From Cystobasidiomycetes sp. EMM_F5 (Eukaryota): a stretch of 64,000 nucleotides of DNA. The notes beneath the pieces were generated by a model, which was not told the origin of the DNA, searched no databases, and saw only the letters and a program-made list of their open reading frames with translations. The position numbers were made by a program, and so were the translations under genes. Shown one piece after another: positions 1 through 64,000 of this stretch (within the stretch, counting starts at the first letter, position 1; each line of letters starts with the position of its first letter). The DNA is taken from NCBI GenBank assembly GCA_051047955.1, contig JBPGPT010000001.1, positions 558,001-622,000 of the forward strand, in the 5' to 3' direction.

Positions 1-756
1 GCAGTCGTGCGGACAGATCAGCTTGGCGGGGCTCAGTGCAAGGGATGCACGAGAACATGCCCGCTAATGAGGACGTCATCATCGAATCCGTAGATCTTGC
101 CGTGCCATAAACCCCACCCCTCATTGTACCGCTTGGGAACGATAGCCTTCATGAATCCAGACAGAGCCGGAGTGTGGTACAAGCTGATGTGAACTTGTTT
201 TGGGAAAGCTGCGACGAGATTGCTGATCAAGGATGCGCTGGATGCGGATTTTGGAGCTTCCCTTGTCGAACGGAAATAGTCTAGCATGAGATGGACTTGG
301 AGATTCGGGTTCACAGAGAGCGCATTGTGGAGTGCTTGCACCTGTGGAAGGGAAGATCCGTTATCGACATAACCCCCGCTCGAGCGATGCAAAGTAACTC
401 GCCAGCTCAGTCTCCTCCTTGCCGATGTAGAGGGTTGCGAGGAATATCCGCCGTCTTGCCCGCCTTATCCCGTCGATGAGGTATCTGTAAAAGTCGTTTG
501 GAGCGTACAGCACTTTGACTTGTCTGCCGTCTGTACGGAACGAGGGGAGGTCGGGCAGTGAAACTCGAGGGGACGGGGAAGACGATGGAGACGATGGGGC
601 ATCGGGCTGAGCTGCTCGATATACCGACGAGTGCAGCTTCCTTGACGGAGGCGTGTAATAGCATGAGGGAGTCGCAGGCTTCTCTGCATGACGGGGGATG
701 TACCGCCAGCAGAGTGCCCGCAGCTCAGCAGGAAGGGCTTTCAAGACGAACGACAT
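1..756 (-). CDS. PGS1: Phosphatidylglycerophosphate synthase (PLD family), 3' end runs off the window
   Basis: ORFs 361-756 and 33-392 join via intron 342-402. Motifs 'RRRIFLATLYIG', 'SLYHTP' and 'EGWGLWHGKIYGFDDDVLISG' (HxKxxxxD). Basic N-terminal presequence-like segment. Confidence 0.93.
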
Positions 757-1116
757 GGAAGGACGGGCGATGTTTGAGATGGGACACCCGCATCAATATC
801 TAGTCGCTGTGGACATTCTGAGCGTGTTTGTGTAACAAAACACAACAAAGCACCGTCCATTTAAATACACCCAATATTGTATGGAGTAGCTAAACAGGCC
901 ATTACAGCGACATATCGCGATAACTTCTTGCATTCGGCTATCGCAGCATAGCATGTACTACTACCCAATGCGAATCCAAACACCCGCTTTGCGCGCCTTG
1001 GACTGCGGCTTGACGGCGATGCGACTGAGCTGCACTGCAAAGGAACCCCGCTGAGCTGCGCTGAGCTATACCTGACTGGCTATCGTCTGGGTACACTGCT
1101 GCCCGGTGTCCCAAGT

Positions 1117-4100
1117 ATGCCTCTGCCCATGTCGTCGGCAGTAAACACCCATCAGTACGGGCGTGCCTACGAAGACAACAGTCAACAAGTATTAGACGGC
1201 GTGAATGACCGGCAGTACCCGCAGCAGTACTCACAGCAGCAGCAGCAATACGGGCAGTACTCGGGGGATGGGCAGCACGGGAGACCTTCGTATGGCGCGT
1301 CAACCTCGTCGTATAGCAATAACAATGCTGCAAGCCAGAGCGGAAGCAGCAGTAATCACAAGCAGGGAGGATCCTCTCGAAATATAGCTGACAGTAACGG
1401 TAACAACGCATACCCGCGAAGAATCGACGCCGATACGCCAACCCCGTCGACGTCCAACGCTTCGGCCTCGTCTTCCAGTAAACCCCCAATCAACAGCCCA
1501 GAAGAGATTGAGCAGAGCAGAGGGATTGCAAGAGTTCACTATTTCGAGTTCCGGCAGTACTTGGAAATTGAGGGCAGCAGAGGTGAGTTGGCATCGAATG
1601 AATGCACTCTACGCGCCCTGTGCACGTAGAAGTAACAGAGCGCGTAGGCTTAGAGGAAGGTTTACGCTGACTCCCGTGTCGATACCGACAGACCCCGACA
1701 CGCGAGCTGGTGCAAGGGAGAAACTTACGCGATTGACTCGCCAGCAATTTCAGGAACTCAGTACAGACGTATACGACGAGCTCGTGCGAAGGAAAAGGAC
1801 TGGCAACAGTGGTGGTGGTCCAAGTGAGTACATGCACGTCTTTTCTTCCTCGCAGCTCTCGCAACTGACACGTTCCGCATCCCAGATGAGTACCTGCCTG
1901 TCCGGAATGAATTCCATCCGAAACGGAATGCAGCTCGCCAAAAGCTGTCGACTCTGCCAAAAATGCGGTTTCGGGATCTAGCCTCTGACGTATACTACGA
2001 GCTGGAGCGAAGGTATCCTGAATTCAGTCAGCCGGAACGTCCGTACTCTAGCCAGTCTGGGCGTGATTACAACCAGCCTCGATCCATCAATCAGCAACAG
2101 CAGTCATCCTCGTCGTCCCGCTATCAGCAGCAGCAACAGAATGCTGGAGGCTCACACTCCATGGCAAACGAGCATATCGTGCCCAACAAGAGCACTGTAG
2201 TAGAGGAGGATGTAGGAGGGGTACCCCATTCGTCATCACAGAGTACAATCACCGCAACCAACGACAACAATGCGCGAAAGAGACGTAGTGTGGATCCAGG
2301 CCGTGCACCTAGCGCAGCAGGATATAGCGGCAACAATCCTACTCAGCACGATTTACTCTCCCCGACGAGCGAGACGGGTAGCGCCACGGACCAGCCTGCA
2401 AGTCTGAGATCTACTTCTCGACTAGGTAATCGAAAACAGAGCGACAATTCTGCACGAGGCATGCAGGATTCTCCAGACATCAAGCCAAATCATGTGCAGC
2501 AGCAACAGCACTATACGGGAAATGCATCAGGCCTCGCAAGTCCAGATTGGAACGAGTCGTCCGTAACACTTGCTCGCGCTTCCGAGACGAGCAGTATCGG
2601 TGCACGGCTAGTCGGCACATACGGCAACAATGACAATAGAGAATGGGCAAATGACGAGTTGGAGAAAATCAAGAGCGAATATGAGTTCAAGATTGCGACT
2701 CTGCAGAGCAGGATACAAGGACTAGAAAGGGATGCGACAGACGTAGAGGAGAGATGCAAAGACCAGCATACAAGCCGAATACGAAACTTGGAGAATGAGA
2801 TTGACGAGTTACATCGAAGGAATGAGGACACGATTGCCGAGATGGAAGCTCTAAGAACTGATCTCGAGGATGCGAGGCGGCAGGCCAACAAGTCGTCAAA
2901 CGCCCAAGCTACGTCAGGAGAAGCGTCACGGTTAAAGAGCGAGTTGAACGAATTGCAAGAGAAGTACAAGAGCCAATCGGACGCTATGGACAAGTCGCGA
3001 GCAGAGTTTGAAGGACTCGTCGATATGCTCAAGGAAGTCAACATCAGACAGGATGAGCTTGTACGACAGCAAGAAGATGATCATGCGCATATGACGGTGC
3101 TCGAGACGGAAGCTAAAGACTGGAAGAAGCGGTACGAAAACGCAAAGACCGAGTTGAGAAATCTGAAAGGTATGTAGCATTGTTGGCACTCATCAATGGA
3201 GTGGAAGTGACGGGTATCTTGATTGTACAGCCACATCTCAGCTCTTTGTGAAGCCAACGAGGCCCGACGACGATTACATGCCAACATCCCCCGATGGAGC
3301 CATTCTTGACACGCATGTCACAGCCTTCCAGAGTAGTATAGACGATCTACTAATAGGTGGCCGATCTAACGCGCCATCGAGTGTCATCATTGCAACAAAG
3401 CAAGTGATCAATGCTGTCGCCCGAATTGACGAGGACGTACAAGCGTATGAAGCGGCAGGTGCAACGGATCAATTCACTGAAGACGACAGGGACCGACTGA
3501 ATGCGTTGAAGAGCAAATGTAACGCAACGCTCGGTAATCTTACAACAGCAGCCCGCAACCACGCAACAGGACACGGTCTGTCGCCAGTCAGTCTTCTAGA
3601 CGCCGCAGCTAGTCACCTCACCATGACAGTCATTGATCTTGTCCGAATGCTACATATGCGAAAAGCGGGGCAAGGGTATCCGAACGGTACGGATGCTGCA
3701 GACCGCAGCTTCGGTTCGCGGCACCTGAACAGTCAGCCGGTCAATCGCAGCAACAATGCTACCCCGCAACGTCTGCAGGAATTGAGATCGAGAGACACGC
3801 CCTCGCCTAGTGACAACAATCGAGCCTCGCCGGTAATGCGGACCCGCACCGCGAGTGATGAACGAAATCAGAGCGCCGTCACACAATCGCGACAGGCAGG
3901 GCAGATCCCAGCGTCGTCATCGATGCAGTCGGTTGCCTCAGCTCAGATACCCGTCGATCCGCGTCGCGCGGGCATGTATAACGACTCTGCGCCTGCCTTT
4001 TCGCAAGGTCAGACTCAGACGAACAGACAACAGCAGGAGTATAATGATTCGCCCTACGAAAATGCAAAAGCCAACGGTCAACCAAATTATTCAACCGCCT

Positions 4101-4557
4101 CCGAAGGCAGCCATGGTCATTCGCAAGATGCAGACTTGAACGAGCTCAAAGTGAGTTTGGTCTTCTTGCGTAATTGACTGAATCTGACATTCAGATGCTT
4201 CAGAACTATCTTGAAGCACAAACGGAATCTATCGTGCATGCGATTACTGCTCTTTTGGCTGCCATTCGAGGGGGTGCTCCTCAAACAGTCAAGCTCGACG
4301 AGAACCTGTCGCAGATCATCACCATCGTGTCCGCTGTAGTCGGCATACTGCGAGAGAACCTTCCGCAATATCTACAACGTGATGGAGAAACGATTATTCG
4401 TGATTTGTCTGACAATTGCGACAAGTTGGTAGCGCTGCAGGCGAGTGGGGGAGACTCTGGGACATTCTCAAAACAAACCAAGCAGAATATGGCCACGGCA
4501 AGCTTTGGCGTAGCGAAATGCTTGAAGAGCATGAACGGACTTCTTGGAGGCCCTTAA
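1117..4557 (+). CDS. SPA2: Spa2/GIT-like polarity scaffold (Spa2-homology repeats, coiled coil, GIT1_C-like helical domain)
   Basis: SHD repeats 'AREKLTRLTRQQFQELSTDVYDEL' and 'RFRDLASDVYYELERRYPEF', a long coiled coil, and 'LSPVSLLDAAASHL'. Multi-exon. Confidence 0.85.
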
Positions 4558-4762
4558 TTCCGGGGTAATTTGCTGGATCTAGTCTACGCTATGAAGTAGA
4601 AGAGCAGAGATGGAGTGCTTGACAATTGGGTCGTTGACGATATACGAAATCAGTTTACGGATGTGTACAGCAGGGTAGTTTAGTCTGCGGTCTGTTGTTG
4701 GCACAACCAAGAACGTGAAGTTGCCAGGCCTCCTCGTTGATGATGAGTTTGGTCATTCCAAC

Positions 4763-6539
4763 ATGTCAAAGCCATACGATCTTGTCGTCTATGGCGCTTC
4801 CGGCTTCACTGTACGCTACAAGACTCTGCATGTCCTGCAAGCGTTGTCCATCCTAATCTTAGGTCTCGATAGGGTCGTCTCTGCCTGCGGTACCTTGCAA
4901 ATCACCCATCGTCATCGAGCTTCAAGTTTGCAGCAGCGGGACGGTCAGCAGACAAGATAAAGTCGGTTCTAAAGGAGATTGGCGCCCCCGATGTCCCAAT
5001 GTACGATGTGCAATGCAGCTTGCGCGCTGTTGAAAGCTAATTTGGTGGATTGGACAACACAGCATTACGGCTGACGCTGATGACGAAGCTGCGCTCAAGA
5101 AGCTGGCAGACCAGACAAAGGCGGTCATTACAACGGCCGGACCATTTGCCTTGTACGGAAGCAAGCTGGTCAAGGTCTGCTCTGAGAGTGGAGTATGTGC
5201 CTTGGCGTCGTCATACGTCTCCTTCATCCCAGCTGATACGCTACTCTTACAGGTGCACTGCGTTGACTTGACTGGAGAGCCTCTATGGTCTCATCAAATG
5301 CAAACGAAGTACACCGATGCCGCAAAGAAGAGCAAGGCGATTCTCATACATGGCGCAGGCTTCGATTCTGTGCCATCCGAGTGCGTTCTTCCGGTGCGGT
5401 CGAAGTACGGAAAGCTAATTATGGGTTGTATCAAGTCTATCTACGTATCTAGCTGTGCAGGAACTGCGCAAATCGACATCAGCTCCGTGCGGTCTAGTCA
5501 CAGCCGGAGTGAATGCAAAAGGAGGTGCTTCGGGTGGAACAATTACGACTGCGCTAATGGCAGTGGAGGATTCAAGGAAGCCGGAGTTGCGCCGATTATT
5601 CCTAGACCCGTATTGCCTAAGTCCCGGTATGTCGAAAAACTAAACAATACACATAAGTCCCTTCTGATCCCGGTACTTCTCTAGTTCGCGGGAAGCAGAG
5701 GCCGAAACCGTTTCTCACACTCTGGGAAGGCAACAAAGTCGGCGGTGCCTTCATGATGGAGGGAGCCAACGCACCAGTCGTCAGGCGGAGCTGGGGTCTC
5801 TTCCAGCAACAGGCGGAAATGCAACCTGGGAGCTTTTCCTATGGGCCCAATTTTTCGTGAGGCCACTTTGTGACTGCTCTTTGCGTGTCATTGGCTGACA
5901 CAGGCCGAACATCAAGATACCGTGAATATGCGGAGATGCCGAATCGATTCGTGGCTGGCCTTTTCTCGCTAATCTTCTACACAACGATAGTCGCATTAAC
6001 CAAGATAGGTTTTGTGCGTAGAGCGCTGCGAAGCAGCGGTCTGCTCGTGCTGACCTGTTGTCCCTTAGTTACGGCGTCTGGCTTGGAAGCGATTTGCCAT
6101 TGCCGGCTCGGGACCTACAGAAAGCCAAATGACGAATGGCTTCTTCAGACTGACAACGACCGCTCGGTCTGAAGACGAGACGAAATTCTCTCAGTGTATA
6201 ATGAATGGCAAGGGAGATCCAGGTACGGCCGAGTCCCACGAGCGGTGAAGTTTCTTGACCGAAATTGCTTCTTCACCGTGGAACAGGATATCTGGCTACG
6301 TCAGTAATGATCTGCGAAGTAGCGTTAGGTCTAGTGCAAGACTATGACAAGCTTTCAGAAATCGCGAAAGAGGGCGGCCATCTGACGGCAGCGTGAGTAC
6401 ATTGCAGTATATGAACGGAAGGAAGAATGACGATTCGTTCGTCATCAACAGTACTGTATTTGGAGATGTGCTCAAGACGCGACTAGAAAAGACGGGTCGA
6501 TTCACATTCGAAACGAAAATGCTGGATCGAACCTCGTGA
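4763..6539 (+). CDS. Saccharopine dehydrogenase-like oxidoreductase
   Basis: 'YDLVVYGASGFTG' Rossmann start, 'AGPFALYGSKLV', 'VDLTGE', 'GFDSVPSD', 'SGGT', 'GDPGY'. Many short introns. Confidence 0.88.
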
Positions 6540-6641
6540 AGCAGGATTCCAAACTTCGACTGCATTTACTACCTACTGCCAAGTTCAAAGTGTAGAGTAC
6601 GAGTATGTCTATCTCTCGAAGCTGCTCTGACAGTGTATGCA

Positions 6642-7483
6642 TCACGACATACGGTCTTGAGGAGGTGGGAACGGTATCGGGCTTGTGCGGCCAGCCTCTC
6701 CGTACGTCAGCACTCCTACATGAGGCATTATGTTGTATCGCAAAGCAAATGTCGCGTTGAGACCGCTGCGAAGTCGAAGTGAAGGTCAGCAAGCTCTTTA
6801 CTGCAGCGTACGAAGGGCAGCGGTCGCACCTGAAACCCTTCCGCGACATGTCCTTGAATGCATACTTGTTCTTGAGACCTTCGATATTGATCTTTGCGTC
6901 CCTCTTCCTTCGCACAATGCGATCCCATATCACGACTTGATTGTCGAGCTGTAAGAAGTATGCACTCATTAAGCATTAACAATCAGGCGGATGGACGGAT
7001 ACGCACACTCTCTGGGCTACTGTAGTACGCGACAAATTGAACAAAGACTTGTTTCGTGTTCCAATGAAATAGCGGTGTCAGGTCTGTCAGATATTGTGTA
7101 GGTTTGTATCAGGTCTTAGCGTCCACGTCTGCACAAGCTGCAACAAACCTGCTCGAACGTCAAATCTGCGTAGTCAGAAGGTCAGCAGATATCCACATCA
7201 TGTGTGAACCGCGCCTTACTTTGTGAATGCGAAGTCGAGCTGCCCGTCTCTGGCACTTCGACCTTTGACAACCTGAAACTGTGTGACGTCCAGATGCGCT
7301 GGCTTGACTTCCTTTGATATCACGAATGTCGTAAGCGCTACGGAGACGAGCAGTGAAAGCAGAACGGTGGTCCCGAACGCAAACACGCCGTTCAAGCGTG
7401 CCAACGCATTGTGCCTGCATCGCGAATTGGCGTCGGTGGTGAGCATCAAGGACGGCTTAGGCTCATCGCATGACCACTCACAT
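6642..7483 (-). CDS. SPC3: Signal peptidase complex subunit 3 (SPC22/23)
   Basis: Spliced product MHNALARLN-(TM helix)-...-DLTPLFHWNTKQVF...NQVVIWDRIV...NKY...YNIMPHVG. Start codon is split by intron 7415-7481. Confidence 0.9.
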
Positions 7484-7981
7484 CCCAAAGCTTCGCCGTA
7501 TGCGTGCTGACTTCTTGCGACCCGTGGTCTTGCGGTATGTTTAAGCCAAAAGGAACCCGTGCCATGATGTTGTGTCGGGAAGCCGGCTTCCTAAACTTTG
7601 GCTTGCTGATGTGAGCGCCATCACGATGCCAATCTCCCAGTCAGATGTCTATGCACTCCGCTGCAAGTCGTAGGCGGTATGGTAATGATTTCCTGAAATC
7701 TAAATCTACCTCGGCCAGACGTGACGGACGGCTAACCGCGTTTCCAAGCTTCCGGACAACATCAATGTTACTGCACACTAATCATAACAGCAGAAAAGCG
7801 AAATAGCTACGACTTACCCGAGCTCGAAAAGCTTTCAACACTTACGATGAATCTGACTGCACGCATACCCAACTTCTCGTACTTTACCCTTGCCCTTGAT
7901 GGTACTTTTACTTCTTTTGCGTCTATACTGCACAACTGCTTCTGTGTACTCTTCGGGAACTTGCGCCCAATCTATGCGGAG

Positions 7982-10900
7982 TTACAGCTGGACTGAAGAT
8001 ATTTCTTCTATGGTTTCCACAAGCGGAATGTTGCTGATCCGGGCTCTCGATCCAAGTTGCTGATAGAGTGGATGAATGATTCGCCTAGCCGGTAGCATTC
8101 CGTTGTTCGTTCGCTGCTCCTCGCAATCTGCTTTCCAGTTCAGGAGGATCCGCCACGCGACTAGATACGGAAGATCATTGTACCACCATGCACAACTCGA
8201 TGCCTGGTACAATAAACTAGCCTGCAAATCGAACATCAGCCTCTTTATGCTGCAGTGGACGTCTGATGAGCCCTACAGCGACAGTCAGAGTCCATTGATC
8301 GTCCCAGCCGGCCGGTCTTCCATCCGGCAGCTTTCGGAATGCTGTTATCAATTCAAGCCGTTGACTATACTCGTATCTGACGGCATTGGCGAGTGTTCTA
8401 GGTTCCTTAGCAGCAGAATTTTTCGCTTGCATTTTTGCACTCAATGCAGGCTTGTATGCCTTCTGGTAATGCTCCTTGATGCCCTGCCAGACACAGTCAG
8501 CGCAAGCTTTACCTCTGAAGGCCACCTACACTGACTTCAACATGTTTTCGCAGAGTTTGGCAATACTGTTTGGTTACAGGGCACCCTATCGACATCTCGA
8601 CTGCCATACGAGCGGGTTCTAACATGTCGACGTCGCGCAATGTACAGGGCTGCGTTCTGAGAGCAGGCGCGTGGTCGTACCACTGTGTCGCACGTTGTAT
8701 TAGCTGCTCGAAGAAGCTTAAAGACACCGCAGCGGATGGAGTGGACATGAGCTCGATCGGCGAAGAAGCAGAAAAGCTGCTTGACGTTTGTGCTTTAGAA
8801 TGCGGCGAGACTTGCTTCTTTCGACTCCGTAAACGCCGTTGACTAGGTTCATTACCACCAGCTTCTCGAAGGCCTTGATCGATGATTGACTGCTCGTCCG
8901 CTTGGGTTGAGTGAAGCTCCTCCGAGGCAGAGCTGGCATCGCTATCATCGTCCCCATGATCATCGTTGTCCGAAGTCTGCGTATATTCCGCATCGTCGTC
9001 GTCTTCGTAGTTATCGACACAGAAATGTGCCCAAGATTCAACAAGAGTGTCCTCGTCGCTTTCATACTCATTTGGCCTAATATCAACTTTGATCCCGCGA
9101 GTCAGATCAATGTCCATAGAATCATCCTCTTTCGGCAGCGGGGATATCGAGAGGACGCGAAGTTCGGCTGCTATCTCGCCGAAACTCTTTCTGAAGACCC
9201 TTCCAGCTTTAGCAGCATCAAGCGCAAGTGCGAATAGGCGCCCTGAAAGGATAGTTGCGGGATGGAACGCCCCAAGACACCTGCGGGAATGGCAATCAGA
9301 GGAGACACTAAGCAATTTAAATTTGCTGCATCTACTCCTTCATGCTGCTGTTTATCTTGGCAAGGCTCTGATAAACAGTGGCAATAAACAGCGGCCACAG
9401 GAGAATTTTGCTAAGATGGTGGTTGTCGATCCGTAATTTATAGGGAAATTTCTTCGCGGCTGTTCCGCTGAAGAGAGGTACCAAATACTCTAGTTCCGCC
9501 ACGGTACGAAAACGAATACGGGCCGTCTGCTCTTGCTTTCCATTTTCTTTGAATGCGAGCTCAGGAGGCTTTTGAACCATCCAAGTACTTTCGAACCGGA
9601 CAGGATCGGGCAAAATGTCAGCAGGATGATTATTCTCCCAAGCGTCGCATAGCGAGGTATCCCATATTATGTTGCAGCAATCACCTGACATGAACAATGA
9701 TTTACCAGCTTCAGCTTTGACTTATGCGTATATGCAAACGAAATGTGCCGCTTCACACGCACCGTCGTAATCACCGCCGCCTAAAGCAGCCAATAAGGGA
9801 AAATCCAAGCGTGCCTCCGGATTCGTCTTGCTGGAGCATACGATCACGTCGACAAAGTGTTGCAGTTCTGGCACGTCTCTGGCTGTGACCTTTTGAACGT
9901 CGGAAGGCTGTACGCAAGGGGAGCGAGTGACCAAGACTTCGCCTTGTATTACATTTCCCATACGTAAACCTGTGACGGGGTCATGAAACATACCCTGGTA
10001 CGTGGATTCAGACTTTGACTATTTTCATCGTGCATTTTGACTCACATTGGAGAGTTGACAGTAGATTTCACCAGCCTCAAGGCGACCCGACGGATCGATG
10101 CATGCGAACAGGTACCGTGATTTGCCAACGGGTATGCGTAGCTTTTCCGAGTCCTGCTTAATGTCTTGCGCAGTTATGGTTTCCAAGACGCGTATGAACT
10201 CTGGCGTTTTGCGCATTCCGCTGTCCAGCATTTCTATCGCTCGCTCCGCGAAAGATACTGGTCGGCCGCTCTGCGGATCGAACATTGGCTCTGAGCTATC
10301 CGTCAATATGTGACGGTCCTCCACCTCGCATGATACGAAGCGTTCCTTTCGTTCGAGGCCGTGGTCGAGCAGGCGTCGTTCGAAAACCCTTTCGCGAGTT
10401 TCGATCTCTTTGCGAAGCTCAGCATCGCTGCATGTTTTCGAAACTTCGAGCAAGGGTTTTGCAGCGATAGTCATCTGTTGCCGTTGAAGATCCGCAAGTC
10501 TTTCGTGGATAGCCTCGCATTTCGCAACATCCTGTTGCCCAGTCACAAGCGTGTGGATCATTTGTGCTCCTAAACCTTGAGGTGGGCTTGGCGATGACAC
10601 AGCAAGGACCTCGAATTCCCAGGGTGCATTGCTGGGTGCAACGTATTTGACTTGAGACTCGCGGACCTCGATCCAGACGCTCTCGTCCAAGCAGAGAAGT
10701 TCCTTAGGAGGCAACGTCCAGAGACCTGTGCGTAGAGCGTATGTCAGCTACGTAGAATTCAGCATGCCACTTCATCTTCACCTTTGCATCCCTCGATCCT
10801 TGCCTGTGCCGCCACGGGTATATCGTCCAAGGCGAGCGCATCCTTGATACGCTTCGCAAGCTGAAGGGACATGGTAGCATTACCGTCGGACATGACGACT

Positions 10901-12222
10901 TCTGCTGACGAGGGCTCTGGCCAGATTTCCACCTCTGCGCATCGAAACGACATCCCGTTTGTGCGTTCTTTATAGGTCTTGCCGTATCTACAGCTGAGGG
11001 TGAGAGAGCATGCTTCTTCGTGCCCCGCCATTTTACTGAACTTCTTCACGCTGTTTGTCAGCATCCAGTCGTATATGGCGAATTTGTTGGCAGGAGCGTC
11101 GGCGCGAATGGCGTATTGGAAAGATCTGTTCTTGACGTGGCCCATAATGCAGCCTGCATCCATCTTAGTGCGCTTTCTATTTGTGCTGTCAGCTTACTCA
11201 CTGGGAGTGTACTTCAACTTCAATGCTGCGCTCAGTTGCTGCATGCACGCGAAGCTGATGGGCAAAGTGTATGAAGTAATGTCGGGAACCCAACGTACTT
11301 CTTCAACAGGTATTTCGACAAGAGACTTGCTGAGCCACAAGTTGATCCTGGCAGAAAATTTTGCCATTGACATCTCGTCATTTTCGCCATTGCTAAATGG
11401 AATGAGAGTGTTTACAAACGAAGGCAGACTCATGTTGGATATTGGAGGGCCGAGTTCCTTGTCAAATTGTCCATGATGCGTTGCGAAATAAAACAGGCTT
11501 CCATCTTTTTGATGAAAGCAAGAAAACTGCTGTCCCAGGATCTGCAGGGGAAATGGCATAAGAAAGTTCTGCAGTGTATGACTGCCGGTACTGGTCGATC
11601 CGGAAGCTACCCAGAAACTGTCGCCATGCAGCTTAATTCTGATGAGTCTCCTCGCCTCGTTTCGTCGCCAAAGGCGGCGTGAACCGCCGATAGTGGGCGG
11701 AGCCAGTGAGATTGCGATCTTTCCGGCTTTATTGACTTCGAGTATTGCTCTGAAAATCAACACGCCTTTCGCCTCACATTCGTCGTATCCGCCGTGCTGG
11801 TTGAGGGCTGACCAGAACGACTGCGGGGTCCTGAGTGGACACTCGCAGACTGGATACAGTGCCTTCACCAGCTTTTGCAGTACGTCGTACATTTCTTCTC
11901 TGTCACACTGCATCAAAGAGGTGTCGTATCCCGAAAGATGTTCCTCCAAATCTGCAACCTTCAGAGGACCTTGTGGATGGATCCATCTTGCGATCTCCCA
12001 TTGTGCTAGATAATCGAATCGATCTGGTAAAGCGTTGACTGAAGTATCAGCCGGAACCTATTGCAAAACACACAGCAACCCACTATGAAGTTCCATCTGA
12101 AGTTCTTTGCCTACATCGACCACGGAATGCCAGCGTTTCGGACCAGTGCCTACCGTGTGGTATCCTTTGCGGAGAGGATGACCTTCGGCAACGGTCTCCC
12201 ACGAGAGCCATTTGAAATCCAT
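7982..12222 (-). CDS. Cellular RNA-dependent RNA polymerase (RNAi, QDE-1-like); 5' structure uncertain
   Basis: Catalytic GGGDYDG|DCCNIIWD across an intron near 9689-9761. Also 'VLVTRSPCVQPSDVQKV', 'ACIDPSGRLEAGEIY', 'MSDG..MS..LA..I...QARIEGCKGLW' and 'QWEIAR'. Confidence 0.88.
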
Positions 12223-12463
12223 ATTTCATGCTTACAGTCTTTCGAGATGTAGTAGTTCACGTTCTTGCGGAGAGGGCTCTTAGGCAGATAACGAGGAAAG
12301 GGGTACAAGTAGGGCTGGGGTGGATCAAGTGCGTGGATAGTATTAGGGAGCGTGTAGAGAATGGACTGTCCTGATCTCCAGCTGTTCCAACAGAGGCTCT
12401 GTGTTTTTGGAACCACCGGACCTGCCGGTGGACTGTATACACTTTAGCCTCTTGACGCTTCGG

Positions 12464-14363
<1,900 letters not shown>

Positions 14364-14544
14364 CAATGGCTTTAGCCTCACTCGTCTTCCGATCACGCTT
14401 TTTGTCGCGCTCAGACACATCACGTCTAATTGCCGGCCTTTATACTGTTCATCTGGGCCCAACGTCCGCAAACTGAATCCCGCTGGGATAATACTGCGAG
14501 TTGCGTCACTGTGCGCTGCTGCCAGTCGACCCACTTAGGCAACC

Positions 14545-16983
14545 ATGAACAACAGGCGTCGCCAAAATGCGCCGACGTCTCGGCGACGCTGCTGCCAGCT
14601 ACTGGCAAGCGCTCTGCTATCCGCACAATCGACAACAGCCTTCTATCTGCCGGGTTCCGCACCAAGAACCTTCTCTGAAGGTGATTTGGTGACGGTCCTC
14701 GTCAATGCAGTTACGCCCCAAATTGCGTCAAAAGCGCGGCTACAATCTTTACTGCCGTACGACTACTACGATGAACGCTTCCACTTCTGCAGGCCAGGAA
14801 ACGGAGACCGAGAACCGCGAAAAATATCGGCGAATCTTGGTAGTGCGCTGTTCGGCGACAGGCTGTACGAAAGTCCCTTCGAGGTGCATAATGCGATTGA
14901 CAAGCAAGGGACAACAGACAGAGCTTACAACAATAGCCTTTGTTTAGGCCATAATGCTCAAAAACACATCGTGCAATTTTCTCTGCGCGTCAACAATACC
15001 GGCAGATGATGCCAAATTCGTCAACGGCCGGATACGAGAAGACTATGCTCTCAACTGGCTGATTGACGGTCTTCCAGTTGCAGAAATGCAACGGGATCTC
15101 GCGACCAACGAAATATTCTACACGACGGGCTTTGAAGTCGGCAGTAGCGCCGACGTCGACAGGCCGCAACTTTATAACCATTATAATCTATACATAGAGT
15201 GAGCGCGACGTGTGTGAAATTCCCTCATCGGAGATGGTCTGACGGTGTGCAGATATCACCGGCGGCCGAACAACCAATATCGAGTCGTCGGAGCTGTCAT
15301 TTGGCCAATGAGGTCAGTCAAGATCCAGAAACAGTCAAAGCTGCGACCATCCGCTGAGCGTACCGTAGCCTCGACATTCCAGTCAGCTCTGCTATGGAAC
15401 CCATATGCGACTTAGCCGCTCCGCCCTTGACTTTGGTTGAAGGAAGGGAAAATCGCTTACAGTATACATATTCCGTGTCTTGGATTGAGTCAGACGTGAG
15501 TAGAGGGATCATTCTCCAGCACAGTATACTCAACGAATTGCCCACATTTCCGCCTGATCAGAAACCATGGGCAACAAGATGGGATTCATATCTCAAGTTG
15601 ACAGGCACTCGAGTGCACTGGTTCAGCCTCATTAATAGTACAATTATCTGCATGTTCCTTTGCGTGGTGAGTTGGGAGAGGTTCTACACAGGCCATTCTA
15701 ACGTGTCAATACAGATGGTCGTTATGGTACTCTTACGAACAGTCAGCAAAGATGTTCATCGCTACAACGCCATCGATCTCTCCGATGACGTCCAAGAAGA
15801 CTTCGGCTGGAAATTGGTTCATGCTGAAGTTTTCCGTCAACCGCGGCGGCACATGTTGCTGGCCATTTTCACCGGATCCGGAGCTCAACTTGCGTCGATG
15901 ATGGGCGTAGCTATTTTCTTTGCCCTGCTTGGTTTCTTATCGCCTAGTAATCGTGGTTCCCTGAGTACGGTGATGATCGTATGCTGGACATTGTTCGGCG
16001 GTAAGCGGCGCGAAACATGAGTACCTACAACGAGGTTTCTGACTTGACTATGTTGAGGGCAGTGGTTGCAGGATACGTGTCCACCAGGCTGTATGCTTCG
16101 TTAGGCGGACAAGCCTGGAAGCAAAACATGATGGGGACCGCCGTACTATTTCCGACAGTACTGTTCGCTACCCTGAACCTTCTGAACTTCTTCTTGATTG
16201 GCGCAAACTCGTCTGGCGCCGTGCCGTTCGGAACTTTCGTCTCCATCATTCTGCTATGGTTCGGCATTGCCGTCCCGCTCACAGTGGGCGGTTCAGTGTA
16301 CGGCATTAAGCAAGGCAGCTGGTCACATCCCGTTCGGGTCAACCAAATTCCGCGTCGTGAGTCTGATTCTTTCGAGCAGGCCATACACACAATTTGTGAC
16401 GAGTATGTTGATTTCGCAGAGATTCCGCCGCAAATTTGGTACCTCAAAACGATACCTGCTGCATTGATGGCAGGCGTTCTGCCCTTTGGAGCAGCCTTCA
16501 TAGAAATCTACTTTGTCTTGTCGAGCATGTTTGGGTGAGTTATTATTTCCAGCCTGTTTATCACTCTGCTAAAACCTGGCGCAAAGATCAAAAGCGTTCT
16601 ACGCATTCGGGTTCTTGTCTCTGACATGCATCGTGGTTGCCCTTACTACTGTGAGTCTATTCAAGCACATCTATGGCTTTGTCTGATATTGTTCTTGGCA
16701 GGCCACGGTCACTATTCTCATGACATACTTTTCCCTATGTGCCGAGAATTGGCGATGGCACTGGCGCGCCTTTATCATAGGCGGAGGTTCAGCATTCTGG
16801 ATTGTTACATACGGCCTTCTTTATGCTACTAGGCTGTCCCTGGACGGCATCAGCAGCAAAGTTTTGTACATCGGGTATCTGTTCCTGATTGCACTTCTGG
16901 ATTTCCTCGTTACCGGAGCCATTGGCTACCTATCTACGTACTTTTTCCTAAGGCGGATATACTCGCAGATTCGAGTAGACTAG
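14545..16983 (+). CDS. EMP70: Nonaspanin / TM9SF endomembrane protein 70
   Basis: Signal peptide then 'FYLPG', 'WATRWD', 'HWFSLINS', 'GWKLVHAEVFR', and C-terminal 'IYSQIRVD'. Confidence 0.93.
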
Positions 16984-17275
16984 GAGAGTGAACAGCGTGT
17001 TGCGAAATGGGTCTGGCTGTATTGCAGTATTCTTACGGCCCGCGAAGTGGGCGGCCGCTTTCGTTCGCAAGAGTCATACTGTTGTTAATCGAGCAGACAT
17101 TACTTCTCAACAATGCGAGTCCGTGTAATAGTTTCAGCCAAATTTGCCGTCATTGCTTGGTAATGCAAAATTTTGATCGGCAATACCGGCACTTGCCTCG
17201 GACAGTGTCGCGCACCCGCTTTCAAGCGTTACACGCTGATAAGGACCGCAAACAGGCAGCGTGGGGGCCGGCCAT

Positions 17276-19994
17276 ATGTGCGATGAGCTGTCCGCCAATC
17301 TTTACGTCCAGCAGGCTGGCTAACACATCAGCATCTTAGGGGTCTTCTCGCCTTGGGTACGCCGCTGGCTTGGGAAGATGCTGAAAAGTATGCAAACCAT
17401 GTCCGCGAGCACGGCATCACGCAGTTCTTGCATATCTGGGACAAGTTGAAGGGCAGAGTAGGAGATGGCTTGCTGTGGGGAGACGAAGTACGTTTTGACG
17501 CCAGATTCGGATTCCGCCTGTCCGGGGTGTTCTTGTCAACGGTCAACGGCTCAACAAGCTGGATTGACAGCATATGAGATGCAAGTCGTACTAATTTGGT
17601 GCTCACTGGACCACTACAGATCGAGTATATGGTAGTCTCTTTTGACGAGGAAAGCAAGAATGCAAGATTGTCTTTGCGGCAATCTGAAATTCTGAAAGAG
17701 CTCGCTATTGAGGAAGCCGAGGCGATAGCTGCTATGCCAGGTGCAGCGTGCGTAAAATGAAGATACCGAAAGACATTGTCATCTGGCAACTGACCCCGTC
17801 TTAAACTCTATCTGCTCTATCATATACATCCAGCACTCAAATCCCCAAATTTCACCCAGAATATGGCCGGTACATGCTTGAGTCAACTCCTGGCGCGCCG
17901 TATGGAGCGGCACTCAAAGATTTGCTTCAAGTCGAAGGCAATATGCGACTACGGTGCGGCTTTCTTCTCATCGTGCGGCTGACGAGAAACGCTCAAGCGC
18001 GAATTATTTGCAGGCGGAAAATTGCGAGAGGAAAGATGCACGAGCATGAAGTGCCAGTCACTCTGACCTCATTCCCTAGGCTAGGAGTCAAAGGCGTTTT
18101 TCTAGACCCACATCATGAGCCGAATGGCGTCGCGTCTCAAAGTCTGTTTTTGCCAGACGAGATCATCAACCCACACGTTCGGTTTCCGTATGTTTAAGCG
18201 TGATGCTGCCCTAGCGATGTTTGTGCTGATGAGACTTACATCGCAGGACATTGACAGCTAATATCCGGAGGAGACGGGGTTCGAAAGTCGCAATCAACAT
18301 GCCTCTATTCTTCGATACAAACACGCCTAAGCCATTCATCGATCCTGCCATCCCTTGGGATCGAGATATTTTTCCTGGTGATGCGGGTGCGGTGGAGCAG
18401 TAGCACGCACTGGAAGAATATGCACTAAAGCATGCCTTGTTTGCAGAAGCAAAGAATGGCGCCGCTCTAGCAGATCACATCTACATGGATGCGATGGGCT
18501 TTGGTATGGGATGCTCGTGCCTGCAAATAACGTTCCAGGCGTCCAATGTCGCAGAGGCTCGAAGAGTTTACGATACGCTGATACCAGTGGGACCGATTAT
18601 GGTAAGTAAAGCCGTGTCAATTTGGTCATTTCAAGCAAGCTAAGATTCTCGTAGTTGGCTCTCACAGCAGCTGCACCTATTTTCAGAGGGTATCTGGCAG
18701 ACGTTGACTGCAGGTGGAATGTGATTGCCGGGAGTGTAGATGACCGGACGCAAGAAGAACGAGGCTTGAAAGTACGCGTGGCTTGTTCTGTGCACAATTT
18801 CTGTCTGACCGCATTCTCAGCCATTACAGCACGATCGATGGCGTATACCAAAATCGCGTTATGATAGTGTGGACTGTTATCTGGCCGCGGAAGAATTGAA
18901 CAGACCAGAGTACAACGATAACGACATGCCTTTGGACGAAGAGATCAAGAACCGACTCCTGGATCACGGAATTGATGAGCTACTGGCTAATCATATCGCC
19001 CATCTCTTCATTCGAGATCCACTGGTCGTATTTAGCGAAACTGTTGATCAGGATGACGAGGTTTCTGCGGACCACTTTGAGGTGCGAAGCCATCTCAAGA
19101 AGTCCATCAAGTCTTTATTAACCAAGTCTTATCGTGCAGAATCTGCAATCTACCAACTGGCAAACCATGCGCTTCAAGCCTCCCCCACCCGGCAGCAATA
19201 TCGGCTGGCGCGTAGAATTCAGGAGTATGGAAGTTCAATTGACCGATTTCGAAAACGCGGCATACTCTGTCTTCATCGTCCTGCTTACCAGAGCGATTTT
19301 ATCATTTGGTCTGGACTTCTATATCCCAATATCCAAAGTCGACGAGAACATGAAGCGTGCGCATCGCAGAAATGCCGCGCGAGAGGAGAAATTCTACTTC
19401 AAGAAGAAGGTGTTTCAGCGTCGCAGTACATTGAACAATCACGCAAACGGTTCTCTGAACGGAGCCACTGCATTCCTGAGTGGGCATAGTGCGCACTCTC
19501 GCTCGTCATCCATAGCATCCAGTGGACCTGCGCGCAGTCTATCGCCTACCTTCAGATCTCGTAATCAGAGTGCGAGTAGCTCGCGAACTAGCTCTAGATG
19601 TGCCAGTCCCGAAGGCTTGCCCAACATTGAAGACGAGTATGAAGAGATGACTATAAACGAAATCATAAACGGCAAGAGCGGATCTGCTTTCCCAGGTTTA
19701 TTGGGTTTGGTCTACTCGTACCTCAACTCACTTAATGTGGACGTTGGGACGAGGAAAGAATTAACAAAATACTTGGATCTTGTAAAGCATCGTGCCGATG
19801 GGACGCTCAAGACGACGGCTACTTGGATGCGCGAATTCGTTAGAGATCATCCGGCGTACAAACAAGACTCGATCGTATCGCAAGAGATCAACTTTGATCT
19901 GATACATGCTGTCGACGAGATTGAGAGAGGCGTCCGAGTAGAGAAGGATCTGCTAGGTTGGTCCTCAGCTGGAGCACAGAGTGTCGCTGACTAA
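17276..19994 (+). CDS. GSH1: Glutamate-cysteine ligase catalytic subunit
   Basis: [10 protein letters not shown]...WGDEIEY, '[11 protein letters not shown]', '[14 protein letters not shown]', 'GWRVEFR'. ATG is split by intron 17278-17339. Confidence 0.96.
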
Positions 19995-20434
19995 CAGGTG
20001 CTTTCCTTTTGTCCAGGCCAGGATTATGTTGGGTCGGACCACATGAATGTGGATCTGAGCGTGTGCGGCCTCCTTAACGTGAAGAAGGTATAAAATTGCA
20101 ATTATAGACGGGTGGTGGCATAAGCTTGTGACGTAAAGATAACGCTTGTTGTCCATAATTTGTTTGATATGTTGCACCACCTACGCCATATACTAAGAAC
20201 CTAAGAACAATCTGTGCGATAAACTCTGTAGTACCGATATTCTACAGTACTGGTACGGGCTTTCGCATTGTGGCTTGCTTTGCTAGTCACTATTCACCAT
20301 TCAAAAACAGCAGCCGCGAACTGAGGGAAACAGAGTAGGTCAGAATGACGATTTATAAAGTTGTGGAACTGTGCTAACATGTCGGCAACGCTGCCACTGG
20401 CAGCGCAGACAATATCTAGACCCTTTCAAGCAAC

Positions 20435-20905
20435 ATGTCGCAGACAGGCCCACGGGCGCCAGAACACGTCAATACCAAGTCTGACGATACGGGAGACGAG
20501 CTTCCATACCCGTTCGATGACGAAGCGAGCAAGGATGGCCCCGTCTCAATCAAGTGCCAATGCGGGGCTTTTCGGATCACCGTGCCATTTTGGCCGAACG
20601 ACGTCAACGAATGCCAATGCAGCATTTGTTACCGCTACGGCGCCAAATGGGGATACTATCTGGACGATAGCATCAAATACGAGAAACTAGACGATACCGT
20701 CGAAGAACTACGCTACTCGTGGCATACGAAGACCAACCATTTTTGTCACTGTGGTCGCTGCGGGAGCACGCTTTATTGGCAAAGAACGGAGAAGGGACGC
20801 AAATTGATGGCAGAGTTAGGCAAGGAGGTATACAGCGGTGTCAACATGCGCTTGTTGGGTCCGAAAGCGCTTGCTACAATCGAGCACAGATACGGAAACT
20901 GCTAG
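20435..20905 (+). CDS. GFA / Mss4-like (CENP-V family) zinc-binding protein
   Basis: CxCG ... CxCxxC ... CxxCG Cys pattern and C-terminal 'GVNMRL'. The CDS has no intron. Confidence 0.85.
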   Translation: MSQTGPRAPEHVNTKSDDTGDELPYPFDDEASKDGPVSIKCQCGAFRITVPFWPNDVNECQCSICYRYGAKWGYYLDDSIKYEKLDDTVEELRYSWHTKTNHFCHCGRCGSTLYWQRTEKGRKLMAELGKEVYSGVNMRLLGPKALATIEHRYGNC

Positions 20906-21233
20906 TGTCGGGATTGGGCCGTCTACGCATACGCGAATGGGCCAAACGTGGAGATTACCTGCATCCTGCCGCAATACAAGCGGTACACTACTAACCGCGT
21001 TCTTATGCTGTCCGCATGTCGGTCATTTCGATATCGCGATTACTTTGCTCGATTTTGTAGCTTGACCTCACTATCACCTGTCCAAAACCTTGTAACCTGC
21101 CAATTACCTGCAAGCTGTCTCTTGACACCTCAATATTGCACATATCTACCAAGTTGCTGCCTCGACGGCGCTGTAGCTGCGCGCTTTCTTGACGCACTCT
21201 GCGCGTCACTGGACGCGATAAATCTTTGCAGCA

Positions 21234-23436
<2,203 letters not shown>

Positions 23437-23619
23437 TGCGTGGTGACGGATTGTGTTTGCGAATTGGTGTATTGATGAGGCCATTACACTTTTCTTGTTG
23501 TCTCGTGCGAATGTAGATACTATGGCCATCGTCCGAATATCGGCACTCTTTCATTGTATAGCTCAACAACAACACGTTATATACTGTTCTGGCACGAAAT
23601 CCCTGTCTCAACGTTACCG

Positions 23620-26600
23620 CTACCTGTCACTGCCCGGTGACACGATGGATGACGCGCTGGACGGTGTCGGTGTCGGCTGAGGCCGCCTTTCCCTAAAGCA
23701 CAAAAATTGAAGCGCTGTCGCCCGCCTTGCCTGCGTCAATGTCATCTTGAGCTGCTCCAGCTCCTTTTGCAGCTCATTGCCGCCCTCCGGGTCGCCGCCC
23801 GGTGGTGGTACATACGCATTGGATATGATCTTGTAAATTTCCTGCAGTGTCGCGTCAGCAGCCGGTGACACGTGGACATTGAGAGTCTGATGAAGGAATT
23901 CCATCTCGAGTGTGGCTTGCAGCATACCGCCCATACCAAACGACTGAATTTGAGAGAAGCACGACAAAGCGTGCTTTGCCAATTCTTCCACCAGTACACC
24001 GACGGTTCGTGCGACCAGAGATCGAGCAATAGCAGTGACTTGTGCATGCACAAGAACGAGCGAGAGAAGCGCATCGTATATGTACGCGTGAACGGCGGAC
24101 GGCCGAGGTGTAGAAAGCCAATCGACGCCCTGACCGAGAACGCCGCGCTCAATCGTTTGGCCAAGATGGGTCGACCTGGTCTTGATGTAATCATCAAACA
24201 AGATCTTATCCAACTGCGCTACCACGTCCTTCAACGTGTTGGTATCAGCGGTCATGTCGAGTCTCAATGCCACGTTGAGGTGATCGCCAATGTTGTTGAT
24301 AAAGTCTGCTTGGAAGTGGGCTAGGTTACTGACAGTGACGAGGATGCGTACATCTCGATCACTGATATTCAGCTCATCAATCTTGCTGACATCGAGGTTG
24401 TTCGTGTAAGAAGTACTTCGCGACACTGGTGTTGAAGCTACTTGAGGTTGAGGTTCCTGTAGGGTCATAGGGGTCGAGAATGCTACGTGCACAAGCCCAT
24501 CCAAAAAGGCATATATGGCGTCCAGGTATGCGGTATGAATATGTCGAGCGAAGTCTTGAGGAATACCCTGATGCGCGATTACGGGAGTTCAGCTTTTGGT
24601 TGGTGATCGTTTCTACAGCAATCATACTCACGTCGTCACGACTGCTTTGACGTAGAAGCTCCGCCTGAGTGGTGACGAAAAGATGGCGGGCGCGCTCCTC
24701 CCCGCCTCCGCTTGATCGATATGCATAACGTGCTACGCTGCGCTGATACACGATCATCCGTTTCAGGTAGATAGTCTTACTCTGGTCCTCCGTATCAAGC
24801 TGCCAATTCTCCAGTCTGAAGAATATTTTCGCGTCTGCATATCAAAACAGAATATCGTTTGTTTTATCAGTCGTGCGCGGCGGTACAAAGATTTGGTTCG
24901 TACCTCTGACCCAAGATTGGCATATCACGCCCGTATATCTCCACCTAGCAGAATTCATGAATTCCTTCAGGGCATCGATACTATCGCTACCTAACCCATT
25001 CAAGCCCGCTACTTCATTCGTTGTATCAGACAGCTCCGATAGAATTCTCATGAGCCAGTGTCCGCAGGTCAATGCATTGACATTGTTGGGCATAAAAGGT
25101 GGCAGGCTATCTGGAGCATCCGGTTGTACAGCTGTCTGACCAGGATTCGGAGATGCCGTAACTTTGGTATCGCTTGAGAGGTTGAAGAAAGCGGCGAGAA
25201 GGCTGATGAATTGCATAACGAGCTCATTGACAGCCAACTGAACTTGGGTATTTGATCGCTTTGTGTGGTGGTTGTGGTGTTCTCGCGGAGCGACACTGCC
25301 TTTACGACCTGATTGCTTGTCAACTGGCTTGGCTTGATACTTGCCGTCCATGTATTGTCGAGCAATCTTCCAAAGGTTCGGAAGCGTTTGTAGCACGACA
25401 TCGCACAGGTTGTGCACGACTTCTCCCAGACAGCGCAGTGCTTCAGATCCAGCAGCAGAGTCTGTGAGTATTGTACAATTAGCGATGCTCCCTGAAGACA
25501 GCCAGCAGATGCTACAGACCATTGACGGAGTCGGCATTGGACGTATCAATAGCCAAGACAGACTTTCGAAGATCTAAAGCTCTTGTAGTTTCGTCGTTTG
25601 GATTTGGTGGGACTTTACGAAGGATGGCTTGGTATTTGCTGACGGCTCTAGTATGTGACGACTGCATGGCTTCCATGACATGGTGACGGTGCGTATCGAT
25701 GTATAGCCAAACCGGATCCGAAGTCGGATCCAATTCTAGGCATATTCTGACGGTATAGCATCTCTGTTAATTGACGTGCTCCATAATATAAGCAGTCTGT
25801 ACGCACTCGATAGTCTTCTCCACTTCCTCGATACTTCGCCTAGGGTCCTTCAATCTCGCCAGAAGCGTCTCTTTGAGTTCCTGCATTATATTCTCAACTT
25901 GACCCCAAACCTTTTCAAATACCCTTCTGTGCTTTTCCCTCTGCGTATCCGTCATGATTGTGCCTGGCGGGAGGCCCAACAGAGCACCCGGTCTGGAATC
26001 GAGCAAGTACTTTCCCTTCTTGTACAGTGAAAGTGATGCATCGTATCTGCCTGCCGTGACTGTCTCGCTGAGTAGACCGGGTAGCGTAAAGAAGAACTTG
26101 GAACGTTCAAAGATACCGAGGGTAGAGCGTAGCCGGTCTGCTTTCAGACGAGCTTCCAGTATCGGATTCCATACGTCGTCTGCTTTGCTCACAGCCACTA
26201 TACATATCGTTGATAAGATGGGTCAGCGCCAGTGTCGACGCGATTGACGTTTATTGCGTGCTCGCTCACACTTTATGCCTTCCTTGAGCTCGGCAACGCT
26301 ATAATCGCCTTCTGTACTCAGAGGCCCTTCCTTCATCTCATCGTATACAGTCGCTGTAGCCGCCTTTATACTGATGAACCTATCGAAATTATCATCGACT
26401 AGCCTTAGTAGTGCTCCGGAGCGAGACTCTATACCGCGTTGTAGGTTATCCCTCCCTCTTCGTAAATCTTCGGGAGTTGCAGATGGATGGACTACCTCGA
26501 GGAATGTCACGGGGTTGAAACCTTTGTTGTGGAGTGATATAGCAGCAAATCCGTCGGGCGCGATATCAGGGACGTTGCTGTTTGCGGGGAACGGGGTGTC

Positions 26601-27158
26601 AGATTGCGCGCCGGTGTTACGGGATAGAATGTGCATAGACATACGAGAGCACACTTCCTCTATACAGTCCTAGTGGATCTGGCTCGTCCTGCACGGCAGG
26701 CGATAGTAACGGACCACGCTCGTTGCCGGGCGACAGTACGGAATTGGCTGGATTTGTATCCTCCCAGACGTCGGGCTCGAGCGTCGTCAGACCATAAGTC
26801 TTGAGAACTGCAGGAAGGACCTCTTTCAATGCACCAACATGTCTTTAACGTTTGACGCAACCCACGCAGCTCTTCATCCACCTCGAGCGGGTCACGCCTC
26901 GATCCTGCAGAGTGCGACTGCTGCATCCGCATAGCCTGCTCAGCATTGTCGGACATCTGATCCCTCTCGCTGCGGTCTCCATGACGCCCAGACGGAGCTC
27001 TCTGCTGGCTTCTCGGCTGCTGCTGCTGCTGCTGCCGTCCATTTGATGCTGGATTGCCAGGATACTCTGGATAACTTGCAGGAAGCTGGTCCATATGCTG
27101 CTGCTGCTGCAGAGGCAGAGGCAGAGGCTGCTGCATCTGACCAGCCTGCCCAGCATAC

Positions 27159-27197
<39 letters not shown>

Positions 27198-27223
27198 CCC
27201 GGCAGCACTCTTTGGCGGCTCAT
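23620..27223 (-). CDS. SEC5: Exocyst complex component Sec5
   Basis: 'LVDDNFDRFISIK', 'FERSKFFFTLP', 'YKKGK', 'DPVWLYI', 'FGMGGMLQATLEMEF', 'TALQFLCFR'. Q-rich N-terminus. Confidence 0.9.
27161..27196 (-). repeat. Pure (CAG)12 coding microsatellite encoding polyQ in the Sec5 N-terminus
   Basis: (CTG)12 on the plus strand; shorter CTG runs nearby at about 27016-27033 and 27097-27110. Confidence 0.97.
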
Positions 27224-27437
27224 TGTTTACGGGTCTCTTGTATATTCCTCAGAGTGCTATCAGCCATGCTTCATTATCCAGTCTCGCTGTGCTTGTCGCG
27301 GTGTGCAGTTATGCACGTTGATGCAGCAATCGGGGTTCACTTCGAGGCCGAAGTGCAGCGTCACTCCGCGTTAGGGGTGCATTCTGCCAATCCAGCACCG
27401 CTGAAAGGGAAGTCAGGCTCAACATACCACCCACACC

Positions 27438-30352
27438 ATGGCTGCGTGTCGGGCTAGCAGCTCTTCCACTGCTGCTACCATCGCCAGGCAGCTTTCTGGC
27501 CGTCATCGAACGCAATTCAACAGATTTCTGCAAGATCCGTCAGCTTCAGCGTCAACGTCGAGTGTAGCTTTTGTGCCGACATCATCGTCGTACGCTGCAT
27601 TCCAGTCGCGATGCTTGTCGTGCCGAGCTTCCACATCTGCCGGCTTTGAAACGAGCACACGAAAGATTGGGACATCGCAGTCTCTCATACACCAAGCACG
27701 AGCAGAGTCGCCCGTATCGTCACCACCAACTCTGTCACTGCGAACTTATACCACCTCCAAGCGTCGTCTACAACAGTCCTCTCCCAAAGACATCGGGCGA
27801 TCCGAGTCGAGGCAGCAGAGTGCACTACTAAAACGAAAAGAGACTTCGACCGAAGATGAACCTTACAGACCTCCGGAAGCTAGCGAAACGTCGACAGTAT
27901 CCGACAACCCGTCAAAAGACAAGATTCCGAAAAAGCCATCAGAGGTGTCTCTGAGCGAAATTAGACGGCTATTCACGCTAGCAAGACCCGAGAAGCGGAC
28001 ACTCTACATTGCATTGGGGCTGGTGAGCCTATTCCTCAGTTTTTCTCATCATGCCTTCCTCGTCATCTAAACAATATCCAACAGCTGGCAGTCTCATCGG
28101 CCGTTTCACTATCGGTGCCATTCACCCTCGGTCGTATAATCGACTTGTTTACATCATCAGACTCTTCCTCGCTCCCTGTTTCAGTACCCGTAGCGGCTGC
28201 TCTGCTCGCCGCCTTCTTTGGTATTGGCGCAGCCGCAAATACAGGTCGTTCGATTCTGATGCGGATAGCCGGACAACGTATAGTCAAGGATCTTCGTATA
28301 AATGCCTACAACAAGACTCTGAGGCTCGATATGGCAAAGTACGATATGATGGGAACCAACGTGACGCCACTAGGAGATGTGGCATCCTCGAAACCCGCAG
28401 GCAGTATCGAAAACGCAGAGCAAAAGGAGATTGCAAACGCGTCTACAGAAGACATGACTAAGGAACAAGGTGTGGTAGCAGAAGACAAGACGGCAAAAGA
28501 GACACAAGGAAGTATATCTCGCGCACGGTCCTCCCTTTCTTCTGCTTTATCGTTATCGACTACCGAGACGACACCAGACACCGGTGTTCGAGGTGTCGGC
28601 GATATCATCTCGCGTCTCGGCTCAGACAGCAGTATTGTAGGCGAATCGCTGACTCGTGAACTGTCTGAGGGTCTTCGAGCACTAGCGACCGTCGTCGTCG
28701 GAGTCGGCATGATGGTATACATCTCCGCAAAGCTCACCGTCGTGATGCTTTGTATTGTTCCTCCATCAGCTATCGGAGCAGTCTTCTACGGGCGATACCT
28801 CAAGAAGCTTTCTCGGCGGACACAGAAGAAAGTTGGAGAGATGATTGCAGTCGCCGAAGAACGACTGTCATCCGTTCGCACGGTCCAAGCTTTCAACGCC
28901 GTCGAACCGACAGAAACAAACAGATATGCAAAGAAAGCAAACGACATCCTCGACCTCGCAAAAAAAGAAGCTTACGCCTCTGGGTTGTTTTACGGAGGCG
29001 CGGGCTTTTCGGGAAACATCACAATGCTGGCTTTGCTTTCTTACGGCGGAAAGCTTGTCAGCACTGGGGAAATCACAGTCGGGTAAGTCATGCCCCAGCC
29101 AAGCATAAGGGCTATCAGGCTGACAGACACATATACGCTTCCCATAGTGACTTAAGCAGTCTTATGCTGTATACTGCATACGTCGGAGGATCTCTGGTCG
29201 GCTTGACATCCTTCTTTTCAACCATCATGAAAGGTCTTGGTGCCGCAGCGAGAGTGTTTGAACTGCTTGACGCTACGCCGGTACGGAGCGCTGTAACGAT
29301 AGACACACAAAGCTGCTGACAAATTCCTCTCTGTTTTTAGGCCAGTGTACAGCTCGGTAAAGGCATTCGACTGCCGGCAGATGCTCCCCCGAGGTCTCTT
29401 TCCTTCAAGAATGTACACTTCAATTATCCGTCACGACCTGACGCACCCATATTGCGCGGACTGGATTTCACGATTGAGCGCGGTCGTTCAGTAGCTGTCG
29501 CGGGAGGTTCTGGGTCTGGCAAGAGCACAATCGTTAATCTGCTCGTCCGATACTATGATCCCGCATCCGGATCAGTTCAGTACGGCGATGAGGATATCCG
29601 AGAGTTCACCCCGGAAAGTTGGAGAGATCGCGTCTCGATTGTTCCGCAAGATCCGGCTCTGTTCAGCCAAACAGTCGCTGAAAATAGTGAGTTTATGAAC
29701 ATGGCATTATGACACGATGACGACGCGATTACAACGACTAACGTGCTGTGCCTTTGCCAGTCGCTTACGGCAAGCCCAATGCCACGATGTCTGAAATTCG
29801 CGAAGCAGCTCGCTTGGCAAACTGCAATTTCATCGATGACTTGCCTCTTGGTTTCGATACGCCCGTTGGCGCAAAAGCTGCACAGCTTTCTGGCGGCCAG
29901 CGTCAAAGGCTAGCGATTGCTCGGGCACTCGTGCGGCAGCCGAGCATTCTCATATTGGACGAGTAAGGCCATGCATTCGGAGAGTCGGACATATAAATTT
30001 TCTGATGCATTCTGGCCTTATCCTCAGGGCAACATCGGCACTTGACGCACAGTCCGAAACACTCGTCAACAATGCTGTAAAGAAGATTACGTCCACGCGG
30101 TCGCTCACAACAATTCTCGTAGCTCATCGTCTCAGCACGCTCAAGACTGCAGACGAAATCATCTACATGCAGGATGGGCGCGTCGCCGAACGAGGAACCT
30201 ATGAACAGCTTGCTCGAGAAGGTACTTTGTTCTGGGAGATGGTCAGAAGTCAAATGCTAGGCACAGTACCAAGTGCTATGCCTACAGCGTCACTAGAGCA
30301 GAAAGAGCAAAGTAAGAAGGAAGAGGAGGAAGCACAAAAATCGTCATATTGA
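27438..30352 (+). CDS. MDL1: Mitochondrial ABCB half-transporter (Mdl1/Mdl2, ABCB10-like)
   Basis: Long Ser/Arg presequence, TMD with 'GDIISRL', Walker A 'GGSGSGKST', signature 'LSGGQRQR', 'ILDEATSALD', 'AHRLST'. Confidence 0.9.
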
Positions 30353-30559
30353 CGAATGTCGGATATGTAGATCAGCCTCTTCAGTATCTATAGTTGCCAT
30401 TATTGTTGTAGTCACTATGCAATCACTATTCAAAGCATATATCCATCAGTAGAAGCTCTTCTGTGAGATTTCAGGATTGCTTTTCGGCTTGTGTTGCGAT
30501 TGCACTGTTCATACAGTGCCTACAATCCATGTCATTACGCGAATATTGGTTCTAAGCGC

Positions 30560-31626
30560 CTACTGAGCGAAACCGATGACACCACAAGCGTTTCTGGGTA
30601 AGGGCCAAGCTCAGCTAGCTTCCTTGGGATGCTGAAAAAATGGCTACATACCGTCCGCCAGCATTGCCGGTCTAATGTGAAATACAATGATTGCTTAGCT
30701 GCAAGCGCAACGACCAAGCATCATGAGCATCGAGACCTGGCTTACCTTGAAAGTCTCTTCATTGTCACCCTTTCCGAGGTCATCGGTACCGGCGTGAATG
30801 ACGACAGTTCGTCCAATGATTGAGTTTTTGCCGAATAGCGACAAGTGCTTGTCGGTAATGTTGAGGTGAGCAACACCGGAACCGTCAGTCTTGACATTTC
30901 CGAGGTCACCTACGTGACGCTCTGCTGCGTCGGGTGCACCGTGCTTGGAGCCGGTTGGCTGCAACGCGGACGTGTCAATACAGTGACAATTCGGGTACTT
31001 TGACAGCAGTGACGACGCACGTTGAAGTGAGGACCAGCTTAACATCATTCTGGACATCAGCTTTGGCGCACTAGGGGATGAGAATGTCGGTATCACGAAC
31101 CGCTGCGGGAAATTATAGACCATCAGTGATATCCTGACCGACGACAGGAAATCACTCTTACCTAGTGCATCCGTTGGTGTTATCACCAAATTCTGAGTGT
31201 CATAGTCACTCTATCAGCCATGACTAACTGCAATGCGGTAGATCGACGTACGGTGAATGTGGAAGCCACGGTCGGCGTTGGCGTCGTTTCCGGAGATCTC
31301 GCCGCTGACCTGAATAGCGTTGATGTGCAACATCCAGTATCAACAAAACTGGCTTGCCTGGTGGAGAAGATGAAACTAGCGCACCTTGACTGGCGAGTTC
31401 TCATCGGCCTGCTCAAACTTGACGATTCCTGCAGAAGCACCTTGTCAGAATGTACTCCCTCCTTGCTAGTCGTATATACACACCAGAGACCTTGGAGTCA
31501 CCCTTGCTGTAATCATGGGAAGGGAGAAAGCACACCGTCAGAGCCAGGCACGGCTCGCCATTGACCGGCGGACGGCAGTCGTAGACCAGCTTATGAGACG
31601 TACAGGACTGCAATTGCGTTTACCAT
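30560..31626 (-). CDS. SOD1: Cu/Zn superoxide dismutase (many very short exons)
   Basis: Spliced product [12 protein letters not shown]...GFHIH...GCTSAGPHFNP...HVGDLGNV...[16 protein letters not shown]...[14 protein letters not shown]. Confidence 0.97.
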
Positions 31627-32902
31627 GGTTGCTGTAGGAGATTTGGTGTTTCTTCGATTAATCTTTATGCGCGTGCTGTGTTGGAAGGAGCAGAGATGTC
31701 CGCAGAGCAAAAAGGCACAATATGACGCAGATCCGGCAGACGTTGTAGCAAGCTCTGGTCAATAGTGATGCCAGTGGTACTCTCCCAGGAGAATAGACAG
31801 TACTTTACGAATCATCCGGCAAGGGCAAGCTGTCACAAGAGGCTTCAGACGGGCAAGAAGTATCCATCGATGTCATTCCAGTGATGGTGCCGGGATATCA
31901 ATCACACATATCTTTAACATACAGGAAGTACATCGTGTTGTGCACTACATGCACGGCTTTGAAGAGCGAGACATGCGATATCTCTGGTAGCCAGGTTAGC
32001 GTTGTAAGCAGTATATAGGTTAGATAGTGCGGTCCGTATGCGCATGTAGCACGTCCGCGTGGAATGTCTGTGAGTGTGTAGGTGAGATAAGTTGACATTA
32101 ACCACAATGCACTGACGCAACGTGGCATTCCGCAGAGTGTCTGCCATCAAGCGTGCATTTTGCGGAGACACGCAGTCAAGGACGAGGGCCTCCGTCGAAG
32201 TGGAAACCTCAAGACTGTTTACTGTCAGTCATGGCTTTATATCGATTACTCGGGAATGCGTATCCAGATGTTTATCGGTCCTGACCTTTCCCTAAACGAT
32301 CTCTCACAACATGAGCACTTCGCAACTCAGCTTGAGGATGACAGACTCTCATGATGCGGCTGGATTTAGTCGAGTGGATGCGGAGTAAATGTGGACGGTC
32401 GACGCGCTCTAGGCAGACGTCGCGTCTCCGACGCTTGCGGGGCTCCAACATTTAAATCCATCGCCGTCCATGTCTGTCAGCATCACTGTCAGCCCACTTC
32501 CCTGATACGCCATGACTAGGCTGTAATGAGCGAAGCTTGTTATAGCTGCCTTAGGTATTGTACGCGACGCGCAGGCTGTAGATGCAGCCACAGACAAGAC
32601 CGCCAGGAGCAGGCTGTCCATCTACTGCGGGCATATATGCTCGGCACCTTTGACGTTTCGAACAGTCTCCATCTTGTTGCGGTTGCTGCGGAGTCTTGGA
32701 TTCAAGTGTTTCAGTTGCCATTACTTCGCCGTTTCTCTGCTTGGCCCGAACAGAACGGCGCTGGAGGCTGGGAAAGGCATTTACGATCCCAAGGGCTGCA
32801 AGCATACTGCACCGCTGCACCCGACTGCTGTCTTTGCATTCCCTCGCTCAGCGCTCAGATATCGGATCACTCGGGGCTTGAGAAGCGACAAGGCAGCTCA
32901 AG

Positions 32903-34793
32903 ATGCCAAATTTACTGCAGTACATTGCGCTGGCCGTGACGCATCCGGCAGAGTTGCGGGCGGTGGTGCATCGTTCAGTCTTCATGGATGTGCGGGACAT
33001 CAAGACGGACAAGTCGTCTGGCTACGAGAGGCCGACCATGAAACGGTGCTGGGAGCTGCTCGACCATACTTCGCGGTCCTTTGCTGCCGTCATTAAAGAG
33101 CTCGACGACGATCTATGTCGCGTCGTATGCCTCTTCTACCTCGTACTGCGAGGACTGGATACCGTTGAAGATGACATGACCCTCGACCTCGACCTCAAGA
33201 CGAGCACTCTGGAGTCATTTCACGAAAAGCTGACGCAGCCAGGATGGAATTTTACGCAGAGTGTGCCTACTACTCCATATGTAAACTCCCTGCCCCAAGA
33301 TGTACTTACATCTTTTCCTTTGCCAGGCGGCCCAAACGAGCACGACCGAGACGTGTTGATCGAGTTCGACAAGGTCATTCAGGAGCTCATGACGCTAGAC
33401 GAGCGTTATATGAAGGTCATTACACACATATGCAAGTGCATGGGCGCTGGAATGGCGCACTATGCCCGAGTCGGCGCAAAGTCGACAGATGCCTACGCAG
33501 TCGACACGCTGGCGGATTTCGACTTGTACTGCCATTACGTCGCTGGACTGGTCGGAGAGGGAGTCTCTGGCTTGTTTAGTGCCAGTGGAAAGGAGGCTCC
33601 CGAGATTGGTCGCATGCTCACGCTTTCCAATAGCATGGGCTTGTTTTTGCAAAAGACCAATATCATGCGCGATTTCCGGGAAGATTTGGAGGATGGTCGC
33701 TTCTTCTGGCCCACGGAGATTTGGTCGAAGTACACGTCTGATCCGAGAGAGTTCTATCTAAAGGGAGATGACCCTGAAGTGCGAAGGAAAGGCCTTGCTG
33801 CGCTCAACGAAGTCATCCTCGATGTCCTGGTTCACGCGATAGACTCGCTCAACTATCTTTCGCTCCTTAAAAATCAGTCTATATTCCAATTTTGCGCAAT
33901 CCCTCAAGTGATGGCTATCGCGACACTCGAAATCTGCTTCAACAACCCAGATGTATTCCACAAGAATGTCAAGATCCGCAGGTCAACCGCCGTCTACGTG
34001 GGTCGATAGCCCGGGTTTCTGTTCTCACGCTGACAGTCTAATTTACCGGTCCATGCGTTATAGCTCATCAACAGAGCAACCAACGTCAAGGAAGTTGCTA
34101 AAATGTACGTGCAATACGCTCGCAAGATTGTCAAACGCGCTCCCCTTTCGGACCCTTCATACCTCAAGATATGTATCGCGTGCGGGCAAATTGAGCAATG
34201 GCTCGAGACGTATTACCCTTCGTGGCTCTTCCTGCCGGAAGGCGGCGTTCGCAGTCCACTTCCCATCTACTCTGATGAGAAGGGTCTGGAAGGCGTGGAA
34301 GATATCAGGCTTCGACAACTGCCCGCGATGAAAGATCTTCCCGAGCAGAGAGAACGAGATGCTCGCCTCGCTGCATACAGGGCGACCAACGAGATCAGCC
34401 GTATGTCCGGCAGAGACTATCTGATATTATTGTGAGTTGTTCTGAGCGAAGGCTTTCACTTCTTGCTAAGATTGCGTCTGTTGGACTAGCTCATTCGCCT
34501 CGATCCTGATGATTGTCATGCTTACTCTGATGGCAATGGTTGCGACGTTAGTGTGGTACTACACCGACCCCGACGCGTCATCCACAAAGTTGATTGCGAT
34601 CGTCTCGTCTATCTACAACAATTGGAGCGACCAAGCCAAGACTGTAGGCATTCCGATTGTCGGATCATTCTTCCGCCGTCCTGCTTCCAAGGAAGTCAGC
34701 GAAGTGGTAGTCAACACCAGTGCGAGCCTGCTGTCGTCCGTACAGAGCGCACACATTGTCTCGTCGACTGCCATCGCTCGGCCGGACCTGTAA
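32903..34793 (+). CDS. ERG9: Squalene synthase
   Basis: 'TSRSFAAVI', 'YLVLRGLDTVEDD', 'YCHYVAGLVG', 'MGLFLQKTNIMRDFRED', 'FCAIPQVMAIATL', and a C-terminal TM helix. Confidence 0.96.
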
Positions 34794-35208
34794 GCGTTCG
34801 CAGTTTGAACTCAGGCAAGGGTGGTGCGGATAGACGCGTGGGAAGGTCTGTTGTACTTTACACACCCACACAGAATGCAAGTGAAGATGAAGCTTGCTCT
34901 GGCCTTTCCGCTTTTGACTTTTCGCACTGTTCCTTTGACGCGTCCTTGCCACTCCAACGGCTGCCGTTCTACATGCATGTCAGAGTCAAAATTGCGATGC
35001 TTTACGTGTGAATGGGCTGTGCTGTCACCCATGCTGGCATGCTGCACGGCCAATGCGAGCCTGTTTTCGAGATTTGCTCTGGTCAATCGCTTTGTTTTGA
35101 GTCGTCGATTGCGTCCTCGTGGTGCGACTTGGAAATCAGATACGCAGCAGGAATCCGCGTCGATATTCGACGACGCGCCCAATATTACTGCTGCCGTAAC
35201 TGCTACGC

Positions 35209-38200
35209 ATGCTCGGAACACGGCGCAGACAGGCTTCGACGAGCGGAAACAACAGCAATGCCGCTAATCTTAACGGCTCGCCGTACAAGGCGGGTTCGGG
35301 TCTCCAAAACTACCCGTCAAAGATGAGCAGCCCTCCGAGCGATGCAAAGGGCAAGGGAGTAAAGCTGTCGCTCGACGACGACCTCGAGGAAGACGAGGAC
35401 AATGGCTTCTACAGCGGAATCAGCCGTAGAAACGCTTCTTCGCCGTCGCTCGCATCCTACGCTTTCGGTAGCAACGGCGGCAGCAACGGCGTAACCAGTG
35501 GCACAAGCAATGGTGTCAATGGTGTGCATGGAGCAAGTGCACACGCCGGCTCCTCCACCGCAGATATCCCCTTGGTCGGATCCGGAAGCAGGTATGTGTA
35601 TTTAATGCAGTCACGGGATATTCGGCTTGGACGAATCGACTAACGAATGATCCACACTCTCAACGTGTAATGTGCTCGTACGGCGTAGAGCAAAGATACT
35701 CTCGCAGCTCGGCCAGGTCGAAAAGCCAGTGCTAGAAAGCGGACCCAGTAACGAGGGCAGGGGGTTCAGGGCATCATCCATGTCATCGCGGCCGTCGATA
35801 GGACAATTCTCATCTTCATCTGGCTCATCTTCAGCCGTCAGTCCTCTTACCCAAGTCCCGCATACATCGCCAAGCCGGGAGCGACAAAAGCTGGGGTTCC
35901 GTAAACACAGCGCTGGCAAACTGTCCTTCTCTGGTTTATCGGGCATGATTAATGCTAGTCCGGTGTCGACTCCCTCGCACATCAGCAGCGGTGTGCTCCC
36001 TCAAGATCAGACCAACTATTTTTCATTTCCGACGTCCTCAACCTCGCCCCCTTCCAGCAGTCCGCAACCCAACAATGTCCCTCCGCTGTCGTTTGGCTCT
36101 TCCTTAGCTGGAAGCAGAAGCAGTTCTTCGCTACAAACCGCCCTACAGACATACGGCGGCAGTTTAAACGCAAATGGCAGCAGCAGTACTCCGAAGAGAT
36201 CGCCAATGAAGATGAATCTGAGTAGCTATCAGCGGTCTGCACCGTCCAGCGTACAAACTTTCAAGATTGGACTGCCTCCTGTTGAACAATCGCCTAGGCA
36301 AACATTGGCGAGTCCAGTCTTGGGTACATCAGCTTCCTCACCAAATATTGCTGCAACCGAGAGGACACTGCACACGGATGATGGACGTCCCGATATCTCT
36401 GTGCACTCCACATTCGGGGGCAGACAATCCTTCTCAGATCTCGATAGGAATATGCGAGTAGATCGAGCGGCTCCCAGGTGGCCAAGTCTCGCAAACGGCA
36501 AATCGACAGATCCAGACCTAGCCGATGATGGTCAACTCGAAGAAATCGTCCCATGGTTGTATCAGAGTAAAGATGTGAGGTTCCGCCTTTGGTTCATTCC
36601 TAGTCGTGTATAGACTGATGGGCTCGATGAGTAGGGACTATCATCCCCGACGAGCCCTCTCAGCCAGCCGCGTATGCGTCAGCACTCGGCTTCACAGACT
36701 CTTGCAGGTAATTCTGCGTCACTCAGAGTATCCAAATCGACAAACAATCTAAAATCCGGACGGCACGACTCAACCGGATCAATAGAGTCACCACCCGGCA
36801 GTCGTGACCGCAAGCCGAGTGGTCGATTCATGGGTATGCTTCGAAAGAAATCTTCTGCTATTGCAGTCAACATACAGGATGTCCTGTCTCCAAATAGAGA
36901 CAGGAGCGACGTATCGCCTCGGGGCAGCCTCTCTGCTACCAATAATGCCAAAGTTCCGTCTCGACCCAAATTGGCTCCTCGGGCAGCGGGGCAGAGCTCC
37001 GAAGATGGCAAGTCTGCGAAGAAGGCCAAAAAGCAGAAGAGAGGCGATTCAACAACCCTGCCCTCGGTTGTCGGCGGGACTGGATATGCACTCGACACCA
37101 ATTTGGATGAGATGGAAGGCATCGTCAACCTCAACCAGCCGTATCAGCCTTTTCCGCGCCCGGGCGATGTGGCATATCAATCTAATGGTCAGATACCAGG
37201 CCTTAGCACTTCGCCAGCCCCGGGCACTCCACCGTCTCCCTCCCAAATGAATGGATACCGGCGACCATCTTTGGCGAGTTCCGCCCGCGAGTTTATGACC
37301 GGCGAAGCCAACGATTTCTCCCCGATTGGCAAGAGATTGGGAATTTCTCGTCGCGATTCCATGGACATCGTTGCGTCCATGAATAATTGGACGCAGAACG
37401 GCGGATTTACAGGCGCAGGTATACCGCATCCTCCTCCTTCAGCCAATGCCTATGATCCGAGCCGGAAAGGCTCGCTAAGTAGTCTTATGGTCAACGATCG
37501 CAGAGCATCCGACGCTACCGGGAACAACGTTGGCGCAGTCAATGATTCTAGTTGGATAGCACCTGATTCTTGGGATGTGAAGCCTCTCAGTAGCGCTCGT
37601 GACGACGACGACGAATCTGAAGATGACGAGCGTGCAGCAGCAGCATCAGATCGCGTAAAGTCTGATGGGGCAAGCACACTGACAACACCGATGCTCGCTG
37701 GGGAAACGCCTGGCGTTGAGCTTGCCGGGCTCAACATTCCGAACGTCGTTAGCAGTCGCGCGACACATAAACTCACCGGCACTCGACAGCCAGCCTTGAA
37801 TGGCACGATTGGCATGTATGGTAAAAGCGGCAATGTTCCCATGGTGGGCCTAATTACCGTTGCTATAGTGTGGTCTTGATTAACATCGATTGTAACAGGG
37901 TGCTATCCGGATCTTCAAACCCGACAACGCTCACACTATACTCAATGTCCCGTACAGTACGAGTGCCGCAGAATTGCTGAGTATGATTAGCAAAAAACCG
38001 GGCTTCATTACTGCCAAGACGCAGGCGCAGTCATACAAGCTGTTCTGTCGCGCTCGCGGCTTAGAGCGAATCATGATGCAATCCGAACGACCGCTCTTAT
38101 GGCAGGAGCGTAAGTTTCTACAAGCTGGCTACGATAAGGATTCGGATAGATTGGAAGAGCTGGGTCGTGAGGACAACTCGTATCTCGTCAAGTTCATTTT

Positions 38201-41200
38201 CAAACCAGAACCGTCTATTAGCTTCCGCGCAGAAGAAGAGGGTCAGGAGGGATTCGAGTATATCGATTTGTCCGCCAGACAGATTGACAATCTCCCGATC
38301 TTTCTGTACAAGCATGCCCACGAAATCATCAGCCTCAACTTGTCTCGCAACTCCCGTTTGCAAATTCCCAGCGATTTTGTGCAAGCCTGCACTTCATTGC
38401 GCGATCTCAAGATGGTAGAGATGGGTATAAAGCGGATCCAGCCCAGCGTTAGGCAAATCGCTGGTCTGACTAGGCTAGATCTTTCCATCAACCGCATCGT
38501 AGATCTCGAACATGCTATGCTCAATGAGCTGCCTGAATTGACTACCCTCTTCATTCACAACAACCGCTTGACCGCTCTACCCGACTACTTCGTTCACTTC
38601 AGCTGCCTAAAATACCTCAATATTTCCAACAATCGCTTCGAGACTTTCCCCGTCGTCGTCTGCGATGTCGCTTCTCTTGTGGATCTGGATGTGTCCTTCA
38701 ATAACCTTTCCGTCTTGCCACCTGAGATAGGGAAGCTCAAAAATCTCCAGACTTTAACACTCTTCAGTAACAACATCACCGTTCTTCCGGCTACACTTTC
38801 TTCGATGACGAAGCTACGGGAATTGGACGTCCGATACAATTTGATAGAAGATTTCTCGCCAGTGAATCTGGCACCTAAGCTCGCTTCTGTCCGCGCTCAA
38901 TACAATGCGGCCAAATCTCTCGAGCTCTTCGCTGGGACACTGTCGGTATTGAACCTGTCACATAACGCATTAACTAGATTCACCATCGTTGGCGGCAGTA
39001 CTGCAGCTCTCCTCACCCATCTCGATCTTTCCCATGCCCGGCTGGAGACAGTCCCGGAAGATCTCTTCGTCTTGTGCACATCGTTGCAATTGCTTGTTCT
39101 CAGTGACAACAAAATTCGAAATATCAGTGATCAACTTGGCAACCTGCAGAAGCTTACCCGACTTCACCTGAACAACAACGCTCTGCTATCCATACCTGCT
39201 TCCATCGGTAGTTTACAGCGTCTGCATACCCTGGACGTCTCCAACAACAAGCTCAGCTCAATCCCGGCATCGATATGGCTGTGCTCGGAATTAACTTTAC
39301 TCAATCTCAGCTCCAACGGCATTGTTGAGGTACCCGACCCTCCCGAAGTGCCAACAGATGAGGATTCGGATCGTAAAATGTCCGCTGGAACATCAACGCG
39401 TGCAGCGCCACCTCTAGCGATGAGCTTGAAGAAATTGTATCTCGCATACAATCGATTCCGGGACGATGTTTTCCGTCCAATTTCGCTAATGACCGGCCTG
39501 ATTCTCCTCAACCTCAGCTTCAATGATATATACGAGATTCCTCCCGGTATGCTTCGACACTGCTATCAACTCACACATCTGCACTTGAGCGGTAATATGC
39601 TCACGAGTCTGCCGGCCGACGACCTCGAGCGCTTGTCAAGCTTACGCTTGCTGCATCTCAATGGCAACAAGCTGCAAACGCTGCCTGCCGAGCTGGCCAA
39701 GCTGAAGGCTCTTCAGACGCTCGACGTTGGTACCAATGCGCTGAAATATAACATAGCAAATTGGCCATACGACTGGAATTGGTGCGTTTGGTGGTGCAGC
39801 AGCGGATGTCATACTGATGATCGTCTGCAGGAATTGGAATCTTGAGCTACGATATCTCAATCTTTCGGGTAATAAGCGTCTCGAAATACGGCCCTCAGCA
39901 CAGAGTGCACATGAGATGTCTCCCACTGGCTCGTCAGTCAAGCGACGCAACCTGTCAGATTTCTCCGCACTATCCAAGATTCGCATCCTCGGCCTGATGG
40001 ATGTTACCCTTATGATACCTTCCGTCCCGGATGAAAGCGAAAATCGACGGGTCCGCACATCTCTCTCTTCGATCAATGAAATGGGTTACGGTGTCGCCGA
40101 TTGCCTTGGCACGCGAGATCACCTTGCAATCATCGACCTCATCGTACCCAAGTTTCGCGGTAAAGACGATGAATGCGTCATTGGCCTGTTCGACGCCGGC
40201 ACAAGTGACGCCGAAACGGGCGCCAAGATTGCAAAGTTCATCACCGACCAATTCGTTCAGCGTTTGACACTGGAGCTCAGCCGGCTCCGGGATGAGGATG
40301 CCTCGCAAGGTCTGAGACGGTCCTTCCTGACATTGCAGCGGGACTGGGGTAATTCAGTGATGCCAGCTTATGATCGAGGGCGAAAGGAATCCGATTTCCT
40401 CGGACAAGGCGAACGCTTTCAGAATGCCGCTGGCTCAGCGAGCGATGTCAAGGCTGCAGCGTCCGCTGCGGTCATCTACATCTACAAGAAGACATTGTAC
40501 GTGGCCAACGTTGGGGACTCTATGGCGATCATTGTCGGTCGAACCATGCTGGCTCGTGTCTTGACAACAAAGCACGAGCCCTGTTCTCGCGACGAAGTCA
40601 CCCGAATCCGCAGCTCAGAAGGATGGGTCTCCATTCGAGGACTAGTCAATGATCTGGTCGAGCATAGTCGGAACTTTGGATGCTTTCACGTCTATCCAGC
40701 AGTCAACACGGATCCAGCTGTTCACGTGCTGGACCTGGTTGACGATGACGAATTTGTCATTGTCGCCAATGGCGGTCTATGGCAGTATCTTTCCTACCAG
40801 GCCGCTATAGATGTTGCGTGGGAGCATCGCGGCGATCCCATGTTGGCGGCTCAGAAACTACGCGATATTGCAATAGCCTACGGCTGCGAAAGTAATGTCT
40901 TGGTGATGGTACGTAATTTGGTGACGAGGTTAAAGTGATGATCGCTAAAAGCAGTCTTGCAGGTGATCAATGTTGGAGACCTCTTCAAGGGCAAACACAT
41001 GCGGCTTAATCGTAGTCTGACGACTCCTGCGACGAGCAATGACGCCTTCTACGATAACAAGTATGTTGGCCGTCGAGTACCAGGCAGTATACCCGGCCTT
41101 CGTGTTGCAGCCGATCAGACTATCGCCCCTACGGGTACTGTTGCCCTGGTCTTCACCGACATACGGAACTCGACAGCTCTATGGGAGACAAATCCAGGGA

Positions 41201-42321
41201 TGCAAAATGCCATGCGCATACATCACGAGCTGATGCGCCGGTTGATCCGTGCATACGACGGGTACGAGGTCAAAACGGAAGGTGACGCCTTCATGGTGTC
41301 ATTTACTTCAATTACTTCTGCTGCATTGTTCTGCTTCATGGTTCAGCTGCGGCTACTCGAAGCAGATTGGCCCGCAGAACTTCTGATGAGTGATGAGGGC
41401 AAGGAGATTTACGGACCATATGGCGAAACCATTTACAAAGGGCTGTCTGTCCGCATGGGTTTACATTGGGGCACTCCAATCTGTGAGCAAGACCCAGTAA
41501 ACCTCCGCATGGATTACCTGGGACCGGTCGTCAACAGAGCAGCTCGCGTCAGTGGCGTGGCAGAAGGGGGCCAAATCACTGCAAGCGCTGACGCTGTGGA
41601 GTTGCTTCGAGCGTTATTGAGCGCGACCAGCGACAACGAACACGAATTGGATCAGCCACTGGTCGATCCGAACGAGCTGGACCCTGCCACAAAACGAGAT
41701 ATTGTTGCCTTGCGACAAACAGGCTTCTGTGTAACGGAACTTGGCGAGAAGAAGCTTAAAGGCCTAGAAACCCCAGAATTTCTCTCCGTTATTTATCCAA
41801 CCGCCTTGACTGGCCGAATATCGGGTGGCAAAATAAGAGAAGCAATAGTTCCACAAGATGCATCGTCAGCGACGCCTCATCTAGCGATCGGCCCGGTCAC
41901 GCAGCCAGCTCCAGCGTTGCTTGAAACCAACGACATCCGTAATCTGGGCAATATATGCCTTCGTCTGGAAGCCCTTAGCGCCGGTAATGATCATCGCCTG
42001 TATGAGACTTCTTCGGCCTATCCCAATTCAGGAACAAATTCGCCTGCTATTGGAGCAATCACATCTACTGCCGCCCCTCGCCGTCGAGTCACTCTTTCCT
42101 CCCATCTGCTGGTCGCAAATCAGATCCGCAATGATGCCACGGACGAGCAATTGGTAGTCCTTCTAGAACTACTCATTGTTCGCATCGAGAATGTCCTATC
42201 GAGCCTTCAACTCCGGCAGCTGGGACCGCTGACCAACGTGCTCAGCGCCTTGAGTGACGCCATCAAAGTGGACCCGCAGCAGATCATGCAGGCGTTGTCC
42301 ATGCTGGCTCAGCTCTTGTAA
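35209..42321 (+). CDS. CYR1: Fungal adenylate cyclase (Ras-association, LRR, PP2C-like and class III cyclase domains)
   Basis: 'WIAPDSWDV', a long LRR array, a PP2C-like domain, and catalytic 'VFTDIRNST', 'EVKTEGDAFM', 'MDYLGPVVNRAAR'. Confidence 0.96.
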
Positions 42322-42588
42322 TAAAGCCTGCTCAGCGTGTAAGAGTACTACGCAAGGTAGTAACGTATTATAGCCGTTCATTGATCAGTGCATTGACAGC
42401 CTGCGTTGTATAGTATAATCGCATAGTCATTCATTCGGATTTGGCAATGAATTCGGCATTGATGTACAGCAGCAACTTCATAAGTCGGTTCTCATACGCA
42501 TACAACCCACGTGCCTTGCAAAGAGCAGTGTTTGCAGACTAGAGCTCGCATCTTTGTGACCGCGCGAGCTCATAGAAGTCACACAACT

Positions 42589-45500
42589 TCACTTGGCGGT
42601 AATGCCACCCATCTGTTGCACGAAAGTTGACCACTGTTTGTCTTGCTGACTACTCGATTTCCGGAGCGAACTTGCCAGATTATGGCTTGTGTTTGCCGTC
42701 TGCGCACCTCTTCGACTCTCGGTAGATGTATTGGCGATTTTCTGGGTAGCGGTCGTGGCTTTCCGAGATGTCAGAGGCATGCTGTTGCTGTGACGAGTTG
42801 CAACCTCGGGAGACGGTGCATTGGAACGCGGACGTCGTTCAGTTTTCTTCTCCACCTTGCACTTCGCATTGGTCATTGCGGACGAGTTAGACGGCATCGC
42901 TTGTGGTAGCGATCCTTCGCATGGCACGATCCCCACTACCTGCGGGGAGATTTGCATAACGGGAGGTCGGGCTGGGAGCGAATGATTCACAAGCACTGCA
43001 TTGTACGGCTCTTGCACTGTTCTGTCAAGTGGTGCAAGCACTTCAGGTACAGCAACGAGGGATCGTACAGATGGCATCACGTCATTGGCAGGTCTGAGGT
43101 TGAGCAGATCATCCACCGTGTAGTGAACATGATTGCGATCAGCCGCGAGCTTCGCAGCAGGTCGTCCGACGCGCATGATGGCGGGGTCATCTTCAATCTT
43201 GCGCTGAACAGCCTTTTTGACCGCAGTGTCATGGCTGGCTTGAGACTTTTGGTAATTAGCAATGGTAATGCCACCACTGAGCGGAGCCGATGCTGGTGCT
43301 CCGGTATGGCTAGGTACCGCAGAAGCAGTCTTTGGAGGAGCCGGTACGAATGAAGGTACGCTTGAAGCGAGGATAGGATATTGTACAGGCATCTTTTGCC
43401 ACGGCTGTACGTTAGGTGCGCCAAATGGCATACTTGCCAGCTGTTGGCGATGCGTAGTTTCAATTAGATACTGCAATTGCTGCGTCTGATGTTGCAGGTA
43501 TGCCATGTGACCCTGAAGTGTTGCGCCTGGTAGACCGAAGGCGCTTGCTGGAGCATGCATATACGGCAATCCGAGCGGTAGACTGTACATGCCCAACGGA
43601 TGGAGCACCTGCGATGTGGGTCCTGAATAGACTGAAGCTCTATCGTGCACTATTTGTTCGAGGCGATTCGCACGAAATGCTTGAAAGGGTAAGTCCAGGC
43701 CAAGTCCATGGTTGTTACTCTCCGAATTAAAGGGTGTTGCCATTGGTTGCTCCATGCCATTGCCACTTGAGGTGTAGAAGACGCGGACGGGCGTGTCACG
43801 TCGTGGGAGACCCTCTTCTCCTGCGAAGGGTGCGTCCTTGGCCTTCGCGCCGATAATCGAAGGCACCTTGGCCAGTTCTGGAGCCCGTGAAGGAGCACTC
43901 GGCACTAGGTCGTGAGGAACACTGTCGGTGACGTTGATCGTCGACGTCCCGTGGTTGCTAGATACTTTTGCGAAATCATCTAAGACCCGGGGAACAACCT
44001 CTTCAGAATTGGCAAGGCTGTCGGCCTGCACTGTCGCGTCGCCATTCGCTCTGAGTCGTTCGAGTATACGAGCGACCTCTCGACGACTGTCTCGCTCGAT
44101 CCTAGCTTGATCACGCTTAAAGACGTAACTTCGAGCCTGCTCAGCTCTCGCGTGAGCTCTAGCATTCGCACTGGTATTGGCGCTTATGCGTGCACGACTG
44201 TTGTTATCAGCACTTGGCTTATTTTGCTCGTTCTGTACTATGGCGACGGAAGGCGCCAGGGCAGTACTGATGTCAGGTAAGGGGTGTTCCTTTTCGACAG
44301 GACTGAAAACTGCTGTGCCAGCATCGCTTGGACTAGTCTCCGGTGTCGTGTCATTTCCCGAAACTACGGGACTTATGGTGGTAGCCGTGGTAGCGGGGCT
44401 GTAGTTCTGAGCGCGAGTCTTTTGCGAGCTCAACGGGGCGACCTTTTCATATGGGTGCGCTTCTTTGTGATCAAAGGCGTAAGCATCAACGCCGCTAAGA
44501 CATTTCAAGTGCAACGAGTCAGCTTTCGTTACGGAGCATCCGAGTTGACGGGACTTACGAAGGACACCGGGCTGCAAGCGCGACATGAAATGTACGAGAC
44601 AGATAGTCAGCTTGCACAAGTCCGCCGATGATATGATTGCGACTCACCATACGGCAATGTATTAGGACCAATGAGCGTAGGAATACGTTTGACCTCGGTA
44701 GCAGCATGACGGGGCACAAACTCGGGTGTGCTGGCTCGCAGCTGAACCTTCGGAAGTTTAGGAGTCGGTGCTAGGTGAGACACTGGAGAATTGACGGGTG
44801 CCCTGGGCAAACCGTGAATAGTATTACCCTCCATGACCTGGCTCAGCTTTGCATTGATGGCTGCGAGTGTGGCTTGACTAACGATGCCATCTGCTGGCAG
44901 GCGAGTGAGGGCAGATGTACGTGACGGTGTACAAGCGTCAAAGTCCGACTCAGTATCAAGGTCGCATGCGTGAAGATTCCAGAGGATCTCTTCGATGCTC
45001 TCCAACGAGCCAGACTTGGAACCACTTTCATCGCTCAATTGGCCACTGTCTCCAGTCAGCCTACTGATACCGACCGTAGTATCGGACACCTCGAAAGGTA
45101 GGATGACCTGCTGTTTCGGGAAGGTGACGTGCGACTTGGTGATGTTGACTGAAGTAGGAGAGTCTGCGGCTGGGCGAATGGTCAAGAGCGCCCCGCGCGA
45201 TGGTGTAGATGAGCGATGAGCAAGTGGTGAGAGATTGGATACATGTAAGCGGATGATGATGATTTGGAGTCGGCAGCTGATGTACTCGAGGTGAGGACGT
45301 AATGACTGCAGCGAATCAATGTTAGATCTCTTCTTCGGGTAAAATTAGACTCGGATCTCACTCACGTAGACAGAGGTGTAGGCTGGACTGCCTCGGAGAT
45401 GCTTGCAGCAGTCATTTCTTCAGTGACTTCATGTATGGCTTCCAGCTTTGGCGACTTGAGAAACGAATGCGAATTCGAATAGCAGTCGCGTTCGCCACCC

Positions 45501-45964
45501 GCGCGTATACTATCACGACCAGACAGGGATGACGAGGTGGACAGAGATAGAGATGAGGTGGGATAGCGCTCATCGACGTAGTCGGACAGTGAGTGATGGA
45601 CATGTGTGAATATGGCACTCCCAGAACTAGATTTGGTTGCGTTGCTCTCGCTACCTTCGTCAGGGGCTAGTCCTTCAGCAGACGCACCTTGACCTGATGC
45701 GCCAGATACAGCACGGCAGATTGTCTTGACGACTGCGCCGTCATCGTCTGCATTCTCCGCAGTCTCAATCTTGTCACCGCTGTCGTCGCCTTCGCTGGAC
45801 TTGGGACCTCCCACAGACCCTCGACGGTCTCGAATGCCCAGCGATTCGTCCGAATTGCCAGACTGGTCTGGATGAGCTGCCAAAGGAGTATCGCCATGCT
45901 TTGCAACTGCGTCTAGTTCTTGCACAGTCGCCAGTGTCATGGCCGCACTGTTTGGCGTGGCCAT
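42589..45964 (-). CDS. Uncharacterized low-complexity protein with PAM2-like and eIF4E-binding-like motifs; link to the 5'-most exon (45362-45964) uncertain
   Basis: Long Ser/Pro/Ala-rich ORFs. 44607-45185 joins 42589-44619 through introns 44572-44647 and 44495-44558 around a 13-nt exon. Confidence 0.65.
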
Positions 45965-46257
45965 TGGTGGCGAATGATGAGATGTTCGAGCTGTAGCTGA
46001 GCTGAACCGAGGGAGGTTATGATGAGGTCGGAAAGATCGTTAATAGCTGCGTGTTAGAGAGCTGCAAGTGATGGCACGACCTGGGTAATTGGGAAAGAAG
46101 CAAAGTGGACCGCCCAAAAATTCAGCTAGACAAAACCCCTGCAGTCAGGGGCTTGAGCGAGGAGGTGGAGGAGAAGAGAGTGCGAAACGCGAAGTTTGAG
46201 ACATTCTAATTACAACAAGAAAGCCCACGTCCAAGTTTGCGAATGCTGCCAAAGCAG

Positions 46258-47861
46258 TTACGACTGAGCAGTAGCAGGTTCCGCTTCACCTGGCGCATCT
46301 TCGGCTTTCGGGGCGGGCGGCTTCTTTGAAAAGAAGCTCGTCAAGGGACTCATACCTCTCGTACTAGCTTTCTTGAGCTGTCTCACGCCGTTGCTCTCGC
46401 TGCTCTTCTGTTTCTTCAGAGGTGGAGGCTTGCCGAAGCCACCCTTCCCTCCACCACCGTTCGCTTCGCTCTTGCTCCCCTTCGACATGCCAAAGGTGGA
46501 AGGACCGAAGGAGATTGTAGAGCCCAAGCCAGGCATATAGTCTACCGACAAGACTGAGGACGTTGATGTGTCCGTTAAATATTGAGTAAGGCTTGGAAAT
46601 CTGTTGGTAGTCTTGTCAATCATCATTTCTATATCATACTATCTGACTCACTCGTAAGTGCCCTTGAGTAATGTGAAAATATCTTTGGGCAAATAACCCG
46701 CTATGAGATCGAGCGACGCTTTTTGTCTGGCCTCTGCGTAAGCACGCAACGATGAGCAAATGGCAGATGGGCATGTTGGCATCTGAACGACGTACCCAGC
46801 TGCACCTTCTCCGGCAGACCCTGCCCGTCTCCGACGCCTTCCTTCGCAAGCATTCTTGTCAAAGTCGGGGATCCCTCGAACGCATCGCGCGTTGCCAATC
46901 GAGCAATCTTCATCTTCAGCACGTCTAGCAGCTTGTCGTCGTTGAGTCGATATGTGGACATGTCTGGCGTGATTTCTACGTCGCTAATCAAAGTTAGCGA
47001 AAATCTGACTTTCGAAAGAAAAGTCTCACCGACCTTGACAATCGCAGATGCTCTCCATAGCTCGTTGTACGAATGCCAGACGTCCAAACCGCGATATGTC
47101 CTCGCCGACCATCTTTGCCAGGGCATTCTCGGCCTCGTCGTCCTCCTCGTAGCCCTGATGTACGCGTTTGGATCCCACTCCCGCTTTTGAGGTACTCGCC
47201 TCCGCGCGACTTGAAGACTGAAAGTGTTCACCCGCAGCCTCAAATATATCGTCGTAGGGAAGTGACCGCCGATTGCTACCATCGCCCGTGTGCTGTACGG
47301 ACAACTTTGAATAAGCTTGTCGAAATAACCATGGCCGCAAAGCCTTACTTGCGTGCCTACGACTAGCAATATCCTGACCAGCAGGAAGACCGGGTCAAAC
47401 GGTGTCAATAAAAGTAGCTTGCCATCTGGAAATTATGTCTCAAGGTCCATCCTTGCTATTTTTCCGTCATAGCTTGACACACGCAACTCACCGGCAATGA
47501 CTGTATCACCATTTACAAACCAGCTCCTCTGCTTGTCGCCAGTCGCGTTCACTGCCTGTACCTCGAGAATGATATCGGCTTGAACATTGCCCTCGTTTGC
47601 TGTCGTAGCGTTTTTCCTGGCCGGCAGGAAGAGACTCGGAGTACCTACACGCCCAGCAGTCGTGCGTTCAGCAATTTTGAAAGAGTCACAAGTACTGGCG
47701 AAGAGACCCTCTTACCTGTTCTCGGATGCGGTAGTCGAAGGAATTGTGCAGGCGTTCCGAACTCAACGCCTGGTAAGCGACACCATCGTTAGCGATACGT
47801 CGTGTAGAGCGAGCCCCGTTGAGAATGCACCGTCAGGCAGGACAGCAATGCTTTGGGTCAT
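46258..47861 (-). CDS. RNH202: Ribonuclease H2 subunit B
   Basis: 'FLRLPHPRTG', 'RSWFV', 'GKLLLLTPFDPVFLL', 'YRLNDDK', and a C-terminal PIP-like 'MSPLTSFF'. Confidence 0.88.
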
Positions 47862-48021
47862 AATTTGGTCTGCATGGGATCTTGTCAAGGCATCGAGACG
47901 CGTAAATTGGGACTGCGCTTTTTCATCAAGAGAAGATGCCTGAATTGCTGTTTCTGACGCCCCTCTACTTGCTGCCTTATACTGGATCACACTACCCTAA
48001 GATACATGCGACATCATGTCA

Positions 48022-51000
48022 TTACACGCAATGAGTAGACCGCCACGTTTGTTGTTTCGCCGTCCCGCGCCCGAACGGAATGAGCTTTTGCGAAGCGCCC
48101 TCTTTGAACAGATGCTTGTCGCGTGGGTCCGCATAGGTCCTGTCTACCTCAATTTCTGGACCTTTCCAAAGAAGTCTTTTTGACCGGCCCGGTCGTAGCA
48201 GAGGATGCCTAGGGATGAAAAGGAACTCAGTCAACGTTCACATGAATCCTCCCTGCACACTGTCAAAGCACTTACGCTTCCGTGTTGAAGACATAGTCAT
48301 TCAAATTAATTAGATCTGGTTCCGAGAATAGCAAATAATAGTATTTAAGCGTTTCTGCGGAGAGAGCATAACATCGGCTCCGTATAAAGCTTTCAGAATA
48401 CCGCGAGCCATTGTCGACATACCAGCAAGAACAAAGCTTTCTTGAATGTCTATTTGTTTTGCAGGGTTGTTGTTCACGTTTGCGATGTTTGCAAACCCGA
48501 CACTGTATGTAAAAATTGTCAGAAATTTGCCGTTTTGCGAGGAGATACCCCCTACGGTGTCAGAGCATGCCGCATCCAGGCGGTGAACATCCGCCAACCT
48601 TGGTCTTGCCTATATGTGATTGTGTTGTTAAGGCACGTAGTGGACAACCCTGTTCAGATCGGAACGTACCATGCGGGATCTCCAGTGATCCGATACATGT
48701 AGAAAACGCTTTCAATAGTCTCGGGGCGACCCATGTATTCCACATCGCCTTGACTGGCGGAGCCTACTGGTATGCCCCGTTGTCTGGCCATGTCTTCGTC
48801 TGTCCAAACCATCAGGAATCAACGGCTTTACAGATCTATAAGATAAGATGGCTCACTGTCGACCGTTGCGTATTCCCACCTCTGAGAGTCTTGCGGGTGA
48901 TAGAACGTGACTACCCAAAATCTGTATCAGTATCGATTCGCCGCTGCCGTGAGATGAAATTATACCTACCTATCTCAGGCATCAAACCTGTAGCTGTTGA
49001 CTGGTATGCCCATATGGCCGAGTCTGTTAATTCCACAGCTAGAGACATCTGATCCGGATCCTGAAGGAGCTGACTGCCAAGTCCGAACATTCCGCCTGCA
49101 AAGGTGGAAAGATGTTGCTGTTCCGCTTTGAGGGGGGCACGATCAGGTCTAGACCCAATGATGACAGTTCCAGGTCTGTCAGACATACTGGACATAGGGC
49201 TGTCAGACGAAAGGAGGGCATTAGGTGGAGATGTGCCAAAGCCAGACGCACACTGTCACATTCACGACAAGCCATTTGTACATATCCTGCGCGAGGCGTA
49301 AGTCAGAGTATAATTTTCAGAGCACAATCAGAACCTACTTTCACAGCGCGCTGATACATGGTTGAGTAGATACCCTTGTCGTCACCCAGCAGGGCTACCA
49401 TCTTGATCAAGTATTCGTAGTAACTGTCAATCATTCCTCCAATGGAGTATGCACCGCTATCGTTATCGCATTGAGCTGTGCTCAGACCTGCAGAACGAGG
49501 AGGCTTACTACGCCGGTCCGGTGTCGGACACTACGACTGGCAGAAGAGACCCATAGATAGTCTTGAAGGTTGCGAGACGGTCTGTGATTCTTTGCGCGGC
49601 ATTGAAATATGTGTCATCACCGGTAAGTTGTGACAGTCGAGTGAGTTCCATGCTCAGAGATCCAGCCTCCGCAATCTATTGAGGCTGCGTTAGCCATACG
49701 TTTGACCGAACGAAGAAGGCAAGTCGCATACCAGAGATTGTGGTGCTCTTGAGCCTCCTGGATTTCTGCAAAGCCAGAAAAGCCAGACTTAGCACGAGAA
49801 ACTGAAAGAGTCTCCTGCACACATACTCTCCAAGCTTATAAAAGGCGATAGGGAAGCCTGAGGACGTGGTAAACGCAGGCAATAGCCATTCAGCTAGTTC
49901 TTTAGCGCGATCTAACATGAGACCGTCGCCAGAAAGACTGACACAGTAATATACTCAGTGTTCTGCGGCGCAAATCAGCTCATGCACCGTGTACGCACTC
50001 ATACGCTGACAGGAATCCTCCCAAATATCGAATTACAGTTTCGAAAAGGTGAACTTCCGGTCCCTCTGTACCGTTGCAAGTGCCTGGTTTGGTGACCATA
50101 GAGAAGTCGAGTGAGCGCACATGTGTACGTGCAAGATTATATTCATGATTTAATCCCATCATAAGGAGTGTGTCTCTGGGCTCAGCGCTGTGAGCAGAGT
50201 GCACCTGCCGGACACATGGGCGGGCTTACAAATTATCAACTGTACTTGCGCCCCATGCGTTGTAGCTGTCACGCAGCCCTCTGGAGACGGGACTTATTTC
50301 ATCATGACCGAAAGCGTCTGAGCTCAGACAAGTCAAGACACATCGGTGTCAGCGGATCAACACGCAAAGTCAGCGCAGAAAGCTCACGAGCTTTGTAACC
50401 TTCCCAAGAATGCAGGAAAGCTCGTTGTACCCAGTCGCGCCGCGCTCTGGTAAGTTTGAGCTGATCTTCGTTTGTGGGGAAGTCGGAAGCCTGTACGTTG
50501 GGGAGTTGTTTTGGTCGACCCATGCCATAGCGAGGAGGCTTCCAGTAGGTAGCTTGGTACTGGCTCTCTCTGGGCACCTGAGCTATCCTCTTGAAATTCC
50601 CTTCGTTCTGAGGAAAGTTTGGCAAGGGGGGATCATGCAAGCCTGGCGACTATCCCGAATATTTTAGTGGATGTCCAGTGACCTTGCGGCTGCACGTACA
50701 GGACGTCGACCATCCTCCTTCCCAACTTCTGGCAGCCAAGTCGGATCGTGCGGTTGACCACCCAGTCCATCAGGAAAGCGTTCTGCAGCAAGCCTGCGGA
50801 AAGGCTTAGACACTGTAGAACAGTGCTCAACTGTGTTCCTACCATATTCCAGCAATCCATGGCTTATCAGGCCACGGATCCACAATGTCAGGAAGAACGC
50901 CATTGTCGCGTAGATATTTGGCCGCGTGGGGATATGCTTCTGGCCATTTTGCAATAGATGCATTATTGAGCGGATCTATTGTCTCTCCATCAACTCTGAC

Positions 51001-51324
51001 GAAGCTCAATTGCGGTCGCTGTCGCCAATCAGTACTGTAGCGCTGTGAGTTCGAGTAGAATCGCTGTGCGGCGCCAAGGATCCTGCTGCTGGGCGCAAAC
51101 ACCCATACTCCAGCAACAAAGAGGAAGCCGATAGCGCAGCCCACGACAACACGAGCGTTTGGTTGGCGTATCAGCAATCGCTTGCGCGCGCTGTCCCAAG
51201 CAGGACTTCGTGGACTTGACGATGGCCCCGCTTGGTCGTGGTCGGCAATCAATTTATCTGCCTCAAGGACTGCGAGCTCGAGATCCTCATCCTTGTCGGC
51301 TCGAGGCAGCGGTGCATAGCTCAT
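48022..51324 (-). CDS. Glycoside hydrolase family 47 alpha-1,2-mannosidase (type II membrane)
   Basis: N-terminal TM helix, 'AFLHSWEGY', 'FGHDE', 'LFETVIRYLGGFLSAY', 'AEAGSL', 'DSYYEYL', 'FNTEAHP'. Confidence 0.92.
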
Positions 51325-51503
51325 CTTACTGTACGGCAACGGTACATCATATACATGTGTGAAGAGAACTCAACGGAGGTTTGGGCTAGTGTGACAGGCC
51401 TACGCGACCAAATCATCGAACAGCGCAACCAAACATTCTGGTCGCGGCTGCCTTTGACAACCGCAACGGCAACTTGTTTCCTGGTAGTTCACTCCAGCTA
51501 CAT

Positions 51504-52778
51504 TCACTGTCCGAGCTTTGCCCAGACTTTACTGGCTACATTGAGAAAGACGCGCCTGGTCACGCTGTCGGACTTGCGATCAAGGACGATTGGCGTTCCC
51601 GCATCGCTGGACTTGCTCGTCTCTGGGTCTATAGGCAGGCTATCCAGCACTTCCATGTCTAGATCCTTGCAAGCTTTTTGAAATGGCTCGGTCGAGCCAA
51701 AGATAGGATGTTGCTCGTTGCAGCCAGGACAAATAAAGTGTGACATGTTGAGTACCGCCCCTAGCACCTATGATCGATGCGGATCAGTTACTGCGATACT
51801 AGGAAGTATTGCGTCGGAGCTTACAGGAATACCAACTTTGCGGAACATTGAAACGCCTTTTCGCACATCTATCAAAGCGACATCTTGTGGGGTGGTCACA
51901 ATAACGGCACCTGGCAAAGACGAATGTCAGTACGAAATGGCTGAATGTATATCATGTTCACTTATTCATACCTTCACACTGAACGAGTTGACCGAGACTG
52001 AGCTGCACGTCACCAGTGCCAGGAGGGAGATCGATGACGAGTAGGTCGAGCTCGCTTCCGCCTGTCAGATCATTGCTTGCACCCTTCCGTTGTCTCCAGT
52101 CGACCTCAAACAGGAGCTGTTGTACTGCCTTCATTACCATCATGCCGCGCCAAACAACAGGCGAGTCCGCTTGCGCTGCAGGTGGAAGGAGGAAAGCCAT
52201 AGACATGCATGCGATTTCATGATTTGATAGTGGCATAAGAGCGTTGTCTGTGAGATAGAAGATCAGCTTGCGCATCAGTGTAGCTTTGAATCGCTTTCCA
52301 CCTTTAGTCAGTTCTGGTTCTCCAGCGTCATCGAGTCCCATGAGTTTTGGCACACTGGGACCGAAAATGTCGAGATCAAGCAAGCCTATCCGTTTGGGCG
52401 TCGATGCCGTCTGTGCGAAGGCCAGTGCAAGGTTCGCTGTACCAGTTCTGTCAGCCTGCGTATATCCGTCAATCTACGCCACGAGCTGACCAGACACGGT
52501 ACTCTTGCCAACGCCGCCTTTGCCGCTGGCAACGACGACCACCTGTTTCACATTTGGTATCTTGCGTTTCTGGGGCAGGCCTCTCTGCATGCGAGGGAGG
52601 GTAGGTGGAGCATCTGATCGCGGCAGGCCCTGTGTAGACAATGAGCGATTGCAAGCGGAGCTGCCAGAGTCAGCGGATTCCTTACTAGCGGGTTTTCATG
52701 AGATGAAATCTTCTGAAAGGTCGAGAAGTAAGCTCGAAGGCCTGGGCCAGCTCGCAGAAAGCTTCGACGGCATTGCAT
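51504..52778 (-). CDS. IND1: Mitochondrial Mrp/NBP35-family Fe-S P-loop ATPase (Ind1/NUBPL)
   Basis: 'GKGGVGKST', '[15 protein letters not shown]', '[11 protein letters not shown]', 'CPGC', and presequence followed by 'HENPLGLP'. Confidence 0.92.
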
Positions 52779-53018
52779 AGGTTGATGCGAACGAAGGAGC
52801 GCAATAAGCAACGACATATACAGACAAGCCAGACAAGCACTATGATATAACAATACTGGCAACAGTATAACGAGGGTCTATACGGGTACATGCTATTGCG
52901 CTCGCCAGGAAATGTCGGATATCGAGGCGTTTGAAGCAGATCTGGCCAAGATTGATTGATAGGGCTGCCTCGGCTGTATACCGTCACTGGAATGAAGTTT
53001 CCAACAGAGCTGTATAAA

Positions 53019-54550
53019 TCAAGCAAAAGGCGAAGGCCCGACTTCGGTGAAGAGCAAAGAAATGGATTCGCCATTGTGCATCTGCAGGCGTTACGCGTGA
53101 GCGTGAGCGAGGACATCTGTCGAGGACATTATATAACTCACTCTCCGTATACTCTCAGCAAGCAGAGAGCTGATATCCATAATTTCCAATTTTCCATTCG
53201 CTTCTTTGAGCTTGTTATTTTGGCAGATAGTGTTTGTCACGACTAGTTTCTCTATGGGCATTTCCGTCACCTTCTCTATCGCATCGTCAGAAAGGAGGCC
53301 GTGCGTCACTATCGCATAGACTTTTTTGGCGCCGGCACCGAGTAGTATTGAGCACGCTGCTTTGAGTGTCTCGAGCGTATCGGCCATATCGTCTATCAAT
53401 ATCGCAATCTTATCCTTGACGTCTCCGACCAGCAGTTCCATCCGTCCAGGCGTATCTGGATGATCGCCTTTATGCCGTTGACGATTGATGAGCGCAAAAT
53501 CAACATTCAGTCTGTCCGCAATTGTGGTCGCACTGAACATTGTGTCAGATACGGGCAAGAGACCACTGACATGTCGTCTATGCTCACCGCTTCGCTCCAC
53601 CTGCATCTGGCGATACAATGATGGAATTTCTCCACCCTTCAATTTCCGTCTTGATGTACCGTAGCATGATGGGTTCACAGAATAAATTATCCACAGGGAT
53701 CTTGAAGAAACCCTGTATTTGGGATGCATGCAGGTCGACTGTAATGACATGATCTGCTCCGGCCACTTGCAGCATATCTGCAATGAGTTTTGCAGTTATT
53801 GGCGCTCTCGACCGGTCTTTCCGGTCCATTCTCGAATAGGGGAACGAAGGAATGACGGCCGTTATCCGCTTTGCCGAAGCAGTTTTGCAAGCAGATATCA
53901 TGATGAGCATTTCCATAAGCAGGCTGTACGTCGAAGTGCGGGGTTAACGTAACGGACGTTGTTTGGTTCAACGAAGGCCGGAGAAGCCGCGGCCAAACAG
54001 AACATCATGAACGTGGGCAGGCGCAGAACATGTAAAGATCAGTCCTCTGTATCTGATGTGTAGTATACAAGATGCATACTCGTTGGGGTCCGAGTTGGGA
54101 TGATAAGCATTTGGGGTAGCGGAATCTGGAGAGTTGTCTGAAATAGGGGAAGGATTGAAGCCAGTCTGTAGCAAGAGCGAGATGAGCTTTGCTGCGTCGA
54201 GGCCGGGCTGCTAGCTTACCTGGATTATATACACATCTTCTTCTCGTACAGATTCGCCAATGGAAACGGAAGTCTCGTTGTCGCTAAACTTTTTGACTGT
54301 GCTGCGACATAGATTGATGCCCAGCCTTCGGAACCAGCAACAGCCATCAGCTCTGGCAGGAAACGAGCCGACTGTATGGTAGCTCTGTAGACATAAATGA
54401 CGATGCAGCATACCGTTCTGCCACAGCCTGAGCCAACTCTGGGTGCGAATTGCCTGTTTTCTGACGGGTCAGCCCAGGGCTTGCCGTCAGTTCCATACGG
54501 ATTTGCACCGGCGCACCCGTCAAGAGCTTGATGGACCCGCTGATGGACAT
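53019..54550 (-). CDS. PRS: Ribose-phosphate pyrophosphokinase (PRPP synthetase)
   Basis: '[13 protein letters not shown]', '[11 protein letters not shown]', '[10 protein letters not shown]', 'LIDDMADT', 'HNGESIS'. Confidence 0.95.
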
Positions 54551-55222
54551 GGCGGCCTGTACAGATAGCCCAGCAGATTAATGCTGGTGATCCAGACTTT
54601 CTATGGATGGAAGCAGAGCCAATCCTTGAAAGTGCCGACTGGCTATCCGCGACTTCGATCAACGTAGGATATGAGCCTACTCTTTGCCCAACGACACAGC
54701 GACATGCTTCAACGCCCTTGTGTATGCCGCTCCTGTTGGCGCAAACTCCGTGACCCATACGACTATTGAATCTCGAGAAGCGTGTCATTCGACGTTCACG
54801 ACGCGACTATCTTCTATCGTCAACGGATGGTCACTTTACTGGAAGTACGGCGTCTTCGGCAGACAAAGATGGGTCGTTACACATCCTATGTGCGCTGCGA
54901 CTTTCATATGCGCGCCTTGTAGCCCGTAGCCCGTCTGGCTCGAGCTTCCGACATCCTGCTGGCGGTATAACGTTATGTCCAAAGAATGAGTGCACTGGCA
55001 ATTAATTATGGGGACAAGAGAATGTCAACTGTGACGGAGAGTGAGGGTATAAGAGAGGGCTGAAGCGAAAGCTTGAAGTCGTCGAAAAGGCTCGGCGCAT
55101 CTCTCGCTTGCCATCTGCCCAATTTCTGCCTGAATAGCAACTGAATGAGGACTCTAGTCTGACGAGACGCTCTGGCAAACACGCTCCCAATCGTGTCCTT
55201 GGCAGTCGCAACTGTCGCTGCA

Positions 55223-56347
55223 ATGATTCTGTCTGCGCTCACCATTCTCTTCTTGCATACTCGCGTACTGCCTTCGGCCTCCGCATACCCGACAGGCCTC
55301 TTTGGAGGTAGACTGATAGTATTCGGAGACAGTCTAAGCGATGACGAGCGTATGTCGCAAAACTTAATAGTCCAACAACGTACTGACCGGCCCCTCAGAC
55401 GGTGCGTACATCGTGACAAACGGATCATGGCCTGCGGATCCTGCCTATTATGGTCACCACTTCAGGTTCGCGGGTGTCAATTTACTGGAACGCTTCGTTC
55501 TAACCCGAGCACATGTGGAACAGTAATGGACCGGTGTGGGCGCAATATGTCAGCGGTAACTTTTCCGGATACAAGAATTATGCAATTGGCGGTGCGACAA
55601 GTAATAATTCGGCAGTACAAGGCTATACCGTAGGTCTAGTTGTGCACAATCGTCATCTACCGTATAGAAAGCCTGATTGCCATTATACTGACAGGGTCGT
55701 AGCTCGACAATTCCGGTTCCGGACGTCATCACGCAGATTCAGAGGTTTTTATCGAACGACACAGTCAGGTTGGATGACGTCTACGCCGTCTACGCTGGAG
55801 CCAACGACTTCTTTTTCGATACAAACATCACTGGGTCGAGAGTAGCGCAATACATCAGCAACAGCGCTGACACATTAATTAAGCGAGGTACGCAACACTA
55901 CTCAATTTGGTATTTTGGTCTGATGCCTTTTCCCCAGGCGCAAAGCACCTACTTTTCATGTCTTTACCGGACCTAGGCACCCTGCCAGCGATAAATGCAA
56001 GCGGGACAGCAGCCGTATCTTCCTACCGTCAGCGCGGCAGCGATCTCCGCATCGGCTTACAAGACCTTACAAGCAGCCTACGCAGTCGAAATATCAGCTC
56101 GTCACTGGTCGACGTATACTCACTCTTCCGGAACATTACTGCTTCGCCCGAGATGTATGGCCTGAATGCATCCATCATGTACAATGCTTGTCTTACGGGC
56201 GCTTACGCTGGAGAAGGCAATAGGACGCTATGTTCTGATCCAGAAAGACGCATCTACTTTGATACGTATCATCCTCAAACCAACATACATCGACTCATCG
56301 GGGATCTAGTGTATCGCACAATCTCGGCGGCCATGTACTACAGATGA
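55223..56347 (+). CDS. Secreted GDSL/SGNH esterase (CE16-like)
   Basis: Signal peptide, 'FGDSLSD', 'NGPVW', 'NYAIGGAT', 'GAND', 'FDTYHP'. Confidence 0.88.
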
Positions 56348-56544
56348 TCTCAGTCGCATTATTGCACGAAATACCAATGTTGGGCGTGATCGTGGCCTAA
56401 CGTGGCTTGAAGCGCAAGCAAAGGATACGTAGTCCTTCTTGGACGCTTGTGATCTGGTCCACTGATGCACGAGTGCTACTTTGTGTACAACAAAAGACGA
56501 CTGCATGTTCCGCTCGCGTCTATACCGGATAACATATTGCAGTG

Positions 56545-57583
56545 TCACGAAGAGGTTTTAGTGTATCGTGTTTTACGACCAATGTCCCACGGTAAGTAGC
56601 CCCATTTCCGCATATGCGCAATCTGCCTCCGCATCGTTATCGTAAAGAGGATCAAAAAGTAGATGACCAAAATAGGTGCGTATACCGGCACGTCGAGGAA
56701 TCTGTGAAGTCAGAGATGGTACAGTCAGAGCTTGCCAATCGAACATAATGCAGTGGTATGCGATAAGCGCCATCAACTTACGGGAAGAGTGTAGCAAACA
56801 AGGCAATGACGATTGCTTTTGTAGCAGAGTACCAGAATTGAAACTCGGGCAGTCTACGAATGAATGGCCTAAATTCTTCTTCGCTTCCAGCACGCCCATT
56901 CTTGAGTTTGGGAGAATTGGATGTTGGTAGTCCGGGCGCGCCTTCCTCTACATCCTGCTCGGCGAGATCTTGCTCGATTGATGGATCGAATTTGGGTTGT
57001 AGGAACGCAAGGAAGAGATCTGGTTGCACAGGCAGAATGCGACCTGTGAATATTGCACTCCTTTTGGATGAAAGACGTGGCGGCCGACTCACTTAAAAGA
57101 TAGATGCCGAGCGCATACGTGACGATGTAGTATGCTTCTACAAAGTATATCCGCGCTACGAACAGCAGTATGCAAACCCAGGTCGCCGTCCACCGATAAA
57201 GTGTCTGCGGTGTTGAGCGGTCTGCGGCGAAAAGACTTAGCGACGGGCGCGACGTTGGAGTACCGCAAGCTTCAGCGCGCACCTAGAAGTGCTTGATATT
57301 GCTATTGCGTGAGAGAAGGTGCCAGTATAGCGTGTCGACGATGTTCAGTCGAAACGTGCGGATTGGGAAAGATTGTAACAGCCTCATCAGCCCTTCGAAG
57401 CGCGATCGGAGAGGCATTCGCAGCCGCTACGTACGCGTTGATATGTCTTGGCCTGCTTGTACGCAGCCGTGTCCTTGATGGCATCGAGCGGCCCACTCGT
57501 CGGCTCATCAGCTCCTTGTTGAACAACCAAATTTCAGCCAGACGAACGTGGAGTCCAGCCTTGCGCGTAGCCTCACCGTTCAT
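56545..57583 (-). CDS. RER1: Golgi-to-ER retrieval receptor Rer1
   Basis: '[12 protein letters not shown]', 'FLQPKFDPS', '[16 protein letters not shown]', 'MRRQIAHM'. Confidence 0.95.
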
Positions 57584-57813
57584 GTTGAGAACGAGCGTAT
57601 GTTCAGATTGTCGGGCTTCTGGGCAGTGTTGACGTGCGATGGAGCCGCTTGAGGTCGCAGTCGATGCCTTGAAGCTGAAGCTCCGGTGCCTGATCAAATT
57701 GGACTTACTCCAGCACGTCTGGCTGTGTGACGCTGTACCCACTACCATGCAATATCTGACATCGATGGACACGTTCTGACTTGGTTTTCTACTCGGAACT
57801 CCACCTGCAAACC

Positions 57814-59243
57814 ATGGCGCTAGCCCTCGGCCCTCTTGACCGCTTCCTGTCGGGAGACCGATACCTCGTTACTCTAATTTCCACAAACTCGTCATCGCCT
57901 GTAGAGAGGCAGCTTGTCCTGTTCCGCTTGGCTCGCATGGGAATAGACAAGTTCTATGCTATTGCAAGCGAGTGCCCGCATGCCGGTGGGCCCATGGAAA
58001 AGGCGGAAGTTATAGTCCAAGACCGTCAAGAACCAGAAGTGGACGATATCGAGGATCTGTACGAGTCCGTTGTAGCAGTGTGCCCTTGGCATTCTTATGA
58101 TTTCAGTCAGTCTGGAAACTCCTCGTCGTGGCGTCTTCTAATTTAAACCCTGCAGACCTTGTTACCGGAGAGTCGTCGACCGGTTTTCATGCTTGTACCT
58201 GGACAGTGACAGTAGAAGAGGATAATCAAGGCAGGCGTACTGTATACATGCGCGGTACCGAAGATCCTGGAATTTGGCAAGTAAAGGCTATTGACGGCGT
58301 CAGCGAGGGTGAGTTGGAAATATGCGGCAAAGTACTCGGCGCATGTTGACTGGTTAGGTGTGCAATAGCTTTTGCGGAATCCTCAATAGCACATTCTTCC
58401 ACCACGCTTCCCGATGAACAGCAACGCCCGCAAAATCTGACAGATTGGGCCTGCCTGATCCTGAACACGGCGGATCCTGATCAAAAAGTCAACCTGACGA
58501 GAGAAGCCGTTCGACTACTACGGGATGGCTCATTCTCATATCCAGACGGCATCATCGGCAAGCAGACACCACCCGACAAACCTCCGCGTCTACCGCCTCG
58601 AGCGGACGTTAGACATGCCAAACTTGGCAAAGCAGGGTCGCAAAAAAGCATGCTATCGTATTTGCATGCTGTTACTGCTATAGAACAATGGGCTATCGAC
58701 CTCGCCTGGGATCTTATTGCGCGCTTTGCTAGACCTTTTGGTAGCGCTGCTGGCGATGAGCCTATGCCGCTCAGTTTTTTCGAGGATTGGGCTACTATCG
58801 CAGAAGAAGAGGCTAAACACTTCACTCTCCTTCGAGCTCGCCTTGAAGCCAAGGGCGTGTCGTACGGCACCTTTGTAACGCACGATGGCCTCTGGGACTC
58901 GGCGCACGCCACGCGAAACGACATCAAGGCTCGCTTGTCCATTGTTTGCCTTGTACACGAAGCTCGAGGGTTGGACGTCAACCCCAGCCAGATCATGAAG
59001 TTCAAGGCTCTCGGCGATGAGGACAGCGTTGCGGCCATGACGGTTGTGCATGCTGATGAAATCTCGCATGTGGCGGCCGGTCATCGTTACCTAACGTACG
59101 TCTGCGAGAAGCAGGGTCTTGACCCGGTCCAGGTCTTCCGCGAGAGCGTGCGAGAGCACTTTGCTAGCAAACTCAAAGGGCCTTTCAATCGAGAGGACCG
59201 GTTGAAGGCTGGGATGAAAGAAGATTGGTATGCTGAGTGGTAA
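57814..59243 (+). CDS. Rieske [2Fe-2S] domain fused to a DUF455 ferritin-like domain
   Basis: Rieske ligands 'CPH' and 'CPWH'. Ferritin-like 'HAVTAIEQWAIDLAWD', 'EEAKH', 'HEARGLD', 'DEISHV', 'GPFN'. Confidence 0.87.
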
Positions 59244-59354
59244 ACGCTACCGAACATCGCTCGGATGATCAACCGAGGCGTCAACCTTCGTCCAATCCTT
59301 CGCTCTGAACACCGCATCAGGCGGATTATCGCTGCGGCCATCCTACACCACACA

Positions 59355-60559
59355 TCAGCGATAGTCGAAGTCACATAAGTGCTCGTTGGCGCTCACTAGG
59401 AGCCACCGTTCGCCTTGACCCGCTCGTATCTCGACATCTGGAAAAGACAAGCTGGCATTCGCGCGCGACATTCGATAAATATCATCGTGCCTGTTGGCAA
59501 ACATCTGAAATTTGAGATCGCGCAAGACGTCTTGCACAAGTCTGTTTCGCCCAAGGTCTATCGTAATCTTCGTAAGAGCTGGCAGCTTATTGCAGTTTTC
59601 GAGACCGCCTGGCGTAGGAAGCTTGCGAGACAGGGACCGCACGAGATCATCTATACCTTGAGTATATTCAAAGATAGCCCACCAGGTCGCATCATCAGAT
59701 ACCAAGTCGCCTCCGGATCCGACTATTATGGAATGGGCGGCAGTTGCGCCATTCGAGATTGGCCCTTCCAGTCCGCCAATAGCTAAGTTTAGATGATGTG
59801 CTAAGCGAAAGTTTACGCGCTTCAGCCAACGCTGGTACCCAAGGTAATCCGCAAGTGTGCGCGCTCGGTCGTCCATTTGCCCGACCTCCGCACCGAGACT
59901 GTGATGGACATCGAGGCACACTACACGCGACATTCCCAGGCTGTTGAAGCACGGCGGACTCGAGTGAATGGCGTATGGACGGTGTACTATATGCACTTCT
60001 TCAACGCTGGCCAGTAAGGGTATTGCTGCTGCATCGGTAGTCCGACAGAACGCAATTGCAAAGTCTTCAGTTGTAGCCGGTAGAGGGTCAAAGTAGGCTT
60101 TCTTCAGATTCGGGCACAGCGTAGCAGGGACGGTTGTTGTTTTACCGGCATTGTCGATTTGCTCGCGGTGAGTCGCAACGTCGATGGATGCAAGCAGGCG
60201 GTAGGAAGTCAAGTCTGCATATTGCGACGATGCAAAGACTGTGTTGCCAACACCGATGCGATAGTGGAACGTCTTGACCTTTGCGAAATGACCGGCTAGG
60301 CGTGCTGTGGCGATAAGCCTGTCATCAGCCAACTTCTAACCGGGAAAGTGCAGAAGAAGCGGGACGTACCATCACTCTTAGCCATCTTGATGGTTCTGTC
60401 GAGGCTCCGCAGCTGCTTGGCTGTCGATATGACTATGTTCTCGTAGATGTGTGCTGCAGCGCTATCATGATAGTCCGGGCACGACAGCATGAGCGCGCGG
60501 CAGCTTGCACGGTCGCAGTAGCGCAGGACGAGGTCCATCACATCAATAGGCAGCATCAT
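59355..60559 (-). CDS. F-box-like orphan protein (2 exons)
   Basis: N-terminus 'MMLPIDVMDLVLRYC...ALMLSC' is F-box-like. A phase-1 intron at about 60306-60369 joins the long second exon. Confidence 0.6.
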
Positions 60560-61481
60560 ATAGGAAGTGTGCTGACTTGAGACTAAAGCTCGGATGGTCA
60601 TGAACTAGATCATACAAGTTGGCCACGAATCGCAATATAGCTTACGAATTGGCTAGCCATTTGCGAGTACAACAGGAATAGGATAGTGTCGCAGAAGCAC
60701 GCCTGAAATGCCGAGCATTGTTGCAAAAACTAGCTGCCTGGATTGTTCTCAGATGTAATAGTCGCCTGTCATGCGGTCTCGACGTTGGACAGCAAATATA
60801 GACAATGAGCCAGTTGTAAGGAATGGCTTCGAGCGAACGCCCCGAAGGATTGTTACCCCGGCGCGGTTGTTCGATCCGAGGGGCGAAAAGCTCAGTGCAT
60901 CTTGCATAGTAAGGTCGACTCTAGCTTTGCTTCAGCTTCGAAGTCGATAATCCGCATTGAGAGGCTGAGTACGCGATGAATGTGATGGCTCGCAGTCAGA
61001 TCGTGTAATTTTCGCTGACGGAGCTTATATTCGTTATTTGCACAGAGCGCTTTCGTCGGCAGGTAAAAGATCAACGTGGACGCGTCTAAAGGTCATATGT
61101 TTGGCGAGACGCGTCTACGAAGGGGAGTTCGTGACCTGTGCCCTCCTGGAAAGAGTCAGGATCGTGATCATGATAGAGGTGAAAGAATGTCATACCAGTA
61201 CGTAGGCAGACGTTTCATCGGCTAACAAAACGACACTACTTCTTTCCGGATGTACGGTGCTACGAGTGTAGCGTATGTGTAGCTGAGTGTGTATGTGATA
61301 CAAGCCATTCTCACTTGGCAACCGTTGCTGTGTCTGCGAAATTGTTCCATTCGATGATGATTTCAAGAGTTACGCAGCAGACTGCCGTTTTGTGCGCAAG
61401 GTGGCTTGCGAAACTCTAACGTACTCGTTCGTCAATATCCCATCAATCAATCAAAACGACTTGCTCGATGCTTTCAGCACA

Positions 61482-62395
61482 TTACTTTCTGAGCACACAC
61501 AAAGCACCATCAACATGTCCAACGACCGATGTGACAGTACTGTCAATGAAGCTGCCGGATGCTCTTTGGAGTAAACCTTCAGCTGAAGCTTCATATTGCC
61601 CCGCAGAATAAGCATCAGCTTCGTTTGCTACGAAATCCGAATATTCGACATCGAGGTCAATGATTATTTGTTGTAATCGCGGTTGCTTGCCGATGATAGA
61701 CAGAAGGGTAGGTGCTGCCGAGTTCTGCGTAGTTGCACCACATTGGCGAACTTCGCAGATACGCAAAATACGGACTTTGTACACGCCTAGAGTATGAATG
61801 CTGGGGATATTAGTGTCGGAAATGGCGCGGTGTTCGAGGACGAGGTGTATTGATTCCACAGTCGTGAGAAGGTACATGGTCGGGACAGAAGAGCGCTGAG
61901 GGTTTAGCGGCACTTTGCTAGAGCAAAGATGACATGAAGTGTCTTGCCTCAGGTTTGAAAATCAGCTGCCAGTCTTGGCGACCTTGTCTTGCTTTGTGAC
62001 GTTGTAATCGCCTCGCGGCGTATGTGTAACATCGAGCTCGGCCAATATAGAGTAAACGCGGGCTGTACAACCGTTGCGGCAATCGCAGTCGTATATTAGA
62101 TCGAGGAGGAAGTACCCTACCAAACGCAACAGCCTGGCTAGATGTTCTTGTGATGTACCAAATGTAAGCATTTCGATAAAACCGAGACGATCCCGTCCAC
62201 TTACTGCTGTGTCGGGCTCTTTCGACAGTGTAAGCAAGTGCTTGAAGCTGCTTTGGCCCTTCGATGCTGATTTCTTTTTAGAGAATTGGGGCAATCACAA
62301 TGTACAGCCCTTTGCACGTCAAAGCGAGTGCTGCCACGAGGATGCAAGTCGTGTGTCAGTATGATCTGAATGACCTCCACAGGTAGTTGCAGCAT
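61482..62395 (-). pseudogene. Decayed tandem paralog of the F-box-like gene
   Basis: Collinear similarity and the same intron position as 59355-60559, but with a frameshift near 62350, TAA at 62278-62280 and TGA at 61962-61964. Confidence 0.75.
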
Positions 62396-62524
62396 GTCGC
62401 GCGTTGGCTATCTTGTCTTTGTTTACATCCGCCAAGTGGTAGTCAGGAAGTAGAGAGATGTCAGAGCGTTTCAGACACTTCCCGACACGCAGCTCAGGCT
62501 GTTAGCTTGCAGGCCTGCAGCACA

Positions 62525-63805
62525 ATGAGCAGCAACGATGGCTCAAGCAGCAGCGGCAACTGCTCGTGCTCAGCAGACACCATGTCTACACCGTTTCTTG
62601 GGATCCGAGTACGCAAACCCCTATACGTCACAAGATAATTCACTTCTGACTCCGTCTCCCGCCATTACCGCAGGTGCTTCAATTGCAAGACTTCTTCCAA
62701 TCCGCTTCCATTCTGCATCCGCTGGCCATCGGCTCCATTGTCATTATCGTCCTTTTCGTCGCGCTCCGACTTTCCAGTAATAGAAGCATTGCGGTGCATT
62801 TTCGAGATTCCCTCATGCTCTAACGTGATCTGACTCCGCATACTTCACTTGTGTCTTCTCTTTCAGCCAATGAATCTCTTTGATTGGCTTGTCAACGTCG
62901 CTCTAGGCAGCGTGAATTTTCCTTTCCTAAAGCCAGACTGCATTGCCCTAATAAATTTACTCAGACACTGGCAGGCATCGTAAATGGCAACTCACTCGCC
63001 CGAGGAGTCATAGGTTTGGCGGTCCTGCTATTTTTCCAATGGTTGACGTGCGGGACCGAGCCTGTGTGTGTCGATTCGCCGCTGAATTGCAATCATCGCG
63101 CAGGTCTTATCTGTCAAGCCATAGCGGCCCGAGAGTACGTCATATACTCAATTCTCCTCCCCTTGTCATTATCTTCCGAGGGAGAACTCTAGACAAGGTT
63201 ATGATGAGACACCGTATCTCTATGGTCGACCTGAACGGCGCACTGCGACAAGCCAAGGTCGCCAATGTTAGCGAAGTGGAGGTATGTGTTCTGGGTCAGT
63301 CAACAGTCAAGACTACTATCGATAGAAGGATATCTAACGCTGCTCGTCAGAGCCGACCGGCGCTTTCGTAATCTACAAGACTGTTGATCTGCCAGACAAC
63401 ATGACTCCAGACGTCCTGCTCGCCGTGCCTGCATACAAAGCGCTTGTGGACGAACTCGAGAGCGGCAACGAGAAACGGAAGCGCAATGCGAAAGAATTGA
63501 CGAAGCAAGGTGATGTACCTCGTCTCGGCGCGCGAGATCTATCCCACATACCGCATGGTATGCCCAACGGAAAGCCAGGACAGCACCAAGCTCCTGTAAC
63601 ACCCACGTCTCATTCTTCCACGAGCGCCGACTCAGATTCGGCCCAGACGTTACGCGATGACGCCGGCAAGACGAAAGCTGAAAGAACAAATATCAAGCAA
63701 GCCAAGGAAGAGGAAGCAGCTGAGCGCCGCGAAAACGAAGACGGTCAAGGCGAGTGCGAATTGGGGACGGAAATACAAAACGAAATTGCGCAAAAGCAAT
63801 CTTAG
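62525..63805 (+). CDS. DUF421/YetF-like membrane protein
   Basis: Spliced product ...NRSIAPMNLFDWLVNVALGSTLA...PLVIIFRG...RISMVDLNGALRQ..V.NVSEV...LEPTG, with about 3 TM helices and a charged tail. Confidence 0.8.
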
Positions 63806-64000
63806 CTGACTGCCCTCAACAAGATCACAACTAATGTTAGCTTCAATCCTTGTAGCATGCATCCCGGACACTCAACGTGTATGTAGAGCAATCGTCAACA
63901 CTGAAACCTGCGTGTAGTACCGATAGTCTCGGGAGAACCAACATGGCATGCTTGAATCGCAAAGGTTTGATTCTGTGCCCGTCTTCGTCAGTGTTGGCGC

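Follow-up and report, generated by a model that had tools for sequence, protein, structure and literature searches.

A disordered protein of Cystobasidiomycetes sp. EMM_F5 with PAM2-like sites and an eIF4E-type motif: a candidate translation regulator

Could a protein that lacks any recognisable folded domain contact both the cap-binding and the tail-binding proteins of an mRNA? The question is raised by a gene in a 64,000-nucleotide stretch of DNA (the window) from Cystobasidiomycetes sp. EMM_F5, a basidiomycete phyllosphere (leaf-surface) yeast without close sequenced relatives. An original prediction, made from the letters of the window, combined an eIF4E-binding motif and a PAM2-like motif in one product and proposed a regulator of translation; as judged here from sequence motifs alone, the protein is a candidate for that role. 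Its coding sequence (42589..45964; from the ATG at 45964 to the stop codon at 42589-42591) lies on the minus strand, as do all features given below, and specifies a predicted 1048 aa deposited as hypothetical protein EMMF5_000219 (KAL7010199.1; P0006). The left boundary placed earlier at 45185 is not a gene boundary, as the model begins at 45964.

A disordered and nearly orphan protein

The AF2 model of the whole protein has a mean pLDDT of 35.7; 957 of its 1048 residues score below 50 and none reaches 90, a degree of disorder that would leave short motifs accessible. No Pfam family was found for any of three pieces of the protein (E<=1) or for the whole of P0006 (E<=10); MIF4G (HEAT-1), MA3 and W2 domains were among those absent by Pfam, and no confident fold appears in the AF2 model. 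Searches of PDB chains with phmmer likewise gave 0 matches for motif peptides of 85, 24 and 30 aa (E<=10) and none for the complete 1048-aa sequence (E<=1). The original description of a protein with neither a folded domain nor a MIF4G core thus agrees with these results, as does its Q/P/M-rich segment, found at residues 701-800 as an uncharged Q/P/M/L-rich region with 2% K+R and 1% D+E.

A HMMER search among 1.84 billion representative proteins returned a single relative (P0005, E 1e-4), which is a 539-aa plain ORF call from the Logan proteins made without a splicing model; the same style of calling was seen in other Logan proteins, namely P0004, which equals the ATG ORF, and P0007, which begins at a TTG read as Met. 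The P0005 ORF begins downstream of the first PAM2-like site, so the comparison covers only the later region. Word-index homologue searches recovered P0006 itself and nothing else from 8000, 8000 and 670 scored candidates, and were insensitive, since P0005 was also missed. Metagenome scans gave 450 + 70 pattern matches, 0 of which were confirmed by tblastn, and in the ESM Atlas the best score was 0.77 for P0001 (the translation of exon 4), with no usable match for P0006. The protein, known in databases only as a hypothetical protein and nearly an orphan, is indeed not a named gene, and we read it as restricted to a narrow, poorly sampled lineage.

Conservation between P0006 and P0005 is limited to short islands. 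The best conserved is an Arg/Ala-rich amphipathic helix at residues 518-565 (44041..44184), with 38% BLASTP identity over 47 residues (E 2e-8). It is also the sole confidently predicted element of the protein, spanning residues 97-149 of P0001 at pLDDT 73-94 and residues 512-563 in the whole-protein model; a two-copy complex prediction for P0001 92-158 gave no support and carries no weight either way. Further islands are a shared MPV element 12 residues before the second PAM2-like site, DPAIM (43174..43188), which is identical in P0005, LPARP...SP...GIVP (42922..42978), also common to both, RSNAPSPE (42805..42828), identical at 8/8 positions, and a C-terminal QWSTFVQQMGG (42604..42636) that reads DWTAFVQQRMSG in P0005. 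Basic residues directly precede RSNAPSPE, which may be a phosphorylation site.

PAM2-like sites, the tyrosine motif and the role of chance

The PAM2 consensus is xxLNxxAxEFxP (PMC9249222), with Leu and Phe as the main anchors on the MLLE domain (PMC9249222; PMC7356810). Site 1, VQLRASTPEFVP (residues 377-388; 44712..44747), keeps L3, E9, F10 and P12 and carries Arg for N4 and Thr for A7; it had been placed exactly, at 44747-44712 and with the Thr noted. A second site that had escaped the earlier reading, PILASSVPSFVP (residues 787-798; 43342..43377), has Ala at position 4 and Val at position 7. Its counterpart in P0005, GVPSATAIDFRP, lies 15 residues past the MPV island, in the same inter-island segment. 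All four sites, two in P0006 and two in P0005, have the FxP spacing of PAM2 as opposed to the FxxP of sequences classed as PAM2-like (PMC9249222).

How often such sites would arise by chance was estimated from shuffled sequences, with patterns that were partly picked after the data had been seen. The pattern L......F.P occurs twice in P0006 (379, 789) against a shuffle mean of 0.114, and two occurrences were reached by 0.5% of 20000 shuffles; Leu occupies position 3 in two of the three F.P sites. Both F.P sites of P0005 (2/2) fit [LP]xxxAxxFxP, that is, Ala7 is present. L......F.P is found at a single site there (4.6% of shuffles), and an ELM-style PAM2 pattern matches P0005 at 307, within the inter-island segment that corresponds to the one with site 2. 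The second of the two P0005 sites has Pro in first place and fits the ELM-style pattern alone (0.26% of shuffles). The Pfam PAM2 model (PF07145) gave nothing for P0006 or for both 30-aa peptides at E<=10, a null result from HMMER filters that may discard very short weak matches. In P0005 Pfam reported no PAM2 and a sub-threshold, unrelated PGC7_Stella match (E 0.31, 11.5 bits against a cut-off of 32.3).

The idea of a PAM2 motif is thus strengthened by the relative, where both sites keep Ala7 and one falls in a shared segment, and weakened by the deviations of the protein's own sites at positions 4 and 7. According to PMC7356810, the PAM2 Asn stabilises a turn and a residue bulkier than Ala at position 7 is sterically highly unfavourable. 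On the strength of these motifs, we place the likelihood that at least one site in the protein binds the MLLE domain of Pab1 only a little below even.

The candidate eIF4E-binding motif, YTVDDLLNLRP (residues 872-882; 43090..43122), was also located exactly by the original prediction, at 43122-43090. Its Y0, L5, L6 and R9 fit the extended consensus YX4L-Phi-X2-R/K (PMC6061780). Position 9 is R881, followed by Pro, and position 2 is Val, so that the R/K found there in metazoans is missing; Ct eIF4G is without R/K at both position 2 and position 9, and in budding yeast position 9 is Lys, namely K13 of p20 and K118 of Eap1p (PMC6061780). With Lys13 at position 9, the Tyr of p20 would be residue 4. 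AF2 places a short, low-confidence helix at 874-877, inside the motif. Letter by letter, the motif presumably resembles the N-terminus of Caf20. The Pfam CAF20 model gave nothing at E<=10, including with the 30-aa peptides.

Y....L[LMFIVW] occurs once in P0006 (Y872-L878) against a shuffle mean of 0.275, and one or more such matches turn up in 24% of 20000 shuffles, so the minimal YxxxxL-hydrophobic motif is weak evidence by itself; with R/K/Q required at position 9, the proportion falls to 4.2% of 20000. The minimal motif is present in ~15% of all S. cerevisiae proteins, and binding is not predictable from it, according to PMC7139794.

The motif lies in a 47-residue stretch (residues 870-916; 42988..43128) that is missing in P0005 and appears as an alignment gap; the same stretch holds a hydrophobic run, SLVAVPEVLAPL, 15-26 residues past the Tyr. 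As this stretch is absent from P0005, whose 539-aa ORF has 0 YxxxxL-hydrophobic motifs, the motif is not a conserved island, and as far as one very distant relative can show, the eIF4E idea falls to the refuting condition that the original prediction had set. Two technical sources of the gap were considered. A hidden in-frame intron was rejected: three in-frame GT..AG spans would remove the motif, with poor donors, GTCGGA or GTTCAC, compared with GTGAGT and GTAAGT in the three introns of the gene. A mis-spliced model of P0005 was likewise rejected, as these Logan proteins are plain ORFs. Binding of eIF4E by the tyrosine motif, as read from its sequence, seems to us rather unlikely.

The motifs may instead be fortuitous, or serve other partners, in a fast-evolving disordered protein of unrelated role (for example in signalling, transcription or a condensate), and we regard this as a serious possibility. 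It would account for the ready appearance of the minimal tyrosine motif in shuffles and in yeast proteins, for its absence from the only relative, for the missing N4 and A7 in the protein's own PAM2-like sites, and for the lack of any Pfam or PDB sequence match; moreover, the best conserved islands (the Arg-rich helix, DPAIM, LPARP, RSNAPSPE and WxxFVQQ) are not known as translation motifs. However, four FxP sites in the PAM2 frame across two very distant homologues are hard to obtain by chance at the shuffle frequencies given above, and the tyrosine motif has the extended Arg at position 9, then Pro, in a disordered region.

One gene or two

The pairing of motifs depends on the gene model, which was deposited from ab initio prediction by funannotate (PMC12697161). 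The same paper names 27 Cystobasidiomycetes genomes, and at the present locus an adenylate cyclase gene is convergent with the one described here. Joining four exons with GT-AG introns reproduces P0006 letter for letter, and both motifs do fall in one predicted protein, as originally proposed. Exon 1 (45366..45964) encodes an acidic, Ser-rich N-terminus and is followed by intron 1 (45277..45365; 89 nt, GTGAGT...ATCAG). Another AG precedes the annotated acceptor, 14 nt 3' of the CTAAC branch site, and the junction is uncertain because use of this earlier AG would give a frame stopping at 45182. Exon 2 (44648..45276) bears PAM2-like site 1; no stop interrupts its frame for 245 codons, the first ATG comes only at 44834, and since 170 open codons precede that ATG, the exon must be spliced to upstream sequence. 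Intron 2 (44572..44647; 76 nt, GTGAGT..GCTGAC..TTGCAG) and intron 3 (44495..44558; 64 nt, GTAAGT..GCTGAC..CTTAG) flank a micro-exon of 13 nt (44559..44571) that keeps exons 2 and 4 in frame, an early stop resulting if it is skipped or if intron 2 is retained. Exon 4 (42589..44494) comprises 634 codons plus the stop. The donor is GTRAGT in all three introns, and the branch site GCTGAC in two of the three.

If the model were wrong, the motifs could belong to separate products, one ending at 44607 after retention of intron 2 and the other a protein of 665 aa from an ATG at 44586, or exon 1 could be a gene of its own. Such a split is compatible with an ab initio annotation, with a join that depends on a 13-nt micro-exon, with an ORF from ATG 44586 that stays open through intron 3, and with an annotated intron 1 acceptor that is not the first AG past the branch site. 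It is nevertheless very unlikely: the gap between the stop (44607) and the ATG (44586) is only ~20 nt, too short to hold a terminator as well as a promoter, a complete set of donor, GCTGAC branch site and acceptor is present in each of the two short introns, and the long open stretch ahead of the first ATG of exon 2 requires upstream splicing. We read the locus as a real four-exon gene with a product of 1048 aa, which is our best, if still tentative, explanation of the predicted structure.

A possible Pab1 adaptor and its place among known systems

Among the readings of this protein, we cautiously prefer a lineage-restricted, disordered mRNP adaptor that would work through short linear motifs and dock on Pab1. 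In this reading, whose every binding event we infer, docking would use the PAM2-type sites, two here and two in P0005. A less likely addition at the level of the species is that the 47-residue cassette would supply an extended canonical eIF4E-binding helix, YTVDDLLNLR, with the run SLVAVPEVLAPL possibly occupying the lateral surface of eIF4E. Like Caf20 and Eap1 in budding yeast, the protein could then act as a competitor of eIF4G on poly(A)-bound mRNAs, and because it has no MIF4G core the outcome would be repression or storage rather than activation. The Arg-rich helix, RSNAPSPE and WxxFVQQ may be further interaction or regulatory sites. That the protein binds both the MLLE domain of Pab1 and eIF4E appears improbable from the motifs, and so does the fuller picture of an eIF4G-free cap-to-tail clamp, in which a Caf20-like cassette would hold eIF4E and PAM2-type sites would hold Pab1, so that polyadenylated mRNAs stay closed but untranslatable. 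Of the original reading as a translation regulator, what stands is an unnamed, disordered and domain-free protein with both motifs in one predicted product; the PAM2 idea gains support, and conservation of the eIF4E motif was not observed.

The nearest comparison on the cap side is with Caf20/p20 and Eap1, which are disordered, carry a canonical YX4L-hydrophobic helix with a basic residue at position 9, are without a MIF4G core, and have a hydrophobic element further downstream (PMC6061780); the hydrophobic run described here is a candidate for such a non-canonical element by analogy, and only a guess. In contrast to Caf20 and Eap1, to which no sequence homology was detected (0 Pfam families, 0 PDB matches by phmmer), the motif is not kept in the only relative of the present protein. 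On the tail side, the sites share with PAM2 proteins such as Paip2, eRF3, ataxin-2, Pan3 and GW182 the Leu3, Phe10 and Pro12, the FxP spacing and a disordered setting, with Glu9 in addition at site 1, but differ in having Arg or Ala for Asn at position 4 and Thr or Val for Ala at position 7, and in matching no Pfam PAM2 model.

Both contacts are made by eIF4G, which is described as binding eIF4E and poly(A)-binding protein (PMC7139794), whereas the present protein has no MIF4G, MA3 or W2 and could therefore not recruit eIF4A or eIF3. A cap-to-tail link through PAM2 that bypasses eIF4G is described for Leishmania eIF4E4-PABP1 (PMC6379680); there, however, PAM2 is on the cap-binding protein itself, and the present case would involve a separate, third protein that bridges or blocks the two.

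That the protein is a highly diverged orthologue of Upa2 of Ustilago maydis, a multi-PAM2 scaffold on which basidiomycetes transport mRNA with endosomes, can be largely set aside. Upa2 likewise comes from a basidiomycete, is large and for the most part disordered, contains several PAM2 motifs and has a proposed role as mRNP scaffold (10.1101/455378), and orthologues are reported in Pucciniomycotina (10.1101/467787; 10.1101/455378). However, P0006 lacks the C-terminal GWW motif (its 1048 residues include 3 Trp, no two of them neighbours) and the C-terminal coiled coil (AF2 models contain neither this nor a long C-terminal helix), has two PAM2-like sites where Upa2 has four PAM2 motifs, and is half as long, and no Upa2-like relative was detected by HMMER among the 1.84 billion representatives. 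No eIF4E motif is reported for Upa2 in the accessible text of 10.1101/455378.

According to PMC7139794, p20 and Eap1 exist in Saccharomycotina alone, and in the literature found neither a basidiomycete 4E-BP nor a fungal protein pairing an eIF4E motif with PAM2 came to light. If the tentative adaptor reading and its eIF4E addition were both true, no repressor that binds eIF4E would have been described earlier from a fungus other than the Saccharomycotina, and a family of Pab1 adaptors would have acquired or shed its 47-residue eIF4E cassette in one piece, a clear example of how a disordered scaffold can gain or lose a motif cassette. The protein would also represent a simple natural closed-loop decoy, with a grip on both ends of the mRNA and without the helicase-recruiting core of eIF4G.

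Gene model and predicted product

The window DNA is fungal, and looking up the cluster of its ORF product led to P0006 (KAL7010199.1), a deposited 1048-aa protein named 'hypothetical protein EMMF5_000219 [Cystobasidiomycetes sp. EMM_F5]'. Genes of this isolate, which lacks a sister taxon among 27 class members, were predicted with funannotate (PMC12697161). A predicted four-exon model rebuilt from the window DNA reproduces P0006 letter for letter, comprising, on the minus strand, exon 1 (45964-45366, ATG at 45964), intron 1 (45365-45277, 89 nt, donor GTGAGT), exon 2 (45276-44648), intron 2 (44647-44572, 76 nt, donor GTGAGT), a 13-nt micro-exon (44571-44559), intron 3 (44558-44495, 64 nt, donor GTAAGT) and exon 4 (44494-42589, stop codon included). 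The original prediction had located both of its motifs correctly, YTVDDLLNLRP at 43122-43090 (minus; residues 872-882 of P0006) and the PAM2-like VQLRASTPEFVP at 44747-44712 (minus; residues 377-388, encoded by exon 2), and had set a left edge at 45185 that is not a gene boundary, the model ATG lying at 45964.

Exon 2 must join upstream coding sequence, because its frame is open for 245 codons and has its first ATG at 44834. Intron 1 is the weak point of the predicted single-protein model. Downstream of a CTAAC branch site, the annotation takes the second AG as acceptor; the first (45306) would give a frame that stops at 45182, with a separate product of ~258 aa, which leaves the N-terminal third of the deposited protein in doubt. 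This doubt is confined to the N-terminus and has no bearing on whether one protein carries both motifs. Introns 2 and 3 are both complete, with consensus donors, GCTGAC branch sites and acceptors. The micro-exon between these complete introns is an ab initio prediction on which the reading frame depends, as skipping it causes a frameshift into an early stop. Retention of intron 2 ends translation at 44607, and a two-gene alternative, in which a second product starts at ATG 44586, seems implausible because just ~20 nt would separate that stop from this ATG.

The original prediction of a protein with no folded domain is borne out. Pfam searches returned no families for any of three pieces at E≤1, nor for the whole 1048-aa protein at E≤10, and the AlphaFold2 model of P0006 has a mean pLDDT of 35.7, 957 of its 1048 residues falling below 50 and none reaching 90. 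Modelling exon 4 with one relative gave a mean pLDDT of 41.7 (511 of 634 residues <50). The only stretch modelled with confidence is a long helix, rich in Arg and Ala, at residues 512-563 (pLDDT 73-94 in the exon 4 model). Residues 701-800 are almost without charge, with abundant Gln, Pro, Met, Leu and His.

Elsewhere in the window, a large Cyr1-type adenylate cyclase gene (35651-42321, plus), with G-alpha-binding, RA, LRR, PP2C and cyclase catalytic domains across successive ORF pieces, is convergent with the studied gene, ~267 nt separating their stop codons. Two ORF pieces at 10028-12057 (minus) match PF05183, a family of RNA-dependent RNA polymerases, suggesting an RdRP gene of the RNAi type. 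An ORF of the squalene/phytoene synthase family (PF00494; 32882-34006, plus) may be relevant to the yellow-orange colour of EMM_F5 colonies (PMC12697161).

A distant relative and recurrent PAM2-type sites

Word-index homologue searches returned the protein itself and no other, metagenome scans gave no confirmed relatives and an Atlas search no usable match. A full HMMER pass over 1,835,955,588 representatives (E≤0.001) returned two proteins, P0006 itself and P0005, a 539-aa ORF (E 1e-4) collinear with exon 4 (BLASTP 49 bits, E 2e-10; 43 bits, E 2e-8). Islands common to both are the Arg-rich helix, MPV, DPAIM, LPARP..SP..GI[IV]P, RSNAPSPE and, at the C-terminus, W[ST]xFVQQ. RSNAPSPE (42805-42828, minus) is identical at 8/8 positions, although overall identity is ~30%. 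Basic residues come before it in each protein (RRPRS and RKIRS), and it may be a basophilic and proline-directed phosphorylation site.

Unnamed proteins of the public collection are plain ORF calls, P0004 being identical to an ATG ORF and P0007 beginning at a TTG read as Met; the P0005 sequence therefore mirrors uninterrupted DNA. In this collection, 42589-44586 and 44607-45182 (minus) appear as prokaryote-style ORF calls of the studied eukaryotic gene, with P0004 reading through intron 3. Entries of this kind are a possible source of error when homology or length is compared.

The PAM2 consensus is xxLNxxAxEFxP, anchored by Leu and, above all, Phe (PMC9249222). P0006 contains two PAM2-like sites, VQLRASTPEFVP (matching at L3, E9, F10 and P12) and the previously overlooked PILASSVPSFVP (L3, F10 and P12). 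L......F.P occurs twice vs 0.114 expected, a count reached in 0.5% of shuffles, some of the motif patterns having been set after the data were seen. P0005 has two F.P sites, SNLRSEAIPFYP (L3, A7, F10 and P12) and GVPSATAIDFRP (A7, F10 and P12; position 4 is Ser); in both, position 3 is L or P and position 7 is Ala. The MPV island is followed 15 residues on by the second of these, and 12 residues on by the second site of P0006. That such sites recur in so distant a pair is the strongest evidence that the family has a genuine motif class. Against the PAM2 reading, the P0006 sites depart from the consensus, with R or A replacing Asn at position 4 and T or V replacing Ala at position 7; the PAM2 Asn stabilises a turn, and a residue bulkier than Ala is described as sterically highly unfavourable (PMC7356810). 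No site scored against the Pfam PAM2 profile at E≤10, and PDB sequence searches with three motif peptides (85, 24 and 30 aa; E≤10) gave no matches. A further P0006 segment, HDLVPSAPSRAP (43879-43914, minus), aligns with the first PAM2-type site of P0005 (NLRSEAIPFYP), keeping Leu, Ala and Pro with Arg replacing the Phe anchor, and looks like a decayed copy.

The eIF4E-type motif

YTVDDLLNLRP fits YX4L-hydrophobic and also matches the extended consensus at position 9, where it has Arg, p20 has K13 and Eap1p has K118 (PMC6061780). A short low-confidence helix falls within it in both models (exon 4 translation 460-464; P0006 874-877). Pro comes after this Arg, and a hydrophobic run 15-26 residues downstream of the Tyr could be a non-canonical eIF4E-binding element. 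The minimal motif is weak evidence because it turns up in 24% of 20000 composition-preserving shuffles (4.2% for the extended form); ~15% of yeast proteins bear the motif, and binding is not predictable from it (PMC7139794).

The motif fails as a conserved island, since P0005, the single very distant relative compared, lacks both the motif, throughout its 539 aa, and the 47-residue cassette (residues 870-916) that holds it in P0006 between the DPAIM and LPARP islands. The cassette has no intron-like look, and reading it as an intron was rejected; its presence would reflect either gain in EMM_F5 or loss in P0005.

A candidate mRNP adaptor

The translation-regulator interpretation is supported in part, with its PAM2 side strengthened and its eIF4E side somewhat weakened. 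P0006 is a candidate motif-based regulator, based on short motifs, a predicted gene model and one distant relative. Its mode of action would resemble that of Caf20, Eap1 and PAM2 proteins, none of which is a detectable homologue. Identity with Upa2 was rejected (no GWW, two sites vs four, no C-terminal coiled coil), as was identity with eIF4G (no MIF4G domain). Leishmania eIF4E4 is a known cap-to-tail link via PAM2 without eIF4G (PMC6379680), although there, unlike in P0006, the cap-binding protein itself bears the PAM2 motif.

We infer every binding step from sequence. That at least one P0006 site binds the Pab1 MLLE domain is a tentative proposal, slightly short of an even chance; binding of eIF4E by the Tyr motif is doubtful, and both together are improbable. 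On the best reading, P0006 would be a lineage-restricted mRNP adaptor in a family characterised by PAM2-type docking on Pab1, to which EMM_F5 may add an eIF4E-binding cassette that, because the protein has no MIF4G domain, would be a competitor of eIF4G and tip the balance towards repression or storage.
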